DNA of 64,000 bases, from the NCBI GenBank assembly GCA_045803545.1, contig JBJMOW010000004.1:96001-160000 (forward strand). The letters run 5' to 3'. The notes beneath the pieces were generated by a model. It ran no database searches. It was given only the letters and a program-made list of their open reading frames with translations, and was not told the origin of the DNA. The position numbers were made by a program, and so were the translations under genes. This document shows positions 1 through 64,000 of the stretch, one piece after another (position 1 is the first letter of the stretch; each line of letters opens with the position of its first letter). This stretch comes from Gemmatimonadaceae bacterium. GTDB taxonomy: Bacteria > Gemmatimonadota > Gemmatimonadetes > Gemmatimonadales > Gemmatimonadaceae.

Positions 1-563
1 TACGTGTCGAGCTCGCTGACTTCGAGAATGACCTTGAGCTGAGCGTCGCCGCACGCTTCGACCACCGCGCTGATCTCGTCCTGCACCGCGCTGAACTCGC
101 CGGCGAGGAAGAGTCCGCGGTTGATCACCATATCGATCTCGTCGGCGCCGTCACCGACAGCAGTGCGCACCTCGCTTAAACGAAGCTCGAGCGGGCTCTG
201 CCCCGAGGGAAAGGAAGTCGCGACTGATGCGACTTTGATCGGCGTATCTGCAAGCCAACGCGCCGCGTGCTTTACCAGAAATGGGTAGATGCAAACCGCG
301 GCCACCGGCGGAACGTCCGGATCGGCGCTCGGGCGTCTCGCCTTCTGGCACAAGGAGGCGATCTTCCCGGGTGTATCCTTGCCCTCGAGCGTCGTGAGAT
401 CGACCATCGAGACGGCAGTTTTCAGCCCCCAGACCTTGGAGCCCTTCTTGATACTGCGTGTTGTGAACTTGGCGACTCGCTCCTCGATACCAACCTGATC
501 GACGGTACCGATCTCATCGAACAGTTTGCTGAAACTCGAGCGAATTGTCGCGGCAGTAGCCAT
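1..563 (-). CDS. deoC: deoxyribose-phosphate aldolase (5' part; runs off window start)
   Basis: Manual translation: MATAATIR...SMVDLTTLEGKDTPGKIASLCQKA...AAVCIYP...VASVATSFPSGQ...GADEIDMVINRG...LKVILE, typical DeoC motifs. Confidence 0.93.
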   Translation of the reverse strand, partial: MATAATIRSSFSKLFDEIGTVDQVGIEERVAKFTTRSIKKGSKVWGLKTAVSMVDLTTLEGKDTPGKIASLCQKARRPSADPDVPPVAAVCIYPFLVKHAARWLADTPIKVASVATSFPSGQSPLELRLSEVRTAVGDGADEIDMVINRGLFLAGEFSAVQDEISAVVEACGDAQLKVILEVSELDT

Positions 564-613
564 GGTTCTAATATTGTCTGCCGACTCAGGCATTACCAGT
601 TTACTTTGGCATA

Positions 614-1306
614 ATGGCCGACACACGCCCGTACGCTGTCCTGTTCGACCTCGACGGCACTCTCGTCGACTCGATCGCTTTACTGCTCGCGTCGATGCGC
701 CACACATTTCACGGCAGAGTGCGCCAGCCGACAGATGCCGAGTGGATCGAGGGAATCGGCACCCCGCTGCCCAAGCAGCTCACGCCCTACGTTGAGTCCG
801 ACGAGGATCGCGAGCGCCTCGTGAATCGCTATCGCACGTTCCAGATGGAGAATCACGACAAGCTGATGGCCCGCTATGAAGGCGTGATCGACACGCTCGC
901 CCTGCTCTATCAGCGTGGCCACCCGATGGGCATTGTCACCAGCAAAGGCAACTCGATGATGGAGCGCGGGCTCAAATTCATCGGCGCTGACGATTACATA
1001 GAAGTCGCGATTGGCTACGACTCCGTCCACATTCACAAACCGGATCCTTACCCGGTGAAAGCGGCACTCGAAAAACTCGAATACGGGGCCGACGAAGCTG
1101 TATTCGTCGGCGACTCGCCCCACGACGTCAAGTCAGGCAACGCCGCTGGCGTGATCACCATCGCAGCCCTTTGGGGGCCGTTCACAAAGTCCCAGCTGGC
1201 GCCGTTCAACCCCACCCATTTCCTCGATGACATCAAGCAGCTGCCGCCGCTGCTGGACCGGATAGCGGGAGCAGGGAGGGGACAGGCGGGAGGCGGTGAC
1301 CACTAA
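614..1306 (+). CDS. HAD-superfamily hydrolase (PpaX/Gph-like phosphatase)
   Basis: FDLDGTLVDS motif I, VTSK motif II, HKPDP and VGDSPHD motifs III/IV. Confidence 0.9.
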   Translation: MADTRPYAVLFDLDGTLVDSIALLLASMRHTFHGRVRQPTDAEWIEGIGTPLPKQLTPYVESDEDRERLVNRYRTFQMENHDKLMARYEGVIDTLALLYQRGHPMGIVTSKGNSMMERGLKFIGADDYIEVAIGYDSVHIHKPDPYPVKAALEKLEYGADEAVFVGDSPHDVKSGNAAGVITIAALWGPFTKSQLAPFNPTHFLDDIKQLPPLLDRIAGAGRGQAGGGDH

Positions 1307-1377
1307 GCGGCGACGACTAGACGCGATTCCTTCCCTCCCCGCTTCCCGCTTCCCTCATCCCGCTGTCCCCTCCCGCA
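1265..1377. repeat. heptamer-periodic GGGAGGC/CTTCCCG imperfect palindrome overlapping the HAD stop codon
   Basis: Purine-rich left arm (gggaggggacaggcgggagg) and pyrimidine-rich right arm (cccgcttcccgcttccc...tcccgctgtcccctccc). Confidence 0.7.
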
Positions 1378-1435
1378 CTTCGCGTCCCGAGCGGGGTAAT
1401 ATATTTCGCACGTTTGACCTCTCAGGAGTTACTCA

Positions 1436-2107
1436 ATGGGTGTTTCGTATCAGACCGGTACTCTAGTCCGGACCGGCGAGGAAAGAGCGACGCTAGTTCG
1501 GCGCACTTATGCGCTGGTTCTGGTAAGTGTGATCGTGACAATGGTGGGAGCGTCTTTCGCGCTGTCTCAGCCGCGACTCCTTCAGGCTGTCATCGAGCAT
1601 CCGTGGCTCGCCCTCATCGCCGCGTTCGTGCCGCTCTTCGCGGCGTCCGCGAAAAAAACCGATTTCCCGTTCAACATCGGCCTCGTGCTGACGTTCAACT
1701 TCGTGATGGGCGTCATCATCTCGCCGGCGTTGTACTTCTCCGAGAGATCGCAGCCAGGTTTGATTGGTCAGGCCGCCGTTCTGACTCTTGGCGCGTTCGG
1801 CATTCTCACGCTCTATGCTTTCGTCAGCCGTCGCGATTTCAGCCCGTGGGGCAGCTTCCTGATGGTCGGCCTCTGGGTGCTGATCGGCACTTCGTTGCTG
1901 AATCTTTTTTTCCAGAACGCAATCGTCGGTACGTGGCTCGCCTCGGTAACAGTGCTGCTCTTCAGCGGCCTGCTCGTCTTCGACACCTGGCGCCTCCGCA
2001 ACTTCTATGGACCCGACGAGTACGTCGGCGCCGCCGTCCAGATTTATCTGGATCTGCTGAACATCTTCATGGCGATACTGCGCGTGATGTCGAACCGTAG
2101 GAACTGA
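1436..2107 (+). CDS. Bax inhibitor-1/YccA family membrane protein
   Basis: About 7 hydrophobic segments; FDTWRL and IYLDLLNIF motifs; SD aggag upstream. Confidence 0.92.
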   Translation: MGVSYQTGTLVRTGEERATLVRRTYALVLVSVIVTMVGASFALSQPRLLQAVIEHPWLALIAAFVPLFAASAKKTDFPFNIGLVLTFNFVMGVIISPALYFSERSQPGLIGQAAVLTLGAFGILTLYAFVSRRDFSPWGSFLMVGLWVLIGTSLLNLFFQNAIVGTWLASVTVLLFSGLLVFDTWRLRNFYGPDEYVGAAVQIYLDLLNIFMAILRVMSNRRN

Positions 2108-2327
2108 GGACTGCGGACTTTAACTGATAACGACCTCGCTATTAGCTGATAGCAGCAGGCTGTTAGCTGATGGCTGCCTGCGTAGGGACAGAACTCTAGG
2201 CATAAAAGCGAACATAACGCCTTTCCTCCGACTCAAGCGCGATCTGTCCCGTCGCTTGCAGCGACTAGCTATTAGCGAGCTGCTATCAGCTACTAGCGAG
2301 GTCGTTGTCACTTGAGTCCGCAGTCCT
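2107..2327. repeat. ~220-bp palindromic MITE/REP-like element, copy 1
   Basis: 13-bp perfect terminal IR (aggactgcggact/agtccgcagtcct); 27/28-bp inner IR 2129-2156 vs 2279-2306; homologous to 59111-59325. Confidence 0.85.
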
Positions 2328-2613
2328 ATCTCTCTGCCAACCGCTCCATCTGCTTAGCAAGATCAAGATCGCTTTGAGTTATCCCGCCAGCGGAGTGTGT
2401 GCTAAGCGAGCACACTATCTTCGTGTACCGGATATCGAGGTCCGGGTGGTGGTCCGCAGCTTCCGCCGCTTTCGCGACGGCGACCACGAAATCGATCCCG
2501 GCCATGAACGTCCGGAACTGATAAGTCTTCGTGATCACATCACCACGCCGGCTCCAGCCCGGCAGGTTTCCGAGCTCACGCTGAATTGCAATGTCAGATA
2601 AACGATCAGCCAT
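2326..2613 (-). CDS. pterin-4-alpha-carbinolamine dehydratase (PhhB-like)
   Basis: AEAADHHPDLDIRY and LSTHSAGGITQSDLDLA signature; start set at MADRLS. Confidence 0.92.
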   Translation of the reverse strand: MADRLSDIAIQRELGNLPGWSRRGDVITKTYQFRTFMAGIDFVVAVAKAAEAADHHPDLDIRYTKIVCSLSTHSAGGITQSDLDLAKQMERLAER

Positions 2614-3268
2614 CGATGCACCGCCCGGCGTGAAAGGCACGGAGTCCAAGATACGTTTGCATAAGCGACGCGCAATCGCTGCATTTGCCGTCGTGATCGG
2701 CGCGGCATCGATGCCGACTCGATTGGCCGCACAGCTGTCGCCCTATTCTGCAACTTCCAGTCAACCGAGCGGCTATTGGTCCAAGGTCGCCATCGGTTTT
2801 GGAATCAGCCTTCTCGCACACGAGAGTGCGCACATCCTCAGCTCACTGGCAATGGGATTCCAGCCGTCAGTGGGGTTCGATCACGGCCGGCCCACCGTAT
2901 ACTCGGGCATCGACAGCCAAAAGTATCCGCACAAGCAGTTCATTTTCTCGGCCTCCGGCCTCACCACCCAGGCATTGATCGACGAGTTGATTCTCGACGT
3001 ACCGCACTCGCGGGGCGGCGCGATCGAGCGCGGCATTCTTGCCGGAGGAATCGGCACGACGCTGTTTTACATCACCATCGGCCGCAACGGCTCAGTGAGT
3101 GACGTGAGCTTCATGTCCCGCATGTCTCACATGTCGAAGACCCAGATCTCACTCATTTTCGGCGGGGTCAACGCGATCCACGCCTTTAGAATCTCGCGTG
3201 ATCCGGAGTTCGATCATTTCTTCGTCGCGCCGTCTGGGGATGGAGCGCGGATAGGGCTGCGCTTCTAA
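2591..3268 (+). CDS. hypothetical exported/membrane protein with an HExxH motif (true start probably downstream)
   Basis: Signal-like segment, LLAHESAH in hydrophobic context, C-terminal F. Confidence 0.6.
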   Translation: MSDKRSAIDAPPGVKGTESKIRLHKRRAIAAFAVVIGAASMPTRLAAQLSPYSATSSQPSGYWSKVAIGFGISLLAHESAHILSSLAMGFQPSVGFDHGRPTVYSGIDSQKYPHKQFIFSASGLTTQALIDELILDVPHSRGGAIERGILAGGIGTTLFYITIGRNGSVSDVSFMSRMSHMSKTQISLIFGGVNAIHAFRISRDPEFDHFFVAPSGDGARIGLRF

Positions 3269-3349
3269 TCCGAAGCGCGTACGTATCTCGAGAAGGCGGT
3301 GGGCGATCCTTACGCTGGCGGCCCAAGCCGTTTCGGTCTATATTCGGGT

Positions 3350-4432
3350 ATGGCCAAGCTCAACGAAACCGGCCTTTTCGGCGAAGCCTACGAGCGCCAA
3401 TCGCGCCAACTCCCTGTCATCGGCGAGCAGAAGGACATCCGCTACTACGCTTCGCCGGCCAGGAGCGTGCTCAATGGACCCGAGACAACGGGGATGGGCT
3501 TCTGGTCGATCAATCCGTACATCGGCTGCGCTTTCGGCTGCGCCTACTGCTATGCGCGCTACACCCATCGCTGGGTGATGGAGCGCGCTGCGGACGATCA
3601 TAGGATGGTGCAGGAGCTCGGCGATGCGTACAACAAACTGCCACCGTGGCTCGCGTTCGAGCGAAACATCTTCGTCAAGAAAAACGCGCCCGAGGTCTTG
3701 AGCAGGACCCTTCGCTTCGGCAGTGATCGGCACCTCCGCTTACTCGAAGGCGAGACTATCGTCGTCGGCACCGCTACGGATCCGTATCAACCCGCCGAGC
3801 GCAGATTCCGCGTCACTCGCGGGATACTGGAAGTTCTCGCCGATCATCCGGGATTGTCGGTGACTATCATCACCAAGAGTCCGCTGATCACGCGGGACAT
3901 CGACTTGCTGTCGCGAATCAATAGACACTCGGATCTGTCGATTCACATTTCGTTGATCACACTCGACCGCGATCTTGCTCGACGCATCGAGCCGCGCGCG
4001 CCGACACCTGAATCACGAGTGCGTGCGCTGTCGCGGTTGCGCGAGGCCGGCATCGACGCCGGCATCAACTGCATGCCGGTTCTTCCCGGCATCACCGACA
4101 ATCCATCGGATCTGGAAGCCCTTGTGAAGCGTGTCGCCGAGGCGGGCGCGACGTATGTCGGGGCGTGCGCGGTGAGATTGAAGGCGGCAGCGAAGAAGCG
4201 CTATTTACCGTTCATCGAGCAGGAGTTTCCGCACCTCGCTGAGCGATATCGCAATACTTACGGCAACAGCGCTTATGCTGGCGAGAAGTATCGCGAGGGC
4301 CTGGCGCGTTTCTTCGACAAAATCACCGCGAAGTACGGAGTGCGCGGCTGGTCAGCGCGCGATGATGAGGACGAAGGGGACGAGGCGCTTGGTGCGCTCG
4401 TCCCCTCGATGCAACTCAGCTTCGATTTGTAA
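3350..4432 (+). CDS. radical SAM protein, SplB/Rv2578c-like
   Basis: INPYIGCAFGCAYCYA (CxxxCxxC), GTATDPYQPAE, IITKS, PVLPGITD. Confidence 0.9.
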   Translation: MAKLNETGLFGEAYERQSRQLPVIGEQKDIRYYASPARSVLNGPETTGMGFWSINPYIGCAFGCAYCYARYTHRWVMERAADDHRMVQELGDAYNKLPPWLAFERNIFVKKNAPEVLSRTLRFGSDRHLRLLEGETIVVGTATDPYQPAERRFRVTRGILEVLADHPGLSVTIITKSPLITRDIDLLSRINRHSDLSIHISLITLDRDLARRIEPRAPTPESRVRALSRLREAGIDAGINCMPVLPGITDNPSDLEALVKRVAEAGATYVGACAVRLKAAAKKRYLPFIEQEFPHLAERYRNTYGNSAYAGEKYREGLARFFDKITAKYGVRGWSARDDEDEGDEALGALVPSMQLSFDL

Positions 4433-4452
4433 GCGAACCTACCAAGAGCTAA

Positions 4453-4863
4453 TCAGCCAGCTTTCTTAGCGGCTGCTTTTCTGTGGGCCTTTGCCGCCGA
4501 AGCGTGCTCTTTATGCTCGGTCTTCGTGCTCTCCCCTTCCGCTGCTGCTTCGGTAGCCATGCCGCCACCGGCGGTGGCAGTGCCGCCCGCAGGTGCTGCC
4601 GGCGCATTGTCGTTCGGCCCGAAGCCAATGTTCATCGCCTGAAGCAGCGCCGACGCGTTGTTCGCAGAATTGAATTTCTTGGCGCACGTCGCGATCGCGC
4701 GACGCGTCTGCGGACCGTAGTGGCCGTCAACGTTAGTCACTCCGCATCCCTGGTCACGGAGCTCTTGCTGCAGTGCGAGGAACTGGATTCGGTTGAGGCC
4801 AGCCTGAGCAGAAGCCAGGGCTGGGACAGCCATTAACGCGATTACAGCGATGGTCTTCTTCAT
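4453..4863 (-). CDS. secreted protein with peptidoglycan-binding domain and Ala/Lys-rich tail
   Basis: Signal peptide ending ASA; LQQELRDQG..VDGHYGPQTRRAI motif; SD ggagg. Confidence 0.8.
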   Translation of the reverse strand: MKKTIAVIALMAVPALASAQAGLNRIQFLALQQELRDQGCGVTNVDGHYGPQTRRAIATCAKKFNSANNASALLQAMNIGFGPNDNAPAAPAGGTATAGGGMATEAAAEGESTKTEHKEHASAAKAHRKAAAKKAG

Positions 4864-4924
4864 ACCTAAAACGCCTCCGATCAGGATTGGTCTCTACTTA
4901 AACAGTAAAGAGTTGCCGTGCAGT

Positions 4925-4940
4925 TGCAAGGTCTACGCCG
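4925..4940 (-). promoter_or_regulatory. putative sigma54 -24/-12 promoter
   Basis: Minus strand CGGCGTAGACCTTGCA = GG-N10-GC with TTGCA. Confidence 0.5.
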
Positions 4941-5001
4941 GTTGCGGAACTCTCGCAGCAATGTCTACGCCGCACTTCGAGATTTCACTGCTGAAGTTGA
5001 C

Positions 5002-5038
5002 AAAAAAACGCCCGGCTTTCAAGAAGCCGGGCGTTTTT
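5002..5038. terminator. intrinsic terminator (A and T tracts on both sides)
   Basis: aaaaaaa-cgcccggctt-tcaag-aagccgggcg-ttttt. Confidence 0.85.
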
Positions 5039-5059
5039 GCTCAGGAGAAAAACGGAGTT

Positions 5060-5485
5060 TTAACGAAGAGCCTGGATGATCAAAGCTCCAACTGCCAGCA
5101 ATGCGACGCCGATTGCGATCGCCGCCACAGGCGTGATCTGCTGCTGCTTCCACCAGCTGTTGGCGGTGCCAGGGGTATCAGGCAACGAGGCCATGATACG
5201 CTGCTGTACACCAACCGGAGTCACGCGCCGGCGGAGCATTTCGCTCTCGGCGTTGATTCGCGTCCAAAGCTCAACCTTCGACTTGCCCTCGACTTCGCTG
5301 GCGCGCATGACATCGACTTCACCGTCGAGCCAATCGTGCAGCAAGCTGTGTGCGGTCGAAGATCCACTGAGGGGAACTTCGCGGTCGTAGAGCGGCTCAG
5401 CGGGCTTGTTGTTGTCCCGTCTGATGCCCTGCTCGCGACCAGTGATTTTGTCGTTTCTTTCGAACCCAGCGTCGTCAAACATCAT
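5060..5485 (-). CDS. putative membrane-anchored anti-sigma factor
   Basis: ATGA overlap with ECF sigma gene; LHDWLDGE motif; C-terminal TM helix. Confidence 0.65.
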   Translation of the reverse strand: MMFDDAGFERNDKITGREQGIRRDNNKPAEPLYDREVPLSGSSTAHSLLHDWLDGEVDVMRASEVEGKSKVELWTRINAESEMLRRRVTPVGVQQRIMASLPDTPGTANSWWKQQQITPVAAIAIGVALLAVGALIIQALR

Positions 5486-6093
5486 GCGTACTTCTCCTCG
5501 AGCAGTTGTTGGAGCGCCTCTCGCGCCCGATGCACTCGCATCTTTAGCGCGCCAACCGTTGTTTCCAGTAACAGCGCCATCTCTTCGTACGACCTTCCCT
5601 CGACGTGCTTCATAACGAATGCTTCACGCAGCGAGGGAGCCAACCGTGCAAGTGCAACTTGTAGATCAGTCCGCAGTTCATTGCGGTCCATCTCTTCTTC
5701 CGGCGTCGAGTACGTCGAGGGCTGATCGTCCTCGTCATAACTCACGTGCGTACGCCGAATGTTTTTCAGCCAATCTTTGCAACTATTTGCGACGATTCGG
5801 AAAACCCAGGCATCAAATCGACCGCGAACTTCGCCCAGATGCTGATAGGCTTTTATAAAAGACGCTTGGAGTATGTCTTCCGCCACATCCGGGCTTCCGG
5901 TCATCCCAAGTGCATGTCGGTACAAGGGATCACTGTAGCGAGTAATCAGTATCCCAAACGAATCCTTGTGACCCGCCAGAACCTTGGAGATAACCTCCTG
6001 ATCGGCGTCGACTTGCGGCACCCCGTCGGCCGGGTTCGAACCCCCGGACCCAAGTCCCTGAGCACCTTCATTTTGCAGCGGCGTGGCTGTCAT
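5482..6093 (-). CDS. ECF RNA polymerase sigma factor
   Basis: AEDILQASFIKAY, FDAWVFRIVAN (region 2); GRSYEEMA..TVGALKMRVHRAR (region 4). Confidence 0.93.
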   Translation of the reverse strand: MTATPLQNEGAQGLGSGGSNPADGVPQVDADQEVISKVLAGHKDSFGILITRYSDPLYRHALGMTGSPDVAEDILQASFIKAYQHLGEVRGRFDAWVFRIVANSCKDWLKNIRRTHVSYDEDDQPSTYSTPEEEMDRNELRTDLQVALARLAPSLREAFVMKHVEGRSYEEMALLLETTVGALKMRVHRAREALQQLLEEKYA

Positions 6094-6212
6094 TTTCACC
6101 TGCCTAGTGTAACCCCTTTGCCACCGCCTGTATAGGGTCAAATGGCGTTGGGATAACACCTTATCACCGTTACAAGGCACTGACGAACGAGCCTTCGTGG
6201 AAGCAACCAAGT

Positions 6213-7241
6213 TTACCGAAGACGCACCATGTAGAGGTGCTCCTGGGCAAAATCCCGGTGGTATTTCCGACCCTCGTGATCGCTGTCAGCCCGGTATCGA
6301 CGGTAGCGTTGGGTGAAGTGGGAAACCCTGCCGTCGACGGCTGCTTTTCTTAGCAAAGTCTCCAGGGTTTCGGGGTCGAGATGACCCTCCGAGTTGAAGC
6401 TCACCAGCGCATGACGCGCACCACTCTCCGACAAAAGTCCCGCGAACAACTTCTGGACGCGCCGGCCGTGAGACCACTGACTTCGCCCCTCGTCGCCAGC
6501 CAGCAGTCCCACCTTGCCACGAATCGCCGGATCTCCGTCGGACCAACCCCGGGCAAGGATCTCCGGGATGTGATAGTAGGCGACGTACTGCCGCGAATTG
6601 TACGGCGGATCGATGTATATGAGATCGACCTCGCCGATCGCACGTGCCGCATCAGCCGCATCCATGAGATGAGCGACCGCGGGTCTGCCCCGCACCGGTG
6701 CGTCGACGCTGACTGAGAACGCTCGCCTCGCGTTCGGCTGCCAACGCTTCATGTACGAAGCGTACACTCCGGCGGTGTTCGCAACGCGATCGGCTCCCTC
6801 GATGATCCCCGCCAGCAGCAGAAAATAAGCGTCTTCCCTGACCGCGCCCGACTTGCGCCATCGCTCGAGCTCTTCCCGCGCCGCGTCGATCCGCGCCGCA
6901 TTCTCGACAGTGAAGTACATCCTGCCCGCGCTCGCAACGCCACCGGCTGGAGTGAAATGCGTGCTGATGAAACCCTCGTGAGGTGTCACATGTGAAAGCA
7001 CGAGCGCCTTCTCGTTGAGTGAAGGGTCAGCGCAATCGGCAACTACATAGGCGCGCTGGAACACGTAGGACGACATCAGCAGGTCGCTACTATATACCTG
7101 CCAACCCTTCTCCTTCAGTGCGCGGCTGACACTGGCGGTACCGGCAAACGCATCGTGGACTGCGCCCGCACCGATGCCTTCCTTCTCGAGCGTACGCAGG
7201 ATGAACGGAAGCAGGCGCGTTTTGTTGCCGATGTACCTCAT
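6213..7241 (-). CDS. DNA adenine methyltransferase (D12 class), orphan
   Basis: MRYIGNK, DAFAGTASVS SAM-binding motif, IYIDPPYN catalytic motif. Confidence 0.9.
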   Translation of the reverse strand: MRYIGNKTRLLPFILRTLEKEGIGAGAVHDAFAGTASVSRALKEKGWQVYSSDLLMSSYVFQRAYVVADCADPSLNEKALVLSHVTPHEGFISTHFTPAGGVASAGRMYFTVENAARIDAAREELERWRKSGAVREDAYFLLLAGIIEGADRVANTAGVYASYMKRWQPNARRAFSVSVDAPVRGRPAVAHLMDAADAARAIGEVDLIYIDPPYNSRQYVAYYHIPEILARGWSDGDPAIRGKVGLLAGDEGRSQWSHGRRVQKLFAGLLSESGARHALVSFNSEGHLDPETLETLLRKAAVDGRVSHFTQRYRRYRADSDHEGRKYHRDFAQEHLYMVRLR

Positions 7242-7246
7242 GATGC

Positions 7247-7277
7247 AAAAAGGGGCGAGGTTGTTCGCCTCGCCCCT
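7247..7277 (-). terminator. intrinsic terminator after the SGNH lipoprotein gene
   Basis: Minus strand AGGGGCGAGG-cgaacaa-CCTCGCCCCT followed by a T tract. Confidence 0.8.
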
Positions 7278-7299
7278 CGGATACGATGTTAAACCGATA

Positions 7300-8586
7300 T
7301 CACGGACAAACCTGCGCCGGCGTCAAGACTGGTTGCGTGAGGCCAGGAATGGCAAACGAGTACGTCGAGTTCAAGGCAGCGGCAGCCGCGTTGGTCATCT
7401 CCTGATAGCCCGTTGAGTTGGGATGCACACCATCGAGACTCGTATACTGCCCGTAGGGGAGAGTGCACGTAAGCAATTTGCTGAGACTAAACGGTCCACG
7501 GGCCGCGACCCATTGCGCCCACACCGTGGCGAAGTCCACGTACGCCCATCCGTTCTGTTGTGCGACGGCCTGAATGTGGGTGTTCATTCCATCGATGACG
7601 GTGTTCACCGTCTGTACGTCCGCGGGCGTCAGAATAAAGTCCTGCTGACCAGGTTGGTCGGTGCAGCTGAAGTTCTGCGGCTGACCAGTTGCCTGCGCAG
7701 CGCCGACTGCGTTAATGACCTTGATCGGAACGAAAATCGAATTTGGACTGCCCTGACAATCCGGGTTGACGATCACACCAAAGGCCTGGAACTCGGCGCG
7801 ATCCTGATATAGCTCGTCACCAGTTCGTATCGACACGAATCCAGTCGTCTTCGGAACTCCGGCAAGCAATGCTTTGGCGCCGGTTTTCTTCACGCTGTCG
7901 ATCAGCTGGTCATAGACAGGCTGCCAGACAGTGTTTGGTACGAACGTGCCGGCCGCCGCTGCTCCGCGATATCCGGCCTTGGGGAACAGTAATCCCGATG
8001 CAACGCCCAGGACTTCGTTAGCACCTAGCTCCACGGACACCAGCGTCGGGTGCTGCTGCATCATCGCCGTCACCTGAGTCGTCTTCGGCGGTAGCACCAG
8101 ACGATACTGACGGCGACGTTTGACGCCTTCCACCGAGGCAGTCTCCGGTGTGACGTAAAGTGCGTCGTAGGTGTTCGCTCCATCGATCGCTACGTCGTTC
8201 GCCGGTAAAGTGATCGAGCCGAAAAGAGCGCACGTCGTGTCGGGAATGCTCTTCGTTTGATCTGAGCCGGTACCGCTCGCTGGAATCCCACTCAGGCGCC
8301 TGTTGAACTGCAACGGCGCAATGAGAGGGGAGAAGCAACCTGGCGGCGCCACCAGTGGTTGCGTGTACGAAGCAAAAGCCTGGTGAGCGAGAAGCGCGGT
8401 CCAATCGTGTTGCTGACTGAAGTAGACGACGCCGTCAGACTGGACTCCCATGCTGAGGCTGGTGCCGATCGCGACGTACTTGCTGAACGCTTCTTGTCCC
8501 GCCGGTCCCGTTGTCCTGTCCTCACTACAGGCGACAAGGGCTATAGATGCAAGTGCGATAGCGGAGAGAGACCACGTACGCTTCAT
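7300..8586 (-). CDS. SGNH/GDSL-family hydrolase lipoprotein
   Basis: Lipobox LVAC; AIGTSLSMG block I, ELGANE block III, SLDGVHPN block V. Confidence 0.85.
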   Translation of the reverse strand: MKRTWSLSAIALASIALVACSEDRTTGPAGQEAFSKYVAIGTSLSMGVQSDGVVYFSQQHDWTALLAHQAFASYTQPLVAPPGCFSPLIAPLQFNRRLSGIPASGTGSDQTKSIPDTTCALFGSITLPANDVAIDGANTYDALYVTPETASVEGVKRRRQYRLVLPPKTTQVTAMMQQHPTLVSVELGANEVLGVASGLLFPKAGYRGAAAAGTFVPNTVWQPVYDQLIDSVKKTGAKALLAGVPKTTGFVSIRTGDELYQDRAEFQAFGVIVNPDCQGSPNSIFVPIKVINAVGAAQATGQPQNFSCTDQPGQQDFILTPADVQTVNTVIDGMNTHIQAVAQQNGWAYVDFATVWAQWVAARGPFSLSKLLTCTLPYGQYTSLDGVHPNSTGYQEMTNAAAAALNSTYSFAIPGLTQPVLTPAQVCP

Positions 8587-8654
8587 AACTCGTCCTTAAA
8601 GAATGGAAACAAAGACTGCGGTGGGGGCCGGAAACAGGCGGCTGATAATATCTG

Positions 8655-9743
8655 TCATGGCGTAAAGGCGCGCCACCCCAGCTTCCGGATGGCATCACCA
8701 TGTTCGTCCAGACGAGGCGGTGGCATTCGCACGTCTCCCGGCACGCTTGGTGGCACGCCCGTGAGAGCGTTCGATTTCGTACCAGTCAGCGCTTCTTGAA
8801 CGCTGCGCACCAATCCGCACGGGACGTTCGCAGAGGAGAGCCGATCGATCCAATGCCGCGCATTCTTCTCCCGCGTGCGCGCCTCGATCGCTCTCACCAA
8901 CCGCTCGCGGTTTGCGACGCGACCAGCGTTAGTCGATACCGCTGTGTCGGCGGCGATATCGGTCAACCCGAGCGCCTTTGCGCACTGCTGCCATTGCCCG
9001 TCGCTGCCAACGGCGATCACGAACGGACGATCCGCCGCTTCAAATAATTGGTAAGGAACCAGGTTGGGATGAGCATTGCCCCACCGCTTCGCATCCTCGC
9101 CCGACACAAGCACGTTCTGCGCGACATTCACCAGAGCGGCGACTGAGCTCGCCTCAAGAGAGATCACGATCTTCCTGCGCCAGTCTGCGAGTGTGCCCGC
9201 TGTCCGCTCGGCGATTGCAGCGATTATCGCGATGGCTGCGTCTTTCCCGGCAATCACATCCGCGAGAGCAACTCCGACTTTCATCGGCGGTCCGCCGGCC
9301 TCACCCGTAATCGACATCCAACCACTTTCCGCCTGGATCACGAAATCGTAGCCGGGCCGAGAGCTATCTTCGCCGAAGCCGGAGATTGTGCACCAGACGA
9401 GCGACGGGTTTCTCCGTAGCTGCTCATAGGAGTCGATGCCGAGCTTACGAAGTGCACCAGGCAGAAAATTCTCCACTACGACGTCGGCCTCCGCGATCAG
9501 GCCGAGCACCAGATCGCGATCCGACCGGGCCGACAAATCAGCAACGACACTTTTCTTGTTCCGATTTACGGAAAGGAAATAGGCGCTCTCGCCCGTTTGA
9601 TCGAAGGGCGGTCCCCAGCCGCGGGTCTCATCGCCGGATCCGGGACGCTCGACCTTGATGACATCTGCGCCCAAATCAGCGAGAATCATTGAGCAAAAAG
9701 GGCCTGCAAGGACTCGGCTCAAATCAACGACGCGAAGCTTCAA
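8655..9743 (-). CDS. CaiB/BaiF family III CoA transferase
   Basis: VVDLSRVLAGPF..LADLGADVIKVERPG.GD..R; NRNKKS; VENFLPG. Confidence 0.95.
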   Translation of the reverse strand: MKLRVVDLSRVLAGPFCSMILADLGADVIKVERPGSGDETRGWGPPFDQTGESAYFLSVNRNKKSVVADLSARSDRDLVLGLIAEADVVVENFLPGALRKLGIDSYEQLRRNPSLVWCTISGFGEDSSRPGYDFVIQAESGWMSITGEAGGPPMKVGVALADVIAGKDAAIAIIAAIAERTAGTLADWRRKIVISLEASSVAALVNVAQNVLVSGEDAKRWGNAHPNLVPYQLFEAADRPFVIAVGSDGQWQQCAKALGLTDIAADTAVSTNAGRVANRERLVRAIEARTREKNARHWIDRLSSANVPCGLVRSVQEALTGTKSNALTGVPPSVPGDVRMPPPRLDEHGDAIRKLGWRAFTP

Positions 9744-9970
9744 TATTGCCTCAAGTTTCGGTATACTGGCGTCAATCTGTCGTTATTGAGTTCTTACTAG
9801 GTGGGATCTTGGCCGAAATCGGTGCAGCGAAAGCACTGCAACAGCCTACCTTGTTTTAGTGACGAAAAATCATATACTTAGCGCCGTTCAGCCCGGACGG
9901 GCATCGAACAAAACATCTGTGATTAGAGGCCGTCATCAGCACCACCCTTTCGCTGGACGGAGCCCATATA

Positions 9971-10675
9971 ATGATTGATAAGGACAAGACAGCTGTGGCC
10001 ACCACCGCTATCCCCGCTACCACCCCACCTGCCGCCCCTGCGGGCGCCGCATCGCCTACGGTCCCACCGCCGCCAAAGCGGAGTCCCGGCCACCGCGGAG
10101 CTGATGTAAAAGATACCGTCGCCGAGATGGCCGCGAAGGCGCAGGAAATCAGCATGGAGGCGGGCAGCAAGATGGCCGCAGCCATGAAGGACGTCATCGG
10201 AGCCGCTGCCGGACTCACTGGCTTCGTCATCGAGAGCGCGCGCGACCTTCTCCAGTACATGGTCCGTCGCGGGCAAATGACTCAGGAAGAAGCGGACAAG
10301 CTGATGCGCGAGGTCGAGGCGTCGCACGCCAAACGGAAGCCAACCACTCCGCCCGCCACCGCCAGTGTTCTGAGGCCGCCGCCGCGGGTTGAGCCCGTGC
10401 ACGCGCACGCTCAGGCCGCGCACGTTCACACTTCTCAAGCCCACACTTCGCACGCTCACACTCCTCAAGCGCACACTTCTCAAGCGCACACTTCGCACGC
10501 TCACACTTCGCATGCCGCTGCTCCGGTGCATCATGCAGCGCCAGCGAAGCATGCTGCGCCCGCCAAGCATGCACCGGCGAGAGGGGCTGTGAAAAAGCCG
10601 GCAGCAAAAGCCGCTGCGAAGAAGCACCCCGCGAAGGCTAAGCCGAAAGCCGCAGCCAAGGCGAAAAGAAGGTAG
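9971..10675 (+). CDS. phasin/PhaF-like protein with His-rich repeats and a histone H1-like tail
   Basis: Helical core ..MVRRGQMTQEEADKLMREV; AHTS(Q/H) repeats; K/A/P-rich C-terminus. Confidence 0.65.
   Translation: MIDKDKTAVATTAIPATTPPAAPAGAASPTVPPPPKRSPGHRGADVKDTVAEMAAKAQEISMEAGSKMAAAMKDVIGAAAGLTGFVIESARDLLQYMVRRGQMTQEEADKLMREVEASHAKRKPTTPPATASVLRPPPRVEPVHAHAQAAHVHTSQAHTSHAHTPQAHTSQAHTSHAHTSHAAAPVHHAAPAKHAAPAKHAPARGAVKKPAAKAAAKKHPAKAKPKAAAKAKRR
10424..10513 (+). repeat. six tandem 15-bp coding repeats
   Basis: Units encode VHTSQ AHTSH AHTPQ AHTSQ AHTSH AHTSH. Confidence 0.9.
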
Positions 10676-10677
10676 GC

Positions 10678-11844
10678 GTGATGGTACCGCGTGGCGATGC
10701 AGTCGCGCTCGCCCGCGCCCTGATCAAAATCGATTCGAGAAATCCAACTCTCGTTCCTGATGCGCCGGGCGAGCGCGCTTGCGCGCTCATGCTCGCGTCG
10801 GTGCTCGACGAATGGGGCTTTGAAGTCGAGCTACAGGAAAAAGTGCCGGACCGTCCCAACGTCATCGCACGGATGGGCGCACGCGACGCGCCGGCGCTGA
10901 TGCTCAACGGTCACCTTGATGTGGTCGGCATCGAAGGCATGGTCCACGCTCCATTCACCGCCGACGTGCGCGACAATCGCATTTATGGTCGCGGGTCCGC
11001 CGATATGAAGGCTGGAATCGCGGCGATGTGTGCTGCCGCGCTCCGCGCAGCCGACTCCGCGTGTTCCCGCCAGATTGTAATCGCCGCTGTCGCGGATGAG
11101 GAATACGAGAGCCTGGGCATGCGCGCGTTGATCGACAGTGGGGTGCGCGCCGAAGCCGCGATCATTACCGAGCCGACGCGTCTTGCGATTTGTCCCGCGC
11201 ATCGCGGCTTCGTCTGGATCGATGTGGCGTTCCGTGGTCGCGCGGCGCACGGCAGCCGCTACGACATCGGGGTTGATGCCATCACCCACGCCGGGCTCGT
11301 GCTCGCAGAGCTCGAAAAACTCGAGCACACGAGAGAGCATGGCAGGCGTCATTCGTTACTGGGTCGGGGCTCGTTGCACGCGTCGATGATTCGCGGCGGT
11401 GTGGGTATGTCGACCTATCCCGAGGAGTGCGTGCTCTCGATCGAGCGACGTACACTGCCCGGCGAGACAGCCGACACCGCGATGAAAGAAATCGAGGAAG
11501 CGTGTGCAGCCGTGCGGGCCCGCGACTCACGTCTCGATGCGCGTATCACCCACACCACTTCGCAATTGCCAAGCGATGTCTCAACCGATGCGCGGATCGT
11601 CGGTTTGCTGAGGGGAGCGATGGAAAGCGAAGGAGTGCCGGTCAGCATCGAAGGAATGTCGGCGTGGACCGACGCCGCACTCCTCAACGCAGCTGGAATC
11701 CCCACGATCTGTTTCGGCCCCGGCGACATCGGTCTCGCTCACGCCGCCGAAGAATTCGTTCCGGTTTCCGAGATCGAGACGGCGACACGAGTATTGGCTC
11801 GCGTGGTGCGCGACTGGTGCGACTCGCTAACTTCTGTCGAGTAG
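10678..11844 (+). CDS. ArgE/DapE family M20 deacylase
   Basis: LNGHLDVV, YGRGSADMKAG, ADEEY, GRAAHGS, AHAAEE. Confidence 0.93.
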   Translation: MMVPRGDAVALARALIKIDSRNPTLVPDAPGERACALMLASVLDEWGFEVELQEKVPDRPNVIARMGARDAPALMLNGHLDVVGIEGMVHAPFTADVRDNRIYGRGSADMKAGIAAMCAAALRAADSACSRQIVIAAVADEEYESLGMRALIDSGVRAEAAIITEPTRLAICPAHRGFVWIDVAFRGRAAHGSRYDIGVDAITHAGLVLAELEKLEHTREHGRRHSLLGRGSLHASMIRGGVGMSTYPEECVLSIERRTLPGETADTAMKEIEEACAAVRARDSRLDARITHTTSQLPSDVSTDARIVGLLRGAMESEGVPVSIEGMSAWTDAALLNAAGIPTICFGPGDIGLAHAAEEFVPVSEIETATRVLARVVRDWCDSLTSVE

Positions 11845-11871
11845 CGGGCGAAACCGAGAACCCGAAGCAGC

Positions 11872-12090
11872 ATGGCGCAGTGGACTCATAAGCAGTACGA
11901 CGCGCTCGAGCGCGCGATCTCGAGTGGCAAGCGGATCGCGGCGTATCGACGCGGAACGGAGTACGTCGTCGTTCCGACGCGTTTGCGCATGATCAGCGGC
12001 CGCGAAGCCGTCGAAGCGACTCATCCCACCACCGGCGACGAAATCACGCTCTACTTGGACGAGATGGACAGCTTCGAGGTCGTGCGTTGA
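11872..12090 (+). CDS. small hypothetical protein
   Basis: 72-aa ORF in operon context, overlapping the rnhA start. Confidence 0.7.
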   Translation: MAQWTHKQYDALERAISSGKRIAAYRRGTEYVVVPTRLRMISGREAVEATHPTTGDEITLYLDEMDSFEVVR

Positions 12091-12716
12091 CCCGCACCGA
12101 AGCGAGAGCCGGGGATCTCGTTGCCATCTACGCCGATGAATCCTGCCTCGGCAACGGACGGGATGGCGAGAATCCCGGCGGAGCAGCAGGTGTCGTTGAG
12201 TGGCTCCATCCAAGGTCCCAGAAAGTCACACGCTACGACTACTGGATCTCCGAACCGGCGACAACCAACAATCGAATGGCTCTCCGCTCCGTCATTGAAG
12301 CATTTCGCGAGATCTCGCGACGAGGGAACGCCTATCGCGTCTTGTTCACCAGCGATTCGAAGTACATCGTCGATGGAATGGAGAAGTGGCTGCCGAGCTG
12401 GATTGCGCGCGGGTGGAAACGAAAGACCGGCAGCGTGGAGAATCTCTCACTGTGGAAAGAGGCAACCGCGGCGATCGACGCGCACGAAGTTCAGTGGCGT
12501 TGGGTACGCGGCCATGCCGGACATCCGCAGAATGAGTATGCGAACTTCCTTGCCACGCGCGCGGCGGCGGAACAATCCACCTCCGGCGGGTTACGTCAAT
12601 CCGGCTACGATGGGTGGTTGACGGAAAACGACGGTGGAAAACTGAAAATGAAAGATCCGTCTCCGTTCCCCGACCTTCAGTCGTTCAGGCCGACCAGGCG
12701 CGTATGGACGATCTAG
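12087..12716 (+). CDS. rnhA: ribonuclease HI
   Basis: IYADESCLGN, TTNNRM, FTSDSKYIVDG, WVRGHAGHPQNE; note NNRMAL where E. coli has NNRMEL. Confidence 0.88.
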   Translation: MTRTEARAGDLVAIYADESCLGNGRDGENPGGAAGVVEWLHPRSQKVTRYDYWISEPATTNNRMALRSVIEAFREISRRGNAYRVLFTSDSKYIVDGMEKWLPSWIARGWKRKTGSVENLSLWKEATAAIDAHEVQWRWVRGHAGHPQNEYANFLATRAAAEQSTSGGLRQSGYDGWLTENDGGKLKMKDPSPFPDLQSFRPTRRVWTI

Positions 12717-13300
12717 ACCGACTTTTTCAGCGTCTCGTTCACAACATCAGAAACGGCCACGCCGAATATCTCAGCGTTCCGTTTACGGTGCAGGAGCTGT
12801 ACGACACACTTGTGCCGTACCGGCATTATCGTCGCGACCTTGGCATCGAGACCAATCAGGACTACGAAGCGGCGGTGACGCGTTTGCTCGCCGGCGAGAA
12901 GGGCTATGTCCGCGCGGACAAATCGATGCAGGATCGGCTCAAGCAGGAGCTCGAATCTCCCCACGCTGATGTCGGTGCGTTCCGGGATTTCGCCGAAGCA
13001 CGCATCTCGCTGGCGCCCGAGGCAGTACAGAACCTGGGGGTATCCGTACCGACGCAGAACTCCGGCGGATACGCTGGCCAGGGAAACGGTAACGGTTCCG
13101 CGACGTCGTTCGGGCTGAGCGCCGTCGATCTCGCGGAAGGCTGCAAGTTCTGCGGCGGGACTCTGCCTGAGGGGCGCGCCGTCACCTATTGCCCGCATTG
13201 CGGACAGAATCTCGCCGCCAAGCATTGCGCAGGCTGCGGCGGCGAGCTCGATCCGCTTTGGAAGTTCTGCATCAACTGCGGCAAGAAAGCAAACTTCTAG
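12704..13300 (+). CDS. double zinc-ribbon domain protein
   Basis: Four CxxC pairs at the C-terminus (CKFC, CPHC, CAGC, CINC). Confidence 0.8.
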   Translation: MDDLDRLFQRLVHNIRNGHAEYLSVPFTVQELYDTLVPYRHYRRDLGIETNQDYEAAVTRLLAGEKGYVRADKSMQDRLKQELESPHADVGAFRDFAEARISLAPEAVQNLGVSVPTQNSGGYAGQGNGNGSATSFGLSAVDLAEGCKFCGGTLPEGRAVTYCPHCGQNLAAKHCAGCGGELDPLWKFCINCGKKANF

Positions 13301-13304
13301 CGCT

Positions 13305-14522
13305 ATGACACGAAATGGACCGGGAAGCAATGGTGACGGTGTGGTGTTTCTCTCCGCCGTCCGCACTCCGTTCGGTACTTTCGGCGGCAAGCTCAAGGAT
13401 TTCTCTCCGGTAGATCTCGCCGTTATCGCATCCAAGAATGCGATAGAGCGGGCTGGCGTGGATGCCGCGGACATCGATCAAAGCATCTTCGGTAACGTCC
13501 TCTACACCACGCGCGATTCGATTTACTTCGCGCGGCATGTCGGGCTCAAATCAGGACTTCGGCAGGAGAGCTCCGCGCTTACGGTCAATCGACTATGCGG
13601 GTCGGGTTTTCAGTCGGTAGTGAGCGGCGCGCAGGAAATTCTGTTCGGCGACGCGCAGATCTGTCTCGTCGGCGGCGCGGAGTCGATGTCTCAGGCCCCG
13701 CACGTAACCCGGGGACTGCGTTGGGGGACTCCCCTCGGCAAGTCGCCCACCCTGGAAGACACGTTGTGGGAAGGGCTCACCGACTCTTTTGTCGGACTCG
13801 GAATGGCGGAGACCGCGGAGAACCTCGCCGATAAGTACAAGCTCGATCGCGGCTGCGTCGATGAGTTCGCGCTGCGGTCCCAACAGCTCGCGAAGAACGC
13901 ATGGGACGAAGGAATCTTTCGCGATGAGGTCGTGCCGGTGCCGATCACGGATCTGAAGACCGGGAAAGTCGGGCAGCTCGCGAGCGACGAGCACATGCGG
14001 CCGGATACCACCGCCGAAAAGCTGGCAGCGCTAAAGCCTGTCTTTCGCAAAGGCGGCGTCGTCACCGCGGGTAATGCATCTGGAATCGGCGATGGTGCGG
14101 CGGCGATGCTCATCGCCAGCGAGAAGTTTGCGCGCGATCGCAAACTCAAGCCGCTCGGCCGGCTTATTTCGTGGGGCATTGCCGGTGTTGATCCATCGAT
14201 TATGGGAATCGGCCCCGTGCCCGCGTCCAAAGCGGCGTTGGCGAAGGCAGGATTGAGCATGGATGACATGGATCTGATCGAAGTCAACGAAGCGTTTGCC
14301 GCGCAGACGTGCGCCGTCGAGCGAGAGCTTTCATTGCCCCGTGAGCGGCTCAATGTGCACGGCGGCGCGATTGCTTTGAGCCACCCGCTCGGCGCGTCCG
14401 GCGCCAGGATAACGGCCCATCTACTGCATGCATTGCGTGCGCAAGGCAAACGGTACGGGCTGGGCACCGCCTGCATCGGCGGCGGTCAGGGAATCGCCGT
14501 GGTCATCGAATCCATTCAATAG
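13305..14522 (+). CDS. acetyl-CoA C-acyltransferase (thiolase)
   Basis: NRLCGSG, NEAFA, GGAIALSHPLGASG, CIGGGQG. Confidence 0.96.
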   Translation: MTRNGPGSNGDGVVFLSAVRTPFGTFGGKLKDFSPVDLAVIASKNAIERAGVDAADIDQSIFGNVLYTTRDSIYFARHVGLKSGLRQESSALTVNRLCGSGFQSVVSGAQEILFGDAQICLVGGAESMSQAPHVTRGLRWGTPLGKSPTLEDTLWEGLTDSFVGLGMAETAENLADKYKLDRGCVDEFALRSQQLAKNAWDEGIFRDEVVPVPITDLKTGKVGQLASDEHMRPDTTAEKLAALKPVFRKGGVVTAGNASGIGDGAAAMLIASEKFARDRKLKPLGRLISWGIAGVDPSIMGIGPVPASKAALAKAGLSMDDMDLIEVNEAFAAQTCAVERELSLPRERLNVHGGAIALSHPLGASGARITAHLLHALRAQGKRYGLGTACIGGGQGIAVVIESIQ

Positions 14523-14553
14523 AACTGCACTGCGCGCAGAACTCGAGGAAAAA

Positions 14554-15666
14554 ATGAAGCGACTCATAAAATCATCCGCGATTACTGCGGCCGCATTGAC
14601 CGTCGCCGCTTGCGCAACGTCCACTGGGGGTGGCGGTGGTCCCTCAGGTGGCGGAGTGTCGCCGGATCAGACAACTACGCAACCCGGCATCGTCTGGGGC
14701 ATCAAGACCCGTGAGCACGTCGACCTCTGGTTGCACGGGTTTGCGCTGCTGCAGGAAGACACGACCTTCGTTCCGTTTTTCCGGCGCGGATACGGCACGG
14801 ACATGACAGTGCTGAAGAATCGCGCGAACGTAGTCACGCAGCTCGATGCCAATCGGGATCGACTCCGCCAGCGGTTGGCGACTAACCCGCAATTGATCAA
14901 CGCGCAGTTTGTGCCGCTTTCGTTCTCTTCGTGGAACGAGCTGACTCAGGTTGTGGATCTGTTCGTTCGCTCGAACGGAAACCCGCGCGCTGCGTCGTCA
15001 CAGGAGCAGGCCAGCGCGATCGCGTTTCTCGCGGCCTACTTTCCGACCGGCCCCGATCGCGACTGGCTGCGCCTGTTCGTGCAGTCGTTGAACGACGAGA
15101 GCACCCGGTTTTATCACTCTTATTGGCTGCAACAACAGGGTGAGCGCGCCAATGTGCTCGAGGTTGTCGATACGCTTTGGCAGCGGACGTACCGCCCGCG
15201 CTTCCAGCGCTTCCTCAGCAACACTCAGCAGGCAAACGGGACGATTCTGTTGTCGTTGCCGCTCGATGGTGAAGGCCGCTCGCTCACCAACGGCAAGCTC
15301 TCGAACACGATCACGGTCACGTTCCCCGACCGACCGAACGATGCGATGGACGCCATATACGTAATCGCGCACGAGGCGGTTGGTGCACTCGCCACCACGT
15401 CGGTGACCGACAACATCACACCGGAGCAGCGGCGTACCGGGCTGGGCGAGCGCTATCAGAGCAGCGCCGCAGTGCGCGCCGGGGCAATGCTGATCCAGCG
15501 CGCCGCGCCCGACGCGCTCGATGGCTACATGCGCTATTACCTGAAATCGGTCAATCGACCCGTGGGGTCAAACGTTGCCGCAACGTTTACGTCCACTTTC
15601 TCGATCCCCGACACTATCCGCGACGCACTCGGTCGACAACTGGATGTGGTCCTGGGAGGGATTTAA
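14554..15666 (+). CDS. hypothetical lipoprotein
   Basis: SD gagg; signal peptide with lipobox VAAC; Gly linker; degenerate HEAVG motif. Confidence 0.75.
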   Translation: MKRLIKSSAITAAALTVAACATSTGGGGGPSGGGVSPDQTTTQPGIVWGIKTREHVDLWLHGFALLQEDTTFVPFFRRGYGTDMTVLKNRANVVTQLDANRDRLRQRLATNPQLINAQFVPLSFSSWNELTQVVDLFVRSNGNPRAASSQEQASAIAFLAAYFPTGPDRDWLRLFVQSLNDESTRFYHSYWLQQQGERANVLEVVDTLWQRTYRPRFQRFLSNTQQANGTILLSLPLDGEGRSLTNGKLSNTITVTFPDRPNDAMDAIYVIAHEAVGALATTSVTDNITPEQRRTGLGERYQSSAAVRAGAMLIQRAAPDALDGYMRYYLKSVNRPVGSNVAATFTSTFSIPDTIRDALGRQLDVVLGGI

Positions 15667-15680
15667 GCAGATAATTCTGC

Positions 15681-16535
15681 ATGGCCGATACCCAGGCTCC
15701 GCTGCCAGCGCCGGTTGGCGGTAAGCAAACACTGCTCGATCGACAGGCGCTGGAGCGCGTGCTCGCGCGCGCGGCGGAGCTGCAAGGGACTGCGGCAATT
15801 CCTGAGTCCAGCGATCTAATTAGCGAAACCCAGCTCCTCGAGATCGGCAAAGAGGTCGGGCTGAGCGCGGCGACCCTCAATCAGGCGTTGGCTGAGGAGC
15901 GCACGCGAATCAACGTCCCCGAGGAACGTGGCCTTATCGCTCAGATTGCGGGGGCCGGATACGCGACCGCGACCAGGACTGTGGCGGGTAACGCCCGCGA
16001 CATTCTCACAACTATAGATACGTGGATGGTGCGGGACGAATGCCTGCAGGTTCAACGTCGATTCGCCGACCGCATTACGTGGGAACCGCAGCGTGGGCTG
16101 TTCGGTAAGCTCCGCCGCACCGTCAACGTCACCGGCAAAGGCTTTTACCTGATGGATGCGGCGCAGGTATCAGCCACAGTGCTACCCGTCGACTCGTCGC
16201 GGGTCGTCGTGCGCCTCGACGCCGACATCCACCCGAGTCGTTCGAGACGCGTCGGAGCCAGCGGATTTGTTGGCGCGCTTGGCCTGGCGGTGTCGGGCCT
16301 GGTTGGTCTCGGTCTGATAATCGCCAACCTGCCGTTGCTGGTCGCCGCCGGCGCGACCGTGATACCAATTGCCGGATCCGGCATCGGAGCATACCAGATC
16401 GCCAAGTCGCATCGAAACATTCTTTCAAGCGTGCAGCTTGCGCTCGAGCAGGTCCTCGATCGACTCGAACACGGCGAGTTCACTCGCGCCGGATTGCTCG
16501 GCGCGCTCTCATCGCGCGCGCGACTTCCGCGCTAG
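15681..16535 (+). CDS. hypothetical membrane protein
   Basis: Long ORF in operon with two C-terminal TM segments. Confidence 0.75.
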   Translation: MADTQAPLPAPVGGKQTLLDRQALERVLARAAELQGTAAIPESSDLISETQLLEIGKEVGLSAATLNQALAEERTRINVPEERGLIAQIAGAGYATATRTVAGNARDILTTIDTWMVRDECLQVQRRFADRITWEPQRGLFGKLRRTVNVTGKGFYLMDAAQVSATVLPVDSSRVVVRLDADIHPSRSRRVGASGFVGALGLAVSGLVGLGLIIANLPLLVAAGATVIPIAGSGIGAYQIAKSHRNILSSVQLALEQVLDRLEHGEFTRAGLLGALSSRARLPR

Positions 16536-16546
16536 TCTATCAACCG

Positions 16547-17434
16547 ATGAAACGAATCGAAAGAGTGGCGGTGTTCGGAGGCGGCCTGATGGGGAGCGGC
16601 ATTGCCCAGGTCGCAGCCGCTGCCGGATTTCCAACGGTGGTGCGCGAAGTCACACGAGAGCTATGCGACAAGTCCCGCCAGTCGATAGAGAAAACCCTGG
16701 CGAAGGGCATCGAGCGCGGCAAGGTCACCGAACAGGAACGCGAGAAGACGCTGGCAAACCTCAAGTTCGAGACGGAACTGCGCGACTTCGCAGATGCTGA
16801 TGTCTTCATCGAAGCTGTGGTCGAAGACCTCGACGTCAAGAACTCGCTCTGGACTCAACTCGACGCGATCGCCAAGCCCGACGCCATCTTCGCCTCCAAT
16901 ACGTCGAGTCTCACCATCGTCGCAATGGCAGCGGCCAGCGGCCGGGCGGACCGGATGCTCGGACTCCATTTCTTTAATCCGGTGCCGCTGATGAAGCTGG
17001 TCGAAGTCGTACGGACCATCACCACCAGTGATGAAACCGAACAAACTGCCACTGAATTCGTGCGCGCACTTGGCAAAGAGCCGATTCGCGCCAAGGATAG
17101 CTCGGGTTTCATCGTCAACCGACTGTTGATTCCCTACATGCTCGACGCGATACGCGCGCTCGAGTCAGGCGTCGGAACGGTCGAGGACATCGACAAAGGC
17201 ATGCAGCTGGGAGCCGGTTACCCGATGGGACCATTCGTGCTGCTCGACTTCGTCGGTCTCGACACGGCTTACAAAATCGCCGAGATCATGTTCACCGAGT
17301 ATCGCGAACCGCGATTTGCACCGCCGCCCCTGCTCAAGCGAATGGTCCTGGCGGGAATGTTCGGCAAGAAATCCGGAAAGGGATTTTACGATTATTCGTC
17401 CACGCCTCCGCGCGTGAGCCCGCTTGGACTGTGA
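16547..17434 (+). CDS. 3-hydroxybutyryl-CoA dehydrogenase
   Basis: GGGLMGSGIA, EAVVED, ASNTSS, GLHFFNP, GFIVNRLL, PMGPF. Confidence 0.95.
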   Translation: MKRIERVAVFGGGLMGSGIAQVAAAAGFPTVVREVTRELCDKSRQSIEKTLAKGIERGKVTEQEREKTLANLKFETELRDFADADVFIEAVVEDLDVKNSLWTQLDAIAKPDAIFASNTSSLTIVAMAAASGRADRMLGLHFFNPVPLMKLVEVVRTITTSDETEQTATEFVRALGKEPIRAKDSSGFIVNRLLIPYMLDAIRALESGVGTVEDIDKGMQLGAGYPMGPFVLLDFVGLDTAYKIAEIMFTEYREPRFAPPPLLKRMVLAGMFGKKSGKGFYDYSSTPPRVSPLGL

Positions 17435-19059
17435 GCGTCATCGGTTTCCGCGGCTACTATCGTGAGGACGAGCTAGCTCGCGCCGTCTATTCTGAAGCGG
17501 CGGGAATCGGCCGAGCGATTCCGGCAGCGGTCGCGGTGCCCGTCGATGCGGAAGACGTCGTAGTGCTGGTGAAGTGGGCGGCGCAAACGGGGACGACGCT
17601 GATCCCGCGTGGCAGTGGCAGCAGCATGGCGGGTGGTGCGATCGGCAACGGAGTCGTCGTCGATCTGTCACGCATCAATCATCTCGACAAAATCGACGAG
17701 CGCGATCGAACTGTCTGGTTGGAGCCGGGCGTGCTCTGGTCGACGCTTGATGTCGCTGCTCGCCGGAAAGGCGTGCACCTTCCGGTCGATCCGTCCAGCG
17801 GCACGTTCTGCACACTCGGCGGAATGGTGTCAACCAACGCCGCCGGCGCTCACAGCCTTCGCTACGGTGCGACGCGCGCATGGGTCAACGCGCTCGATTG
17901 CGTGTTCAGTGACGGAGATCGTGCCATTGTAACCCGGGGTGAGCCGCCACCGAAGCGTATAGCTGCGATTGCCCGCTTCATGCGGGACGTTCATGGCGAC
18001 ATCGTCTCCTCCGACAAACGCCGCCCAATCGCTCACGTCGGCGTGCGCAAAGACGCGTCGGGTTACGGAATCCACGATTACGCCACCAAAGCGGATCTGG
18101 TCGATCTACTCGTTGGAAGTGAAGGAACGCTGGCGATCATCCTCGGCGTACAGCTCAACCTGGCACCGGTGCCGGCCGCAACGAGCAGCGTCCTCGGTGC
18201 GTTCCCATCGCTCGAGGCGGCAACCGCCGCCGCGACGAAGGCTGTCGAAACTGGCGCCAGCGCGTGCGAGATGCTCGACAAGACCTTCTTGTCTTATGCC
18301 GCAACGGGTAAGGACCCCGACCACAAACTGCGTAAGCTCCTTGAAAGTTCGACGGCGATCCTGCTCGCCGAAGTCGAGGGCGCGAACGCGGATGCCGCAG
18401 CGTCGGGCGCGCAACAATTGGCGATTGCATTTCGCGATGCAGGCGCAACCGAAGTGGAAGTTGCACTGACCACCGACGCCGAGCGTGACCTCTGGCACCT
18501 TCGGCACGCGGCGAGCCCGATTCTCTCCGATCTCACCCACGTCACTTCGATGCAGTTCATCGAAGACGGCGCCGTGCCGTTACCCAAGCTTCCCGATTAC
18601 GTGAAGGGAGTGAAGAACGCTCTGGCGCAACGAGAGCTGAGCGGAGTGATCTTCGGTCATGCCGGCGACGCGCACGTTCACGTGAACCCACTGGTCGATG
18701 TGCGTCAGGCGGACTGGAGAGATCGCATCACCCGTTTGCTTGAAGACGTCGTCGGGCTCACCCGTCTCCTCGGTGGAACGCTGACCGGCGAGCACGGCGA
18801 CGGCCGCATTCGCACTCCGCTTCTGTCGCGGGTCTGGCACAAGGACGCGATCAAGGCTTTCAGTCAGGTGAAGGCCGCGTTCGATCCGCAAAACATTTTC
18901 AACCCTGGCGTCAAAGTGCCGCTGGCCGGGCAAAAGTCGCTCGGCGATATCAAGTACGACCCGTCGTTGCCGCCTCTTCCGGAAAAAGCGAGGGCGGCGC
19001 TTGACGATGTCGTGAGGTCACGAGCTTATGATCGCTTTCGACTTTCTCTGATCGGCTGA
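17431..19059 (+). CDS. FAD-binding oxidoreductase (GlcD/D-lactate dehydrogenase-like)
   Basis: PRGSGSSMAGG, PVDPSS, GSEGTL, GHAGDAHVH, TGEHGDG. Confidence 0.9.
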   Translation: MSVIGFRGYYREDELARAVYSEAAGIGRAIPAAVAVPVDAEDVVVLVKWAAQTGTTLIPRGSGSSMAGGAIGNGVVVDLSRINHLDKIDERDRTVWLEPGVLWSTLDVAARRKGVHLPVDPSSGTFCTLGGMVSTNAAGAHSLRYGATRAWVNALDCVFSDGDRAIVTRGEPPPKRIAAIARFMRDVHGDIVSSDKRRPIAHVGVRKDASGYGIHDYATKADLVDLLVGSEGTLAIILGVQLNLAPVPAATSSVLGAFPSLEAATAAATKAVETGASACEMLDKTFLSYAATGKDPDHKLRKLLESSTAILLAEVEGANADAAASGAQQLAIAFRDAGATEVEVALTTDAERDLWHLRHAASPILSDLTHVTSMQFIEDGAVPLPKLPDYVKGVKNALAQRELSGVIFGHAGDAHVHVNPLVDVRQADWRDRITRLLEDVVGLTRLLGGTLTGEHGDGRIRTPLLSRVWHKDAIKAFSQVKAAFDPQNIFNPGVKVPLAGQKSLGDIKYDPSLPPLPEKARAALDDVVRSRAYDRFRLSLIG

Positions 19060-19102
19060 TCTTCTTAGCTTTCCGCGACCGATCATCGAGACTGAGGCCG
19101 CT

Positions 19103-19882
19103 GTGAGCTCTGTTCTACTTGCTGAGACTTCCGTGTTCTATACAGAACCAGTCGTAACGCTGCTGGCACGTCCGGTGTTTCTGGAGCCGGATCATCTCAA
19201 GGTTCACTGGCTTGGCGAGAGCACCGACGGCGAGCGCCTCGCCGAGTTCGCCGGACGTCTTTGCTACATGAGCCAGAAGAATCCGGCCAAACGCGCCACG
19301 CGTGAGTATCTCGAGAACATAAAGAAGCAGGGCCACGGTTCGGTTCTCGAGCACGCTAACTATTCTGTGCTACTCGAGGGCGTGAGCCGCTCACTGACCC
19401 ACGAGCTGGTTCGCCATCGCGCCGGTTTCGCGTATAGCCAGCTAAGCCAGCGTTATGTCGACGAGTCGGAAGCAAACTTCGTCGTGCCGCCGGCGATCGT
19501 CGGCGATGAGGCCCTGGAAAAAGAATGGCGCGATCAGATCGAAGAGGCGCAGAGGACATATGTCCGACTCGTCGAGCACCTGATGGAGCGCTACGCGTGG
19601 GTGGGCGATAAGGTTCATCGCCGGAAAATGGCGCGCGAGGCTGCGAGAGGAGTTCTTCCCAACTCCACGGAGACGAAAATCGTCGTTACCGCAAACGCTC
19701 GCGCCTGGCGGACGATGCTGGAGCTGAGATCCAGTGAGGGCGCCGAGTTGGAAATTCGCCGCTGCGCTGTTGCGATGCTCAAGCTTTTGCTGGCGGAGAG
19801 CCCGGCTTTCTTCTCCGACTTCGAGATCTACCAGGCCGAAGATCGGAGAGAGGCGGCGAGGATCGTCTACCACAAAGTCTGA
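19103..19882 (+). CDS. thyX: FAD-dependent thymidylate synthase
   Basis: GHGSVLEH, THELVRHR..YSQLSQRY (RHRx7SxR), AREAARGVLP. Confidence 0.96.
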   Translation: MSSVLLAETSVFYTEPVVTLLARPVFLEPDHLKVHWLGESTDGERLAEFAGRLCYMSQKNPAKRATREYLENIKKQGHGSVLEHANYSVLLEGVSRSLTHELVRHRAGFAYSQLSQRYVDESEANFVVPPAIVGDEALEKEWRDQIEEAQRTYVRLVEHLMERYAWVGDKVHRRKMAREAARGVLPNSTETKIVVTANARAWRTMLELRSSEGAELEIRRCAVAMLKLLLAESPAFFSDFEIYQAEDRREAARIVYHKV

Positions 19883-19958
19883 GAGCGGGAAAATTTTTCC
19901 GGAGCCGCCGAAAAAAAAATTCCGCCAAAAAAAGTTTTTCGTCGCTTCGGAATAATTA

Positions 19959-19987
19959 TTGCGCTGCATCGTTGACGTTTATATACT
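19959..19987 (+). promoter_or_regulatory. sigma70-type promoter of the ATP-grasp/KamA operon
   Basis: TTGCGC-17 nt-TATACT with upstream A/T tracts (19890-19960). Confidence 0.65.
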
Positions 19988-20021
19988 CGGTCCAATGAAT
20001 CGAGCGCGAAATTTTCTGTAG

Positions 20022-21203
20022 GTGTCGATGACTCTCATCGGACTCGCCTACAACCAGAAGCCCGAGCCCACCGAGCTCCCAAGTGAGCTTCCAGAGGCGA
20101 TGCCGCAACGCGGCGAGCTTTCGCGTCCCGATGAAGAGCCTCCAAGTAAAAGTTTTGGTCTTACCGTCGCGGAGCTAACCGCTCGCGATGAGTTTGCCGA
20201 GTGGGATTCGCCGGTGACGATCGCCGCGGTGGAAGCGGCTCTCTCAAAACTTGGCAAGGTCGTTCGCATCGAAGCCACTGAAGAATTTCCAGAGCGGCTG
20301 CGCGCTGCCAGACCGGACATCGTCTTCAACATTGCAGAGGGCTTTCATGGCGTGAACCGAGAGTCGCATGTGCCCGCCATGTGTGAGTTCTTCGGAATTC
20401 CGTACTCGGGCAGCGATCCGTTTACGCTGACGCTCTGTCTCGACAAGGCGCGCGCCAAAGAGACTCTTTCGTTTCACGGCATCCCGACGCCCAGGTTCGC
20501 AGTCGTCGAGAATCTGGCCGACCTGGATGAACGAACGTTCAACCTCGAGCTGCCTCTCTTCATCAAGCCGCTGCACGAAGGATCTTCGAAAGGAATCACC
20601 GACGGCAATCTTTGCTGGGATCGTGATCATCTGCTCGCGCAGACCAAGTTCCTGCTCGAGAACTACCACCAGCCGGTTCTCGTCGAGGAGTACCTGCCGG
20701 GACAGGAGTTCACTTGCGGCGTCCTCGGCAACGGAGATGAGGCTACGGTTCTTCCGCTCGTCGGAATGAACTTCGAGGCGCTGCCGAAAGGAGCGCTACC
20801 GATCTATAGCTACGACGCCAAGTTCGTTTGGGATCGCCCCGAGCGTCCACTGGAAATCTTCGAGTGCCCCGCCAAAATCGGCGGCGATCTCCAGTCGGCG
20901 ATCGAGCGGGTCGTGCTGGACGCCTATCGAGTACTCGGCTGCCGTGACTGGGCGCGGATTGATGTCCGACTCGATGGCGCCGGAAATCCGAACATTCTGG
21001 AAGTGAATCCGCTCCCGGGAATTCTTCCCGACCCCGCGGATAATTCGTGTTTGCCGAAAGCTGCGCGCGCGGCCGGCATCGGTTACGACGAGCTGATTCA
21101 GAGCTGCCTGCGATTCGCGGCGGCGAGACAGGGCGTCGAGCTCGATGATTCAGCGGCCGCCACAACTGCAGTACCGGGCGAGCCAATGCTCGCTGCTGGC
21201 TGA
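20022..21203 (+). CDS. D-Ala-D-Ala ligase-like ATP-grasp ligase 1
   Basis: VFNIAEG, PYSGS, LDKARAK, IKPLHEGSSKGI, ARIDVR, LEVNPLPG; lacks the canonical Ddl GGxSxE start. Confidence 0.88.
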   Translation: MSMTLIGLAYNQKPEPTELPSELPEAMPQRGELSRPDEEPPSKSFGLTVAELTARDEFAEWDSPVTIAAVEAALSKLGKVVRIEATEEFPERLRAARPDIVFNIAEGFHGVNRESHVPAMCEFFGIPYSGSDPFTLTLCLDKARAKETLSFHGIPTPRFAVVENLADLDERTFNLELPLFIKPLHEGSSKGITDGNLCWDRDHLLAQTKFLLENYHQPVLVEEYLPGQEFTCGVLGNGDEATVLPLVGMNFEALPKGALPIYSYDAKFVWDRPERPLEIFECPAKIGGDLQSAIERVVLDAYRVLGCRDWARIDVRLDGAGNPNILEVNPLPGILPDPADNSCLPKAARAAGIGYDELIQSCLRFAAARQGVELDDSAAATTAVPGEPMLAAG

Positions 21204-21227
21204 CAGAGACTAGCGGAGGACGACGCG

Positions 21228-22241
21228 ATGAAAATTGCCCTGCTCTTCGACGGCCTATCTGCGCTAGGTAAGGCACCCGAGGTCCAGCTTCTCGACTCGA
21301 TCGAAGCCGTCGAGACAGCACTGCTGGACTGGGCCGCCGAGGTTGTCCGCGTTCCTGTCAGCAACGACGGTCGATGGGTCGAGCGCCTGCGTCGCGGCAA
21401 GTTCGATCTGGTCTTCAACCTCTGCGAAGGAATCGACGGTGAAGCAGTTCACGAGGCGCGCGTCATCTCTGTGCTGGAGCTGCTCGGCGTACCATTCACC
21501 GGCAGCAGCAGCTGGACGACGGCACTCACCCTCCGTAAAAACGTCGTCAACGGTGTTCTCGATCGCGCCGGTCTTCCGGTTCCGCGCTGGGCCCATATCC
21601 ACCGCGGCGAAAAGATCACCAGCGTTGGATTCCCGGCGATTTGCAAGCCTGTCGCCGAAGATGCCTCGGTCGGCATCGAGCAGCGGTCGGTAGTGCGTAG
21701 CATGCGCGCGCTGAACGCACGCGTGCGAGACATGTTTGACGGCTGGGACGAAGTGCTGGTCCAGCGGTTCATCGATGGCCGCGAGGTGAACGTCGGAATC
21801 GTCGGCGAGGAGGTGATGCCGATCGCCGAGATCGATTTCGCCGACATGCCGAAGGGGATGTGGCACATCGTCTCGTATCGCTCGAAGTGGGAAACAGGCA
21901 GTGACGAAGATCTGGGTGCCAAGCCGAATTGTCCCGCTGACCTGCCTCAAGCTCTCGCGAATGAGCTGACACAGATCGCGCGCACGGCGTGGAGCATCGT
22001 CGGCGGCGAAGGTTATGGTCGTTGCGATTTCCGAATCGATCCGTCTGGACGTCCGTGGCTGCTCGAAGTCAACGCAAATCCGGACATCTCGCCTGGCGCT
22101 GGGCTGGCGCGCATGGCCGGTGTCGCGACGATGAACTACTCGCAGCTTATTCGGAGGATTTGCGATTACGCACTGAAGCGGCCGCTCGACGATCACGTGG
22201 AGCGTTGGACCAAAACACTCAAGTTGTCCGGACTGGGCTGA
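21228..22241 (+). CDS. D-Ala-D-Ala ligase-like ATP-grasp ligase 2
   Basis: VFNLCEG, PFTGS, CKPVAEDASVGI, GRCDFR, LEVNANPD. Confidence 0.88.
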   Translation: MKIALLFDGLSALGKAPEVQLLDSIEAVETALLDWAAEVVRVPVSNDGRWVERLRRGKFDLVFNLCEGIDGEAVHEARVISVLELLGVPFTGSSSWTTALTLRKNVVNGVLDRAGLPVPRWAHIHRGEKITSVGFPAICKPVAEDASVGIEQRSVVRSMRALNARVRDMFDGWDEVLVQRFIDGREVNVGIVGEEVMPIAEIDFADMPKGMWHIVSYRSKWETGSDEDLGAKPNCPADLPQALANELTQIARTAWSIVGGEGYGRCDFRIDPSGRPWLLEVNANPDISPGAGLARMAGVATMNYSQLIRRICDYALKRPLDDHVERWTKTLKLSGLG

Positions 22242-22376
22242 GCCCGGTCTTGCTGATGTCGGTTCGTGAGGTTTGCAGGAATCCGGTGGCGAGTCGTTCG
22301 TGGCCGGAGCATCGCCCCGACCCGAGGACGTTCGGGTCATCTACAACGCCCCTCGCGGGGCCGGAGTGGTAAAAGC

Positions 22377-23546
22377 ATGAGCGATTGGCAGCAAATCATC
22401 AGGAATCAGAGCATCGCTACTCTGGAAAAGCTCGCTGAGAAGTTCGGCCACGACGCAATCGACGTCGATGCGCTGAAGCCGGCGTTCGACAACTTCCAGA
22501 TGCGCCTTACTCCCGCTGCGCTCGAGCAAATCAAGGAAGTGGGCGATCCGATGTGGAATCAGTACATCCCGACGGTCGAAGAGCTCGACGTCGTCGATGG
22601 GGTGATCGATTCGCTGGATGAAGACGGCGATTCGCCGGTGCCGAACATCACGCATCGTTATCCTGACCGCGCGCTTTTCCTCGTCAGTCCGGTTTGCGCT
22701 TCCTACTGCCGCTTTTGCACCCGCCGCAGAAAGGTCGGTGACCCGGAGAAGATTCCTCTCAACCAGTACGAGTCAGCGTTCCAGTACCTGCGCGAACACA
22801 CCGAGATCCGCGACGTCATCATGAGCGGCGGGGATCCGATGATGCTGAGCGACCGCAGGCTGGAGTACCTCTTCCAGCAGCTGCGCGCGATCCCGCACAT
22901 CGAGATCATCCGCATTGGCAGCCGCATCACATCGCACCTGCCGGAGCGGATCACCCCCGAGTTCTGCGAGATGGTGCAGAAATACCATCCGATCTTCATG
23001 AACGTTCACTTCAATCACCCGAGCGAGCTGACGCCCGCCGCTGTCGCCGCGCTCGATCGTCTGTCCAAAGCCGGCGTTTCGCTCGGCTGTCAGACAGTGC
23101 TGCTCAAGGGCGTCAACGACGATCCGAAGGTGATGATGAAACTGATGCACGAGCTGCTCAAGGCGCGCGTCCGGCCCTACTATATATTCATGGCCGACCA
23201 GGTCGCCGGCGGCGAGCATTTCCGGACGACGGTGCAGAAAGGCCTCGAGATCATTCAGGCCCTGCGGGGCTGGACGTCGGGACTGGCAGTGCCGCAGTTC
23301 GTGATCGATTCCCCGGGCGGCGGCGGCAAGGTGCCGCTCTTACCCGAGTACGTCGAATCCATCACCGAAGACGAGGTGGTATTCCGCAACTACGAGGGCA
23401 AGCGGTACGTCTACAAGCAGCCGCATCAAGCTCCTGCGACACCCACAGAAGTCGAGCGGGCAGCGGAACTCGACGTTGTTCCAATCAGCCGTCCCAAAAC
23501 CGCGACGCCACGCAGAACCAAGAGGCGTCGCGCGGCCGGAGAATAA
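22377..23546 (+). CDS. KamA family radical SAM/PLP 2,3-aminomutase (lysine 2,3-aminomutase-like)
   Basis: THRYPDR, CASYCRFCTR, SGGDP, HFNHP, QTVLLKGVND, PLP lysine motif PGGGGK. Confidence 0.93.
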   Translation: MSDWQQIIRNQSIATLEKLAEKFGHDAIDVDALKPAFDNFQMRLTPAALEQIKEVGDPMWNQYIPTVEELDVVDGVIDSLDEDGDSPVPNITHRYPDRALFLVSPVCASYCRFCTRRRKVGDPEKIPLNQYESAFQYLREHTEIRDVIMSGGDPMMLSDRRLEYLFQQLRAIPHIEIIRIGSRITSHLPERITPEFCEMVQKYHPIFMNVHFNHPSELTPAAVAALDRLSKAGVSLGCQTVLLKGVNDDPKVMMKLMHELLKARVRPYYIFMADQVAGGEHFRTTVQKGLEIIQALRGWTSGLAVPQFVIDSPGGGGKVPLLPEYVESITEDEVVFRNYEGKRYVYKQPHQAPATPTEVERAAELDVVPISRPKTATPRRTKRRRAAGE

Positions 23547-23561
23547 CCTGGCCCACCCGAG

Positions 23562-23597
23562 AGAAAGGCCGTCTCTGCGAGACGGCCCTTCTTTTTT
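23562..23597 (+). terminator. intrinsic terminator after the KamA-like gene
   Basis: ggccgtctc-tgc-gagacggcc-cttctttttt. Confidence 0.85.
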
Positions 23598-23625
23598 CCG
23601 GATCCGCAGCCCGCCGACCGCATCC

Positions 23626-25791
23626 TCAGGGGAGGAAGGACTTTGGTCGCCTTGGACTCTCGGCCAACAAGGCATCGTTGAGCGCTTCAAGCTCTGACCG
23701 AATTTCCGCGCCCTCGGCATCGTCTCGTATTTTCGTCAGACTCGGCGAGAAGAGAACGCGGGCGATCGCGATCGAATCGTGCGCGCCGGCAACAGCAAGC
23801 ACATCGTTCGCATGAATGACCTCGCGGCCGAGCGGAGTTGGTATCTGTTGATCACCACGCCTGATCGCCAATACGGTTGCGCCGGTCGCGCCGCGTAGAT
23901 TGAGCTGAGCGAGGCTGCGGCCCACGGCGATGCTTTCCGGTACGACCCGAATCGCAACCGGCTCGCCCAAACCGGGCAGAACCGCGTTCACGTCCTCGAG
24001 CTTGGTTTCTTCCTGTGAGTCACCCGCTGACGCCATCTGATGGGCGAGCGCGGAGGCGATGATCTGCGCGCCCGCTCGAGCGTGACCCTGAAGATTCGAC
24101 GCGTTTCTCCAGAGGGCGACCAATAGAACTATGGTCAGCAGCAACAGCACGAAGCCGCCCTGATGCGCCGGAAGGAATGGCTGGGTGATCGCAACCACCG
24201 GGATGCCTACCGCGATAACGACCGCGATTTGCACGAGAATTACCAGGGCGCGGCGTGGCGCGTCCGCGGGATCGACCTTCCCCTTCTGTGCTTCAGCGAA
24301 GGCGCGTTTCGCCAGGTGCAGCCCAAGCGAGCGAGCACTGGTGATGATGCCATAGATCAAAGGCGCCGCGATAAACCCGCTGAGCATCACCAGAGTGAAG
24401 CGGACGCGATCTGGCGGGAGTATCACCATTCGGCCGACGATGCCTGTGACGCGATCGATCTCCAGATCGACGCCGATCACTAGCGCGGCTAGCAGAGCGG
24501 CATCGACAAGAATGATCCGCACGATCCGTTTCGTCGCTGAACGCTCCGTCGGCGCTCTTGGCGCGCTGCGCACACGCTCGATCCACGACGCGTAAAGCGC
24601 GGCCACCGTCTGGATCGGCTCGGGCAGCCAGTGGTCGATCTCCGCTGCCGCCTTATTGGACAGTCTGATCAGTAGCGGCGTGGTGAGCGTCGTAATCGCT
24701 GATACCGCGATCGTCACCGGATAAATCCAGGAAGCGATCACGCCTGCGCTGACGCCGACACTGGCGATGATGAACGAGAACTCGCCGATTTGCGCCAGGC
24801 TCATTCCCGCTTTTATGGCCGTTCGCCGGCCGTGGCCGGCGAGGAACGCGCCGATCGTCACCGCCAATACCTTGCCCACGATCACGGTTATCGTCAGCGC
24901 CAGAACCGCCGGCCAGTGCACGGCGAGGGCCGCCGGATCGATGATCATGCCGACTGAGACGAAGAAAATCCCGGCGAACATGTCCCGCACCGGTCGTACC
25001 AGCGTCCCAATCTCACGCTCGTGCCCTGACTCGGCGACTAGCGATCCGGCGATGAACGCTCCCAACGCCACCGAGTAACCGAATGAAAGCGCGAGCAACG
25101 CGGCTCCGAAGCACAGACCAATGCTTGCAACCAGCGTCGTCTCGCTCGAGCCGATGCGCTGGACGTAGCGGATCGCGCGCGGTACGGTGAGCAGACCAAA
25201 ACCGATCAGGGGTACGAGGAACATCACCAGCCTCACCGCGGTGATGCCGAGGTCGCTTGGCGAGAACGCGCCAGATTGGGCGAGCGTTGTCAAAATCGTC
25301 AGGAGAAAGACTGCGATCAGATCCTCGATGATAAGGATTCCGAACACGAGCTCCGTGACGCGGCCCCTGACCTTCTGCTCTTCGAACGCTTTGACGATGA
25401 TGGTCGTGCTGGAGATGCCGACGATGGCGCCGACGAAGATGCTTTCGATGCGAGAGAGCCCGAGCATCTGTCCGACGAAATAGCCGATGGAGACCATGAT
25501 CGTCGATTCGAACAGAGCCACCGGTCCTGCTTTTTGGCTGACAGCGGCCAGTTTGCCGATGCTGAACTCGAGCCCCAGTGAGAACATCAGCAGAATCACA
25601 CCCAGCTCGGACAGCGTGTGAACGGTGTTCATATCCGCAACGAGTGGCAGCGGTATGTGCGGCCCTACGATCATTCCGGCGAACAGGTAGCCGAAAACCA
25701 CGGGTTGGCGCAGTCGCTGAAATACGACGGTTGCCAGCGCAGCCACCAGCAGTACCACTGCGAGATTCTGCAGGAAAACTACGGATTCCAT
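23626..25791 (-). CDS. CPA2 family cation:proton antiporter with C-terminal RCK_C/TrkA-C domain
   Basis: ELGVILLMFSLGLEFS, SSTTII, ILIIEDL, AQIGEFSFII; VGRSLAQLNLRGATGATVLAIRR. Confidence 0.92.
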   Translation of the reverse strand: MESVVFLQNLAVVLLVAALATVVFQRLRQPVVFGYLFAGMIVGPHIPLPLVADMNTVHTLSELGVILLMFSLGLEFSIGKLAAVSQKAGPVALFESTIMVSIGYFVGQMLGLSRIESIFVGAIVGISSTTIIVKAFEEQKVRGRVTELVFGILIIEDLIAVFLLTILTTLAQSGAFSPSDLGITAVRLVMFLVPLIGFGLLTVPRAIRYVQRIGSSETTLVASIGLCFGAALLALSFGYSVALGAFIAGSLVAESGHEREIGTLVRPVRDMFAGIFFVSVGMIIDPAALAVHWPAVLALTITVIVGKVLAVTIGAFLAGHGRRTAIKAGMSLAQIGEFSFIIASVGVSAGVIASWIYPVTIAVSAITTLTTPLLIRLSNKAAAEIDHWLPEPIQTVAALYASWIERVRSAPRAPTERSATKRIVRIILVDAALLAALVIGVDLEIDRVTGIVGRMVILPPDRVRFTLVMLSGFIAAPLIYGIITSARSLGLHLAKRAFAEAQKGKVDPADAPRRALVILVQIAVVIAVGIPVVAITQPFLPAHQGGFVLLLLTIVLLVALWRNASNLQGHARAGAQIIASALAHQMASAGDSQEETKLEDVNAVLPGLGEPVAIRVVPESIAVGRSLAQLNLRGATGATVLAIRRGDQQIPTPLGREVIHANDVLAVAGAHDSIAIARVLFSPSLTKIRDDAEGAEIRSELEALNDALLAESPRRPKSFLP

Positions 25792-25842
25792 GAGCCCAAT
25801 TTACTCGCCAAAAACAGCCCGCATCCCGCAGTCGTGAGATGC

Positions 25843-25874
25843 AAAAAAGGCCACCGAATCATCGGTGGCCTTTT
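25843..25874. terminator. intrinsic terminator (serves the minus-strand small ORF)
   Basis: aaaaaa-ggccaccga-atca-tcggtggcc-tttt. Confidence 0.85.
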
Positions 25875-25889
25875 CTTCTCAGCGAAGAG

Positions 25890-26111
25890 CTACGCCGCGG
25901 TGTCTGCCTCTTCCTCGAAGGTGAGGGCATCTGCTTCACGTACCCGATCGAGCATTGCATTGACCGGGATGCCGATGCCGCGGTCGTTCAACGCGGACTC
26001 ATTGCTGGATCCACGCTGGAACCAACTCTTGAGATTGGGAGTTGGCTCAGTGCCGCTACTACCCGCCGCACCCTCTTCCTGAGGGCCGGTATCCGAACCA
26101 TACACGTCCAT
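25890..26111 (-). CDS. small acidic hypothetical protein (73 aa)
   Basis: GGAGG 4 nt before ATG; own terminator; fills an otherwise empty gap. Confidence 0.6.
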   Translation of the reverse strand: MDVYGSDTGPQEEGAAGSSGTEPTPNLKSWFQRGSSNESALNDRGIGIPVNAMLDRVREADALTFEEEADTAA

Positions 26112-26126
26112 TCAGCCTCCACGAGT

Positions 26127-26142
26127 TGCAGTGTGCTTGCCA
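26127..26142 (-). promoter_or_regulatory. putative sigma54 -24/-12 promoter
   Basis: TGGCAAGCACACTGCA = GG-N10-GC. Confidence 0.45.
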
Positions 26143-26262
26143 TGACTACGTTACCCCGTAACGCGGGTTTCGAGCCTGAACACAAAGTACAATTCGGAAC
26201 GAAACCGTCCAATACTGCGACTGCGTTCGAGGCCAGATTGGTCACAACCCGTGGTCTGGTTG

Positions 26263-27660
26263 TTACCGAATCGTCGCCGGGTCTATTTCCCTAGTAGCGA
26301 AAATTCGGCCAACTGCTTCGCCGATTTTATTGTTGGGTGTGCTGGCTCCCGCAGTAATCCCGATGCGTACGGGACCGGACGCTGGTAACCAATCGGAAGA
26401 TTCGACTTCTTCCTTCGCGCCGAGGGGCCGGTGGCGAATCGTGCGCGATTCGGGGTCGATGTCGTCTGCGTTTTCGACGTGGAAAGTGCGCACCGTCTCG
26501 GAGCAGAGCGCGGCAAGCGACATGGTGTTGCTGGAGTTGTAACCGCCGATTACGACCATCACATCGAGGGGTTCCCGCAACAGCTCGACGACGGCGTCCT
26601 GTCTTTCCTGCGTCGCGCTGCAGATCGTATCGAAGGTGCGGAAATTCTCGCGGGCGTAATCCGAGCCCCAGGCCTTCGCCATTGATTGACCAATCAATTC
26701 ACCAACGGCCAGCGATTCGCGCGCGAGCATCGTCGTCTGATTCGCAACACCGATTCGACGAAGATCGCGCGCGGGATCGAAGTTGGGCGATACGGCGTGC
26801 GGAAAACGATCGAGCAAAGCCTGTGAGCTCAGGCGCCCTTCAATGAAATCGCAAACGAGCTGGGCCTCCTCGAGATTGCGCACGATGAAGTACTGCCCGT
26901 TCGGATATTTCTCAGCCTGCGACGCTGTCGCGCGCGTCTCTTCGTGGTAGTACTTCCCGTGAATGAGCGAGGTGAACCCATCTCGGGCGTAACTCTCAAC
27001 TCGCTTCCACACGTTGAGGACCGAGCCGCAGGTGGTGTCGACCATCACGCAGCGGATTTCGCGCAGCCTCTCGAAATCCTTGATGGTGACGCCGAAGGCC
27101 GGAAGGATGACGACATCTTCAGGCTTCACCATGCTGAAGTCCAAGTGGGAGGCAGGAGGCGGCAGGGGGGAGGGGGGATGTGGCGTCTGGTCGTCATGCG
27201 CCTGTCCTCCCTCGCTTCCCGCCTTCCGCTTCCCGGCCCCCGCTTCCCGCTTTTCCCCTCCCGGCAAGAGAAACTCGATCCCCATCGCCTGTAGTTTCGA
27301 GTTCACGTGCGGGTTATGGATGATCTCGCCCGCCAGGTAGATGGTACGATCCGGAAACTTCTTTCTGGCTTGATAGGCGTACTCAACTGCCCGCTCGACC
27401 CCGTAACAGAAGCCGAATTCCTTGGCTAGCCGTATGGTTACGTCGCCAGCCGTGAGGGTGTACTCCTGAGCTTTGAGGAGGTCGACAAGGTGGCCAGTAT
27501 AGTCGGAATCCAGTTCGGCCTGGATCTCGGATTTCAAGCCGAAACCTTTCCGAAAGTACGTGCCTCCCCCAGTTCCGTTTGGGGTATTGGCCTGCATATT
27601 CCGATGAGTGGGGGCGGCGGTCCCGGACGGCCCCGGTGCCTTCATCGACGTATCCGACAT
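26263..27660 (-). CDS. ispH: 4-hydroxy-3-methylbut-2-enyl diphosphate reductase
   Basis: FGFCYGVERA, EIIHNP, DTTC, ANQTTM, DTICSATQERQ, GGYNSSNT, TAGASTP. Confidence 0.97.
   Translation of the reverse strand: MSDTSMKAPGPSGTAAPTHRNMQANTPNGTGGGTYFRKGFGLKSEIQAELDSDYTGHLVDLLKAQEYTLTAGDVTIRLAKEFGFCYGVERAVEYAYQARKKFPDRTIYLAGEIIHNPHVNSKLQAMGIEFLLPGGEKREAGAGKRKAGSEGGQAHDDQTPHPPSPLPPPASHLDFSMVKPEDVVILPAFGVTIKDFERLREIRCVMVDTTCGSVLNVWKRVESYARDGFTSLIHGKYYHEETRATASQAEKYPNGQYFIVRNLEEAQLVCDFIEGRLSSQALLDRFPHAVSPNFDPARDLRRIGVANQTTMLARESLAVGELIGQSMAKAWGSDYARENFRTFDTICSATQERQDAVVELLREPLDVMVVIGGYNSSNTMSLAALCSETVRTFHVENADDIDPESRTIRHRPLGAKEEVESSDWLPASGPVRIGITAGASTPNNKIGEAVGRIFATREIDPATIR
27147..27263. repeat. heptamer-periodic palindromic element inserted in-frame in ispH
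   Basis: GGGAGGC-type left arm and CTTCCCG-type right arm; encodes GGEKREAGAGKRKAGSEG..PHPPSPLPPPASH. Confidence 0.8.
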
Positions 27661-27710
27661 ACCCTGAATCTAGCAGTGACCAACCGATAAATGCGCTTCG
27701 AGAAACGACG

Positions 27711-28766
27711 ATGACCGAATCCCTCGGAGCGTATCCCGCAGAAAACACAGTGGCCCCGATCGACACCGCTGCATCCTTCGGCCTTAGCCTGAGTGCGCCG
27801 GCATCGGCGCCGCGGCCGATGGGTTTGACGAGACCGGCACCACTCGCCAAAGGCGACACTATTGGAGTCGTCGCCCCATCGTACGCGCCAACTCCCGACT
27901 GGTTGCGGCTCGGCGCCAAAGTGATGGAAGAGGCCGGCTTCAACGTGCTGCTAGAACCGGGCGTCGAGCGCGAGCGGCGCTTTCATCACCGAGAGGACGA
28001 GGAGCGCGCGGAAAAGCTGATGGAGATGTGGAGCAATCCCAACGTGAAAGCGGTGATTGCTGCAACGGGGGGTTACGGCGCCGTACGGGTGATTCCCTAT
28101 CTCGATGCCGACGTCTTCAGGCGGAATCCGAAAATCTTCGTCGGCTACTCCGACATAACCGCACTGCATCTCTGGCTAATGCGTTGCGCCCAGCTCCGAG
28201 TCTTTCATGGTCCGACTCTGGACGACCTGTGCTGGACTGGCGAACAGACCATCCAATCACTTCTCGCCGCCATCACCAATCCGCAGCCACAAATCGAGCT
28301 CGGGGGAAGGACCGTGCGCGCTGTGCGTCCCGGTCGCGCGGTTGGTCGCCTCACCGGCGGCAACTTGTGCCTGGTGCAGCAAACGATCGGCACTCCCTAT
28401 GAGGTCGATACCCGAGACTCGATTCTCTTCCTCGAAGAAACCCGCGACCCTATGTCCTACGTCGACGAGCGACTCGTCCACCTGCGCTCGGCAGGCCTGT
28501 TGCGCGGCGTAAAGGGAATTGTTTTCGGTAATCTGTCCCTCGATCGCTGTGAAGAAGATGAATTCGAGGATTTCCTACTGGATCTGCTTCATGACTTCGA
28601 TGGTCCGATCCTGATGGATTTCCCGGCTGGACACGAAGCGCCTAACCTCACGCTGCCACTAGGAACGGAAGTCGAGCTGGTGAGCGATCAGTCGACCGGG
28701 TGGCTTTCCTACAAAGAAGACGCGTTGGCGGTCGTCGAAGAGAGACCGCGGCTCAGCCTCGTCTAA
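27711..28766 (+). CDS. S66 family LD-carboxypeptidase (LdcA/MccF-like)
   Basis: GVVAPS, GGYG, FVGYSDIT, GGNL, LFLEE, FPAGH. Confidence 0.92.
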   Translation: MTESLGAYPAENTVAPIDTAASFGLSLSAPASAPRPMGLTRPAPLAKGDTIGVVAPSYAPTPDWLRLGAKVMEEAGFNVLLEPGVERERRFHHREDEERAEKLMEMWSNPNVKAVIAATGGYGAVRVIPYLDADVFRRNPKIFVGYSDITALHLWLMRCAQLRVFHGPTLDDLCWTGEQTIQSLLAAITNPQPQIELGGRTVRAVRPGRAVGRLTGGNLCLVQQTIGTPYEVDTRDSILFLEETRDPMSYVDERLVHLRSAGLLRGVKGIVFGNLSLDRCEEDEFEDFLLDLLHDFDGPILMDFPAGHEAPNLTLPLGTEVELVSDQSTGWLSYKEDALAVVEERPRLSLV

Positions 28767-29341
28767 AGTCCGCCAGTTTTGATGGCTGCATCGACGGCGA
28801 TGCACCAGAGGTGAATAACCATCAGGTGCACCTCTTGGGTGTACGCCCCGTTGTCGCTCGGTACAGAGACGACATGATCCGGCGTGAAGCCCTCGATTCC
28901 CTTCTGGCCGCATAGTGCGATCGTAACGCCGCCTTTGGCCTTCGCGGCTTTCAGACCGCGGATTACGTTTTCCGATTTTCCACTGGTCGTAATTCCAACG
29001 ACAGCGTCGCCCATCGACGTTAGTCCTTCCACCTGCCTCTCGAACAGGGCGCCGTAACCAAAATCGTTCGCGATACACGTGATAACGCCGCTATCGCCGA
29101 CGAGCGATAGTGCCGGCAAAGGCCGCCGGGTTTCTTTGAAGCGCCCGATCAACTCTTCGACGAGGTGGTTGGCCTGAGTCGCACTACCGCCGTTGCCGAA
29201 CGCCAGAATTTTTCCACCGCGTCCGATGGCGGCGATGATCGCATCGCCCGCTGCATCACACGACGGTTGAAGGGATGCTAGAGCAGCATCAATGACTTGC
29301 TGGTGTCCCTTGAAGTGAGCCGCAAAGTGTTCACTCGGCAT
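28763..29341 (-). CDS. gmhA: phosphoheptose isomerase (SIS domain)
   Basis: FGNGGSA, IANDFGY..FERQVE, TTSGKSENV, TQEVH. Confidence 0.88.
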   Translation of the reverse strand: MPSEHFAAHFKGHQQVIDAALASLQPSCDAAGDAIIAAIGRGGKILAFGNGGSATQANHLVEELIGRFKETRRPLPALSLVGDSGVITCIANDFGYGALFERQVEGLTSMGDAVVGITTSGKSENVIRGLKAAKAKGGVTIALCGQKGIEGFTPDHVVSVPSDNGAYTQEVHLMVIHLWCIAVDAAIKTGGL

Positions 29342-29385
29342 GCGCGGATTATACGAACGAGATGCGAGTGCGCCAGTGGACGAGT

Positions 29386-32130
29386 CTAACGACCACGCCG
29401 CCGCCGTCGACTGCCGCGTTGATCGCTGTGTCGATCGTTGTTTCGATCGCGGCCGTGAGGTCGACCATCACGGCGACCTCGGCGCGCGTCACGGTGGCCC
29501 GAGTGGTCACGATTTCGCTTGAACTCCGACGCAATCTGGCGCACCTCGCGCTCAGCATGTGAAATCATCGCCTGGTCGTCATCGCTTTCCTCGACTTCGT
29601 CCGGGGACCATGGCTGGGCGAGTTTCTCCTGCAGCTCCTCAAGCGAATCAGCGCGGACTGCACCGCGCTGACCACGCAGCACCACGAACCGTAGCGGCCG
29701 ATCGAGCCGAGGGATCTCCTCCTCGACCAGCGTACGTGCGACTTTCTCGGGCAGTCGCAATCTCGCGACTCCAGTCCTTGTCCCGTTGCGGTCTTCCACA
29801 TCGTAATCGAGATCGATGTCGCGATCGCGGATGGTCACCTGCTCCGGCAGTTGTTCGAGGCGCTTGCGCAGCTCCGGTGTGACGAAGGCGTTGCGATCGA
29901 CATCGAGGCGCTTGGCCCGAAAATCGTCCATCGAGTTGACATCGGATAACTGTCGCTCGTACAGCGCCGTCAGCTCGGGGAGCCCAAGCCGTGGGATTTC
30001 GCCGCCAGAACGTTTGTAGGCTTCGCGAACTTCTTCGATCGCGTCACGGTTCTTCTTCACGGCGTGATGTCGCGCTTCACCTCGCGCTACTGCTTCGGCA
30101 AGGAGATGGCGTGCGGCCGCGGCTTCGGCGGCAGGGAATTCCTCAACAATCTCCTGCTCGCTCTCCAACTCAAAGCCGAAATAATCGAGCGAGGTCTTCA
30201 ACACTAGCGGGCCGTGTTTGCGGCGCGCGTCGTAGATCAACTGGGACTTGCCACGGGTCGCGTAGCGACGAATCAATTCCATCGGGATCTGAGTTCCCTC
30301 GATCGCGGCACGCGGAATTCCGGAGCGATCCGCGAAATAGCGCAGGGACCCGGCGATCGCGCCCCAGCTGCCACAAACGCTGGTCTTCGATACGCGGGCT
30401 TCGCTCCCGTCAGCCGTCAACTCGTCGATCACCAGGTCGAACGGCATGTACTGAGCGAGCAGCTCGGTGAACTTCCGGAAGATGTGATCGCGCGCGTACA
30501 CCATCTTGGTTGGCAGCTCCATGCCGAGGCTACGATAGATGCTCGCGGTAGCAAGAGCGGCGTCTTCGATCGCTTTCACGAGTACGCCGCGCTGTTCAGC
30601 CCATTTCTCGATACTTTCGTCGAACAGATGTCGCGGGAGCCCATACACTTCACCGATGTATCCGCAGTGAGAATAGGCCTCGGCGTAGAGGTTATATGCG
30701 GTGAGGTGATCACTGCCCGCCACCACGAGTCCGGACAGGTCGCGATCCTCGCGGGTCATGCGGTGCAGCGATTCTATTGAGCTCATGACGCCGAGGTACG
30801 GAACCAACTCGTCGTCTCCATTCACCAGAAGCTCCGCCCACGGCCGATCGACAGGCATCGCTTCGACAGCCTTTCCATAACGAGATAGTCGGCCATTCTC
30901 GATGATGCCGCGTTGCTCGAGCAGCTGTATCGCTTTGCGGTAAGCCACTCGATCCAGCGGCACTGGCAGATCGAGCTGATCGGCCGCAACGCCGAGGTCA
31001 GCGCAAGTCATCGCCACGCGCTCGGAATCGCCGGCTAACTGGAACTCCGGCGCGGTTGGCCTCAGTGAGGCGAAGTGAATGTCGCGGTCAGAGAGAATGA
31101 AAACCCGACCGCGCTCGACGCGTCCGTGCACACGCCCCGCCATCTGCAGAATCTCGTTGGCGCCCAGATGGAGACGCGTGAGAACATTCTTGCCGCGCTC
31201 GATGATATTACTGAAGCGAGTGTCATCGATAATGACCGTATCGAGCCCGTGAACGTTGAGTGCGCTCTGGCCTGCAGCGGTCATCGCCAGGAAGTAGGGT
31301 TTGGTTTCTTCGCCTTCCAGGAATGGCCGAATAATTCGAAGCGGTTCGCCGCCGTGATAGAACGCAGCGTTGATGCGCGGGAATCGTTCGCGCACCTGCT
31401 CGGCTGCTCCTTCTACGCCCGCTCGCGTCGGTAGAAACATCCCGACTCCACGACGCTCCTTCACTACCTGCTGCAGAAAGCGGTCGTCGAGAAAAGTCAG
31501 AGGATCTTTCCGGACGATCTTCACGTCGGCGGCTTTGGCGGGATCGAACGCCGAGCTCTCGAGCACCGCGGCCGCGCTCAGATAGGAAGCGTAGAAGGTC
31601 GGATCGACTGTGGCTGACAACCAGATGAAACGACAGCCAACTCTTTTTCCGAGAGCGAGACACAGCTCGAGCTCGGCCGAAGTCTGGTGGATCTCGTCGA
31701 CGACGAGAGTGTCGGTGGCGAGGATGTCACCATCCTGAAACCACCGCCGGGCGATGCCGGTGGTGACGACGATGACGTTCCAGGTCGGAGTCTCGGGAGT
31801 CGCCTCGCGCTCGCGATTGACGACGCCCACCTTCAGGTCAGTCGTTCCGAGAATGGTCTCGGCGATGGGCCGGATGGAGAGTGTCTTCCCGGTGCCCGTC
31901 CCGGCAACGATGCCGAAGCCTTTCCCGGCAGCCGCCAGCTCGCGGATCTCACGGCCGTGCTGTTTCTCGAGAACTGTCGGGATGTGAAGCCCGAGCGCCA
32001 GCTCTATGGTTTCGCAGGCGGCGCGGGTGGGCGCGATGACGATCAGCCGGCCGGTCGCGGGTTCTGCAGCGACGAAAGCCTGGCGATCCGGCGGAAGGTA
32101 TCTGTCGGTTACGATTCGCTGCATGCGCAT
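29386..32130 (-). CDS. SF2 DExH-box helicase, HrpB-like
   Basis: AGTGTGKT, VVDEIH, LSAT, FLPTR, QMAGRVHGR; Arg-rich tail. Confidence 0.85.
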   Translation of the reverse strand: MRMQRIVTDRYLPPDRQAFVAAEPATGRLIVIAPTRAACETIELALGLHIPTVLEKQHGREIRELAAAGKGFGIVAGTGTGKTLSIRPIAETILGTTDLKVGVVNREREATPETPTWNVIVVTTGIARRWFQDGDILATDTLVVDEIHQTSAELELCLALGKRVGCRFIWLSATVDPTFYASYLSAAAVLESSAFDPAKAADVKIVRKDPLTFLDDRFLQQVVKERRGVGMFLPTRAGVEGAAEQVRERFPRINAAFYHGGEPLRIIRPFLEGEETKPYFLAMTAAGQSALNVHGLDTVIIDDTRFSNIIERGKNVLTRLHLGANEILQMAGRVHGRVERGRVFILSDRDIHFASLRPTAPEFQLAGDSERVAMTCADLGVAADQLDLPVPLDRVAYRKAIQLLEQRGIIENGRLSRYGKAVEAMPVDRPWAELLVNGDDELVPYLGVMSSIESLHRMTREDRDLSGLVVAGSDHLTAYNLYAEAYSHCGYIGEVYGLPRHLFDESIEKWAEQRGVLVKAIEDAALATASIYRSLGMELPTKMVYARDHIFRKFTELLAQYMPFDLVIDELTADGSEARVSKTSVCGSWGAIAGSLRYFADRSGIPRAAIEGTQIPMELIRRYATRGKSQLIYDARRKHGPLVLKTSLDYFGFELESEQEIVEEFPAAEAAAARHLLAEAVARGEARHHAVKKNRDAIEEVREAYKRSGGEIPRLGLPELTALYERQLSDVNSMDDFRAKRLDVDRNAFVTPELRKRLEQLPEQVTIRDRDIDLDYDVEDRNGTRTGVARLRLPEKVARTLVEEEIPRLDRPLRFVVLRGQRGAVRADSLEELQEKLAQPWSPDEVEESDDDQAMISHAEREVRQIASEFKRNRDHSGHRDARRGRRDGRPHGRDRNNDRHSDQRGSRRRRRGR

Positions 32131-32160
32131 TGGAAAAGTGCATACATCGCACCGGATGCG

Positions 32161-32195
32161 AAACGGCCCCAGGGACTCTCATGCTCTGGGGCCGT
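32161..32195 (-). terminator. probable terminator hairpin
   Basis: acggccccag...ctggggccgt with a short T tract on the minus strand. Confidence 0.55.
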
Positions 32196-32214
32196 CGCTA
32201 TGACTTCAAGAGAT

Positions 32215-32826
32215 CTAGTCTCTGTCTTTCTTACCTTTACCCTTACCGTGATCTTTTTGTTTCGAATCGTAGTCACGATTGGTATTGACGCTCGAGCCGA
32301 CGTATACGCGATTGCCGAACTGATCGTAACGATAGTTGGCATCGTTGTAGCGTTGATTGCCCTCGTTATCAGCCCGGTTGTAGCCGTCGTTGCCGTTGCG
32401 CTTCTGCGCCTTCCTGATTTCCTTCTCCCGCTGCTTCTCAGCCTTCTTCCATTGCTTGTCGTTGTTGTTCGCAATGCGGCTGTTCAAAATCGTGAAGGTG
32501 CCGTTGGGATTACGGCGCGCACGCTGGATGATCAGGTTGCCGTAATTGTCGCGGACGCGACGCTCGTAAACCTGGCTGCGGCCATTACCGACCTGGTACC
32601 AGGAGCCGTCGTTACGTGAGTACACGTCCTGGCAGTTGTTACTGGTATTGAGATTGGTGCGACCGAAGATGATGTCGCCTACGCTGTTGGTCGTACGGTT
32701 GTACGTGCAATCGTTGCTGGTACGCTGACCAGTGATGACAGTGCCCGGACGCGGAACCGACTGTGCGTTCAGCGACGCGGCAGCAGTGACACCAACAATG
32801 GCCAGGCTGAAGGCGAATACCTTCAT
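32215..32826 (-). CDS. secreted hypothetical protein, Asn/Arg/Lys-rich
   Basis: SD gaggagg; signal peptide ending LNA; basic tail HGKGKGKKD. Confidence 0.78.
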   Translation of the reverse strand: MKVFAFSLAIVGVTAAASLNAQSVPRPGTVITGQRTSNDCTYNRTTNSVGDIIFGRTNLNTSNNCQDVYSRNDGSWYQVGNGRSQVYERRVRDNYGNLIIQRARRNPNGTFTILNSRIANNNDKQWKKAEKQREKEIRKAQKRNGNDGYNRADNEGNQRYNDANYRYDQFGNRVYVGSSVNTNRDYDSKQKDHGKGKGKKDRD

Positions 32827-33215
32827 CGTGAAATCCTCCTCGTGATTAAATCAACTAGCTCGTCGGTCGTGCTCGACTTGCCGTTGTTTGATTTTCCTTT
32901 CTTGCCCTTTTGTGGCTCATCGCCGAACAGGACCTTGGCGTTGGCCGGCCGGTTTCTTACCGCTGAAGCGCAGTCGGTAGGTGCTGGCTGCTGGTTGGCG
33001 GGCACATCGTTGAGCCAGATACGGCACATACCTGCCGGCGGAAAGAATCCGGGCGGTACGATCTGGGCTCGACGCTGCGTCTGCTGATTCTGCGGCTTCT
33101 GCGGAACCGGTCGTTGGGCCTCAGCAACCCCCGCCGTAAAGACGAGAGCAACCAGGCCGACTAGCGGCGCACGGAGGCGAGAAGGAATCGAAATGAAGCG
33201 AAAGTGCTGCATCAT
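32823..33215 (-). CDS. secreted hypothetical protein
   Basis: Signal peptide ending AEA; VPPGFFPPAGMCRIW..PANQQP..C segment; ATGA overlap with the next gene. Confidence 0.75.
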   Translation of the reverse strand: MMQHFRFISIPSRLRAPLVGLVALVFTAGVAEAQRPVPQKPQNQQTQRRAQIVPPGFFPPAGMCRIWLNDVPANQQPAPTDCASAVRNRPANAKVLFGDEPQKGKKGKSNNGKSSTTDELVDLITRRISR

Positions 33216-33228
33216 GGCGCCTCTAGGG

Positions 33229-33244
33229 TGCAGGGGCGGTGCCA
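33229..33244 (-). promoter_or_regulatory. putative sigma54 promoter with upstream IHF-like site
   Basis: TGGCACCGCCCCTGCA; TTCAATGACTTA at about 33262-33273. Confidence 0.55.
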
Positions 33245-33396
33245 AATTCGAACCGGTGAGCTAAGTCATTGAACCCAAGCAACTTATCCCACTTTGTCGG
33301 TTTCGCCTTGCTACCCAAATGTCCCCTCACGGGGACAAGAAACTGATACACTTCGACAGCTCAAACTTACCTGCCCGGAAACGGTCTCCGGCCTGC

Positions 33397-34476
33397 TCAA
33401 TCCCCGAAGGATATGCCCGTCGCCCGGGCCGTTAGCACCGTGTCGTGGTCCACTTCCACCCGCTTCGGTGTCTTCAACACACCGGCCAGCGGAATGGCCA
33501 CAATGTGGGGCGATTGTAGCGCGATCATGTGATCCCACTTCTCTTCGGCCACGGCGCGGACTGCCGCGCCACCGAATCGTACCGCCAAAAGCCGATCGTA
33601 GCCAGTCGGCATTCCACCCCGCTGGAGATGTCCGAGGATGAGCGAGCGCGTTTCCTTCTTCGTGCGCTCTTGAATGTCGTCCGCCAGGCGCTCAGCGACC
33701 CCTCCGACCCGCACGGCCTGACCGGGCATCGACTTCCCCAGGACGTGGGCGGATTCGCCCTTTGGATGAGCGCCCTCTGCAATCACGACGATAGAGAAGT
33801 GTCTGCCGGCCCGACCGCGAGCAACGATCTTCTCGCACACCTTATCAATGTCGTAGGGGATCTCGGGAATCAGGATGACGTCAGCGGTTCCCGCGAGTCC
33901 GGCGTGCAAAGCGATGAAACCGGCGTGACGCCCCATCACCTCGAGAACGATCACGCGATCGTGACTCTCCGCGGTGGTGTGGAGTTTGTCGATCGCCTCG
34001 AGTGCCGTGTTGACCGCGGTATCAAAACCGAAGGTGGTGATCGTGCCGTTGACGTCGTTGTCGATGGTCTTGGGAACGCACACTATCCGCATTCCGCGCT
34101 CGCAGAGTTGGTGGGCGATTGTTAGCGATCCGTCACCGCCGATCGAGATCATCGCATCGATACCTAGCCTGCGCGCGTTTTCGATCAACTCATCCGAGCG
34201 GTCTTGCTCGATACAACTTCCATCAGGTTGAACGACGGGATAGTTGAATGGATTACCGCGGTTGGTCGTGCGCAGGATGGTGCCGCCAAGGTGGGCGATG
34301 CCGCGAACGGTGGTCGGCGTCATTGGAATCACTTCCTCTTCGCCGAGCAGTCCCGCGTAACCTTTCTTGATACCGAGAACTTCCCAGCCGCGGTTGCACG
34401 CCGATAGCACTGCCGCGCGAATGACGGCATTGAGTCCCGGCGCATCACCACCGCCGGTAGACAAAGCGATTCTCAT
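33397..34476 (-). CDS. pfkA: 6-phosphofructokinase
   Basis: TGGGDAPGLNAVIR, GGTIL, IGGDGS, PKTIDND, EVMGRHAG, LGHLQRGG. Confidence 0.95.
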   Translation of the reverse strand: MRIALSTGGGDAPGLNAVIRAAVLSACNRGWEVLGIKKGYAGLLGEEEVIPMTPTTVRGIAHLGGTILRTTNRGNPFNYPVVQPDGSCIEQDRSDELIENARRLGIDAMISIGGDGSLTIAHQLCERGMRIVCVPKTIDNDVNGTITTFGFDTAVNTALEAIDKLHTTAESHDRVIVLEVMGRHAGFIALHAGLAGTADVILIPEIPYDIDKVCEKIVARGRAGRHFSIVVIAEGAHPKGESAHVLGKSMPGQAVRVGGVAERLADDIQERTKKETRSLILGHLQRGGMPTGYDRLLAVRFGGAAVRAVAEEKWDHMIALQSPHIVAIPLAGVLKTPKRVEVDHDTVLTARATGISFGD

Positions 34477-34480
34477 ATTG

Positions 34481-34708
34481 TCAGGCTTTTCGTTCTAGTA
34501 GGGAGATGATTTCTCCAGGCTTGGCGTGTCGGCCAAGTTTTGACTTCTCGAATATCGGGACGTCGTCAGCGACGACCTCAAAGCGTCCACCTCGCGACGG
34601 AGTCATCTTCACGTCCGCGTCCGGGAAACGCTGCTTGATCTCTGCCGCCAAACTGGCGGCACGTGGCTGATAGTTTCAGACGACGCAGTATTCGATGCTG
34701 ATTTTCAT
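34481..34708 (-). CDS. SelW/SelT/SelH (Rdx) family selenoprotein, Sec at in-frame TGA
   Basis: Manual translation MKISIEYCVV-U-NYQPRAASLAAEIKQRF...GGRFEVVADDVPIFEKSKLGRHAKPGEIISLLERKA*; TGA at 34678-34676. Confidence 0.9.
34643..34661 (-). promoter_or_regulatory. bacterial SECIS-like hairpin
   Basis: TGCCGCCA-GTT-TGGCGGCA, starting 14 nt after the UGA, with G at the start of the loop. Confidence 0.75.
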
Positions 34709-34722
34709 TGTCGGTTCGATGG

Positions 34723-37059
34723 TTATTGATTGCCCGTCGGATACTGATCCGCGAGTTGTTGGGCTTCTGGCGTGCCGATCACCTTTAGCGCTACAACCGC
34801 CGGCCGTCTAATCACGTCCTGCCATAAATCCGGCGCCATAAGCTGCTTGGCGAGCGGTAGCGCCGCGTTTTTTTCCAGTCGGATGTCGGCGGCGAGCGCA
34901 GCACCACGTACAATGTAGTTCGGATCGTCACGGGCAATCTGCCGCAGCCGGATTCCCACGTCGCGGGAGGCCGTTCCGCTCAATACGAGATCGCCCAGCG
35001 CGCTGGACGCAGCCTGCCTGACCCTCGCATCGATGTCCCGCGTTGCGGTGACCAGATTATCGGTGATGCCCCGCATCGGCGAGGCTGCCGCTCTGCTGGT
35101 GTCATTGCCCCAGGCGCCGAGTGCATCGACAGCGCGCGCTCTGACGGCCCAGAACCGATCGTTGCGGGCGGCTCGTCGCAGTGCATCGAGCGCATTGCGG
35201 TCACTTGGCCGGTCCGCCAACGCTTCCACTGCTTCGATTCTGCCGAGTACGTCGTCGTCGTGGACGAGCTCGTACTGCAACATTGCGGTGGAGCGCGGGA
35301 AGTCGGTGAGCTCGAGGAGCCAGTTGCCCTTGTTCCAGCGAATCGAGCGCGGCGGCGCCTTGAGATTGGCGGCGGCTTCACCAGCTCCATTGCGAACGGG
35401 CACGACGAATCGGACAACCCCACTATCGGTGCGCGCTTCGACATCGACGTCGACGTCGAAGAAACCGGTGAGACTGTCGCGCGCTTGTACTTCGCGGGCG
35501 GTGACAGTAAGCCGATTCCCAGCGCGGTCGTAATTCGAGGAAACCTGGAATACCGGAAAGCCTGCGCCGTAGACCCACTGATCGAAGAATGCCTTCAGAT
35601 CCTTGCCGGTTGTCTCCTCGAAGGCGCGTCGAAGATCGTCGGAGACGACGTTGTCATACGCGTGCGAAGTCGCGTAGCGGTTGATGCCTCTCCAGAAAAC
35701 CGAATCGCCGAACTGATGGCGGAGCATCTGGAGAACCGTCGCGCCCTTCTGATAGATGTGGCCGGTGAAGAAAACCTCGATCGGGTCATTGACCCACTTG
35801 CCCCACACGATTGGTCGACGCGCTCGTCGATCGCCCTCGATTGCCTGCTCCTGTGCCAACAGTCGGTCATAGGCTCCCTCATCCACTCCGAAGTTCTCTT
35901 CGTGAAAAATCTCCTCCATGAAAGTCGCGAACCCTTCGTTCAGCCAGACATGCGCCCAGCTTCGGGTGGTGAGCAGATCGCCGAACCACTGATGTCCGAG
36001 CTCGTGCGACATGAGGTCGACGCTGTTTGCCTGCGGCTCGGACCATAGCGGATGCAGAATCTCGGCGTCGTTCTGCGAGGTTGCCGTGACGTTCTCCATC
36101 CCGCCGTACTGAAATTCGGGGATGACGATCTGATCGTACTTCACCCATGGATACGCAACGCCGGTCTTGCGCGAGAAAACGTCGACGGCCTGAGGCGTTC
36201 TGGCGAAACCGCGACGCGCGGCTTCGACCGAGTCCGGATATGTCCAGTATCCGATCGGTACGCCTCGCCACGGCGTGTCCTGAAGCACGACGTAATTGCC
36301 GATGACGCATGTCATCAAATAAGTGGAGGCCGGTTTGTCCTGCACCCAGTGCCACTCAATGCTATCGCCGACAGCGCGTGAGCCGGCGAGCCGACCATTC
36401 GACAAAGCGCGCTCGTCTTTCCGGGTCCAGATGTAGAACTCCCACGTGGTCTTGTCGTTGGGAAAATCGTACGTCGGAACCCAGTAGCGATTGTCTTCCG
36501 TTTCACCTTGGGTCCAAATGATGTGTTTGGCTGGGCGAAAGTACGCGCCTTTGCTTCGATTGACTCCCTCGTATTCGACGGTGAGCAGGAGCTTCTGATC
36601 GGTGGTCAGCGCTCGCGGCAGCTGAATCGCAAGTCTGTTGTCGCTGTAGTCAAAGCGGACAGCGGCGCCGTCGGATGTCACGTTTCGTATCCGCATGTCT
36701 CCCGCGTCGAGGACGACTGTGCGCAGCGGTGCAGCGTTGGGGAGTCCCGCGATTGTCAGTGTGGTCGATCCCACCACGGCGTGGGTTTGCCACTCGAACC
36801 GGATGGTCGTGCTCTGGTGCTGTAGATCATAAGTACGACGCCGCTCGGCGTGAGTGACTCCTTCGGGAAGAGGGCCCCACGCGATCAAGGGCGTTCCCTT
36901 GAATCCGGGTACGTGGTTGGGCGTGAGTGTGGTGTCCATGCGGAACGGCGACACACCTGGAACCGGCGTCGGCTGAACTTCAGCGGGCTGTCTGGCCGCG
37001 GGTGCACAGCCAGCCAACACCGCGCATGCGATGATTGTCGCGCCGGGAAAGGCTTTCAT
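34723..37059 (-). CDS. M1 family aminopeptidase lipoprotein with C-terminal HEAT repeats
   Basis: Lipobox LAGC; GGMEN; HELGHQWFG..WLNEGFA; YQKGA. Confidence 0.93.
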   Translation of the reverse strand: MKAFPGATIIACAVLAGCAPAARQPAEVQPTPVPGVSPFRMDTTLTPNHVPGFKGTPLIAWGPLPEGVTHAERRRTYDLQHQSTTIRFEWQTHAVVGSTTLTIAGLPNAAPLRTVVLDAGDMRIRNVTSDGAAVRFDYSDNRLAIQLPRALTTDQKLLLTVEYEGVNRSKGAYFRPAKHIIWTQGETEDNRYWVPTYDFPNDKTTWEFYIWTRKDERALSNGRLAGSRAVGDSIEWHWVQDKPASTYLMTCVIGNYVVLQDTPWRGVPIGYWTYPDSVEAARRGFARTPQAVDVFSRKTGVAYPWVKYDQIVIPEFQYGGMENVTATSQNDAEILHPLWSEPQANSVDLMSHELGHQWFGDLLTTRSWAHVWLNEGFATFMEEIFHEENFGVDEGAYDRLLAQEQAIEGDRRARRPIVWGKWVNDPIEVFFTGHIYQKGATVLQMLRHQFGDSVFWRGINRYATSHAYDNVVSDDLRRAFEETTGKDLKAFFDQWVYGAGFPVFQVSSNYDRAGNRLTVTAREVQARDSLTGFFDVDVDVEARTDSGVVRFVVPVRNGAGEAAANLKAPPRSIRWNKGNWLLELTDFPRSTAMLQYELVHDDDVLGRIEAVEALADRPSDRNALDALRRAARNDRFWAVRARAVDALGAWGNDTSRAAASPMRGITDNLVTATRDIDARVRQAASSALGDLVLSGTASRDVGIRLRQIARDDPNYIVRGAALAADIRLEKNAALPLAKQLMAPDLWQDVIRRPAVVALKVIGTPEAQQLADQYPTGNQ

Positions 37060-37166
37060 TCGGCGCGGGAACGGTTTGAATGCGCCCGCATCAATCTGAT
37101 CAACGTCATTGTCTGCTTCTGACATATGCTATTCAGCGAACCAGGTATCTGGAAGGAGTTACGGGT

Positions 37167-37586
37167 GTGCGACGCGCGTTTAGCGCAATCGAATTGACGA
37201 TTGTCGTTGGTATCCTCAGCGTTCTCTCCGCCATCGCCATGCCAGCGGTGACGCGATTGCTCGACCGCGTGCGAGTGCGCGCCGCAGTTACCGAGATCGA
37301 ATCGTTATTCGCAACGGCCAGACACGCCGCAATCGCGCGCGGCACACCTGCCAGTGTCGAGATCGATACGGCAGGACGATCGATTTCAGTGACACTCGAT
37401 CGCGATACGCTGCGAAAAGGCATGCTGGGTACCGAACACGGAATTGAGCTCGCGACAAACCGGAGCAGCATGACTTATTCACCCACCGGCGTTGGCTACG
37501 GCGCGGCAAATCTCAGCGTCGTCGTCCGAAGGAGCGCGGTCGCCGATACTGTCGTGGTTTCGCGTCTGGGCCGGGTTCGGCACTGA
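37167..37586 (+). CDS. GspH/FimT family pseudopilin
   Basis: RRA-FSAIELTIVVGILSVL N-terminus, ARHAAIARG, C-terminal VSRLGRVR; SD aaggag. Confidence 0.82.
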   Translation: MRRAFSAIELTIVVGILSVLSAIAMPAVTRLLDRVRVRAAVTEIESLFATARHAAIARGTPASVEIDTAGRSISVTLDRDTLRKGMLGTEHGIELATNRSSMTYSPTGVGYGAANLSVVVRRSAVADTVVVSRLGRVRH

Positions 37587-38829
37587 CGTCCTGCTTGGCC
37601 GGAAGATCGGCGACAGTGGATTCAGCCGTCACGGGCACCACCGCTTCTGTGGTCGTACCGAAATCGAAGCCGGGAACGGAGATGCGTGGAATCTGCTGGC
37701 CGATGGTTCGTTCGATGGCACGCACCATCGAAATTTCGTCGGGTGACATGAAGGTGAACGCATCGCCCGTCGCCGCGGCGCGGCCCGTGCGGCCGATGCG
37801 GTGAACGTAGTCCTCCGGTTGCTGCGGCACATCGTAGTTGATGACGTGCGAGATGCCGGAGACATCGAGTCCACGTTGCGCGATATCGGTCGCCACCAAC
37901 ACTCTGATCTTGCCGGCTTTGAAATCCTCCAGCGCGCGCGTACGCTCGCCCTGTGACTTGTCGGCGTGCATTGCAGTCGCGCTGATGCTTTCGTCATCGA
38001 GATGCCGAACGACCCGATCAGCGCCGTGTTTGGTACGAGTGAAGACGAGCACCGAGTCCATTTCGGGCCGCTTGAGCAACTGTACGAGCAGCTGGCTTTT
38101 CCGATCGCGCGGAACGGGATAGACGGCGTGGGTCACAGTACTCGCCGCTTCACTGCGACGGCCAACTTGTACGACTACGGGCTTGCGCAGGTATTTGCGG
38201 GCCAGCGCCTCGACTTCGGCCGGCATCGTCGCGCTGAACAAGAGCGTCTGGCGATAGCGCGGAATCTCTTCCACGATGCGATTGAGCTGTGGTGCGAATC
38301 CCATGTCGAGCATGCGGTCAGCTTCGTCGAGCACCAGCACTTCGAGATCGTCGAAGGTAACGTTGCCACGCTCGATGTGATCGATCAGACGACCCGGTGT
38401 CGCTATTACCACATCGACGCCACGACGCAGCTCGCGCGATTGGGGCTCGAGCCCCACGCCTCCGAAAATCGGAACGACACGCAGATCTGCGTACTTCGCG
38501 TATTTCCGAAAACTGGATTCCACCTGCGCCGTAAGCTCGCGTGTGGGTGTCAACACCAATACGCGCACCCGGTGCGCTGGCTCGCCGTCATTCGAGGATA
38601 GTGGGGCGGTGAGCAGATTATGAATGATCGGAAGCGTGAAGCCGGCGGTTTTGCCAGTTCCCGTTTGCGCCAATCCGATCAGATCGCGCCCCGTCATTGC
38701 CAGCGGTATCGCCTGGTGCTGGATGGGAGTTGGGTGCGTGTAGCCGGCGTCGCGGACCGCGTCGAGAACCTGGGGGGCGAGCTTCAGATCCATGAACGAG
38801 ACTGAGGCTTCCGGTATTTCTTCCATCAT
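37513..38829 (-). CDS. DEAD-box RNA helicase (RhlE-like)
   Basis: PTPIQ, AQTGTGKT, PTREL, DEAD, SAT, HRIGRTGR. Confidence 0.96.
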   Translation of the reverse strand: MMEEIPEASVSFMDLKLAPQVLDAVRDAGYTHPTPIQHQAIPLAMTGRDLIGLAQTGTGKTAGFTLPIIHNLLTAPLSSNDGEPAHRVRVLVLTPTRELTAQVESSFRKYAKYADLRVVPIFGGVGLEPQSRELRRGVDVVIATPGRLIDHIERGNVTFDDLEVLVLDEADRMLDMGFAPQLNRIVEEIPRYRQTLLFSATMPAEVEALARKYLRKPVVVQVGRRSEAASTVTHAVYPVPRDRKSQLLVQLLKRPEMDSVLVFTRTKHGADRVVRHLDDESISATAMHADKSQGERTRALEDFKAGKIRVLVATDIAQRGLDVSGISHVINYDVPQQPEDYVHRIGRTGRAAATGDAFTFMSPDEISMVRAIERTIGQQIPRISVPGFDFGTTTEAVVPVTAESTVADLPAKQDVSAEPGPDAKPRQYRRPRSFGRRR

Positions 38830-38851
38830 CACTCAATATATCCGCAACTAA

Positions 38852-39796
38852 CTAGCCTTCGACGCGCTGACTCGCTGTCGCCTCATTCCGTCGAGTGTCT
38901 CGATGCACACGGCCCAGCAAGTCCAGCAGGCCGGAGTTCACCTCCTCCGGCGTCTCCTCGGTGATGACGTGCCCTGCATCCCGGATCGGCCGCAGCTCGA
39001 TTCCTGGAATAAGCGGGACGTAGATCCTCATGCCCTCCTTCGGCATCAGATGGTCCAGGGTGCCCCACATTCCGATGGCCGGCACCAGCGCTTTCCTCAA
39101 TTCGCGAGTCCTTGCCGCCTTCCAATCGTACGCATGCAGCAATGCGCGTACGGCTCCGGCGTATTCAGGGAATTGCGATGGTGCGAGGTACTCAGCCAGA
39201 TCTCGCGCCGTGGGGCTTCCGCGTTTTCCGTACACCCGACGTAGAGCGATCTTCACAATTGTCGTCGGTTTGACGCGTCGCATCACCGGCAGAAGGAACG
39301 ATGGTGTAAGCAAACGATAGATCTTCATCAGCGGCACGCCCGTCAATCCGACCGGTGAAAGCAGTGCCAGCGCGCGTTGGCGATCCGGATGCCGGGCAGC
39401 GAAATGATAGGCAAGCGAGGCGCCGAGTGAGTGTCCAACCAGTGTCGGCCGATCCAACTCGAGAGCGTCGATCACTTCGCCCACGTGATCGATGAGCGAT
39501 TCTACTGTGTACTCGGAATCATTCTGCGGTTTGTCGGAGAGGCCGTGCCCCTTGAGATCGAATGCAAGCGCGCGAAAGCCGGCGGCAGTGATCGCGGGCA
39601 TGTTGGCTCGGTAGATGTACGCCGAGCATCCCCAGCCGTGGATCATCAGCACTGGCGGTGCTCCGCGATCACCACGCTCGACGACCCGAACGTTTATACC
39701 AGAGCGCAATCGCGGGTAGCTCACGCGATAGGCTGGATCACCGGCGGGAAACATTTCGCCAGGACGAAGGTAGTCTCGGCGACTGCGTCCGGTCAT
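38852..39796 (-). CDS. alpha/beta hydrolase
   Basis: IHGWG, DLKGHGLS, GHSLG nucleophile elbow, DAGH. Confidence 0.92.
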   Translation of the reverse strand: MTGRSRRDYLRPGEMFPAGDPAYRVSYPRLRSGINVRVVERGDRGAPPVLMIHGWGCSAYIYRANMPAITAAGFRALAFDLKGHGLSDKPQNDSEYTVESLIDHVGEVIDALELDRPTLVGHSLGASLAYHFAARHPDRQRALALLSPVGLTGVPLMKIYRLLTPSFLLPVMRRVKPTTIVKIALRRVYGKRGSPTARDLAEYLAPSQFPEYAGAVRALLHAYDWKAARTRELRKALVPAIGMWGTLDHLMPKEGMRIYVPLIPGIELRPIRDAGHVITEETPEEVNSGLLDLLGRVHRDTRRNEATASQRVEG

Positions 39797-39801
39797 CGCC
39801 T

Positions 39802-40935
39802 TCAGATCAATTCAATTTCTCTGCCGATGAGTCGGCCGATGAGTCCGATACGGAAGGTGACGTCGGTCCACTTCGATTCAACACCGCTGCCCTCATCGAG
39901 CGGAAACGACGACCACGCCCACGTGTTCGACGTTGTCGGCCGGTCCATGCCCTTGTGCGGGTGCCAAACGCCATTCCGATCGCGATCGTCGACAAAGCGC
40001 TCGAAGAGCTTCATCCAGTTATCGTTGCGCCGCAGGAAATTGAGACGGGCCATCGTCTCCAGCCACAGTAGCGCCAGTGGGACATCGGCCTCGACCGCGT
40101 TGCGATGTGGCAGCACGTCGCCGAGGATCAGGTGCGGCTGCGGCACCATCTTCTTGCCAAAGAGCTGGACGATTTCCTGCCGCGGTAACGGTTGTGTGAT
40201 CGCCTCGTAGATTCGCTCTACTTCACTGAAGTGCTCGTGGCGAAAAATCGGCATATAACCGAGCATCGTCAGCGTGAAGATCGAGACTGGCGCTGCCTCG
40301 GGCGCGAGCACGTGCGAATTGCCCACACGCATCCAGGGCTTCTCGCCCAAAGGTGAGCTTAGATACGAGATCGTCCGCTCGAGAATCCGGCGGGCTGCGC
40401 CGCGCAGCCGAGGATCGTTTTCATATCCCATCTGCGCAAGCGTCGCCGCGGCCGCCTCGCGAAACATTCCACGTGTGCGTCGAGTGATGTCCTCGTCCTT
40501 GACCTTGGTACCGAGCTCGAACGTGTACGTGGGATCGTTGTCTTCCGCCAGCAGGCGGAACAGGAGTCGCCGCGCGAGAATCAGTGGTGGCGAGTCATGC
40601 GCCCAGCCATACTCGAGCAGTCGGCGAACCGCCGGGATGGTGCCGATGTTCGCGAAATCAGAACCGTGCTTGCTGGGAGGCGACAGCACCGAGTTGTTCC
40701 ACATGCCGTCGCGCGACTGGGTGACCGCGAGTCGAATGGCGGATCGATGCGCGTACGGGAGTGCCGCAAGTTCTGGCGCAACTGGGCTCGCGGTTTGAGC
40801 CACTTCGGTGATTGCGCGGTACTTCACCGGCTCCGACGCGTGCTCGGTCAGCCAGCTCAACGGAAAGAAGAGCGGCTCGGCAGGCGATACAGGTAATGGT
40901 GACGCCAGTTCCGGGGTTGTACCAGGTACAGTCAC
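39802..40935 (-). CDS. hypothetical protein (possible alpha/alpha-barrel; QxxDGxW motifs)
   Basis: 377-aa ORF; QSRDGMW, DRNGVW, SKWTD. Confidence 0.7.
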   Translation of the reverse strand: MTVPGTTPELASPLPVSPAEPLFFPLSWLTEHASEPVKYRAITEVAQTASPVAPELAALPYAHRSAIRLAVTQSRDGMWNNSVLSPPSKHGSDFANIGTIPAVRRLLEYGWAHDSPPLILARRLLFRLLAEDNDPTYTFELGTKVKDEDITRRTRGMFREAAAATLAQMGYENDPRLRGAARRILERTISYLSSPLGEKPWMRVGNSHVLAPEAAPVSIFTLTMLGYMPIFRHEHFSEVERIYEAITQPLPRQEIVQLFGKKMVPQPHLILGDVLPHRNAVEADVPLALLWLETMARLNFLRRNDNWMKLFERFVDDRDRNGVWHPHKGMDRPTTSNTWAWSSFPLDEGSGVESKWTDVTFRIGLIGRLIGREIELI

Positions 40936-41087
40936 AGGTGGCGCTCAGAACGAGTTGGAGATGGCTCGTCAAAACCAGCCGCCGCATGAACCGGGCTGGT
41001 TAGCGCGGGGAAGAATAGCAGGTTTTCACCTAGGCGCTAGGGGATGGACGTTAAGTGTTTATTCTGGAATCACTTAGCTGCCTTCAG

Positions 41088-41241
41088 ATCTCGAAAACGA
41101 AAGTCGGGAGTTGGCAGACCGACAGGTTGGAGTTCGCAGTTTTCTTACGGCTGTAACTGGTGACATTCGCTCCGGACACGTGTATAACAACTGCTAACTC
41201 CAGACAGTTAACTGCGGACTGCCGACTTTGGTTTTCGAGAT
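41088..41241. repeat. 154-bp intergenic palindromic element
   Basis: 19/20-bp outer IR 41088-41107 vs 41222-41241; 13/14-bp inner IR 41128-41141 vs 41189-41202. Confidence 0.8.
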
Positions 41242-41318
41242 GTTAGCGCCCAACAGGTTCAGTCGAATCCGCGTATAACCCCCGGACAGTTCGTCCACAA
41301 CACAGATCAGGAGATAGG

Positions 41319-41720
41319 ATGAAGGTAGTTCGCATCGCCACGCTGGCTGCTGCCCTTTGCGTTGGCATGACCGCGGTCGCTTCCGCTCAGGGAACCCAAC
41401 CGCAACAGGGGCAGGAAGGCGGACGTCGTGGCGCCCGCATGGGCGAATGGCTGCTCAAGGATATCAATCTGACCGACGCCCAGAAGGATCAGATCAAGAC
41501 GATCCGCGAGAAGTACGTGCCGCAACAGATGGAGCTGCGCAAAGCGGCACAGGCGACTGGCTCAGTGGACGATGCTACCCGCGCAAAGATGGTGGATCTC
41601 CAGGACAAGCAGGCCGCTGAGATCCGCGCGGTTCTCACCGCCGATCAGCAGACGACGTTCGACAAGAATCTCGCTGCAATGAAAACAAAGATGGCAGAGC
41701 GCCGTAACGGCAGCAGCTAA
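41319..41720 (+). CDS. Spy/CpxP family periplasmic protein
   Basis: Signal peptide; two LTxxQ motifs (LTDAQ, LTADQ); SD aggag. Confidence 0.88.
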   Translation: MKVVRIATLAAALCVGMTAVASAQGTQPQQGQEGGRRGARMGEWLLKDINLTDAQKDQIKTIREKYVPQQMELRKAAQATGSVDDATRAKMVDLQDKQAAEIRAVLTADQQTTFDKNLAAMKTKMAERRNGSS

Positions 41721-42877
41721 CTCTCCGGGCGCGGCTCCAGGGCCGCGATCGTGTAGTTGCTCTTCGGGTTCCAGAGTATCCAGCTCGGGAACCCGTTGTC
41801 GTATCCGGCCTTCTTCTGCGCGCGAATGTGCTCGGCGTAGTAGTGCGGCGGGCCCAGCGTGAAGTCCTGATACCACGGAATTATTTTCGCCGCCCCGGTG
41901 ACGGGCTTGGTGCGCTCGAGGGCGTCCTTGAGCGCGTTATCGATTGTCTCGTACGGATGCGCGTTCGGATTCCGCAGCTTGTAGGTCCCGCGAGCGAAGT
42001 GCGACGGATAAACCATCGGTAGCACGACATCGACCTGGTCGACGAACATCTCCCACTTCTGGCCAATGCCCATGTCGGTCGTATCGGTAGCAGTCAGACC
42101 GAACACATCCGCGGTAACTCGCATCGGTAGTGTCTTGACGGCGCGACGGATGAATCCTAGCTGCTCGCGAATCACCTGTGCGCGGACTCTGCCATTGGCA
42201 AGCGGATAGGTCGCCTCACGCTGGAGTCTCTTCTCGTCCGGGAATCGCACGTAGTCGAACTGCACTTCGCTGAACCCGAGGTTATATGCCTCGCGCGCAA
42301 GATCAGCAGCGTACTGCCAGACCTCGCGATGGTGTGGATCGAGCCACGGATTCCCATTCTTGTCCAGCCACGGCTGGAGATCCGACTTTCGCTTGATTGC
42401 GAGATTCAGCTTTTTGCTCGCGAGTAGCGGGTCCTTGGCGACGACGATGCGGGCGATGGGGTAGATCCGATGCGCAGCGAGGGTGTCGAGCACGGCGCGC
42501 AGTTTCGCTCGAGACATCCAGTGACCGTCGGCGGTATCGGCGCCGATCTCGTGAGCGAGCGGGACATCGGATGGATAGAGCACGAACCCGCGATCGTCCT
42601 TCACATCGATCACCAGCGCGTTGACCTCGGTCTTTTTGGCGAGATCGATCAGGATTTTAAGCTTGCTGCCGAGCGCAGCCCAGCGATTGACGTAGAGTCC
42701 ACGCAGGGTATCGGGCGTAGGAACATGCACGACGGGCGGCGGGGCAGGCTTGGTTTCTTGCAGTGATTTACCGGGAGGTGGCGACGCGACGACTTGTTTC
42801 GCCGGCGGCGTTTGCGGAGGTTCGCATGCAACGCCGATAACTGCGATCACCGCGAGCGTTGCCAACGGAATGTTCAT
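41717..42877 (-). CDS. putative glycoside hydrolase lipoprotein (DUF4015-like)
   Basis: Lipobox GVAC; NALVIDVKDDRG, EVQFDYVRFP, PMVYPSH, PWYQDF. Confidence 0.85.
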   Translation of the reverse strand: MNIPLATLAVIAVIGVACEPPQTPPAKQVVASPPPGKSLQETKPAPPPVVHVPTPDTLRGLYVNRWAALGSKLKILIDLAKKTEVNALVIDVKDDRGFVLYPSDVPLAHEIGADTADGHWMSRAKLRAVLDTLAAHRIYPIARIVVAKDPLLASKKLNLAIKRKSDLQPWLDKNGNPWLDPHHREVWQYAADLAREAYNLGFSEVQFDYVRFPDEKRLQREATYPLANGRVRAQVIREQLGFIRRAVKTLPMRVTADVFGLTATDTTDMGIGQKWEMFVDQVDVVLPMVYPSHFARGTYKLRNPNAHPYETIDNALKDALERTKPVTGAAKIIPWYQDFTLGPPHYYAEHIRAQKKAGYDNGFPSWILWNPKSNYTIAALEPRPES

Positions 42878-42921
42878 TTTGCTGGCGCGACGGTTTTCGC
42901 CGCGACAAGGAGGACTGAAGC

Positions 42922-44928
42922 TCAGAGCGCGTTCAATTCAGCGTTGGCGTCAGAGAGATAGCTCATCTCTCTCACCACACTCTGGGCCTGCTGAGTGACC
43001 ATTGTCAGTCCGGTCGCCTGCGCGTTGAGCCCGCCAGTGCGGAAACGCACCAGCTCCAGTCGCATCGAGCGAAGTAGCTGACGACAGTGATCGAGCTTCT
43101 CCTGCGCCTCTTTCTTTTTTCTTCCGACATCGGCGAGCGCCCGGCGCTCGCGACGCAGCATCGCGAGCCGGCGCACCCTCTCCTCACTCGCCCGATAATC
43201 GAGCGGGTTGGCCTGCGCCTCGAGCGTCGTGATTTCTTTCTCGACGGACTCGGGACTTTCGCGATTGGTGCTGCGATCTAGGTCCTGCATCGAAAGTGCG
43301 AGCTGCTGCACCTTGCGGAAGACGGCGTCGGCAGAAGTCGCAACTTCAGGTATCTGCTCTCGGTCGTCCGGTGGCATGTTGAGCAACTGGCGATGGATCT
43401 CGCGATGATCGCTCTCTGCTTCGCGGATGGCCGAGCCGTAGCGGGAATCGCCGAACGCTGGCGGCGAGCCGGCGGGGACAGGGCTCAGACTCGTACTCGG
43501 GCCGCCCGTGCGCGGATACGGCTGAAACGGCTGCGCGGTCGGTAGCGGTGACATCGGCGTGAACAGTCCCTGCCCGCGCGCTCGCGCCCGACGCCGGACT
43601 TCCTCCCGCTTTTTCTCGTCAAACAACGCACGCGCATCGTCGATCGTCTCGGCAGCGACGTCGAAGATCAGACGATCGCGCGGCTGCCGAAATACGTCGC
43701 GCCAATCGTACCCGGCCGCCCAGAGCTTCGAATAGCGGAACGCGAGGAAGACCGTCCACATCACCGTCAGGGCGATGAAGTCGTGGTTAGAGAACAATGA
43801 TATCGGCACCAGGATCGCATTGACCGCCAGATACGGTGCGAGCTTGCGACGGAAGGAGACGACCATTGGCGCGTTCCATTTGCTCAACTCTTCCGGCGAC
43901 GGCTGCGACCCACTGTATCCGGCAGCGCTCGAACCCGTACGGCCGTAGCGTGAGGTGGCGTAGTCACGAACGCCTTGTTCGGCGTAGTCGCGGAAGTTCG
44001 TCGGCACTCCTCGATCGCGCGTTGGTTCCCGCGACGCAGGTAGCGATGCGCGCGTTGCCAGAGTCGGCATCGCACCGCCGCTCAGTGCCTGAGCGAATGC
44101 TGCCGCATTCGGGAACCGGTCCGCCGGATCCTTCTCGAGGCATATCATGACCGCTCGTCCGAGATCGGGCGGAATGTCGGGCCAGCGCTCGTCGACTGGA
44201 ATTGGACGCTCCGACAGATGCTTGACCAGCATCGATGGCGTGTTGCTGGCGACGAACGGCGGCTGTCCGCACAGCATTTGATAACCGACGACACCGAGTG
44301 AGTAGAGGTCGCTGCGCCCGTCGATGGCGCGATCACCCGCCGATTGTTCGGGCGACATGTACGCCGGTGTTCCAATCGCCATGCCTGTCGCAGTCAGGCG
44401 CGAATCGCCGCTATCCGTGAGAGCGCGCGCGATACCGAAGTCCGTCACCATCGCCCTGCCCGTTTCCTCATCGATGATGATGTTGTCGGGTTTGATGTCG
44501 CGGTGGATGACGTTGCGGTTGTGTGCGTAAGCGAGCGCTTCCGCCACTTCTTTCAGAATGCGCCTGACTTCCACTGCCGGCAGAGGTCCGTGCTGCTGAA
44601 GACGCACACCGAGGTTGTCGCCCTTGATGTACGCCATCACGAAGTAGACGAGATTGTCCTTCTCTTCGACCGTATAGATCGGAACGATGTTCGAGTGATT
44701 CAGCTGCGCGGCGGTCTCGGCTTCGCGGAGGAATCGCTGGCGAATATCAGCGCGGAAACTCAGCTCGGGGGGCAGGACTTTGATCGCGATTTCACGTTTC
44801 AGGCGTCTGTCGCGAGCGCAATACACGATGCCCATTCCGCCACGACCAACCTCGTCCTCTAGCTCATAGTTTGCAGAGAGGACCTGCGCGACGTGGGTGC
44901 CAAGTTCGTCTTCGGGCTTAATTGGCAT
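42922..44928 (-). CDS. Hanks-type Ser/Thr protein kinase with 2 TM helices and a coiled-coil tail
   Basis: GRGGMG, AIK, HRDIKPDN, DFG, GTPAYMSPE. Confidence 0.95.
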   Translation of the reverse strand: MPIKPEDELGTHVAQVLSANYELEDEVGRGGMGIVYCARDRRLKREIAIKVLPPELSFRADIRQRFLREAETAAQLNHSNIVPIYTVEEKDNLVYFVMAYIKGDNLGVRLQQHGPLPAVEVRRILKEVAEALAYAHNRNVIHRDIKPDNIIIDEETGRAMVTDFGIARALTDSGDSRLTATGMAIGTPAYMSPEQSAGDRAIDGRSDLYSLGVVGYQMLCGQPPFVASNTPSMLVKHLSERPIPVDERWPDIPPDLGRAVMICLEKDPADRFPNAAAFAQALSGGAMPTLATRASLPASREPTRDRGVPTNFRDYAEQGVRDYATSRYGRTGSSAAGYSGSQPSPEELSKWNAPMVVSFRRKLAPYLAVNAILVPISLFSNHDFIALTVMWTVFLAFRYSKLWAAGYDWRDVFRQPRDRLIFDVAAETIDDARALFDEKKREEVRRRARARGQGLFTPMSPLPTAQPFQPYPRTGGPSTSLSPVPAGSPPAFGDSRYGSAIREAESDHREIHRQLLNMPPDDREQIPEVATSADAVFRKVQQLALSMQDLDRSTNRESPESVEKEITTLEAQANPLDYRASEERVRRLAMLRRERRALADVGRKKKEAQEKLDHCRQLLRSMRLELVRFRTGGLNAQATGLTMVTQQAQSVVREMSYLSDANAELNAL

Positions 44929-45060
44929 GTCGCCGCGTCGAATCAGCAGTTTCCATGTTGCACTTCATGCCGGGCTGGCGTAAATCCACGAGAGCAAAAG
45001 ATGCAGTAAGGGAGGACCGTTCAGTAGTATCTAAATAAGGTCTTTGGCTTCGGAAGGACA

Positions 45061-47613
45061 ATGGCACAGCGTCAAACACTTCCCGTTCTCCCGCTAAGGG
45101 GAACGGTAATTTTTCCCGGTTTAACCCAGCCGATCGCGGCAGGACGGCCCTCAACCCTGCGCGCGATCGAGGCTGCACTCAAGGGCGATCGCGTCGTGTT
45201 CGCGGTTGCACAACGCGACAATACCGAAGAGCCCACGGCAGATATTCTGTACTCGATGGGCGTCATAGCGCGCATCGGTCAGATTCAGCGCGGGCTCGGC
45301 GGTGTCCAGTTGCTGCTGCAAGGCGAACAGCGGGCAACCGCTCTTCAATACTCACAAACTGACGGATACCTGAGCGCCGTAATCGTTCCAGCCGAGGAAA
45401 TGACTCCTCAAACGGAAAACGATCCTGCGTTCACCGCGTTACAGAAAGAGACTCGCGAGCGCGCAGCAGAGCTCGGTGAGCGTCGTGGTTTGCCCGAGGA
45501 AGTCGTTCATCAGGTGCTCGACTCTGTAACTGATCCCGGCCGTTTCGCGGATCTCGTTGCTGGCTATATCGAGTTGCCCGTACCCGAAAAGCAGGGACTG
45601 CTGGAAACCCTGAGTGTTGAGGAACGGCTGCGGCGTGTTCTCGTACACGTTCAGCGTCAGGTCGGATTGCTGGAAGCGCAGGAAGATATCAAGTCGCAGG
45701 TGCAGGAAGAGCTCGGTGAACGGCAGCGCGAGATGTACCTCCGCGAGCAGCTGAAAGCGATTCAGAAAGAGCTCGGCGACGATGATTCCAGCAAGGAAAT
45801 CACCGAGCTGCGCGATAAGCTTGCGAAGCTGGAGCTTCCGAAGGAGGCGCGCGCGGAGGTTGAGCGCGAGCTGGGAAGATTGGAGCGCGCCGGTCGCGAG
45901 TCCATGGAAGCACAGGTGATCCGCACCTACCTGGAGTGGATCGCGGAACTTCCGTGGAATAAACGTTCGGACGACCAACTCGATCTCAAGCACGCTGAGA
46001 CCGTGCTTGACGACGATCACTACGGCCTGAAGGACGTCAAGGATCGCGTGCTCGAGTTTCTCGCCGTCCGACAACTGCGCGCATCGCAGCTCGCTGACGA
46101 AGTCGAGAAATCGGGAGAGGTTCCGGCCGCCAAGCTGTTCGACGATCGTGACGAAGCAAATCCATCGTTGATGGTGGGCGAAAAAGCCGACAAGCCGATC
46201 ACCGACAAGGCAGAAGCAAAGTCGCGCGCGATGGCGAAGGGCCCGATTCTTCTTTTCATCGGGCCTCCCGGCGTGGGTAAGACGTCGATTGCGAAATCGA
46301 TCGCCAGATCGCTCGGCCGCGAGTATGTGCGCGTGGCGCTTGGCGGTGCACGAGACGAGGCGGATATCCGCGGACATCGGCGCACCTACGTCGGCGCCCT
46401 GCCGGGTCGCATCATCCAGGGAATGAAGCAGGCCGGAACGAAAAACCCTGTGTTCCTGCTCGACGAAGTCGATAAGCTGGGCACGTCATTCCAGGGCGAT
46501 CCCGCGAGCGCATTGCTCGAAGTACTCGATCCCGCACAAAACGACACCTTCACCGATCACTACCTCGGGATTCCGTTCGATCTGAGTGAAGTGCTGTTCA
46601 TCGCGACCGCGAACTTCGTTCAGAACATTCCGGGTCCGCTACTGGATCGAATGGAGGTGGTCGACTTCGCCGGTTACACGGAGAAGGAGAAGGCGGAGAT
46701 CGCCAAGAAGTATCTCCTGCCTCGTCAGCTCATAGAGTCAGGCTTGAGCGACAAGAACATTACGTTCACTGAAGACGCTATCATGTCGGTGGTGTCGAAC
46801 TACACTCGCGAGAGCGGAGTTCGACAGCTCGAACGCCAGATTGGTGCGGTTGCGCGCAAGCTGGCTCGAAAGATCGCCGCGAGTGAAGACGTACAACACA
46901 TTGTCGACGCCGAGGCAGTTCGCGACTTACTTGGGCGGCCGCGGGTTCATCCCGAGCATGCATTGGCCGAGAGCGAAGTCGGCATTGCGACGGGCATGTA
47001 CTACACGCCGATGGGCGGGGACATCATGTTCGTCGAAGCGTCGATTCGCCGATACTATGGTAATCGCCAAACCGACGGCCCAGAGACAGTGGGGCCTGGC
47101 GGTGCTGTATCGCTGATCCTAACTGGCCAGCTCGGCGACGTCATGAAGGAGTCGGCGCGCGCGGCATTCACTTATGCAACGAACAATGCGGCATTGCTGG
47201 GCATTCCGCGTGACAGGTTGGGCGCGATCGAAGCGCACATCCACGTGCCCGCGGGCGCGATCCCCAAGGACGGACCGTCCGCCGGAATTGCGATTGCGAC
47301 AGCGCTTGTTTCGGAGATGTCTGAGCGCCCGATAAGACAGGAAGTAGCGATGACAGGGGAGATAACGCTTCGCGGTCGTGTGCTTCCAATTGGCGGACTG
47401 AAGGAGAAGGTCCTCGGCGCGCACCGCGCCGGGATCAAGACCATCGTTCTGCCCAAGGGAAACGAAGCCGATATCGAGGATGTTCCGGAAGAAGTGCGGA
47501 ACGTGCTCGACTTCCATCCGGTCGAGACGCTGCAGCAGGTGCTCGAGATAGCACTGGTGCCGGCCGAGCCCGGCGAACAGGCGCCCCCGCTGGAGATGAA
47601 AGAAGTCGCTTAG
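45061..47613 (+). CDS. lon: ATP-dependent protease La
   Basis: LPLRG N-domain, GPPGVGKTS, RGHRRTYVGA, PKDGPSAG, IGGLKEK. Confidence 0.98.
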   Translation: MAQRQTLPVLPLRGTVIFPGLTQPIAAGRPSTLRAIEAALKGDRVVFAVAQRDNTEEPTADILYSMGVIARIGQIQRGLGGVQLLLQGEQRATALQYSQTDGYLSAVIVPAEEMTPQTENDPAFTALQKETRERAAELGERRGLPEEVVHQVLDSVTDPGRFADLVAGYIELPVPEKQGLLETLSVEERLRRVLVHVQRQVGLLEAQEDIKSQVQEELGERQREMYLREQLKAIQKELGDDDSSKEITELRDKLAKLELPKEARAEVERELGRLERAGRESMEAQVIRTYLEWIAELPWNKRSDDQLDLKHAETVLDDDHYGLKDVKDRVLEFLAVRQLRASQLADEVEKSGEVPAAKLFDDRDEANPSLMVGEKADKPITDKAEAKSRAMAKGPILLFIGPPGVGKTSIAKSIARSLGREYVRVALGGARDEADIRGHRRTYVGALPGRIIQGMKQAGTKNPVFLLDEVDKLGTSFQGDPASALLEVLDPAQNDTFTDHYLGIPFDLSEVLFIATANFVQNIPGPLLDRMEVVDFAGYTEKEKAEIAKKYLLPRQLIESGLSDKNITFTEDAIMSVVSNYTRESGVRQLERQIGAVARKLARKIAASEDVQHIVDAEAVRDLLGRPRVHPEHALAESEVGIATGMYYTPMGGDIMFVEASIRRYYGNRQTDGPETVGPGGAVSLILTGQLGDVMKESARAAFTYATNNAALLGIPRDRLGAIEAHIHVPAGAIPKDGPSAGIAIATALVSEMSERPIRQEVAMTGEITLRGRVLPIGGLKEKVLGAHRAGIKTIVLPKGNEADIEDVPEEVRNVLDFHPVETLQQVLEIALVPAEPGEQAPPLEMKEVA

Positions 47614-47636
47614 CGGGAGGCGGGAGGCGGGAGGCG
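47614..47636 (+). repeat. (CGGGAGG)x3 heptamer tandem repeat
   Basis: Directly after the lon stop; same unit as the arms at 1265 and 27147. Confidence 0.75.
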
Positions 47637-47649
47637 TCTCAGCCAATGC

Positions 47650-47681
47650 AAAAAGGGGAAGCCACATGGCTTCCTCTTTTT
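47650..47681. terminator. bidirectional intrinsic terminator
   Basis: aaaaa-ggggaagcca-ca-tggcttcctc-ttttt between convergent genes. Confidence 0.8.
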
Positions 47682-47697
47682 GCTTTCGCAGGCGGGT

Positions 47698-48192
47698 TTA
47701 GGGAACTACTTCAAACACGTTCGTGGCCGCGCGGACGCTGAGAGCGGCGGTCCCGTCGTCACCACCGACATATACCTGGAACCGGATTCTATACTGGTTC
47801 TCGGGATCGGTAAAACGGAAACCCGAGTATTGAGGGGGCGTGTCGGCGATCGACATCGAAACAGTCTCAGTCGCGCCAGGTTGGATTGGGCTATCGACGA
47901 AATTGGCTAGACATACAGGAGACCATATATCCTCCCAGCCTGCTCCGTGGAATCGTTCGAGAGACTCACTGCACCACCCTCGTGTGATCACTTTGGATGT
48001 GGAGTTCTTGATCTTCACCTCTACTGCGATCTGCCTGTACCCTGCGTCCGTCACGTTAGTGAAATGGACGGTGACCGGCGCCGTAATGGTCAAGCCAATC
48101 ACATCTACTGGCGCGGTGGAATCTCCACAGCCCACGGCCATCACTCCAGTAAGAGCGATTGCCACGCCAACTGCAAACCGGCGAGTTTTCAC
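47698..48192 (-). CDS. hypothetical beta-rich lipoprotein
   Basis: Lipobox AVGC; two further Cys. Confidence 0.75.
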   Translation of the reverse strand: MKTRRFAVGVAIALTGVMAVGCGDSTAPVDVIGLTITAPVTVHFTNVTDAGYRQIAVEVKIKNSTSKVITRGWCSESLERFHGAGWEDIWSPVCLANFVDSPIQPGATETVSMSIADTPPQYSGFRFTDPENQYRIRFQVYVGGDDGTAALSVRAATNVFEVVP

Positions 48193-48283
48193 TCCAACCT
48201 CTCTCTGACAATGGTTGCAACCATAGGGTTCTCCCGTCGACGACGTTATTTGGCAACTGAGGGCATCAAGGCCCCGCCGGCCG

Positions 48284-50320
48284 CTAAAAAATCACCGGCC
48301 CCCAACTAAATAGCTTCCACGGATCGGCGCGCAAGGGCGGTGGTTCCGTCCCCTCCACGAAATACTCGGTGTAATGTTCGTCAGCCGGCGTTTGATCGGT
48401 AGCGAGTTGTCCGGTCTCGCGATCGAAGTCGCCGTAAATGACTCCAGTGGGTGGCACCCACTGATCCGCCGAGCGAGTGAGGAGATCTGGTTTGGACGCG
48501 TAATAGCGCGCAACCATTTTCCCCCATACCGGCGCTGCCAGCGATCCACCAGCAGCCCCTGGCGCAATCGATGTCGGCTTATCGAAGCCGAGCCACACGC
48601 CCGCGACAACGTCGGGGGTGAGTCCGACAAACCACACATCGGAGTTGTCGTTGGTGGTCCCCGTTTTCCCAGCCGCCGGCACGGAACGCGGAAGGTACCT
48701 GCGAATGCTCGCGGCGGTCCCACGCTCGACGACGTCGCGCATCATATCGCGCACGACGTATGTCACGCGTGGATCGAGCGCGGGTGCCAGCGCGCGGACT
48801 TCGCGCGAGAACACGATTTTGCGATTGCGGTCTTCTATTCGATAGATGAATCGCGGCTCGACCGGCGTACCGAGATTCGCAAATGTCGTGTACGCTGCAA
48901 TCAGGTTGAGTGGCTGGACGACTGAAGCGCCAATCGCGCTGGAGGGGTAAGGTGCGATCGGCGTGGTGATTCCCATCCGGTACGCCAGCTGCGCGACGGA
49001 ATCCATACCGAGCTTCATCGCAACCTGCACCGCCACAACATTGCGCGACATCGCGAGCGCGTCACGAAGACTGATGTCGCCGAGGAACTTGCTGTCGGAA
49101 TTTTCCGGCCTGTAGACCGTCTTGTTCGGCAGAGTGATTGCCAGCGCAGTATCCGCGAACCGCGCGTTTGGCGGAATGCTGTCGGCAATCGCCGCGGCAT
49201 AAACGATCGGCTTGAACGACGACCCCGGCTGACGCAGCCCGTCGATGGCGCGATCGAATTGCGAATCGTTGTAATCGCGACCACCGACCAGGGCGCGAAC
49301 ATCGCCTGACGCCGGGTCGAGGGCGACGACCAACCCCTGCAGATAATCCGTCGGTTTGCCGGAGCGCGTCAATCCTTTCGGTGGATTGTACTTCGGATGC
49401 GCGTAGTCCGGGTCCGACTCCAGCGCCGCGGTTTCTTCCTGCAACGCGGTCACAGCAGCGTTTTGCAGCACTGGATCGAGACCGGTGTAGATGCGATAGC
49501 CGCCCTGCATCACCGGAATACCTGCGCGCGTTGCCTGAATGCGAACGACGTCGACGTACCATGGCGAGGGCGCCGAGTATCCACCGTTGGGTTGCGTAAC
49601 GAGAGAAGACGACTGCGCCGCCTTTGCCTGCGACTGCGTAATGAATCCCTGATCCGCCATCAGCGCCAAAACGACATTTCGACGCTGGCGCACGCGATCC
49701 GGATATTTCAGTGGGTCGTACAGGGCGGGGCCTTTCGGCATCGCAGCCAATGCAGCTGCTTCGGCGAGCGTGAGGCTGGCGGCGGGTTTGCCGAAATAGT
49801 GGCGGGCGGCACTTTCTACACCGTACCAGCCGTGTCCGAACGAAATCTGATTGAGATACCCCTCGAGGATCTGGTCTTTGCTGTAGTGCCGCTCCATCTC
49901 TCGCGCCGCAGCCTGTTCGTCGAGCTTGCGTCCGAGACTGCGATCGGTGCGATCGATGAGCGTCGGATGCATGTTGCCCACGAGCTGCTGGGTGATGGTG
50001 CTGGCGCCACGCCGCTCGCCGAAGATGTTGTCCTTGAGCGCGCCGGCGATGCCGACTACGTCGACGCCATCGTGTTGATAGAAGCGATGGTCCTCGACAG
50101 CAACGAATGCCTGGCCAACGTATTTCGGCAGCGTACGGATGGAGATGCTGGTGCGAATCTCTTTACCGATCTCACCGATCAGCGAGCCGTCACGGGCGTA
50201 GACGAGCGACGCCTGGGGTTGGGGGACGATCGTCCAAGCCGCGGTGTCGGCTGTGGTCGTGCCCTGCGCGACGACGAGCGATGGGGTCAGGATCGAGAGT
50301 GCAAGCAGCAGTCGGCGCAA
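48284..50320 (-). CDS. class A penicillin-binding protein (PBP1A family)
   Basis: EDHRFYQH, GASTITQQL; SxxK (GSSFK), SRN, KTG. Confidence 0.95.
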   Translation of the reverse strand: MRRLLLALSILTPSLVVAQGTTTADTAAWTIVPQPQASLVYARDGSLIGEIGKEIRTSISIRTLPKYVGQAFVAVEDHRFYQHDGVDVVGIAGALKDNIFGERRGASTITQQLVGNMHPTLIDRTDRSLGRKLDEQAAAREMERHYSKDQILEGYLNQISFGHGWYGVESAARHYFGKPAASLTLAEAAALAAMPKGPALYDPLKYPDRVRQRRNVVLALMADQGFITQSQAKAAQSSSLVTQPNGGYSAPSPWYVDVVRIQATRAGIPVMQGGYRIYTGLDPVLQNAAVTALQEETAALESDPDYAHPKYNPPKGLTRSGKPTDYLQGLVVALDPASGDVRALVGGRDYNDSQFDRAIDGLRQPGSSFKPIVYAAAIADSIPPNARFADTALAITLPNKTVYRPENSDSKFLGDISLRDALAMSRNVVAVQVAMKLGMDSVAQLAYRMGITTPIAPYPSSAIGASVVQPLNLIAAYTTFANLGTPVEPRFIYRIEDRNRKIVFSREVRALAPALDPRVTYVVRDMMRDVVERGTAASIRRYLPRSVPAAGKTGTTNDNSDVWFVGLTPDVVAGVWLGFDKPTSIAPGAAGGSLAAPVWGKMVARYYASKPDLLTRSADQWVPPTGVIYGDFDRETGQLATDQTPADEHYTEYFVEGTEPPPLRADPWKLFSWGPVIF

Positions 50321-50359
50321 CGGTTGATTGTACCTCAACGCTATGGCAACTTCCGATAG

Positions 50360-52231
50360 ATGGATCGTCTCATTCATCTCGTCGTGGTTCAGTTCAAGCC
50401 GCGCAAAGGCGACTATGCTGCCAACCTCGCCCGCCTGGCCGGCATCTTCTCACAAATCGACAATCTAGATCCTCGACCTGATATAGCAGTCTTCTCCGAG
50501 ACGGCGCTGACCGGCTACTTCGTGGAAGGAGGCGTCCGCGACGTAGCATTGACCGCCGGCGCGCTGGCTCGCGATCTCAACGCGCAATACCTCGCGGCAG
50601 TTAATACACCGCGGCCCCTCGATGTTTGCATCGGGTTCTACGAGGTGTGGAACAACGCATTCTATAATAGCGCGCTCTATGTGACGCTGGGAACCGACGA
50701 GCCGGTAATAAGACACGTCCACCGCAAGCTGTTCCTGCCGACCTACGGGCTGTTCGACGAGGAGAGGTTTGTCGACCGCGGGTTCGAAGTCCGCGCATTC
50801 GACACCGATTGGGGCCGAGCCGCGATGCTGATCTGCGAAGACGCGTGGCACAGCCTCACCGGAACCGTTGCCGCGCTGGATGGGGCGACGATGATTTTCG
50901 TCGTCTCGGCGTCGCCGGGGCGCGGCGTATGGCCGCGCGAAGGCGAGGGTCCGGTGCCGGCAAATCTCAAGCGGTGGGAGCGACTGGCGCGCGACATCGC
51001 CGAAGAGCACGGCGTGTTCGTGGCGCTCGTCAATCTCGTCGGCACAGAAGGTGGGAAAACTTTTGCTGGCGGCTCGATTATCTGCGGGCCGCACGGTGAC
51101 GTGCGCGCACAGGCGCCGCTTTGGGATGAGGCGATGCTCACCATCTCGCTGGATCCGCAGGATTTGACGCGCGCACGGTCCGATGTGCCGTTGCTAACCG
51201 ATCTGCAGACGATGATGCCGCATTTGATGCGGAACGTCGATCGCATTCAGGCAGGTGAAAAACGAGAGCTCGGCTACGATGAGGAGCGGACAGATCCCGG
51301 CCCGCTCACTCCGCCCGCGGAGTCTCAGCCAACAACGAAGTCGAAGAAAACTGCCGCGGCGAGCCGAAATGGAAGCGACCCGATCACGGTGCTGCGCGCG
51401 CCGTCGACGCAGGCTGGCCCGCCGCCGATCGACATCGATCCCGAGCTGACGGCAAAGTGGCTCATCGCATTTCTGCGCGAGGAGTTCGAGCGCAGGAATT
51501 TTAGCCGCGCAGTTGTTGGTCTGTCCGGCGGTGTCGATTCCGCGGTCACGAGTTTCCTCGCCGCCGAAGCTCTCGGAGCGGAAAACGTGCTCGCGGTGAG
51601 AATGCCGTATCGCACCTCCAACCCCGATTCCCTCGCACACGCGCAGCTGGTAGTTGACGCCCTTGGCGTGAAGTCGCGGACCATCGACATCAGTCCGGCG
51701 GTCGATGGCTATCTGTCGAATGAGCCGGATGCGGATCCAGCTCGCCGCGGCAACGTGATGGCCCGCGAACGCATGATCATACTGTTCGACCAGTCGGCGA
51801 AGTGTCACGCACTTCCTGTCGGTACGGGCAACAAGACCGAGCGACTGCTAGGCTATTTCACCTGGCACGCCGATGATTCGCCACCAATCAATCCGCTCGG
51901 CGATCTATTCAAAACCCAGGTGTGGCAGCTCGCCAAATTCCTCGGCGTGCCGGAAGTGATCGTGAAAAAGCCGGCATCGGCCGATCTCATCGAAGGGCAG
52001 ACCGATGAAGGAGATTTCGGCATCAGCTATCCAGAGGCCGATCAAATCCTCAATTGGCTGATCAGCGGCTACAGTCCCGCGGCGCTAGCCGCTCGCGACT
52101 TCGATCCGCACAAAGTCGAGATCGTGCGCAAGCGGCTCGCCGGCACACACTGGAAGCGGAAATTGCCGACGGTCGCACTACTCAGTCCGACGGGAATCGG
52201 CGAATCGTATTTGAGGCCGGTCGACTACTGA
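50360..52231 (+). CDS. nadE: glutamine-dependent NAD+ synthetase
   Basis: Nitrilase domain (HRK.LPTY..FDE.RF, ICED) plus [22 protein letters not shown]. Confidence 0.95.
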
Positions 52232-52292
52232 GCCTTACAGGAGACAGCGCCCGCCTTATGTAGTTAAGTCTCGATCTGCTATTTTGAATCAT

Positions 52293-54413
52293 ATGGCGAC
52301 TCGAACCATTCCAGACCGGAAAACCGCCGGAACACCCAGTGCGCGGCTGTCCCCTCAGCAGCTGGTTGCCGCCTACAAGAACATGTTTCTGTCACGAAGG
52401 CTGGACGACAAGGAAGTCCAGCTGAAGGGGCAAAACAAAATCTTTTTCCAAATCTCGGGCGCAGGTCACGAGGCGATTTTGACCGCCGCTGGGATGGTCT
52501 GCAAGTCGGCCTACGACTGGTTCTATACATACTATCGCGATCGCGCTCTTTGTCTCGAGCTGGGCGTAACACCGGCTGAGATGCTGTACGAGGCAGTCGG
52601 CGCAGCGATCGATCCGGCCTCGGGCGGGCGGCAGATGCCCAGTCACTGGGGCCACAAGAAGTACAACATCGTCTCCGCGTCGTCACCGACCGGCACTCAG
52701 TTCCTGCAGGGCGTTGGTTCGGCAGAGGCAACGCTGCGCGCGAAGCTGCTCGGGATCACCGAGGGTTTCCAGAAGGACGAAGTGGTGTTCATATCGACGG
52801 GTGAAGGCCAGACGAGCGAGGGCGAGTTCTGGGAGTCGCTCAACACCGCCTGCAATCTGAAACTGCCCGCGGTTTATCTGGTCGAGGACAACGGCTACGC
52901 GATCTCGGTGCCGGTCGAGGTGAACACCGCGGGCGGTAGCATTTCAAAGCTCGTACGGTCGTTCCCCAATCTTCTCGTCGAGGAGGTTGACGGATGCGAC
53001 CTCCTTGCGAGCTACGACGTGATGCAACGCGCAGTCGATTACGCGAGACAGAGAAAAGGGCCGGCACTGGTGCATGCAAAGGTAATCCGGCCCTATTCGC
53101 ATTCGTTATCGGACGACGAGAAGCTCTATCGCCCGCCCGCAGAGCGCGAGGCTGATGCGGCGCGCGATCCCGTCACGCAGTTCCCGAAGTGGCTGCTAAG
53201 TGAAGGGCATGCTACCCAAGACGACATCAAGCAGATTCAGGAAGAGGTCGACAGGATCGTGCTCGCGGCGACCGACGACGCGCTGGCGCAGCCGCAGCCG
53301 GGACCAGAAACGGTCTACTTCGGCGTTTACTCGCCGGATGTCGATCCGACAGGCGAACAGTTCGACACGGAGGACGATCCGCAGTTCTCCGGTGACCCGA
53401 CCACGATGGTCGATCTGCTAAACGCGTGCATGCGCGATGAGATGCGTCGCGACCAGAAAATCGTTGTCTTCGGCCAGGATGTCGCTGACGTGTCGCGCGA
53501 GGAACACCTCGACAAGGTCAAAGGAAAGGGTGGCGTGTTCAAAGTGACCTGGCGACTGCAGAAGGAGTTCGGCAGCGCTCGCGTCTACAACTCACCGCTC
53601 GCGGAGGCGAACATCGTCGGTCGCGCAATCGGACTCGCCGTGCGCGGATTCAAGCCAGTCGTCGAAGTCCAGTTCTTCGATTACATCTGGACCGCCTATA
53701 TGCAGCTGCGAGACGAGCTCGCAACGATGCGTTGGCGGTCGAACAACAATTTCTCGGCGCCCGTCGTAGTGCGCACGACCTACGGTGGTTACATCCGCGG
53801 TGCGATCTATCACTCGCAAACCGGCGCGACTCTGTTCACGCACTGCCCCGGATTGCGCGTGGTTTGTCCGGCGACAGCGCTCGATGCAAATGGGCTGTTG
53901 CGCACGGCGATCCGTTGCGACGATCCGGTGCTATTTCTCGAGCACAAGCATCTCTACCGACAGACTTACAACAAGTCGCCCTACCCAGGGCCGAACTTCA
54001 TGATTCCGTTCGGCAAAGCCAAGGTTCTTCGCGAAGGCAGCGACGTTACCGTCGTCACCTATGGGGCTACGGTGCAGCGCGCGGTGGTCGCAGCCAACGC
54101 GGTGGCCGACCAGGGCATCTCGGTGGAGGTGATCGACCTACGCACGCTCAGCCCGTGGGATAGAGAGGCCGTTTTTGAATCAGTCAAGAAGACTTCACGC
54201 GTCATCGTCGCCTACGAAGATTCGAAATCGTGGGGCTTTGGCGCGGAGATCTCCGCGTCGATCGCGGACGAATGCTTTGCGTGGCTCGATGCGCCCGTGA
54301 AACGGGTCGCATCGGCCGATACCTTCGTCGGTTACGCCCCTCGTCTCGAAGACGCGATTCTGCCGCAGGTCGACGACTTCAAGAAAGCGTACGAAGAGAT
54401 CGTGAAGTTTTAA
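52293..54413 (+). CDS. 2-oxoacid (branched-chain-type) dehydrogenase E1, fused alpha/beta
   Basis: [30 protein letters not shown] motif, [15 protein letters not shown]. Confidence 0.93.
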
Positions 54414-55270
54414 TTGGGTGGGATCGCGCCGCCTGATTGAGGCTGCTGGACGTTGAGACTCGACATATCGAGCGCCTTGTAGCTGGCCGGCACCTCGAAC
54501 GCTTTTGGATCCGCAGCAACCCACTTGATGCCGGTGACGACCGCGTCCGTGTTAGTGACGCGCGGCGGCATCCCGGCAATCGTCATCGTCGCCGAGCTGG
54601 TCGCCTTGAGCGGAGTCGCTTTCGGAAGCTTTGCCTGCGCCGCTTTCATCTTCTCGGCGAACTCTTTGCTCGATCCGCTCAGTGTTGAAGCCATGTCGGC
54701 GCCGCTGAAGCTCGCGAACGGATTCACCGAGCCCTTGATGTCTGTCGCGTAGTAATAGTCGGACGTGGTCGCGATAGTAACGGTCTGCTGTTGACCCATG
54801 GCGTCGATGTTCATGGTCAGCCCGGTCCCGATTCTGTAATGAGTTGTCGGATGGCCGAGTATCGCCGGGCCGGCGCCGAGGCTGTCTACCGTCGCTTTGG
54901 TGTTGCTGAGGTTCATCTTCATGCCCATCTGCTGCGACTGCGCAAACATTTCCGCCGGACGCATCCGGATGTATCGACTGCCCTTGGTGTCGAGATAGGT
55001 CACCGTCTTCCCGCTGTCGCTGAGGATCATCGACATGGCGCCGTCGGCAGCCAGCGGTGAGACCTGCGCGCCGGCGCCTTTCATCGTCAGATCCATGCGC
55101 ACTTTGTCACCACTGCCGACGGCGTGACCGACGATGACTCCTGAGTCGGGCGTGCCAGCGACGGTCACGGTCGTGCGGAAATCAATCGCCAGGTTCTGAC
55201 TCTGCGCGTTTATTGCCATCGGCGCCAGCGTGACCAAAGCACAGCTCAGCGCGCGCGATGTGAACCTCAT
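54410..55270 (-). CDS. secreted hypothetical protein (DUF4412-like)
   Basis: Signal peptide; [10 protein letters not shown]-terminal FEVPASYK. Confidence 0.7.
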
Positions 55271-55359
55271 CCTCTGCATCCTGATTTGGTGTTGAAGCAA
55301 TTGCGGAATCGCCGTCGAGAGACGTTTCGCCAACAATAAGGGTAACCCGAAGGCGCCGA

Positions 55360-56292
55360 TTAGTGCCCCGTCCGCGGCCATTTGATCGATGCTACGATAG
55401 AGGATGCAAGAACGAGGGCCACAACACCCAAAGAGATCCCAATTGGAATGTGGAACACCCCCTCGAGCAGCATCTTGGCGCCGATGAATACCAGGACCAT
55501 CGAAAGGCCGAGCTTAAGATAAACGAACTTGTCGACAATGCCGGCGAGCAGGAAATACAGCGCGCGCAATCCGAGCACTGCGCAGATGTTCGACGTGTAG
55601 ACGATGAACGGATCGCGCGTGACGGCAAAAATTGCGGGAATGGAATCAGTCGCAAACACGATGTCGGTGGTGTCGACGATCAGCAGCACAATGAAGAGTG
55701 GCGTTGCGGCGAGGTGACTGGTTCCGTCGGGGCGCTGCTCGCGCACGAAGAATTTCTTGCCGTGGTATTCCTTGGTAACCGGTACGAGCTTGCGCGCGGC
55801 GCGGAGTACCGGATCCCGCTCGGGATTGTAGGCCGCGTCGTCTTTCTGCAGGGCCATGCGGATGCCGGTGAAGACGAGAAATGCTCCGAAGATGTATAGG
55901 GTCCAGGCAAAGCGCGTCACCAGCGCTGAGCCCGCTACGATCATCACACCTCGGAGAACGAGCGCACCGATGATTCCCCAAAAAAGAACCCGGTGCTGGT
56001 ATTTCTCGGGGACGCCGAAATAAGTGAAGATCAATACGAAGACGAAGATGTTGTCCACTGACAGCGCGTACTCGATCAAGTAGCCGGTGAGAAACTCCAG
56101 TCCCGACTGCTTGCCCATCGTGAGATAGATCGCCAGGGCAAAGCAAAGCGACAGAGCCACCCAGATTCCGCTCCAGACCGCGGCTTCGCGCAACGAAACT
56201 TTTTCCGCCTTCCGATGAAGCACGCCGAGGTCCAGCGCGAGAATCGCGAGGACGACGAGGTTAAATCCGATCCAGCCATAGATCGAGTTCAC
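55360..56292 (-). CDS. TerC/Alx family membrane protein
   Basis: EYALSVDNIFVF, YQHRVLFWG, FATDSIPA, YTSNI..LGLRALYF. Confidence 0.95.
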   Translation of the reverse strand: MNSIYGWIGFNLVVLAILALDLGVLHRKAEKVSLREAAVWSGIWVALSLCFALAIYLTMGKQSGLEFLTGYLIEYALSVDNIFVFVLIFTYFGVPEKYQHRVLFWGIIGALVLRGVMIVAGSALVTRFAWTLYIFGAFLVFTGIRMALQKDDAAYNPERDPVLRAARKLVPVTKEYHGKKFFVREQRPDGTSHLAATPLFIVLLIVDTTDIVFATDSIPAIFAVTRDPFIVYTSNICAVLGLRALYFLLAGIVDKFVYLKLGLSMVLVFIGAKMLLEGVFHIPIGISLGVVALVLASSIVASIKWPRTGH

Positions 56293-56328
56293 GGTGCGAC
56301 GCGGCGGCCGTCGTGAAACGCCGGCGCG

Positions 56329-56673
56329 TTACCGACGCTCAAGGGCGTCGCGCACGTCGAGAAGGATCTCGAAGTAGAGTTGCTCTCTGCGGTAAGCGAA
56401 GTCGAGCGTCGCCATTTGAGTCTGGTCTCCGGTGTTTTTTGCGCGCTCGAATGCTTCGCGGTACATCTCATCCAGATTGTCGAGGATTGTGGTGCGACTG
56501 CGTGACATTGCATTGCTCTCCGGGCTCGATTCGCTGCGGTTGTCCACCGACAGGTTGGCGAGACGCTCGAGCGCCGTCTCGGGGTCCTGACCTTCGAAGA
56601 TCAGTTTTTTCGCGGCCCCGAGTACGAGGCGGCGCGGATTGAATGGATTCGAGGGTGGCGGGGGCGGGGTCAC
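56329..56673 (-). CDS. hypothetical protein (start uncertain)
   Basis: 114-aa helical ORF co-oriented with terC; internal Met at MSRSR. Confidence 0.6.
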   Translation of the reverse strand: MTPPPPPSNPFNPRRLVLGAAKKLIFEGQDPETALERLANLSVDNRSESSPESNAMSRSRTTILDNLDEMYREAFERAKNTGDQTQMATLDFAYRREQLYFEILLDVRDALERR

Positions 56674-56755
56674 TGCGAGTGTTACTGGACGAATGGGCGT
56701 GAAAGTTAAAGCAATGCGATGAAGGCGCGCTAATCATGAAATGCGCGTGAAATAC

Positions 56756-56792
56756 AAAAGGGGCGGAGAGACTTGCTTCTCCGCCCCTTTTT
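56756..56792. terminator. intrinsic terminator after the Gly/Ser-rich gene
   Basis: aaaa-ggggcggaga-gacttgct-tctccgcccc-ttttt. Confidence 0.85.
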
Positions 56793-56809
56793 GTTCTTGC
56801 AGCGAGGAT

Positions 56810-57301
56810 CTAGATGTTCGATCCGCCTGAACTTCCAGACCCGCGTCCACTGGAGCCGCTGGACCCGCCTGACCCACCGACGTTGCCACTGGAAGATCCA
56901 CCGCTCGAATTTCCCATGCCACCCGAACCGCCCGAGCTACCGCCCGAGGATCCACCGCTGCTGCCACCCATTCCACCACCGGTACTGCTGCTTCCTGCAT
57001 CGCTGCTTCCACCATAGCCACCACCACTGGAGCCGCTCCCCTTATCAGAGCTTCCTCCAAACCCTCCGCCGCTGCTGCTGCCGCCGGATCCACCGAAGCT
57101 GCTCCCGCTTCCGCCGGTTCCGCTACCGGAGCCGCCGCTGCTCCCTCCGGTTCCGCTACCGGAGCCGCTGCTGGAGCCGCCAAAGCCGCCGCCCGATCCG
57201 CCGGAACTTCCCGAACCGCTACCGCTGCGGCTTCCACTCTGGCCGGATCCCGAATTGCTCTGGGAACCGGGGTTATTGATGTTCTTGTCGTTGTCTGCCA
57301 T
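56810..57301 (-). CDS. Gly/Ser-rich low-complexity protein
   Basis: Strong SD AAGGAGG 6 nt before ATG; own terminator; varied synonymous Gly/Ser codons. Confidence 0.8.
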   Translation of the reverse strand: MADNDKNINNPGSQSNSGSGQSGSRSGSGSGSSGGSGGGFGGSSSGSGSGTGGSSGGSGSGTGGSGSSFGGSGGSSSGGGFGGSSDKGSGSSGGGYGGSSDAGSSSTGGGMGGSSGGSSGGSSGGSGGMGNSSGGSSSGNVGGSGGSSGSSGRGSGSSGGSNI

Positions 57302-57366
57302 GGTAATCCTCCTTCATTGGGCGATCTAGCAAACGCATGTCGCATGCCCATGATCGCCCTTTTCGT

Positions 57367-57696
57367 CTAGAGCCGATGGAAGACCGCCTCTTCCACAGGT
57401 CGTCCATTCTTCAGGTGCTCGACGACTATTTTTTCGAGCAATTCCGGTGTGACGTTCGCATACCAGATCCCTTCCGGATACACGACGACGATCGGACCGT
57501 TGCTGCACACGCCGAGGCAGGGAGTCTCACCTCTTTTTACGCGATCGGGACCGAAGAGCAGGTCCTCGCGCTGCAGCAGCTCGGCCAATCGCGAATACAA
57601 TTCGCGTCCGCGACGATCGGGTGAGCAGAAATTGCCGGTGCAGATGAGAACGTGATGGGAGTAGAGTTCCATCTGCGGCTTCGGTAGCGAAGGCAT
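57367..57696 (-). CDS. thioredoxin-like [2Fe-2S] ferredoxin
   Basis: HVLICTGNFC, CLGVCSNGPIVVVYPEGIWY, IVVEHL. Confidence 0.9.
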   Translation of the reverse strand: MPSLPKPQMELYSHHVLICTGNFCSPDRRGRELYSRLAELLQREDLLFGPDRVKRGETPCLGVCSNGPIVVVYPEGIWYANVTPELLEKIVVEHLKNGRPVEEAVFHRL

Positions 57697-57770
57697 CCGG
57701 CAAAGATACTTGCATGGGGGAGAGCCGAGCCTGATTATGCTGTGAGCTCTCCTTATTTCAGGAGCCAACA

Positions 57771-58679
57771 ATGGGGGCGACAATCACACCTAACGCAACC
57801 GCTGTCGATCCATCGATCGCCGGCAAGGGCTACGTGCACCCTGAAGTTCTCGTCAGCACGGAATGGCTCGCAGAGCACATCGACGATCCCAGCATCAGAA
57901 TCATCGAGAGCGACGAGGACGTTCTCCTCTACGACACCGGCCACATTCCGGGTGCGCAGAAAGTGGACTGGCACCAGGATCTGAACGATCCCGTGTTGCG
58001 TGACTACGTCTCGCCCGAGCAGTTCGAAAAGCTTCTGCGCGAGAAAGGGATCGACGACAATACGACGGTGATTTTTTACGGCGACAAGAACAACTGGTGG
58101 GCGGCGTACGCTTTCTGGGTGTTTCAGCTATTCGGATTCACCAACGCGAAGTTGCTCGACGGTGGCCGGGTGAAGTGGCAGCAGGAAGGTCGTGCCATGA
58201 ACACCGACGTCCCGAAATTGGCCAGCACGAGCTACAAGGCGCCGAAGCGGTCCGACGAGAAAATTCGCGCGTTTTTCCAACAGGTGCGTGAGCATTCCGC
58301 GGCGGGCAGACCGTTGATCGACGTGCGGTCACCGGAAGAGTTCACGGGGCAGCGTACTCACATGCCGGACTATCCGCAGGAGGGAACGTTGCGCGGCGGG
58401 CACATCAAGGGAGCGCGCAGTGTGCCCTGGGCCCGGGCAGCTAATCCCGATGGAAGTTTCAAGGATGCGAATTCACTGCGAGGGATATACGAGCAGGAGA
58501 AAGGCCTGAAGAAGAGCGACGACATCATCGCCTACTGCCGCATTGGAGAACGTTCTTCACATACGTGGTTCGTGCTTACATACCTGTTAGGCTACGACAA
58601 GGTCAGGAACTACGACGGCAGCTGGACAGAATGGGGCAACGCGGTCAGAGTGCCGATCGAGAAGGGACCTGAGACGTGA
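57771..58679 (+). CDS. tandem-rhodanese sulfurtransferase (SseA/CysA-like)
   Basis: [33 protein letters not shown]. Confidence 0.95.
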
Positions 58680-59110
58680 CAGCTCCGGCAGCAAGAGTAA
58701 AAGCGAAGCCGTCACTCATACATGTCACGTGGGCAGGTGATCACCAATTCGACGCGGGGCGGCCGGGCGGTCCAACGGCCCACATCGATGGAGATGGAAA
58801 AACTGCCCAATCTCCGCCCGAGACTCTGTTAACGGCGCTGGCGACGTGCGTGTCCTACGATGTTATCGACATCCTCGCCAAGCAGCGCACGCCGATCTCG
58901 TCTCTGGAAATCGATGTGGTCGGCGAGCGGGTCGACACCGTTCCACGTCGCTACAGGCACGTCACGATGAACTTTCGAATTGGCGGCACCGGTATCGAGA
59001 AAGAGAAAGCGCTACGCGCAATCGAGTTGTCGGCAAATAAGTACTGTTCGGTGAGGGAGACACTCCGTCCGGACCTGCAAATCGAGTGGACGGTAGAAAT
59101 CGCGGAGTGA
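58676..59110 (+). CDS. OsmC family protein
   Basis: [22 protein letters not shown]. Confidence 0.9.
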
Positions 59111-59325
59111 GGACTGAACCTGATAACTACCGCGCTGGTAGCTGATAGCAGCATGCTGATAGCTGATCGCTGCCTGCTAACGCGACCGATCTCATCGCAT
59201 TAAAAGCGAACAGAACGCTTTTCCTCTGACTCCATCGCGATCTGTCCCGTCGCTTGCAGGGAATGGCTAATAGCGAGCTGCTACCAGCTAACAGCGAGGT
59301 AGTTGGCTTCTAGAGTCCGCAGTCC
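59111..59325. repeat. ~215-bp palindromic MITE/REP-like element, copy 2
   Basis: Shares core taaaagcgaaca..cgcgatctgtcccgtcgcttgcag and right end agtccgcagtcc with 2107-2327; 25/28-bp inner IR. Confidence 0.85.
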
Positions 59326-59329
59326 GCAC

Positions 59330-60274
59330 TCATCTCCGCCTTCCTCGTCCCGCCTTCTTCTCCTCTTGTTCTATCTCCTCCCTCAGCCGCAGATAACTAT
59401 CGTAGCGGTCCGCGCTGATGGCGCCTGACTCGACGGCTCCGCGGATTGCGCAGCCGGGCTCAGCGCGGTGCGTGCAGTTGCCGAAGCGGCACAAGGGGAT
59501 GACGTCGCGGAATTCGCGGAAACACGAATCGAGCTCGTTGGAAGACAGACCCCACGTCGCAATCTCTCGGAGGCCCGGCGTATCCACGACGTAGCCGGAG
59601 TCAGGGAGGGGGTGGAGCAACGCGCCGACCGTCGTGTGCCGGCCCTTGTTCACCGATTCGCTTACCTCGCCGACGCGCAGGTCGAGACCGGGGTACATCG
59701 CGTTCATCAACGACGATTTCCCGACACCAGACGGACCGGTTAGCGCAGACATTTTTCCTTCGAGCTGGTGGTGTAGCTCGTCCAGTCCGATGCGCTGCTT
59801 CACGCTGGTGAAGTGCACCGGAAACCCGGCTCGCACGTAATCGGAGAAAGCCTCCTCCGTCTCGGCGCGGTCGACCAGCTCGATCTTGTTGATGACGATC
59901 CGTGCGTCGAGCGAGTTCGCATCGGCGATCACCAGAAAGCGGTCGAGCATGCGACGATGCGGCTCCGGCTTCGCCGCGGCAAAGACGACGATGACCTGAT
60001 CGACGTTCGCTGCGACAGTGCGTTCGCCATGGCCACCGCCCGGTGCGCGACGCGCCAGCGCGGAATGTCGAGGCAGAATCTCTTCGATCGCCCAATGACT
60101 GCCGCGCGAATCAACATCGAGCACCACGCGGTCGCCGACTGCGAGCTTGCGCGCTTCGTCGGATTCCTTCTTGAGACGACCGCGGAGGGACGCTTCGTGG
60201 GTCTCACCCGAGCTCGCGCGAACGTTCCAGACTCCACCCGTACCATTGAGAACTACGCCTTCAGTGCGGGTCAA
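59330..60274 (-). CDS. rsgA: ribosome small subunit-dependent GTPase A
   Basis: AANVDQ, INKI, GPSGVGKSS, GRHTT, DTPG, CRFGNCTHRAEPGC. Confidence 0.96.
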   Translation of the reverse strand: MTRTEGVVLNGTGGVWNVRASSGETHEASLRGRLKKESDEARKLAVGDRVVLDVDSRGSHWAIEEILPRHSALARRAPGGGHGERTVAANVDQVIVVFAAAKPEPHRRMLDRFLVIADANSLDARIVINKIELVDRAETEEAFSDYVRAGFPVHFTSVKQRIGLDELHHQLEGKMSALTGPSGVGKSSLMNAMYPGLDLRVGEVSESVNKGRHTTVGALLHPLPDSGYVVDTPGLREIATWGLSSNELDSCFREFRDVIPLCRFGNCTHRAEPGCAIRGAVESGAISADRYDSYLRLREEIEQEEKKAGRGRRR

Positions 60275-60657
60275 CTCCTACCTTCTCGGCGCATTGCATC
60301 CCACCAGGTGGCTTGACTCGATTTCTCACCTCGAATCAGCGCGTCGAGCTTTGCCTTGACGTCGTTCAAGCTCAGCTCGCCGATCATGTGGCGAGCCTCT
60401 TCCTCGGTCTGCGCGTAGGAAAGGAATTCGGTCTCGAGGTGCCCACTGGCGACCGGATCGCCGTGACCCCAGCGCACGAACAACAGATAGGCAGCGAATG
60501 GGCGCGTCCTGTCACCGCTTTCATCGGTGACGATCTCGACGCTATACGACGTACCATCGCTTCCTTCAAATGCCGCCGGCCGATCGTGGACGGCACGGTA
60601 CCCTCCGATCGTGTTCGGATCTCCTTTGGAATGATCGGGAGGTATGAATCTGCCCAT
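60271..60657 (-). CDS. hypothetical protein
   Basis: Tightly packed ORF between proline dehydrogenase and rsgA. Confidence 0.72.
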   Translation of the reverse strand: MGRFIPPDHSKGDPNTIGGYRAVHDRPAAFEGSDGTSYSVEIVTDESGDRTRPFAAYLLFVRWGHGDPVASGHLETEFLSYAQTEEEARHMIGELSLNDVKAKLDALIRGEKSSQATWWDAMRREGRS

Positions 60658-60658
60658 C

Positions 60659-61597
60659 TCAGCTCCGGCGTTTGCCAACCATTTCCTTCACCACGTTGCC
60701 GGTGATGAACGCGACGTTTGCCGGACGTTCCGCCAGTCGACGCATCAAATACGGGTACCACTGTGTGCCGAAGGGAACGTACACGCGCATCCGATAACCT
60801 TCGCGTACCAGCCTGTCCTGCAAATCCCTGCGCACGCCGTAGAGCATCTGAAACTCGTAACGATCGGAGGCGAGCTTCTTCTCTTTGGCGAAACGCTTTG
60901 CCTCTTTGATGATCGTTTCGTCGTGTGTCGCGATGCCTGCATAGTTGCCTCTTAACATCAGATCGTGCATGCAGCGCACGTAGGTCGAGTCGACATCCTT
61001 CTTCGCCGGATACGCAATCGTCTCAGGCTCCTTGTAGGCGCCTTTACACAGACGCACGCGCGCCTTCAACTGAATAGCACGCTCCACGTCGGCGAAGGTC
61101 CGGTAGAGATAGCTCTGTAGAACGATGCCGACATGCTCCCGATATGCCGGATACAGGCGTTGCTCGAAGAGATCGAGCGTGCGCTGAGTGTACTCACTCG
61201 ACTCCATATCGATGCGAACGAACGTGTTGTAATCGCGAGCCCGCTGCAGGATGCGATGCATGATCGAGACGCAGAGTTCTTCGGAGATGTCGAGTCCCAT
61301 CGCGGTCAGCTTCACGGACACATTCGCGTCCACTTTCTGCTGGTGAATCCTGTCGAGCATTTTCAGGTAGGAATCGCCCGCCGCGCGAGCCTCCGCCTCA
61401 TTGTGTACGCTCTCACCGAGCAGATCGAGAGAAGCCGTTATTCCACGCGCGTTGAGCCGTGTCACCGCGGCCAGCGCCGAGTCCAACGTCTCTCCGGCGA
61501 CGAACCGGTTGGCGAAGCTCTTCGCGACCCTGTTATTACGGACGAATTGGAAGATCTTCGGCTGTTCGGACAGGTATAGAAGAGCGCTGCGAAGCAT
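60659..61597 (-). CDS. monofunctional proline dehydrogenase
   Basis: RFVAGE, SVKLT, RIDME, RLCKGAY, IATHD, QMLYG, YLMRRLAERPAN. Confidence 0.96.
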   Translation of the reverse strand: MLRSALLYLSEQPKIFQFVRNNRVAKSFANRFVAGETLDSALAAVTRLNARGITASLDLLGESVHNEAEARAAGDSYLKMLDRIHQQKVDANVSVKLTAMGLDISEELCVSIMHRILQRARDYNTFVRIDMESSEYTQRTLDLFEQRLYPAYREHVGIVLQSYLYRTFADVERAIQLKARVRLCKGAYKEPETIAYPAKKDVDSTYVRCMHDLMLRGNYAGIATHDETIIKEAKRFAKEKKLASDRYEFQMLYGVRRDLQDRLVREGYRMRVYVPFGTQWYPYLMRRLAERPANVAFITGNVVKEMVGKRRS

Positions 61598-63322
61598 TTA
61601 GTTCTGTAGGAGTGGGTCAGCAGCGACGGACGAGCGTCGATTCACAGTGCGGCCGCGCCGAGAAAGATCGAAGATTCTGATGACTGGATAGCGCCCGCCT
61701 TTCTTCAGATCCTGGTCGAAAAGATTCCAGGTCGTGAAGCCGTCATCGCTCTCCGGCTCCAACAAGTAGACCGCCAATGCTCCTCTTGGCTGCGCAGTGG
61801 AGACAATGAATGACTTTGGTGCCAACGCCTGTAGACCGCGTTGCCACGATCCCTTGAGTCGCACTTCGTGGTGTCCCTGAAACGCTCGCGGCGACGTGAT
61901 TATCGTGTCGATGGTGAAGGATTCACCCCGCGCGAGCCATGCAGAGTCTGAGCGCTCTACCCGAATCCCGTGCAGGCGCAGAAGAGTGACGACCGCAGTA
62001 TCCTGCGGCGCTATCACATAGGCCGCGGGAGGCAAACGATCGAGTGTCGACGCGAATCGGTCGTACACAGGCATCCGAACCGCGCGATAACGGCTCGTCC
62101 GGCGCTCGCCTCGTGGAACTCCAGGTTGAGTGAGACTCGAGTCGCTGACCTTTTCGATGTCTTCCTTGATCACGTCGAGCGAACGAGGGCTTGCCAGCTC
62201 GGATCGCACCGCCACGACCTGCACCGAATCAGGAGATCGACCCCACGCCGACGGAAGACTATCAGCGTGTGCACTCAGAGCTCGGATCGAGCTTGCCCGT
62301 TCCGCTACCAGCGACAGGATCTCCGAGACGAACGCGTACGTAGATGCGATTCGTCGAGAGAGCGTATCGTGAGAATACGCTTCGCTGAGAATTGCGATGC
62401 GGCCACGAATGCCGAAGTAATTCGTGCCGAACCTCGGGCGGGAATCGTACGTCGCCCAACCGTCACGAATCGAGCTGTCGGCAAGGAGACCGCGCTCGTC
62501 GGACACGAAATTCCCGTAATCGAAAATCTCGAAGCCGTGCCGAGTGCGCATTCGTTGACGGAGAACCGGCAGCAACGAATCACGCGCGTATACGCCGCCG
62601 AAGATTGCGGCCGGACTCAGCGACGGAGAATAAGTAAGTGCGTATCCGTGGAAGCTGCCGTCCGTCGTGTGCAAATCGACGAATACGTCCGGATCCCAGG
62701 CGTTGAACATGGCAAGCGAAGCGCGAGTCTCCGGCGCCTCGGCTTTTACGTAATCGCGGTTGAGGTCGAGGTTTTGCGCGTTGGCCCTCGTACCCACAAG
62801 CTCAGGACCGTTCTGCTCGGTGCGGTTCACTGACTGCGACGCAAATCGCTCGTTGCCATCTGCGTTGTAAATGGGGACTGCAATCAATACGATCGAATCG
62901 AGTGCGTTGGGATTCGGCGCAGACGTCAGATCGCGAATGAGAGCGAGGAGAGCATCTTTGCCTTCGACTTCGCCCGCGTGGATGTTCCCTTGCACGTACA
63001 CGACCGGACGCCCAAGCCGCTTCGCTTCCGACGGTGACGACACTTGTGGTCGCGATGCGATGACGAACGGGATCGCCCGTCCCTCCGTAGTCTTACCAAT
63101 CGACCCGAAGGTGAGCGGTGCGCCGAGCTTGCGCAGTGAATCGAGAAACTGTCGCACATCGGCGTAGTGCGAGGTCTCGCGATATCGAGTCAGCTCGGGC
63201 CGCGTGCGCGGATAGTCAGCGGCGGTGATCGGACGCTTGACCGCTGGAGCGCACGAGATCACCAGCGTCGATGCTACGAAAACAGACACCGCGGACCGAG
63301 CGGGCCGCACCACCCAACGCAC
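61598..63322 (-). CDS. M14 family zinc carboxypeptidase lipoprotein
   Basis: Lipobox VISC; IHAGEVEG, NADGNE, DLNRD, DLH; GTG overlaps the upstream TAG. Confidence 0.88.
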   Translation of the reverse strand: MRWVVRPARSAVSVFVASTLVISCAPAVKRPITAADYPRTRPELTRYRETSHYADVRQFLDSLRKLGAPLTFGSIGKTTEGRAIPFVIASRPQVSSPSEAKRLGRPVVYVQGNIHAGEVEGKDALLALIRDLTSAPNPNALDSIVLIAVPIYNADGNERFASQSVNRTEQNGPELVGTRANAQNLDLNRDYVKAEAPETRASLAMFNAWDPDVFVDLHTTDGSFHGYALTYSPSLSPAAIFGGVYARDSLLPVLRQRMRTRHGFEIFDYGNFVSDERGLLADSSIRDGWATYDSRPRFGTNYFGIRGRIAILSEAYSHDTLSRRIASTYAFVSEILSLVAERASSIRALSAHADSLPSAWGRSPDSVQVVAVRSELASPRSLDVIKEDIEKVSDSSLTQPGVPRGERRTSRYRAVRMPVYDRFASTLDRLPPAAYVIAPQDTAVVTLLRLHGIRVERSDSAWLARGESFTIDTIITSPRAFQGHHEVRLKGSWQRGLQALAPKSFIVSTAQPRGALAVYLLEPESDDGFTTWNLFDQDLKKGGRYPVIRIFDLSRRGRTVNRRSSVAADPLLQN

Positions 63323-64000
63323 TACCGTTCGCCCGGATAGAAGACTTGTCGACGACGCGCCATCTCGAGCAGTAGATCGGCCGGCTCGAAACGGCCGGGG
63401 AATCTCGCGTTCAAATCCTCGAGCCGCTGAACCACTATCTGGACGCCGAGCGTGTCCATGTAGCGGAATGGACCGCCGCGGAAGGGTGGGAATCCAATAC
63501 CGAACACCGCGCCGACATCGCCGTCGCGTGGTGACTTGATGATTCCATCGCTGAGACAACGTGCTGCCTCGTTGAGCATCGACAGGACGGTTCGCTGCTG
63601 AATCTGCGCCGCCGGCATGTCATCCGGCCGTGTAGTATCAGTCGGCGTGACCGGAGCTATCGATGTAGCGACTGGAATGCTGCCGGGCGCGAGGAATAGT
63701 GCGTAGACGGACGGATCGACGTCGCCCTTCTTCCCTTCCTTGTCGTAGGTGTAAAAGCCCTTCTGCGATTTGCGACCGTAGCGCCCGGCCGTCACTACCG
63801 ATTGAATCGAATTCGCAGGCTGCATCCGATCGGGGAACGCATCGGCCATGATTTTTCCGGCTTTCACCGCGACGTCGAGTCCGACTTCATCAATCAGAGT
63901 GATCGGCCCGACGGGGAAGCCGAAATCGACCAGCGCCTTGTCGATGAGGTCGACCGCGACGCCCTGGTCCATCAAAATCCCGGCTTCATTGATGTACGGA
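63322..64000 (-). CDS. fadJ: fatty-acid oxidation complex alpha subunit (3' part; runs off window end)
   Basis: FGFPVGPITLIDEVGLD, GRKSQKGFY, DGDVGAVFGIGFPPFRGGPF. Confidence 0.88.
   Translation of the reverse strand, partial: PYINEAGILMDQGVAVDLIDKALVDFGFPVGPITLIDEVGLDVAVKAGKIMADAFPDRMQPANSIQSVVTAGRYGRKSQKGFYTYDKEGKKGDVDPSVYALFLAPGSIPVATSIAPVTPTDTTRPDDMPAAQIQQRTVLSMLNEAARCLSDGIIKSPRDGDVGAVFGIGFPPFRGGPFRYMDTLGVQIVVQRLEDLNARFPGRFEPADLLLEMARRRQVFYPGER

Follow-up and report, generated by a model that had tools for sequence, protein, structure and literature searches.

The window analysed here is a stretch of 64,000 nucleotides from a soil-type Gemmatimonadaceae genome that is 93% complete, and it contains three co-oriented open reading frames, ligA, ligB and kamA, lying between a promoter and a terminator. 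The first-pass annotation had described this arrangement, and inspection of the frames together with a check of coordinates and motifs in the sequence bears it out; the motifs that it quoted (SYDAKF/EVNPLPG and SYRSKW/EVNANPD in the two ligases, CxxxCxxC and PGGGGK in the mutase) are all found in the translations. Profile annotation of the neighbours places thyX upstream of the operon and a CPA2 antiporter beyond it on the opposite strand, in agreement with the earlier statement that no mur, efp/epmA or lysine-fermentation gene adjoins the operon. The description of the operon as self-contained has to be given up: in most relatives a fourth gene, encoding a small GNAT acetyltransferase, sits between ligB and kamA, and in this genome it is located elsewhere. 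The window operon is three quarters of a widespread ligA-ligB-GNAT-kamA cassette, with the GNAT missing from the operon.

The sigma70-type promoter (TTGCGC-17-TATACT, 19959..19987, plus strand) is preceded by A/T tracts at 19890-19938. It matches the consensus at 8 of 12 bases, which is below the threshold of a promoter scan that called none, and the pattern TTGCRY-16..18-TATACT recurs in 73 of the 174 related loci having upstream DNA, with a spacer length that differs among the relatives; no sigma54 site was found in the window's promoter region. A putative 8-codon ORF (MNRARNFL*, 19995..20021, plus strand) is possibly leaderless, because it starts only 7 nt past the -10 box. Its TAG stop overlaps a GTAGG box ahead of ligA, and in 64 of the 73 loci with the promoter pattern an ATG or GTG stands precisely 24 nt upstream of this stop codon and begins an uninterrupted frame; two have the box without a start codon and in seven the box pattern is unmatched. 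Downstream of kamA an intrinsic terminator-like hairpin with a T run extends over 23567..23597 on the plus strand; the hairpin itself (23567-23587) has a z of -4.6, and 0 of 200 shuffles fold equally well. Rfam gave no match in the window's kamA region or in the related loci L048 and L051. Contigs of four soil RNA runs gave short pieces of ligA and kamA and pieces spanning the ligB-kamA spacer, all with 0-1 differences; a thyX piece is likewise present. Since the runs were found using the window itself and DNA carry-over is possible, and given the thyX piece, these fragments are no proof of transcription.

LigA and LigB are Ddl-fold ATP-grasp ligases that share 30% identity. For ligA (ORF 20022-21203, plus strand; PF07478, structure model and residue counts) the gene as first annotated was borne out and its start was not: GTG 20022 is absent in several relatives, so that ATG 20028 is the more likely start, giving 20028..21203. 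LigB (21228..22241, plus strand) is identified by profiles, a structure model and residue counts. Compared with DdlB (8evy), the LigA model (pLDDT 85.5) aligns with Z 33.1 and an rmsd of 2.4 A over 299 residues, and the LigB model (pLDDT 90.8) with Z 32.8 and 2.4 A over 293 residues; LigA has a disordered insert at residues 17-50. Common to both ligases and the Ddl/Van family are the three-domain ATP-grasp fold and the ATP/Mg ligands, which are K142, K182, R312, D314, E327 and N329 in LigA (117-124 of 125 domains) and K104, K140, R265, D267 and N282 in LigB (18-19 of 21 domains). From this fold and these ligands we infer that both enzymes would use acyl-phosphate chemistry.

As the first-pass annotation had noted, GGxSxE is missing from both ligases, which alignment to the genome's own Ddl corroborates, and a glutamate replaces the histidine of the ALHG motif in 121/125 LigA-type and 19/21 LigB-type domains. 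LigA matches PF07478 with 109.7 bits and falls below every Ddl NCBIfam cut-off; the two ligases score 147 and 137 with TIGR01205 (cut-off 245.65) and 179 and 159 with PRK01372 (cut-off 243), and mur or fts neighbours are lacking. The genome's canonical Ddl is encoded at C2:329227-330009, away from the operon, and in the ligase tree, from which a motif filter had removed the loci L266, L274, L277, L280 and L281, it belongs to a Ddl clade (100/100) that excludes LigA and LigB. Scores and tree position together rule against D-Ala-D-Ala ligases. LigA instead presents an acidic N-terminal pocket (E60, D62, E106, R113 and E114), kept in 113, 112, 121, 121 and 121 of 125 distant domains, respectively. 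Its S342, present in 100 of the 125, aligns with the Ddl serine that presumably holds the acceptor carboxylate. The acceptor loop of LigB is altered to NANPD, with alanine in the place of that serine (alanine in 15 of 21 distant LigB domains), and both the serine and the glycine of the Ddl acceptor site are lost.

The third gene, kamA (22377..23546, plus strand; TIGR00238, alignment to 2a5h), encodes a KamA-family radical-SAM/PLP 2,3-aminomutase. We place its start at ATG 22377 and not at GTG 22266 because the match to 2a5h opens at residue 2. The TIGR00238 match (277 bits, cut-off 199) assigns the protein to the family, and the radical-SAM cysteines C107, C111 and C114 and the PLP lysine K318 are in place. 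All specific models score below their cut-offs (AblA 422 of 525, glutamate mutase 390 of 650, arginine mutase 318 of 600, EpmB 227 of 369), the highest being the AblA model TIGR03820, whose match ends at position 365 of 417. In the alignment to 2a5h (E 1e-106), R116, D274, D311 and K318 correspond to R134, D293, D330 and K337, and we take Asp293 and Asp330 to be the contacts of the lysine epsilon-amine in lysine 2,3-aminomutase. The D293 equivalent is kept in 109/109 KamA rows (not de-duplicated) and the D330 equivalent in all 87 rows matched by the second residue pattern, 22 being unmatched; the BlsG reference has a threonine at the latter position. By these residues the predicted substrate can be narrowed to lysine. 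It is very unlikely that the mutase acts on arginine, glutamate or ornithine and that the pathway thus leads to something other than a derivative of beta-lysine: the score below the AblA cut-off speaks for such a substrate and against a lysine pathway, as does the placement of the cassette KamAs in a clade of their own (98/98), separate from AblA, BlsG and EpmB-like references in a tree with unresolved deeper branches and no glutamate mutase sequence, but the best-scoring specific model is AblA and the two aspartates are retained, one of them at a position where the BlsG reference has a threonine.

An EpmB acting with a distant EpmA, which the first-pass annotation had named as a danger to its reading, does not fit either. 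The EpmB score is far from its cut-off, no EpmA was found in the 93% complete genome (the best TIGR00462 match is a full-length LysRS frame of 528 codons, below cut-off), and the EF-P loop HHTPGNLRA carries asparagine, not lysine, at the modified position. No match to PF09043, the beta-lysine 5,6-aminomutase family, was found in the genome, in a search whose control likewise matched 0 of 14 genomes. A housekeeping explanation, in which spare D-Ala-D-Ala ligases accompany an EpmB or lysine-fermentation mutase, can appeal to the Ddl fold and to the automatic name 'D-alanine-D-alanine ligase'; with the canonical Ddl elsewhere, an EpmA-model match that is a LysRS and an EF-P that reads PGN, it is largely refuted and extremely improbable.

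The trio is conserved as a unit, as had been proposed: among 80 related loci, ligA-ligB-kamA order is intact in all 62 of sufficient length, and the remaining 18 stop at a contig edge. Of 20 fetched regions, 18 show the full order ligA-ligB-GNAT-kamA and two have an unrelated 47% KamA. Across a phylum sample of 151 genomes, ligA was found in 74, the GNAT family in 75 and the cassette KamA in 64, with the GNAT family present in 74/74 ligA genomes and ligA in 64/64 cassette-KamA genomes; the genomes are related, so that these counts and those for the GNAT below are not independent. The cassette is mostly single-copy and holds a fixed position after thyX in many relatives. A divergent KamA-like gene occurs in 8 of the 10 ligA genomes without cassette KamA, in one of them (G143) directly after the GNAT, which fits a freely diffusing product. 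A metagenome scan returned close relatives only, and the plasmid records examined held no four-gene cassette. Spread beyond the phylum was judged from fusion proteins and Atlas leads, not gene context: the best 150 distant LigA relatives include 18 LigA-LigB, three KamA-LigA and one LigA-KamA natural fusions, four 'B-A' fusions with weak LigB scores being left uncounted, and a LigA relative of ~46% identity clusters, by sequence only, with a protein of a Nitrososphaerales archaeon. The ligase-GNAT fusions P0237 and P0246 were rejected as cassette fusions, as their GNAT is of the PF13302 type and they do not group with LigB.

The LigA-LigB fusions, the adjacency of ligA and ligB in all 62 full-length loci and the fact that Ddl itself acts as a dimer would suit a joint enzyme, heterodimeric or fused, in which only one amide bond is formed and one subunit is mainly structural or regulatory. 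Both ligases nevertheless retain the ATP/Mg ligands and have separate conserved pocket residues, and we regard a single joint enzyme as quite unlikely. A complex prediction for LigA and LigB, scoring 0.16 against a mark of 0.32 with controls not folded, speaks for neither view.

All four cassette gene families are present in this genome, and its GNAT lies outside the operon and outside the window. The 135-nt spacer at the relatives' GNAT position (22242..22376, plus strand) holds no GNAT remnant detectable by tblastn. The family's only GNAT found by tblastn in the genome (G000:C2:901219-901773, minus strand) is on the same contig, 782 kb from the operon, and adjoins sucB-lpdA; elsewhere in the genus such stand-alone GNATs are beside sucB-lpdA or in other contexts. 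Its identity to an in-operon GNAT from another genome of the genus is only 37%; that reference protein shares 53-70% identity with most of the family's other in-operon members. The stand-alone GNATs fall into a single clade (100/97), which lies outside that of the in-operon GNATs (95/93), and an AU test for a shared origin with the in-operon GNATs of the genus comes close to rejection but just fails to reach it (p 0.0502). Among 87 genus genomes, after four flagged unpublished ones were left out, 26 have an in-operon GNAT, 46 a stand-alone GNAT and none both, while 15 have no match, as do 2 of 6 in a second lineage, most genomes being incomplete MAGs. GNAT-less operons fall at no fewer than three separate places in the LigA+LigB tree; in each of these lineages the genomes that were tested carry a GNAT of the stand-alone clade.

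It is likely that this divergent GNAT stands in for the missing in-operon gene, and this natural exchange, recurring in GNAT-less lineages, suggests that the pathway needs its acetylation step. Members of the wider GNAT family also occur alone, with no cassette, in genome G134 and on an Aquisphaera plasmid, and the stand-alone gene could therefore have a different function. The corresponding alternative, an unrelated GNAT and a three-gene operon that is complete in this lineage and yields an unacetylated product, draws on these solo members, on the mere 37% identity and on the sucB-lpdA or other surroundings; were the stand-alone gene unrelated to the pathway, some genomes would be expected to carry it together with an in-operon GNAT, and the count of 0/72 matched genus genomes, in a pattern recurring in at least three lineages, leaves it only a slim prospect.

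The first-pass annotation had proposed a beta-amino-acid amide pathway, and this remains the best reading after the canonical-Ddl, EpmB and loss-of-unit alternatives were examined and none displaced it. Tentatively, and a little short of an even chance, we favour a four-enzyme set, the GNAT stand-in included, that makes a small N-acetylated beta-lysine peptide through two ligations. Gene content, co-occurrence, folds and the ATP/Mg ligands of both ligases are observed, and from these we infer the chemistry. KamA would convert lysine to free beta-lysine; LigA would use its acidic pocket to activate this diamino acid and would join it to an amino acid, since it keeps the Ddl serine for an acceptor carboxylate; LigB would form a second amide with an acceptor lacking that carboxylate, or extend the LigA product; and the GNAT would cap an amine. 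The predicted role of such a peptide is likely that of a stress or compatible solute. The same enzymes might instead attach (acetyl-)beta-lysyl to a macromolecule, be it a protein, a peptidoglycan precursor or an envelope polymer. A bulky acceptor would require the loss of the Ddl acceptor serine and glycine seen in LigB, and a single-copy cassette fixed after thyX resembles core metabolism more than a secondary-metabolite island; on the other side, no target or carrier gene adjoins the operon, the cassette is missing from roughly half of the phylum sample, and the ~46% LigA relative clusters with a protein of a Nitrososphaerales archaeon, which is expected to have no peptidoglycan. We consider a macromolecular acceptor unlikely.

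With the cassette in 74/151 sampled Gemmatimonadota genomes and in fused distant forms, no described product was found in the literature listings and abstract openings consulted, although Iyer et al. 2009 may already predict the operon. If the acetylated beta-lysine reading is true, two ligase specificities new to the Ddl fold would come to light, along with a beta-amino-acid metabolite or modification that is common. The window is a natural experiment, an operon without its acetyltransferase in a genome with exactly one distant substitute; the swap defines a minimal four-enzyme set, and annotation of the operon by itself would miss a pathway step. A wider statement is possible but more doubtful: a widespread, undescribed primary pathway with two non-wall Ddl descendants, leading to an acetylated beta-lysine peptide or macromolecule tag, which would depend on acetylation so strongly that its in-operon GNAT was lost, at least three times within one family, only where a foreign-clade copy exists elsewhere.

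Among known systems, the AblA/AblB (KamA-YodP) pathway makes N-epsilon-acetyl-beta-lysine, which serves methanogens and some bacteria as an osmolyte, and an annotated Bacillus KamA-YodP pair was found among the records examined. Like the cassette, this pathway combines an enzyme of the lysine 2,3-aminomutase type with a GNAT acetyltransferase, but the cassette adds two ATP-grasp ligases, its KamA is under the AblA cut-off, and its GNAT, from a family of 160-185 aa, has no significant likeness to AblB (pairwise E 0.11); TIGR03827, the AblB-type acetyltransferase, had no match in the genome, with the control matching 6 of 14 genomes. In blasticidin S biosynthesis BlsG acts on arginine and the beta-amino acid is ligated to a nucleoside acceptor, and the records examined include an annotated BlsG with a neighbouring ATP-dependent carboxylate-amine ligase. 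Blasticidin S synthesis and, as proposed here, the cassette each have a radical-SAM 2,3-aminomutase that supplies an amide-forming ligase with a beta-amino acid; whereas blasticidin S has a single ligase within an antibiotic cluster, the cassette has lysine-type residues, two Ddl-like ligases, a GNAT and no antibiotic cluster. The beta-lysylation of EF-P by EpmB and EpmA has the KamA-family mutase in common with this genome and differs in the EpmA, EF-P and EpmB features given above. The four-gene cassettes of other Gemmatimonadales have the three genes and their order in common with the window; there the GNAT resides in the operon, whereas the GNAT of this genome is encoded elsewhere and belongs to a separate clade.

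The trio is a real, conserved and uncharacterised pathway gene set with chemistry of known kinds. The Ddl-fold ATP-grasp ligase genes ligA (20022/20028-21203, + strand, downstream of thyX) and ligB (21228-22241, +) are followed by the aminomutase gene kamA (22377-23546, +) and a 3' hairpin with a T run (z -4.6). The closest named relatives of the window (G000:C2:96001-160000) are Gemmatimonadaceae MAGs, and the order ligA-ligB-kamA holds in 62 of the 62 loci of adequate length among 80 fetched (including L021, from a genome flagged as unpublished), which bears out conservation as a unit; all ligase and KamA motifs quoted in the first-pass annotation were likewise found. The sigma70-like promoter proposed there stands as a pattern, recurring upstream of ligA in 73 of 174 related loci, but not for its consensus strength, with 8 of 12 consensus bases and a score below calling in a promoter scan. 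An 8-codon ORF (19995-20021, +) starts 7 nt past the -10 box and ends inside the GTAGG box ahead of ligA; in 64 of the 73 loci bearing the window-type promoter its frame is open from an ATG or GTG start, a 9-codon version occurs in two further loci, and this conservation may reflect that of the 5' and ribosome-site sequence alone. A sigma54-type site, TGGC(A/G)Y-N5-TTGC, lies just 3' of the sigma70-type boxes upstream of ligA in 29 of the 174 related loci (e.g. L076, L078, L191 and L208) and is absent upstream of the window ligA.

LigA and LigB are 30% identical and match PF07478, both under all Ddl and Van cut-offs. The genome of the window, G000, encodes at another locus a canonical Ddl in which the GGTSSE and ALHG motifs are intact, and in a 44-row tree the nine Ddl rows (annotated as such or over the cut-off) form a 100/100 clade with both ligases outside. 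An identity as canonical Ddl, the earlier caveat, was rejected on these three counts; judged by sequence, LigA and LigB are not Ddl. In the same tree LigA groups (99/97) with four KamA fusions and with the N-terminal halves from six LigA-LigB fusions, and LigB joins the C-halves of the LigA-LigB fusions weakly (68/95). The predicted models of both are confident and superpose on DdlB with Z about 33 and an rmsd of 2.4 Å, and the ATP/Mg ligands are kept across distant relatives. LigA has in addition a group of acidic residues (E60, D62, E106 and E114) together with R113, and retains the acceptor-loop serine and glycine of Ddl, positions occupied in LigB by Ala and Cys/Asp; the positions are named for their roles in Ddl, by a mapping made to the canonical Ddl of G000 in which the N-terminal EWD motif aligned inexactly because of a disordered insert.

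Two further ligases of this type deserve mention. One, in locus L081 (8472-10492; G000:C2:1137472-1139492, minus strand), is 35% identical to LigA, has EDAS and NxNP in common with LigB, and overlaps an upstream HEAGH-motif gene without an NCBIfam match, just before kbl/tdh-like genes. The other, on a Thioflavicoccus mobilis plasmid (L234, 6691-12172), faces a KamA in the company of SbnA, an ornithine-cyclodeaminase-like gene and a diaminobutyrate aminotransferase, and is another setting of this ligase type among diamino-acid genes.

KamA, the sole KamA-family gene detected in G000, exceeds the family cut-off; its best-scoring specific model is the lysine one, yet it stays under that model's cut-off. 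Aligned to C. subterminale lysine 2,3-aminomutase (2a5h), it keeps the equivalents of R134, D293, D330 and K337, and the D330 position is Thr in the arginine mutase reference; set beside this residue pattern, a substrate other than lysine appears improbable, although the sub-threshold lysine score speaks for one. Thirteen KamAs of the cassette type (ligA-ligB-GNAT-kamA in its four-gene form, GNAT being a small acetyltransferase) form their own clade (98/98), with deeper branches lacking resolution. That the mutase is EpmB is very unlikely, because EpmA was not found in G000 and its EF-P (G000:C4, minus strand) carries the loop HHTPGNLRA (PGN), in which Asn takes the position that is normally modified. 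A search of G000 for the beta-lysine 5,6-aminomutase of lysine fermentation (PF09043) gave no match, and its control likewise matched in 0 of 14 genomes. Housekeeping roles for the trio are hardly credible.

Our tentative reading, to which we give somewhat less than an even chance, is a KamA-LigA-LigB-GNAT route to a small acetylated beta-lysine peptide. KamA would supply beta-lysine; LigA, with the diamino acid bound in its acidic pocket, would form the acyl phosphate and join it to an amino acid; LigB would make a second amide with an acceptor devoid of the carboxylate that the serine of Ddl holds; and GNAT would acetylate a free amine, giving a small, charge-reduced product. A macromolecular final acceptor is unlikely, and a single ligation by a LigA/LigB heterodimer is rather less likely than that. 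The cassette resembles AblA/AblB (mutase and acetyltransferase) crossed with the blasticidin S arginine mutase BlsG plus its ligase (mutase and amide ligase), its proteins being members of neither Ddl, EpmB nor AblB; a stress-solute role might be borrowed from AblA/AblB purely by analogy. A literature search to abstract level found no paper on the cassette, and a 2009 amidoligase survey (PMC3268129, cited in PMC4431377) may contain a prediction of it.

What is new is a probable natural swap of the acetyltransferase. The ligB-kamA interval contains a small GNAT gene in 13 of the 62 loci, those of more distant relatives, and in 18 of the 20 regions retrieved from across the phylum; the window spacer holds no GNAT remnant, and the one family member in G000, P0124, sits 782 kb off on the same contig beside sucB-lpdA. 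Among 91 genus genomes, which are kin and mostly incomplete, 26 have a GNAT 36-41% identical to P0124 that in every case adjoins kamA or ligB, 49 have one 53-100% identical, far away or on another contig, 16 have no match and none has both forms (26, 46, 15 and 0 in the 87 left without four genomes flagged as unpublished). Against these counts, a stand-alone GNAT unrelated to the pathway is improbable. Identity between P0124 and the in-operon GNAT of genome G050 is 37%; the ligases and mutase of G050 are 65-88% identical to those of the window. The stand-alone GNATs make up a single clade separate from the in-operon one, and an AU test against their common origin with the in-operon GNATs of the genus was borderline (p 0.0502). 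GNAT-less operons occupy at least three places on a quick LigA+LigB tree: the clade of the window, G219/G182 among those members of the genus that have the in-operon form, and L048-L054 next to a locus with a GNAT. Of 6 genomes tested from this last group, 4 carry a GNAT of the stand-alone clade; two more GNAT-less loci, both metagenome contigs, lay outside that test. The pattern fits either an acquired copy that displaced the in-operon gene repeatedly or two old paralogs that were lost reciprocally; under both, each genome keeps one GNAT, which argues that the acetylation step is needed. The ligB-kamA spacer of the L048 lineage (L048 10260-10640, L049-L052 and L054) is a conserved 340-nt non-coding stretch with 88% column identity, predicted to form several hairpins; it shows little covariation and matches no Rfam family.

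Across 151 genomes sampled evenly from the phylum, ligA occurs in 74, the GNAT family in 75 and cassette KamA in 64. All 74 ligA genomes carry the GNAT family, and the sole GNAT without ligA (in G134) is a divergent solo gene. Cassette KamA is missing from ten ligA genomes, some of them cut by contig ends; eight of the ten have a KamA-like gene of divergent sequence; both aspartates are retained in its aligned copies, and in G143 it stands directly behind GNAT. Such detachment of KamA from the cassette fits a freely diffusing beta-amino acid. Genes in two or three pieces (ligA in G096:C57, kamA in G136:C4) reflect frameshift or assembly error. A long-branched KamA-like subfamily (L134 3903-5363, L136, L138, L151 and L152) has CxxxCxxC and both aspartates, with DVPF/YVGK in place of PGGGGK; in G120 its gene lies by what look by eye like CoA-transferase, aminotransferase and aldehyde dehydrogenase genes, a neighbourhood resembling the annotated surroundings of kamA in Deinococcus.
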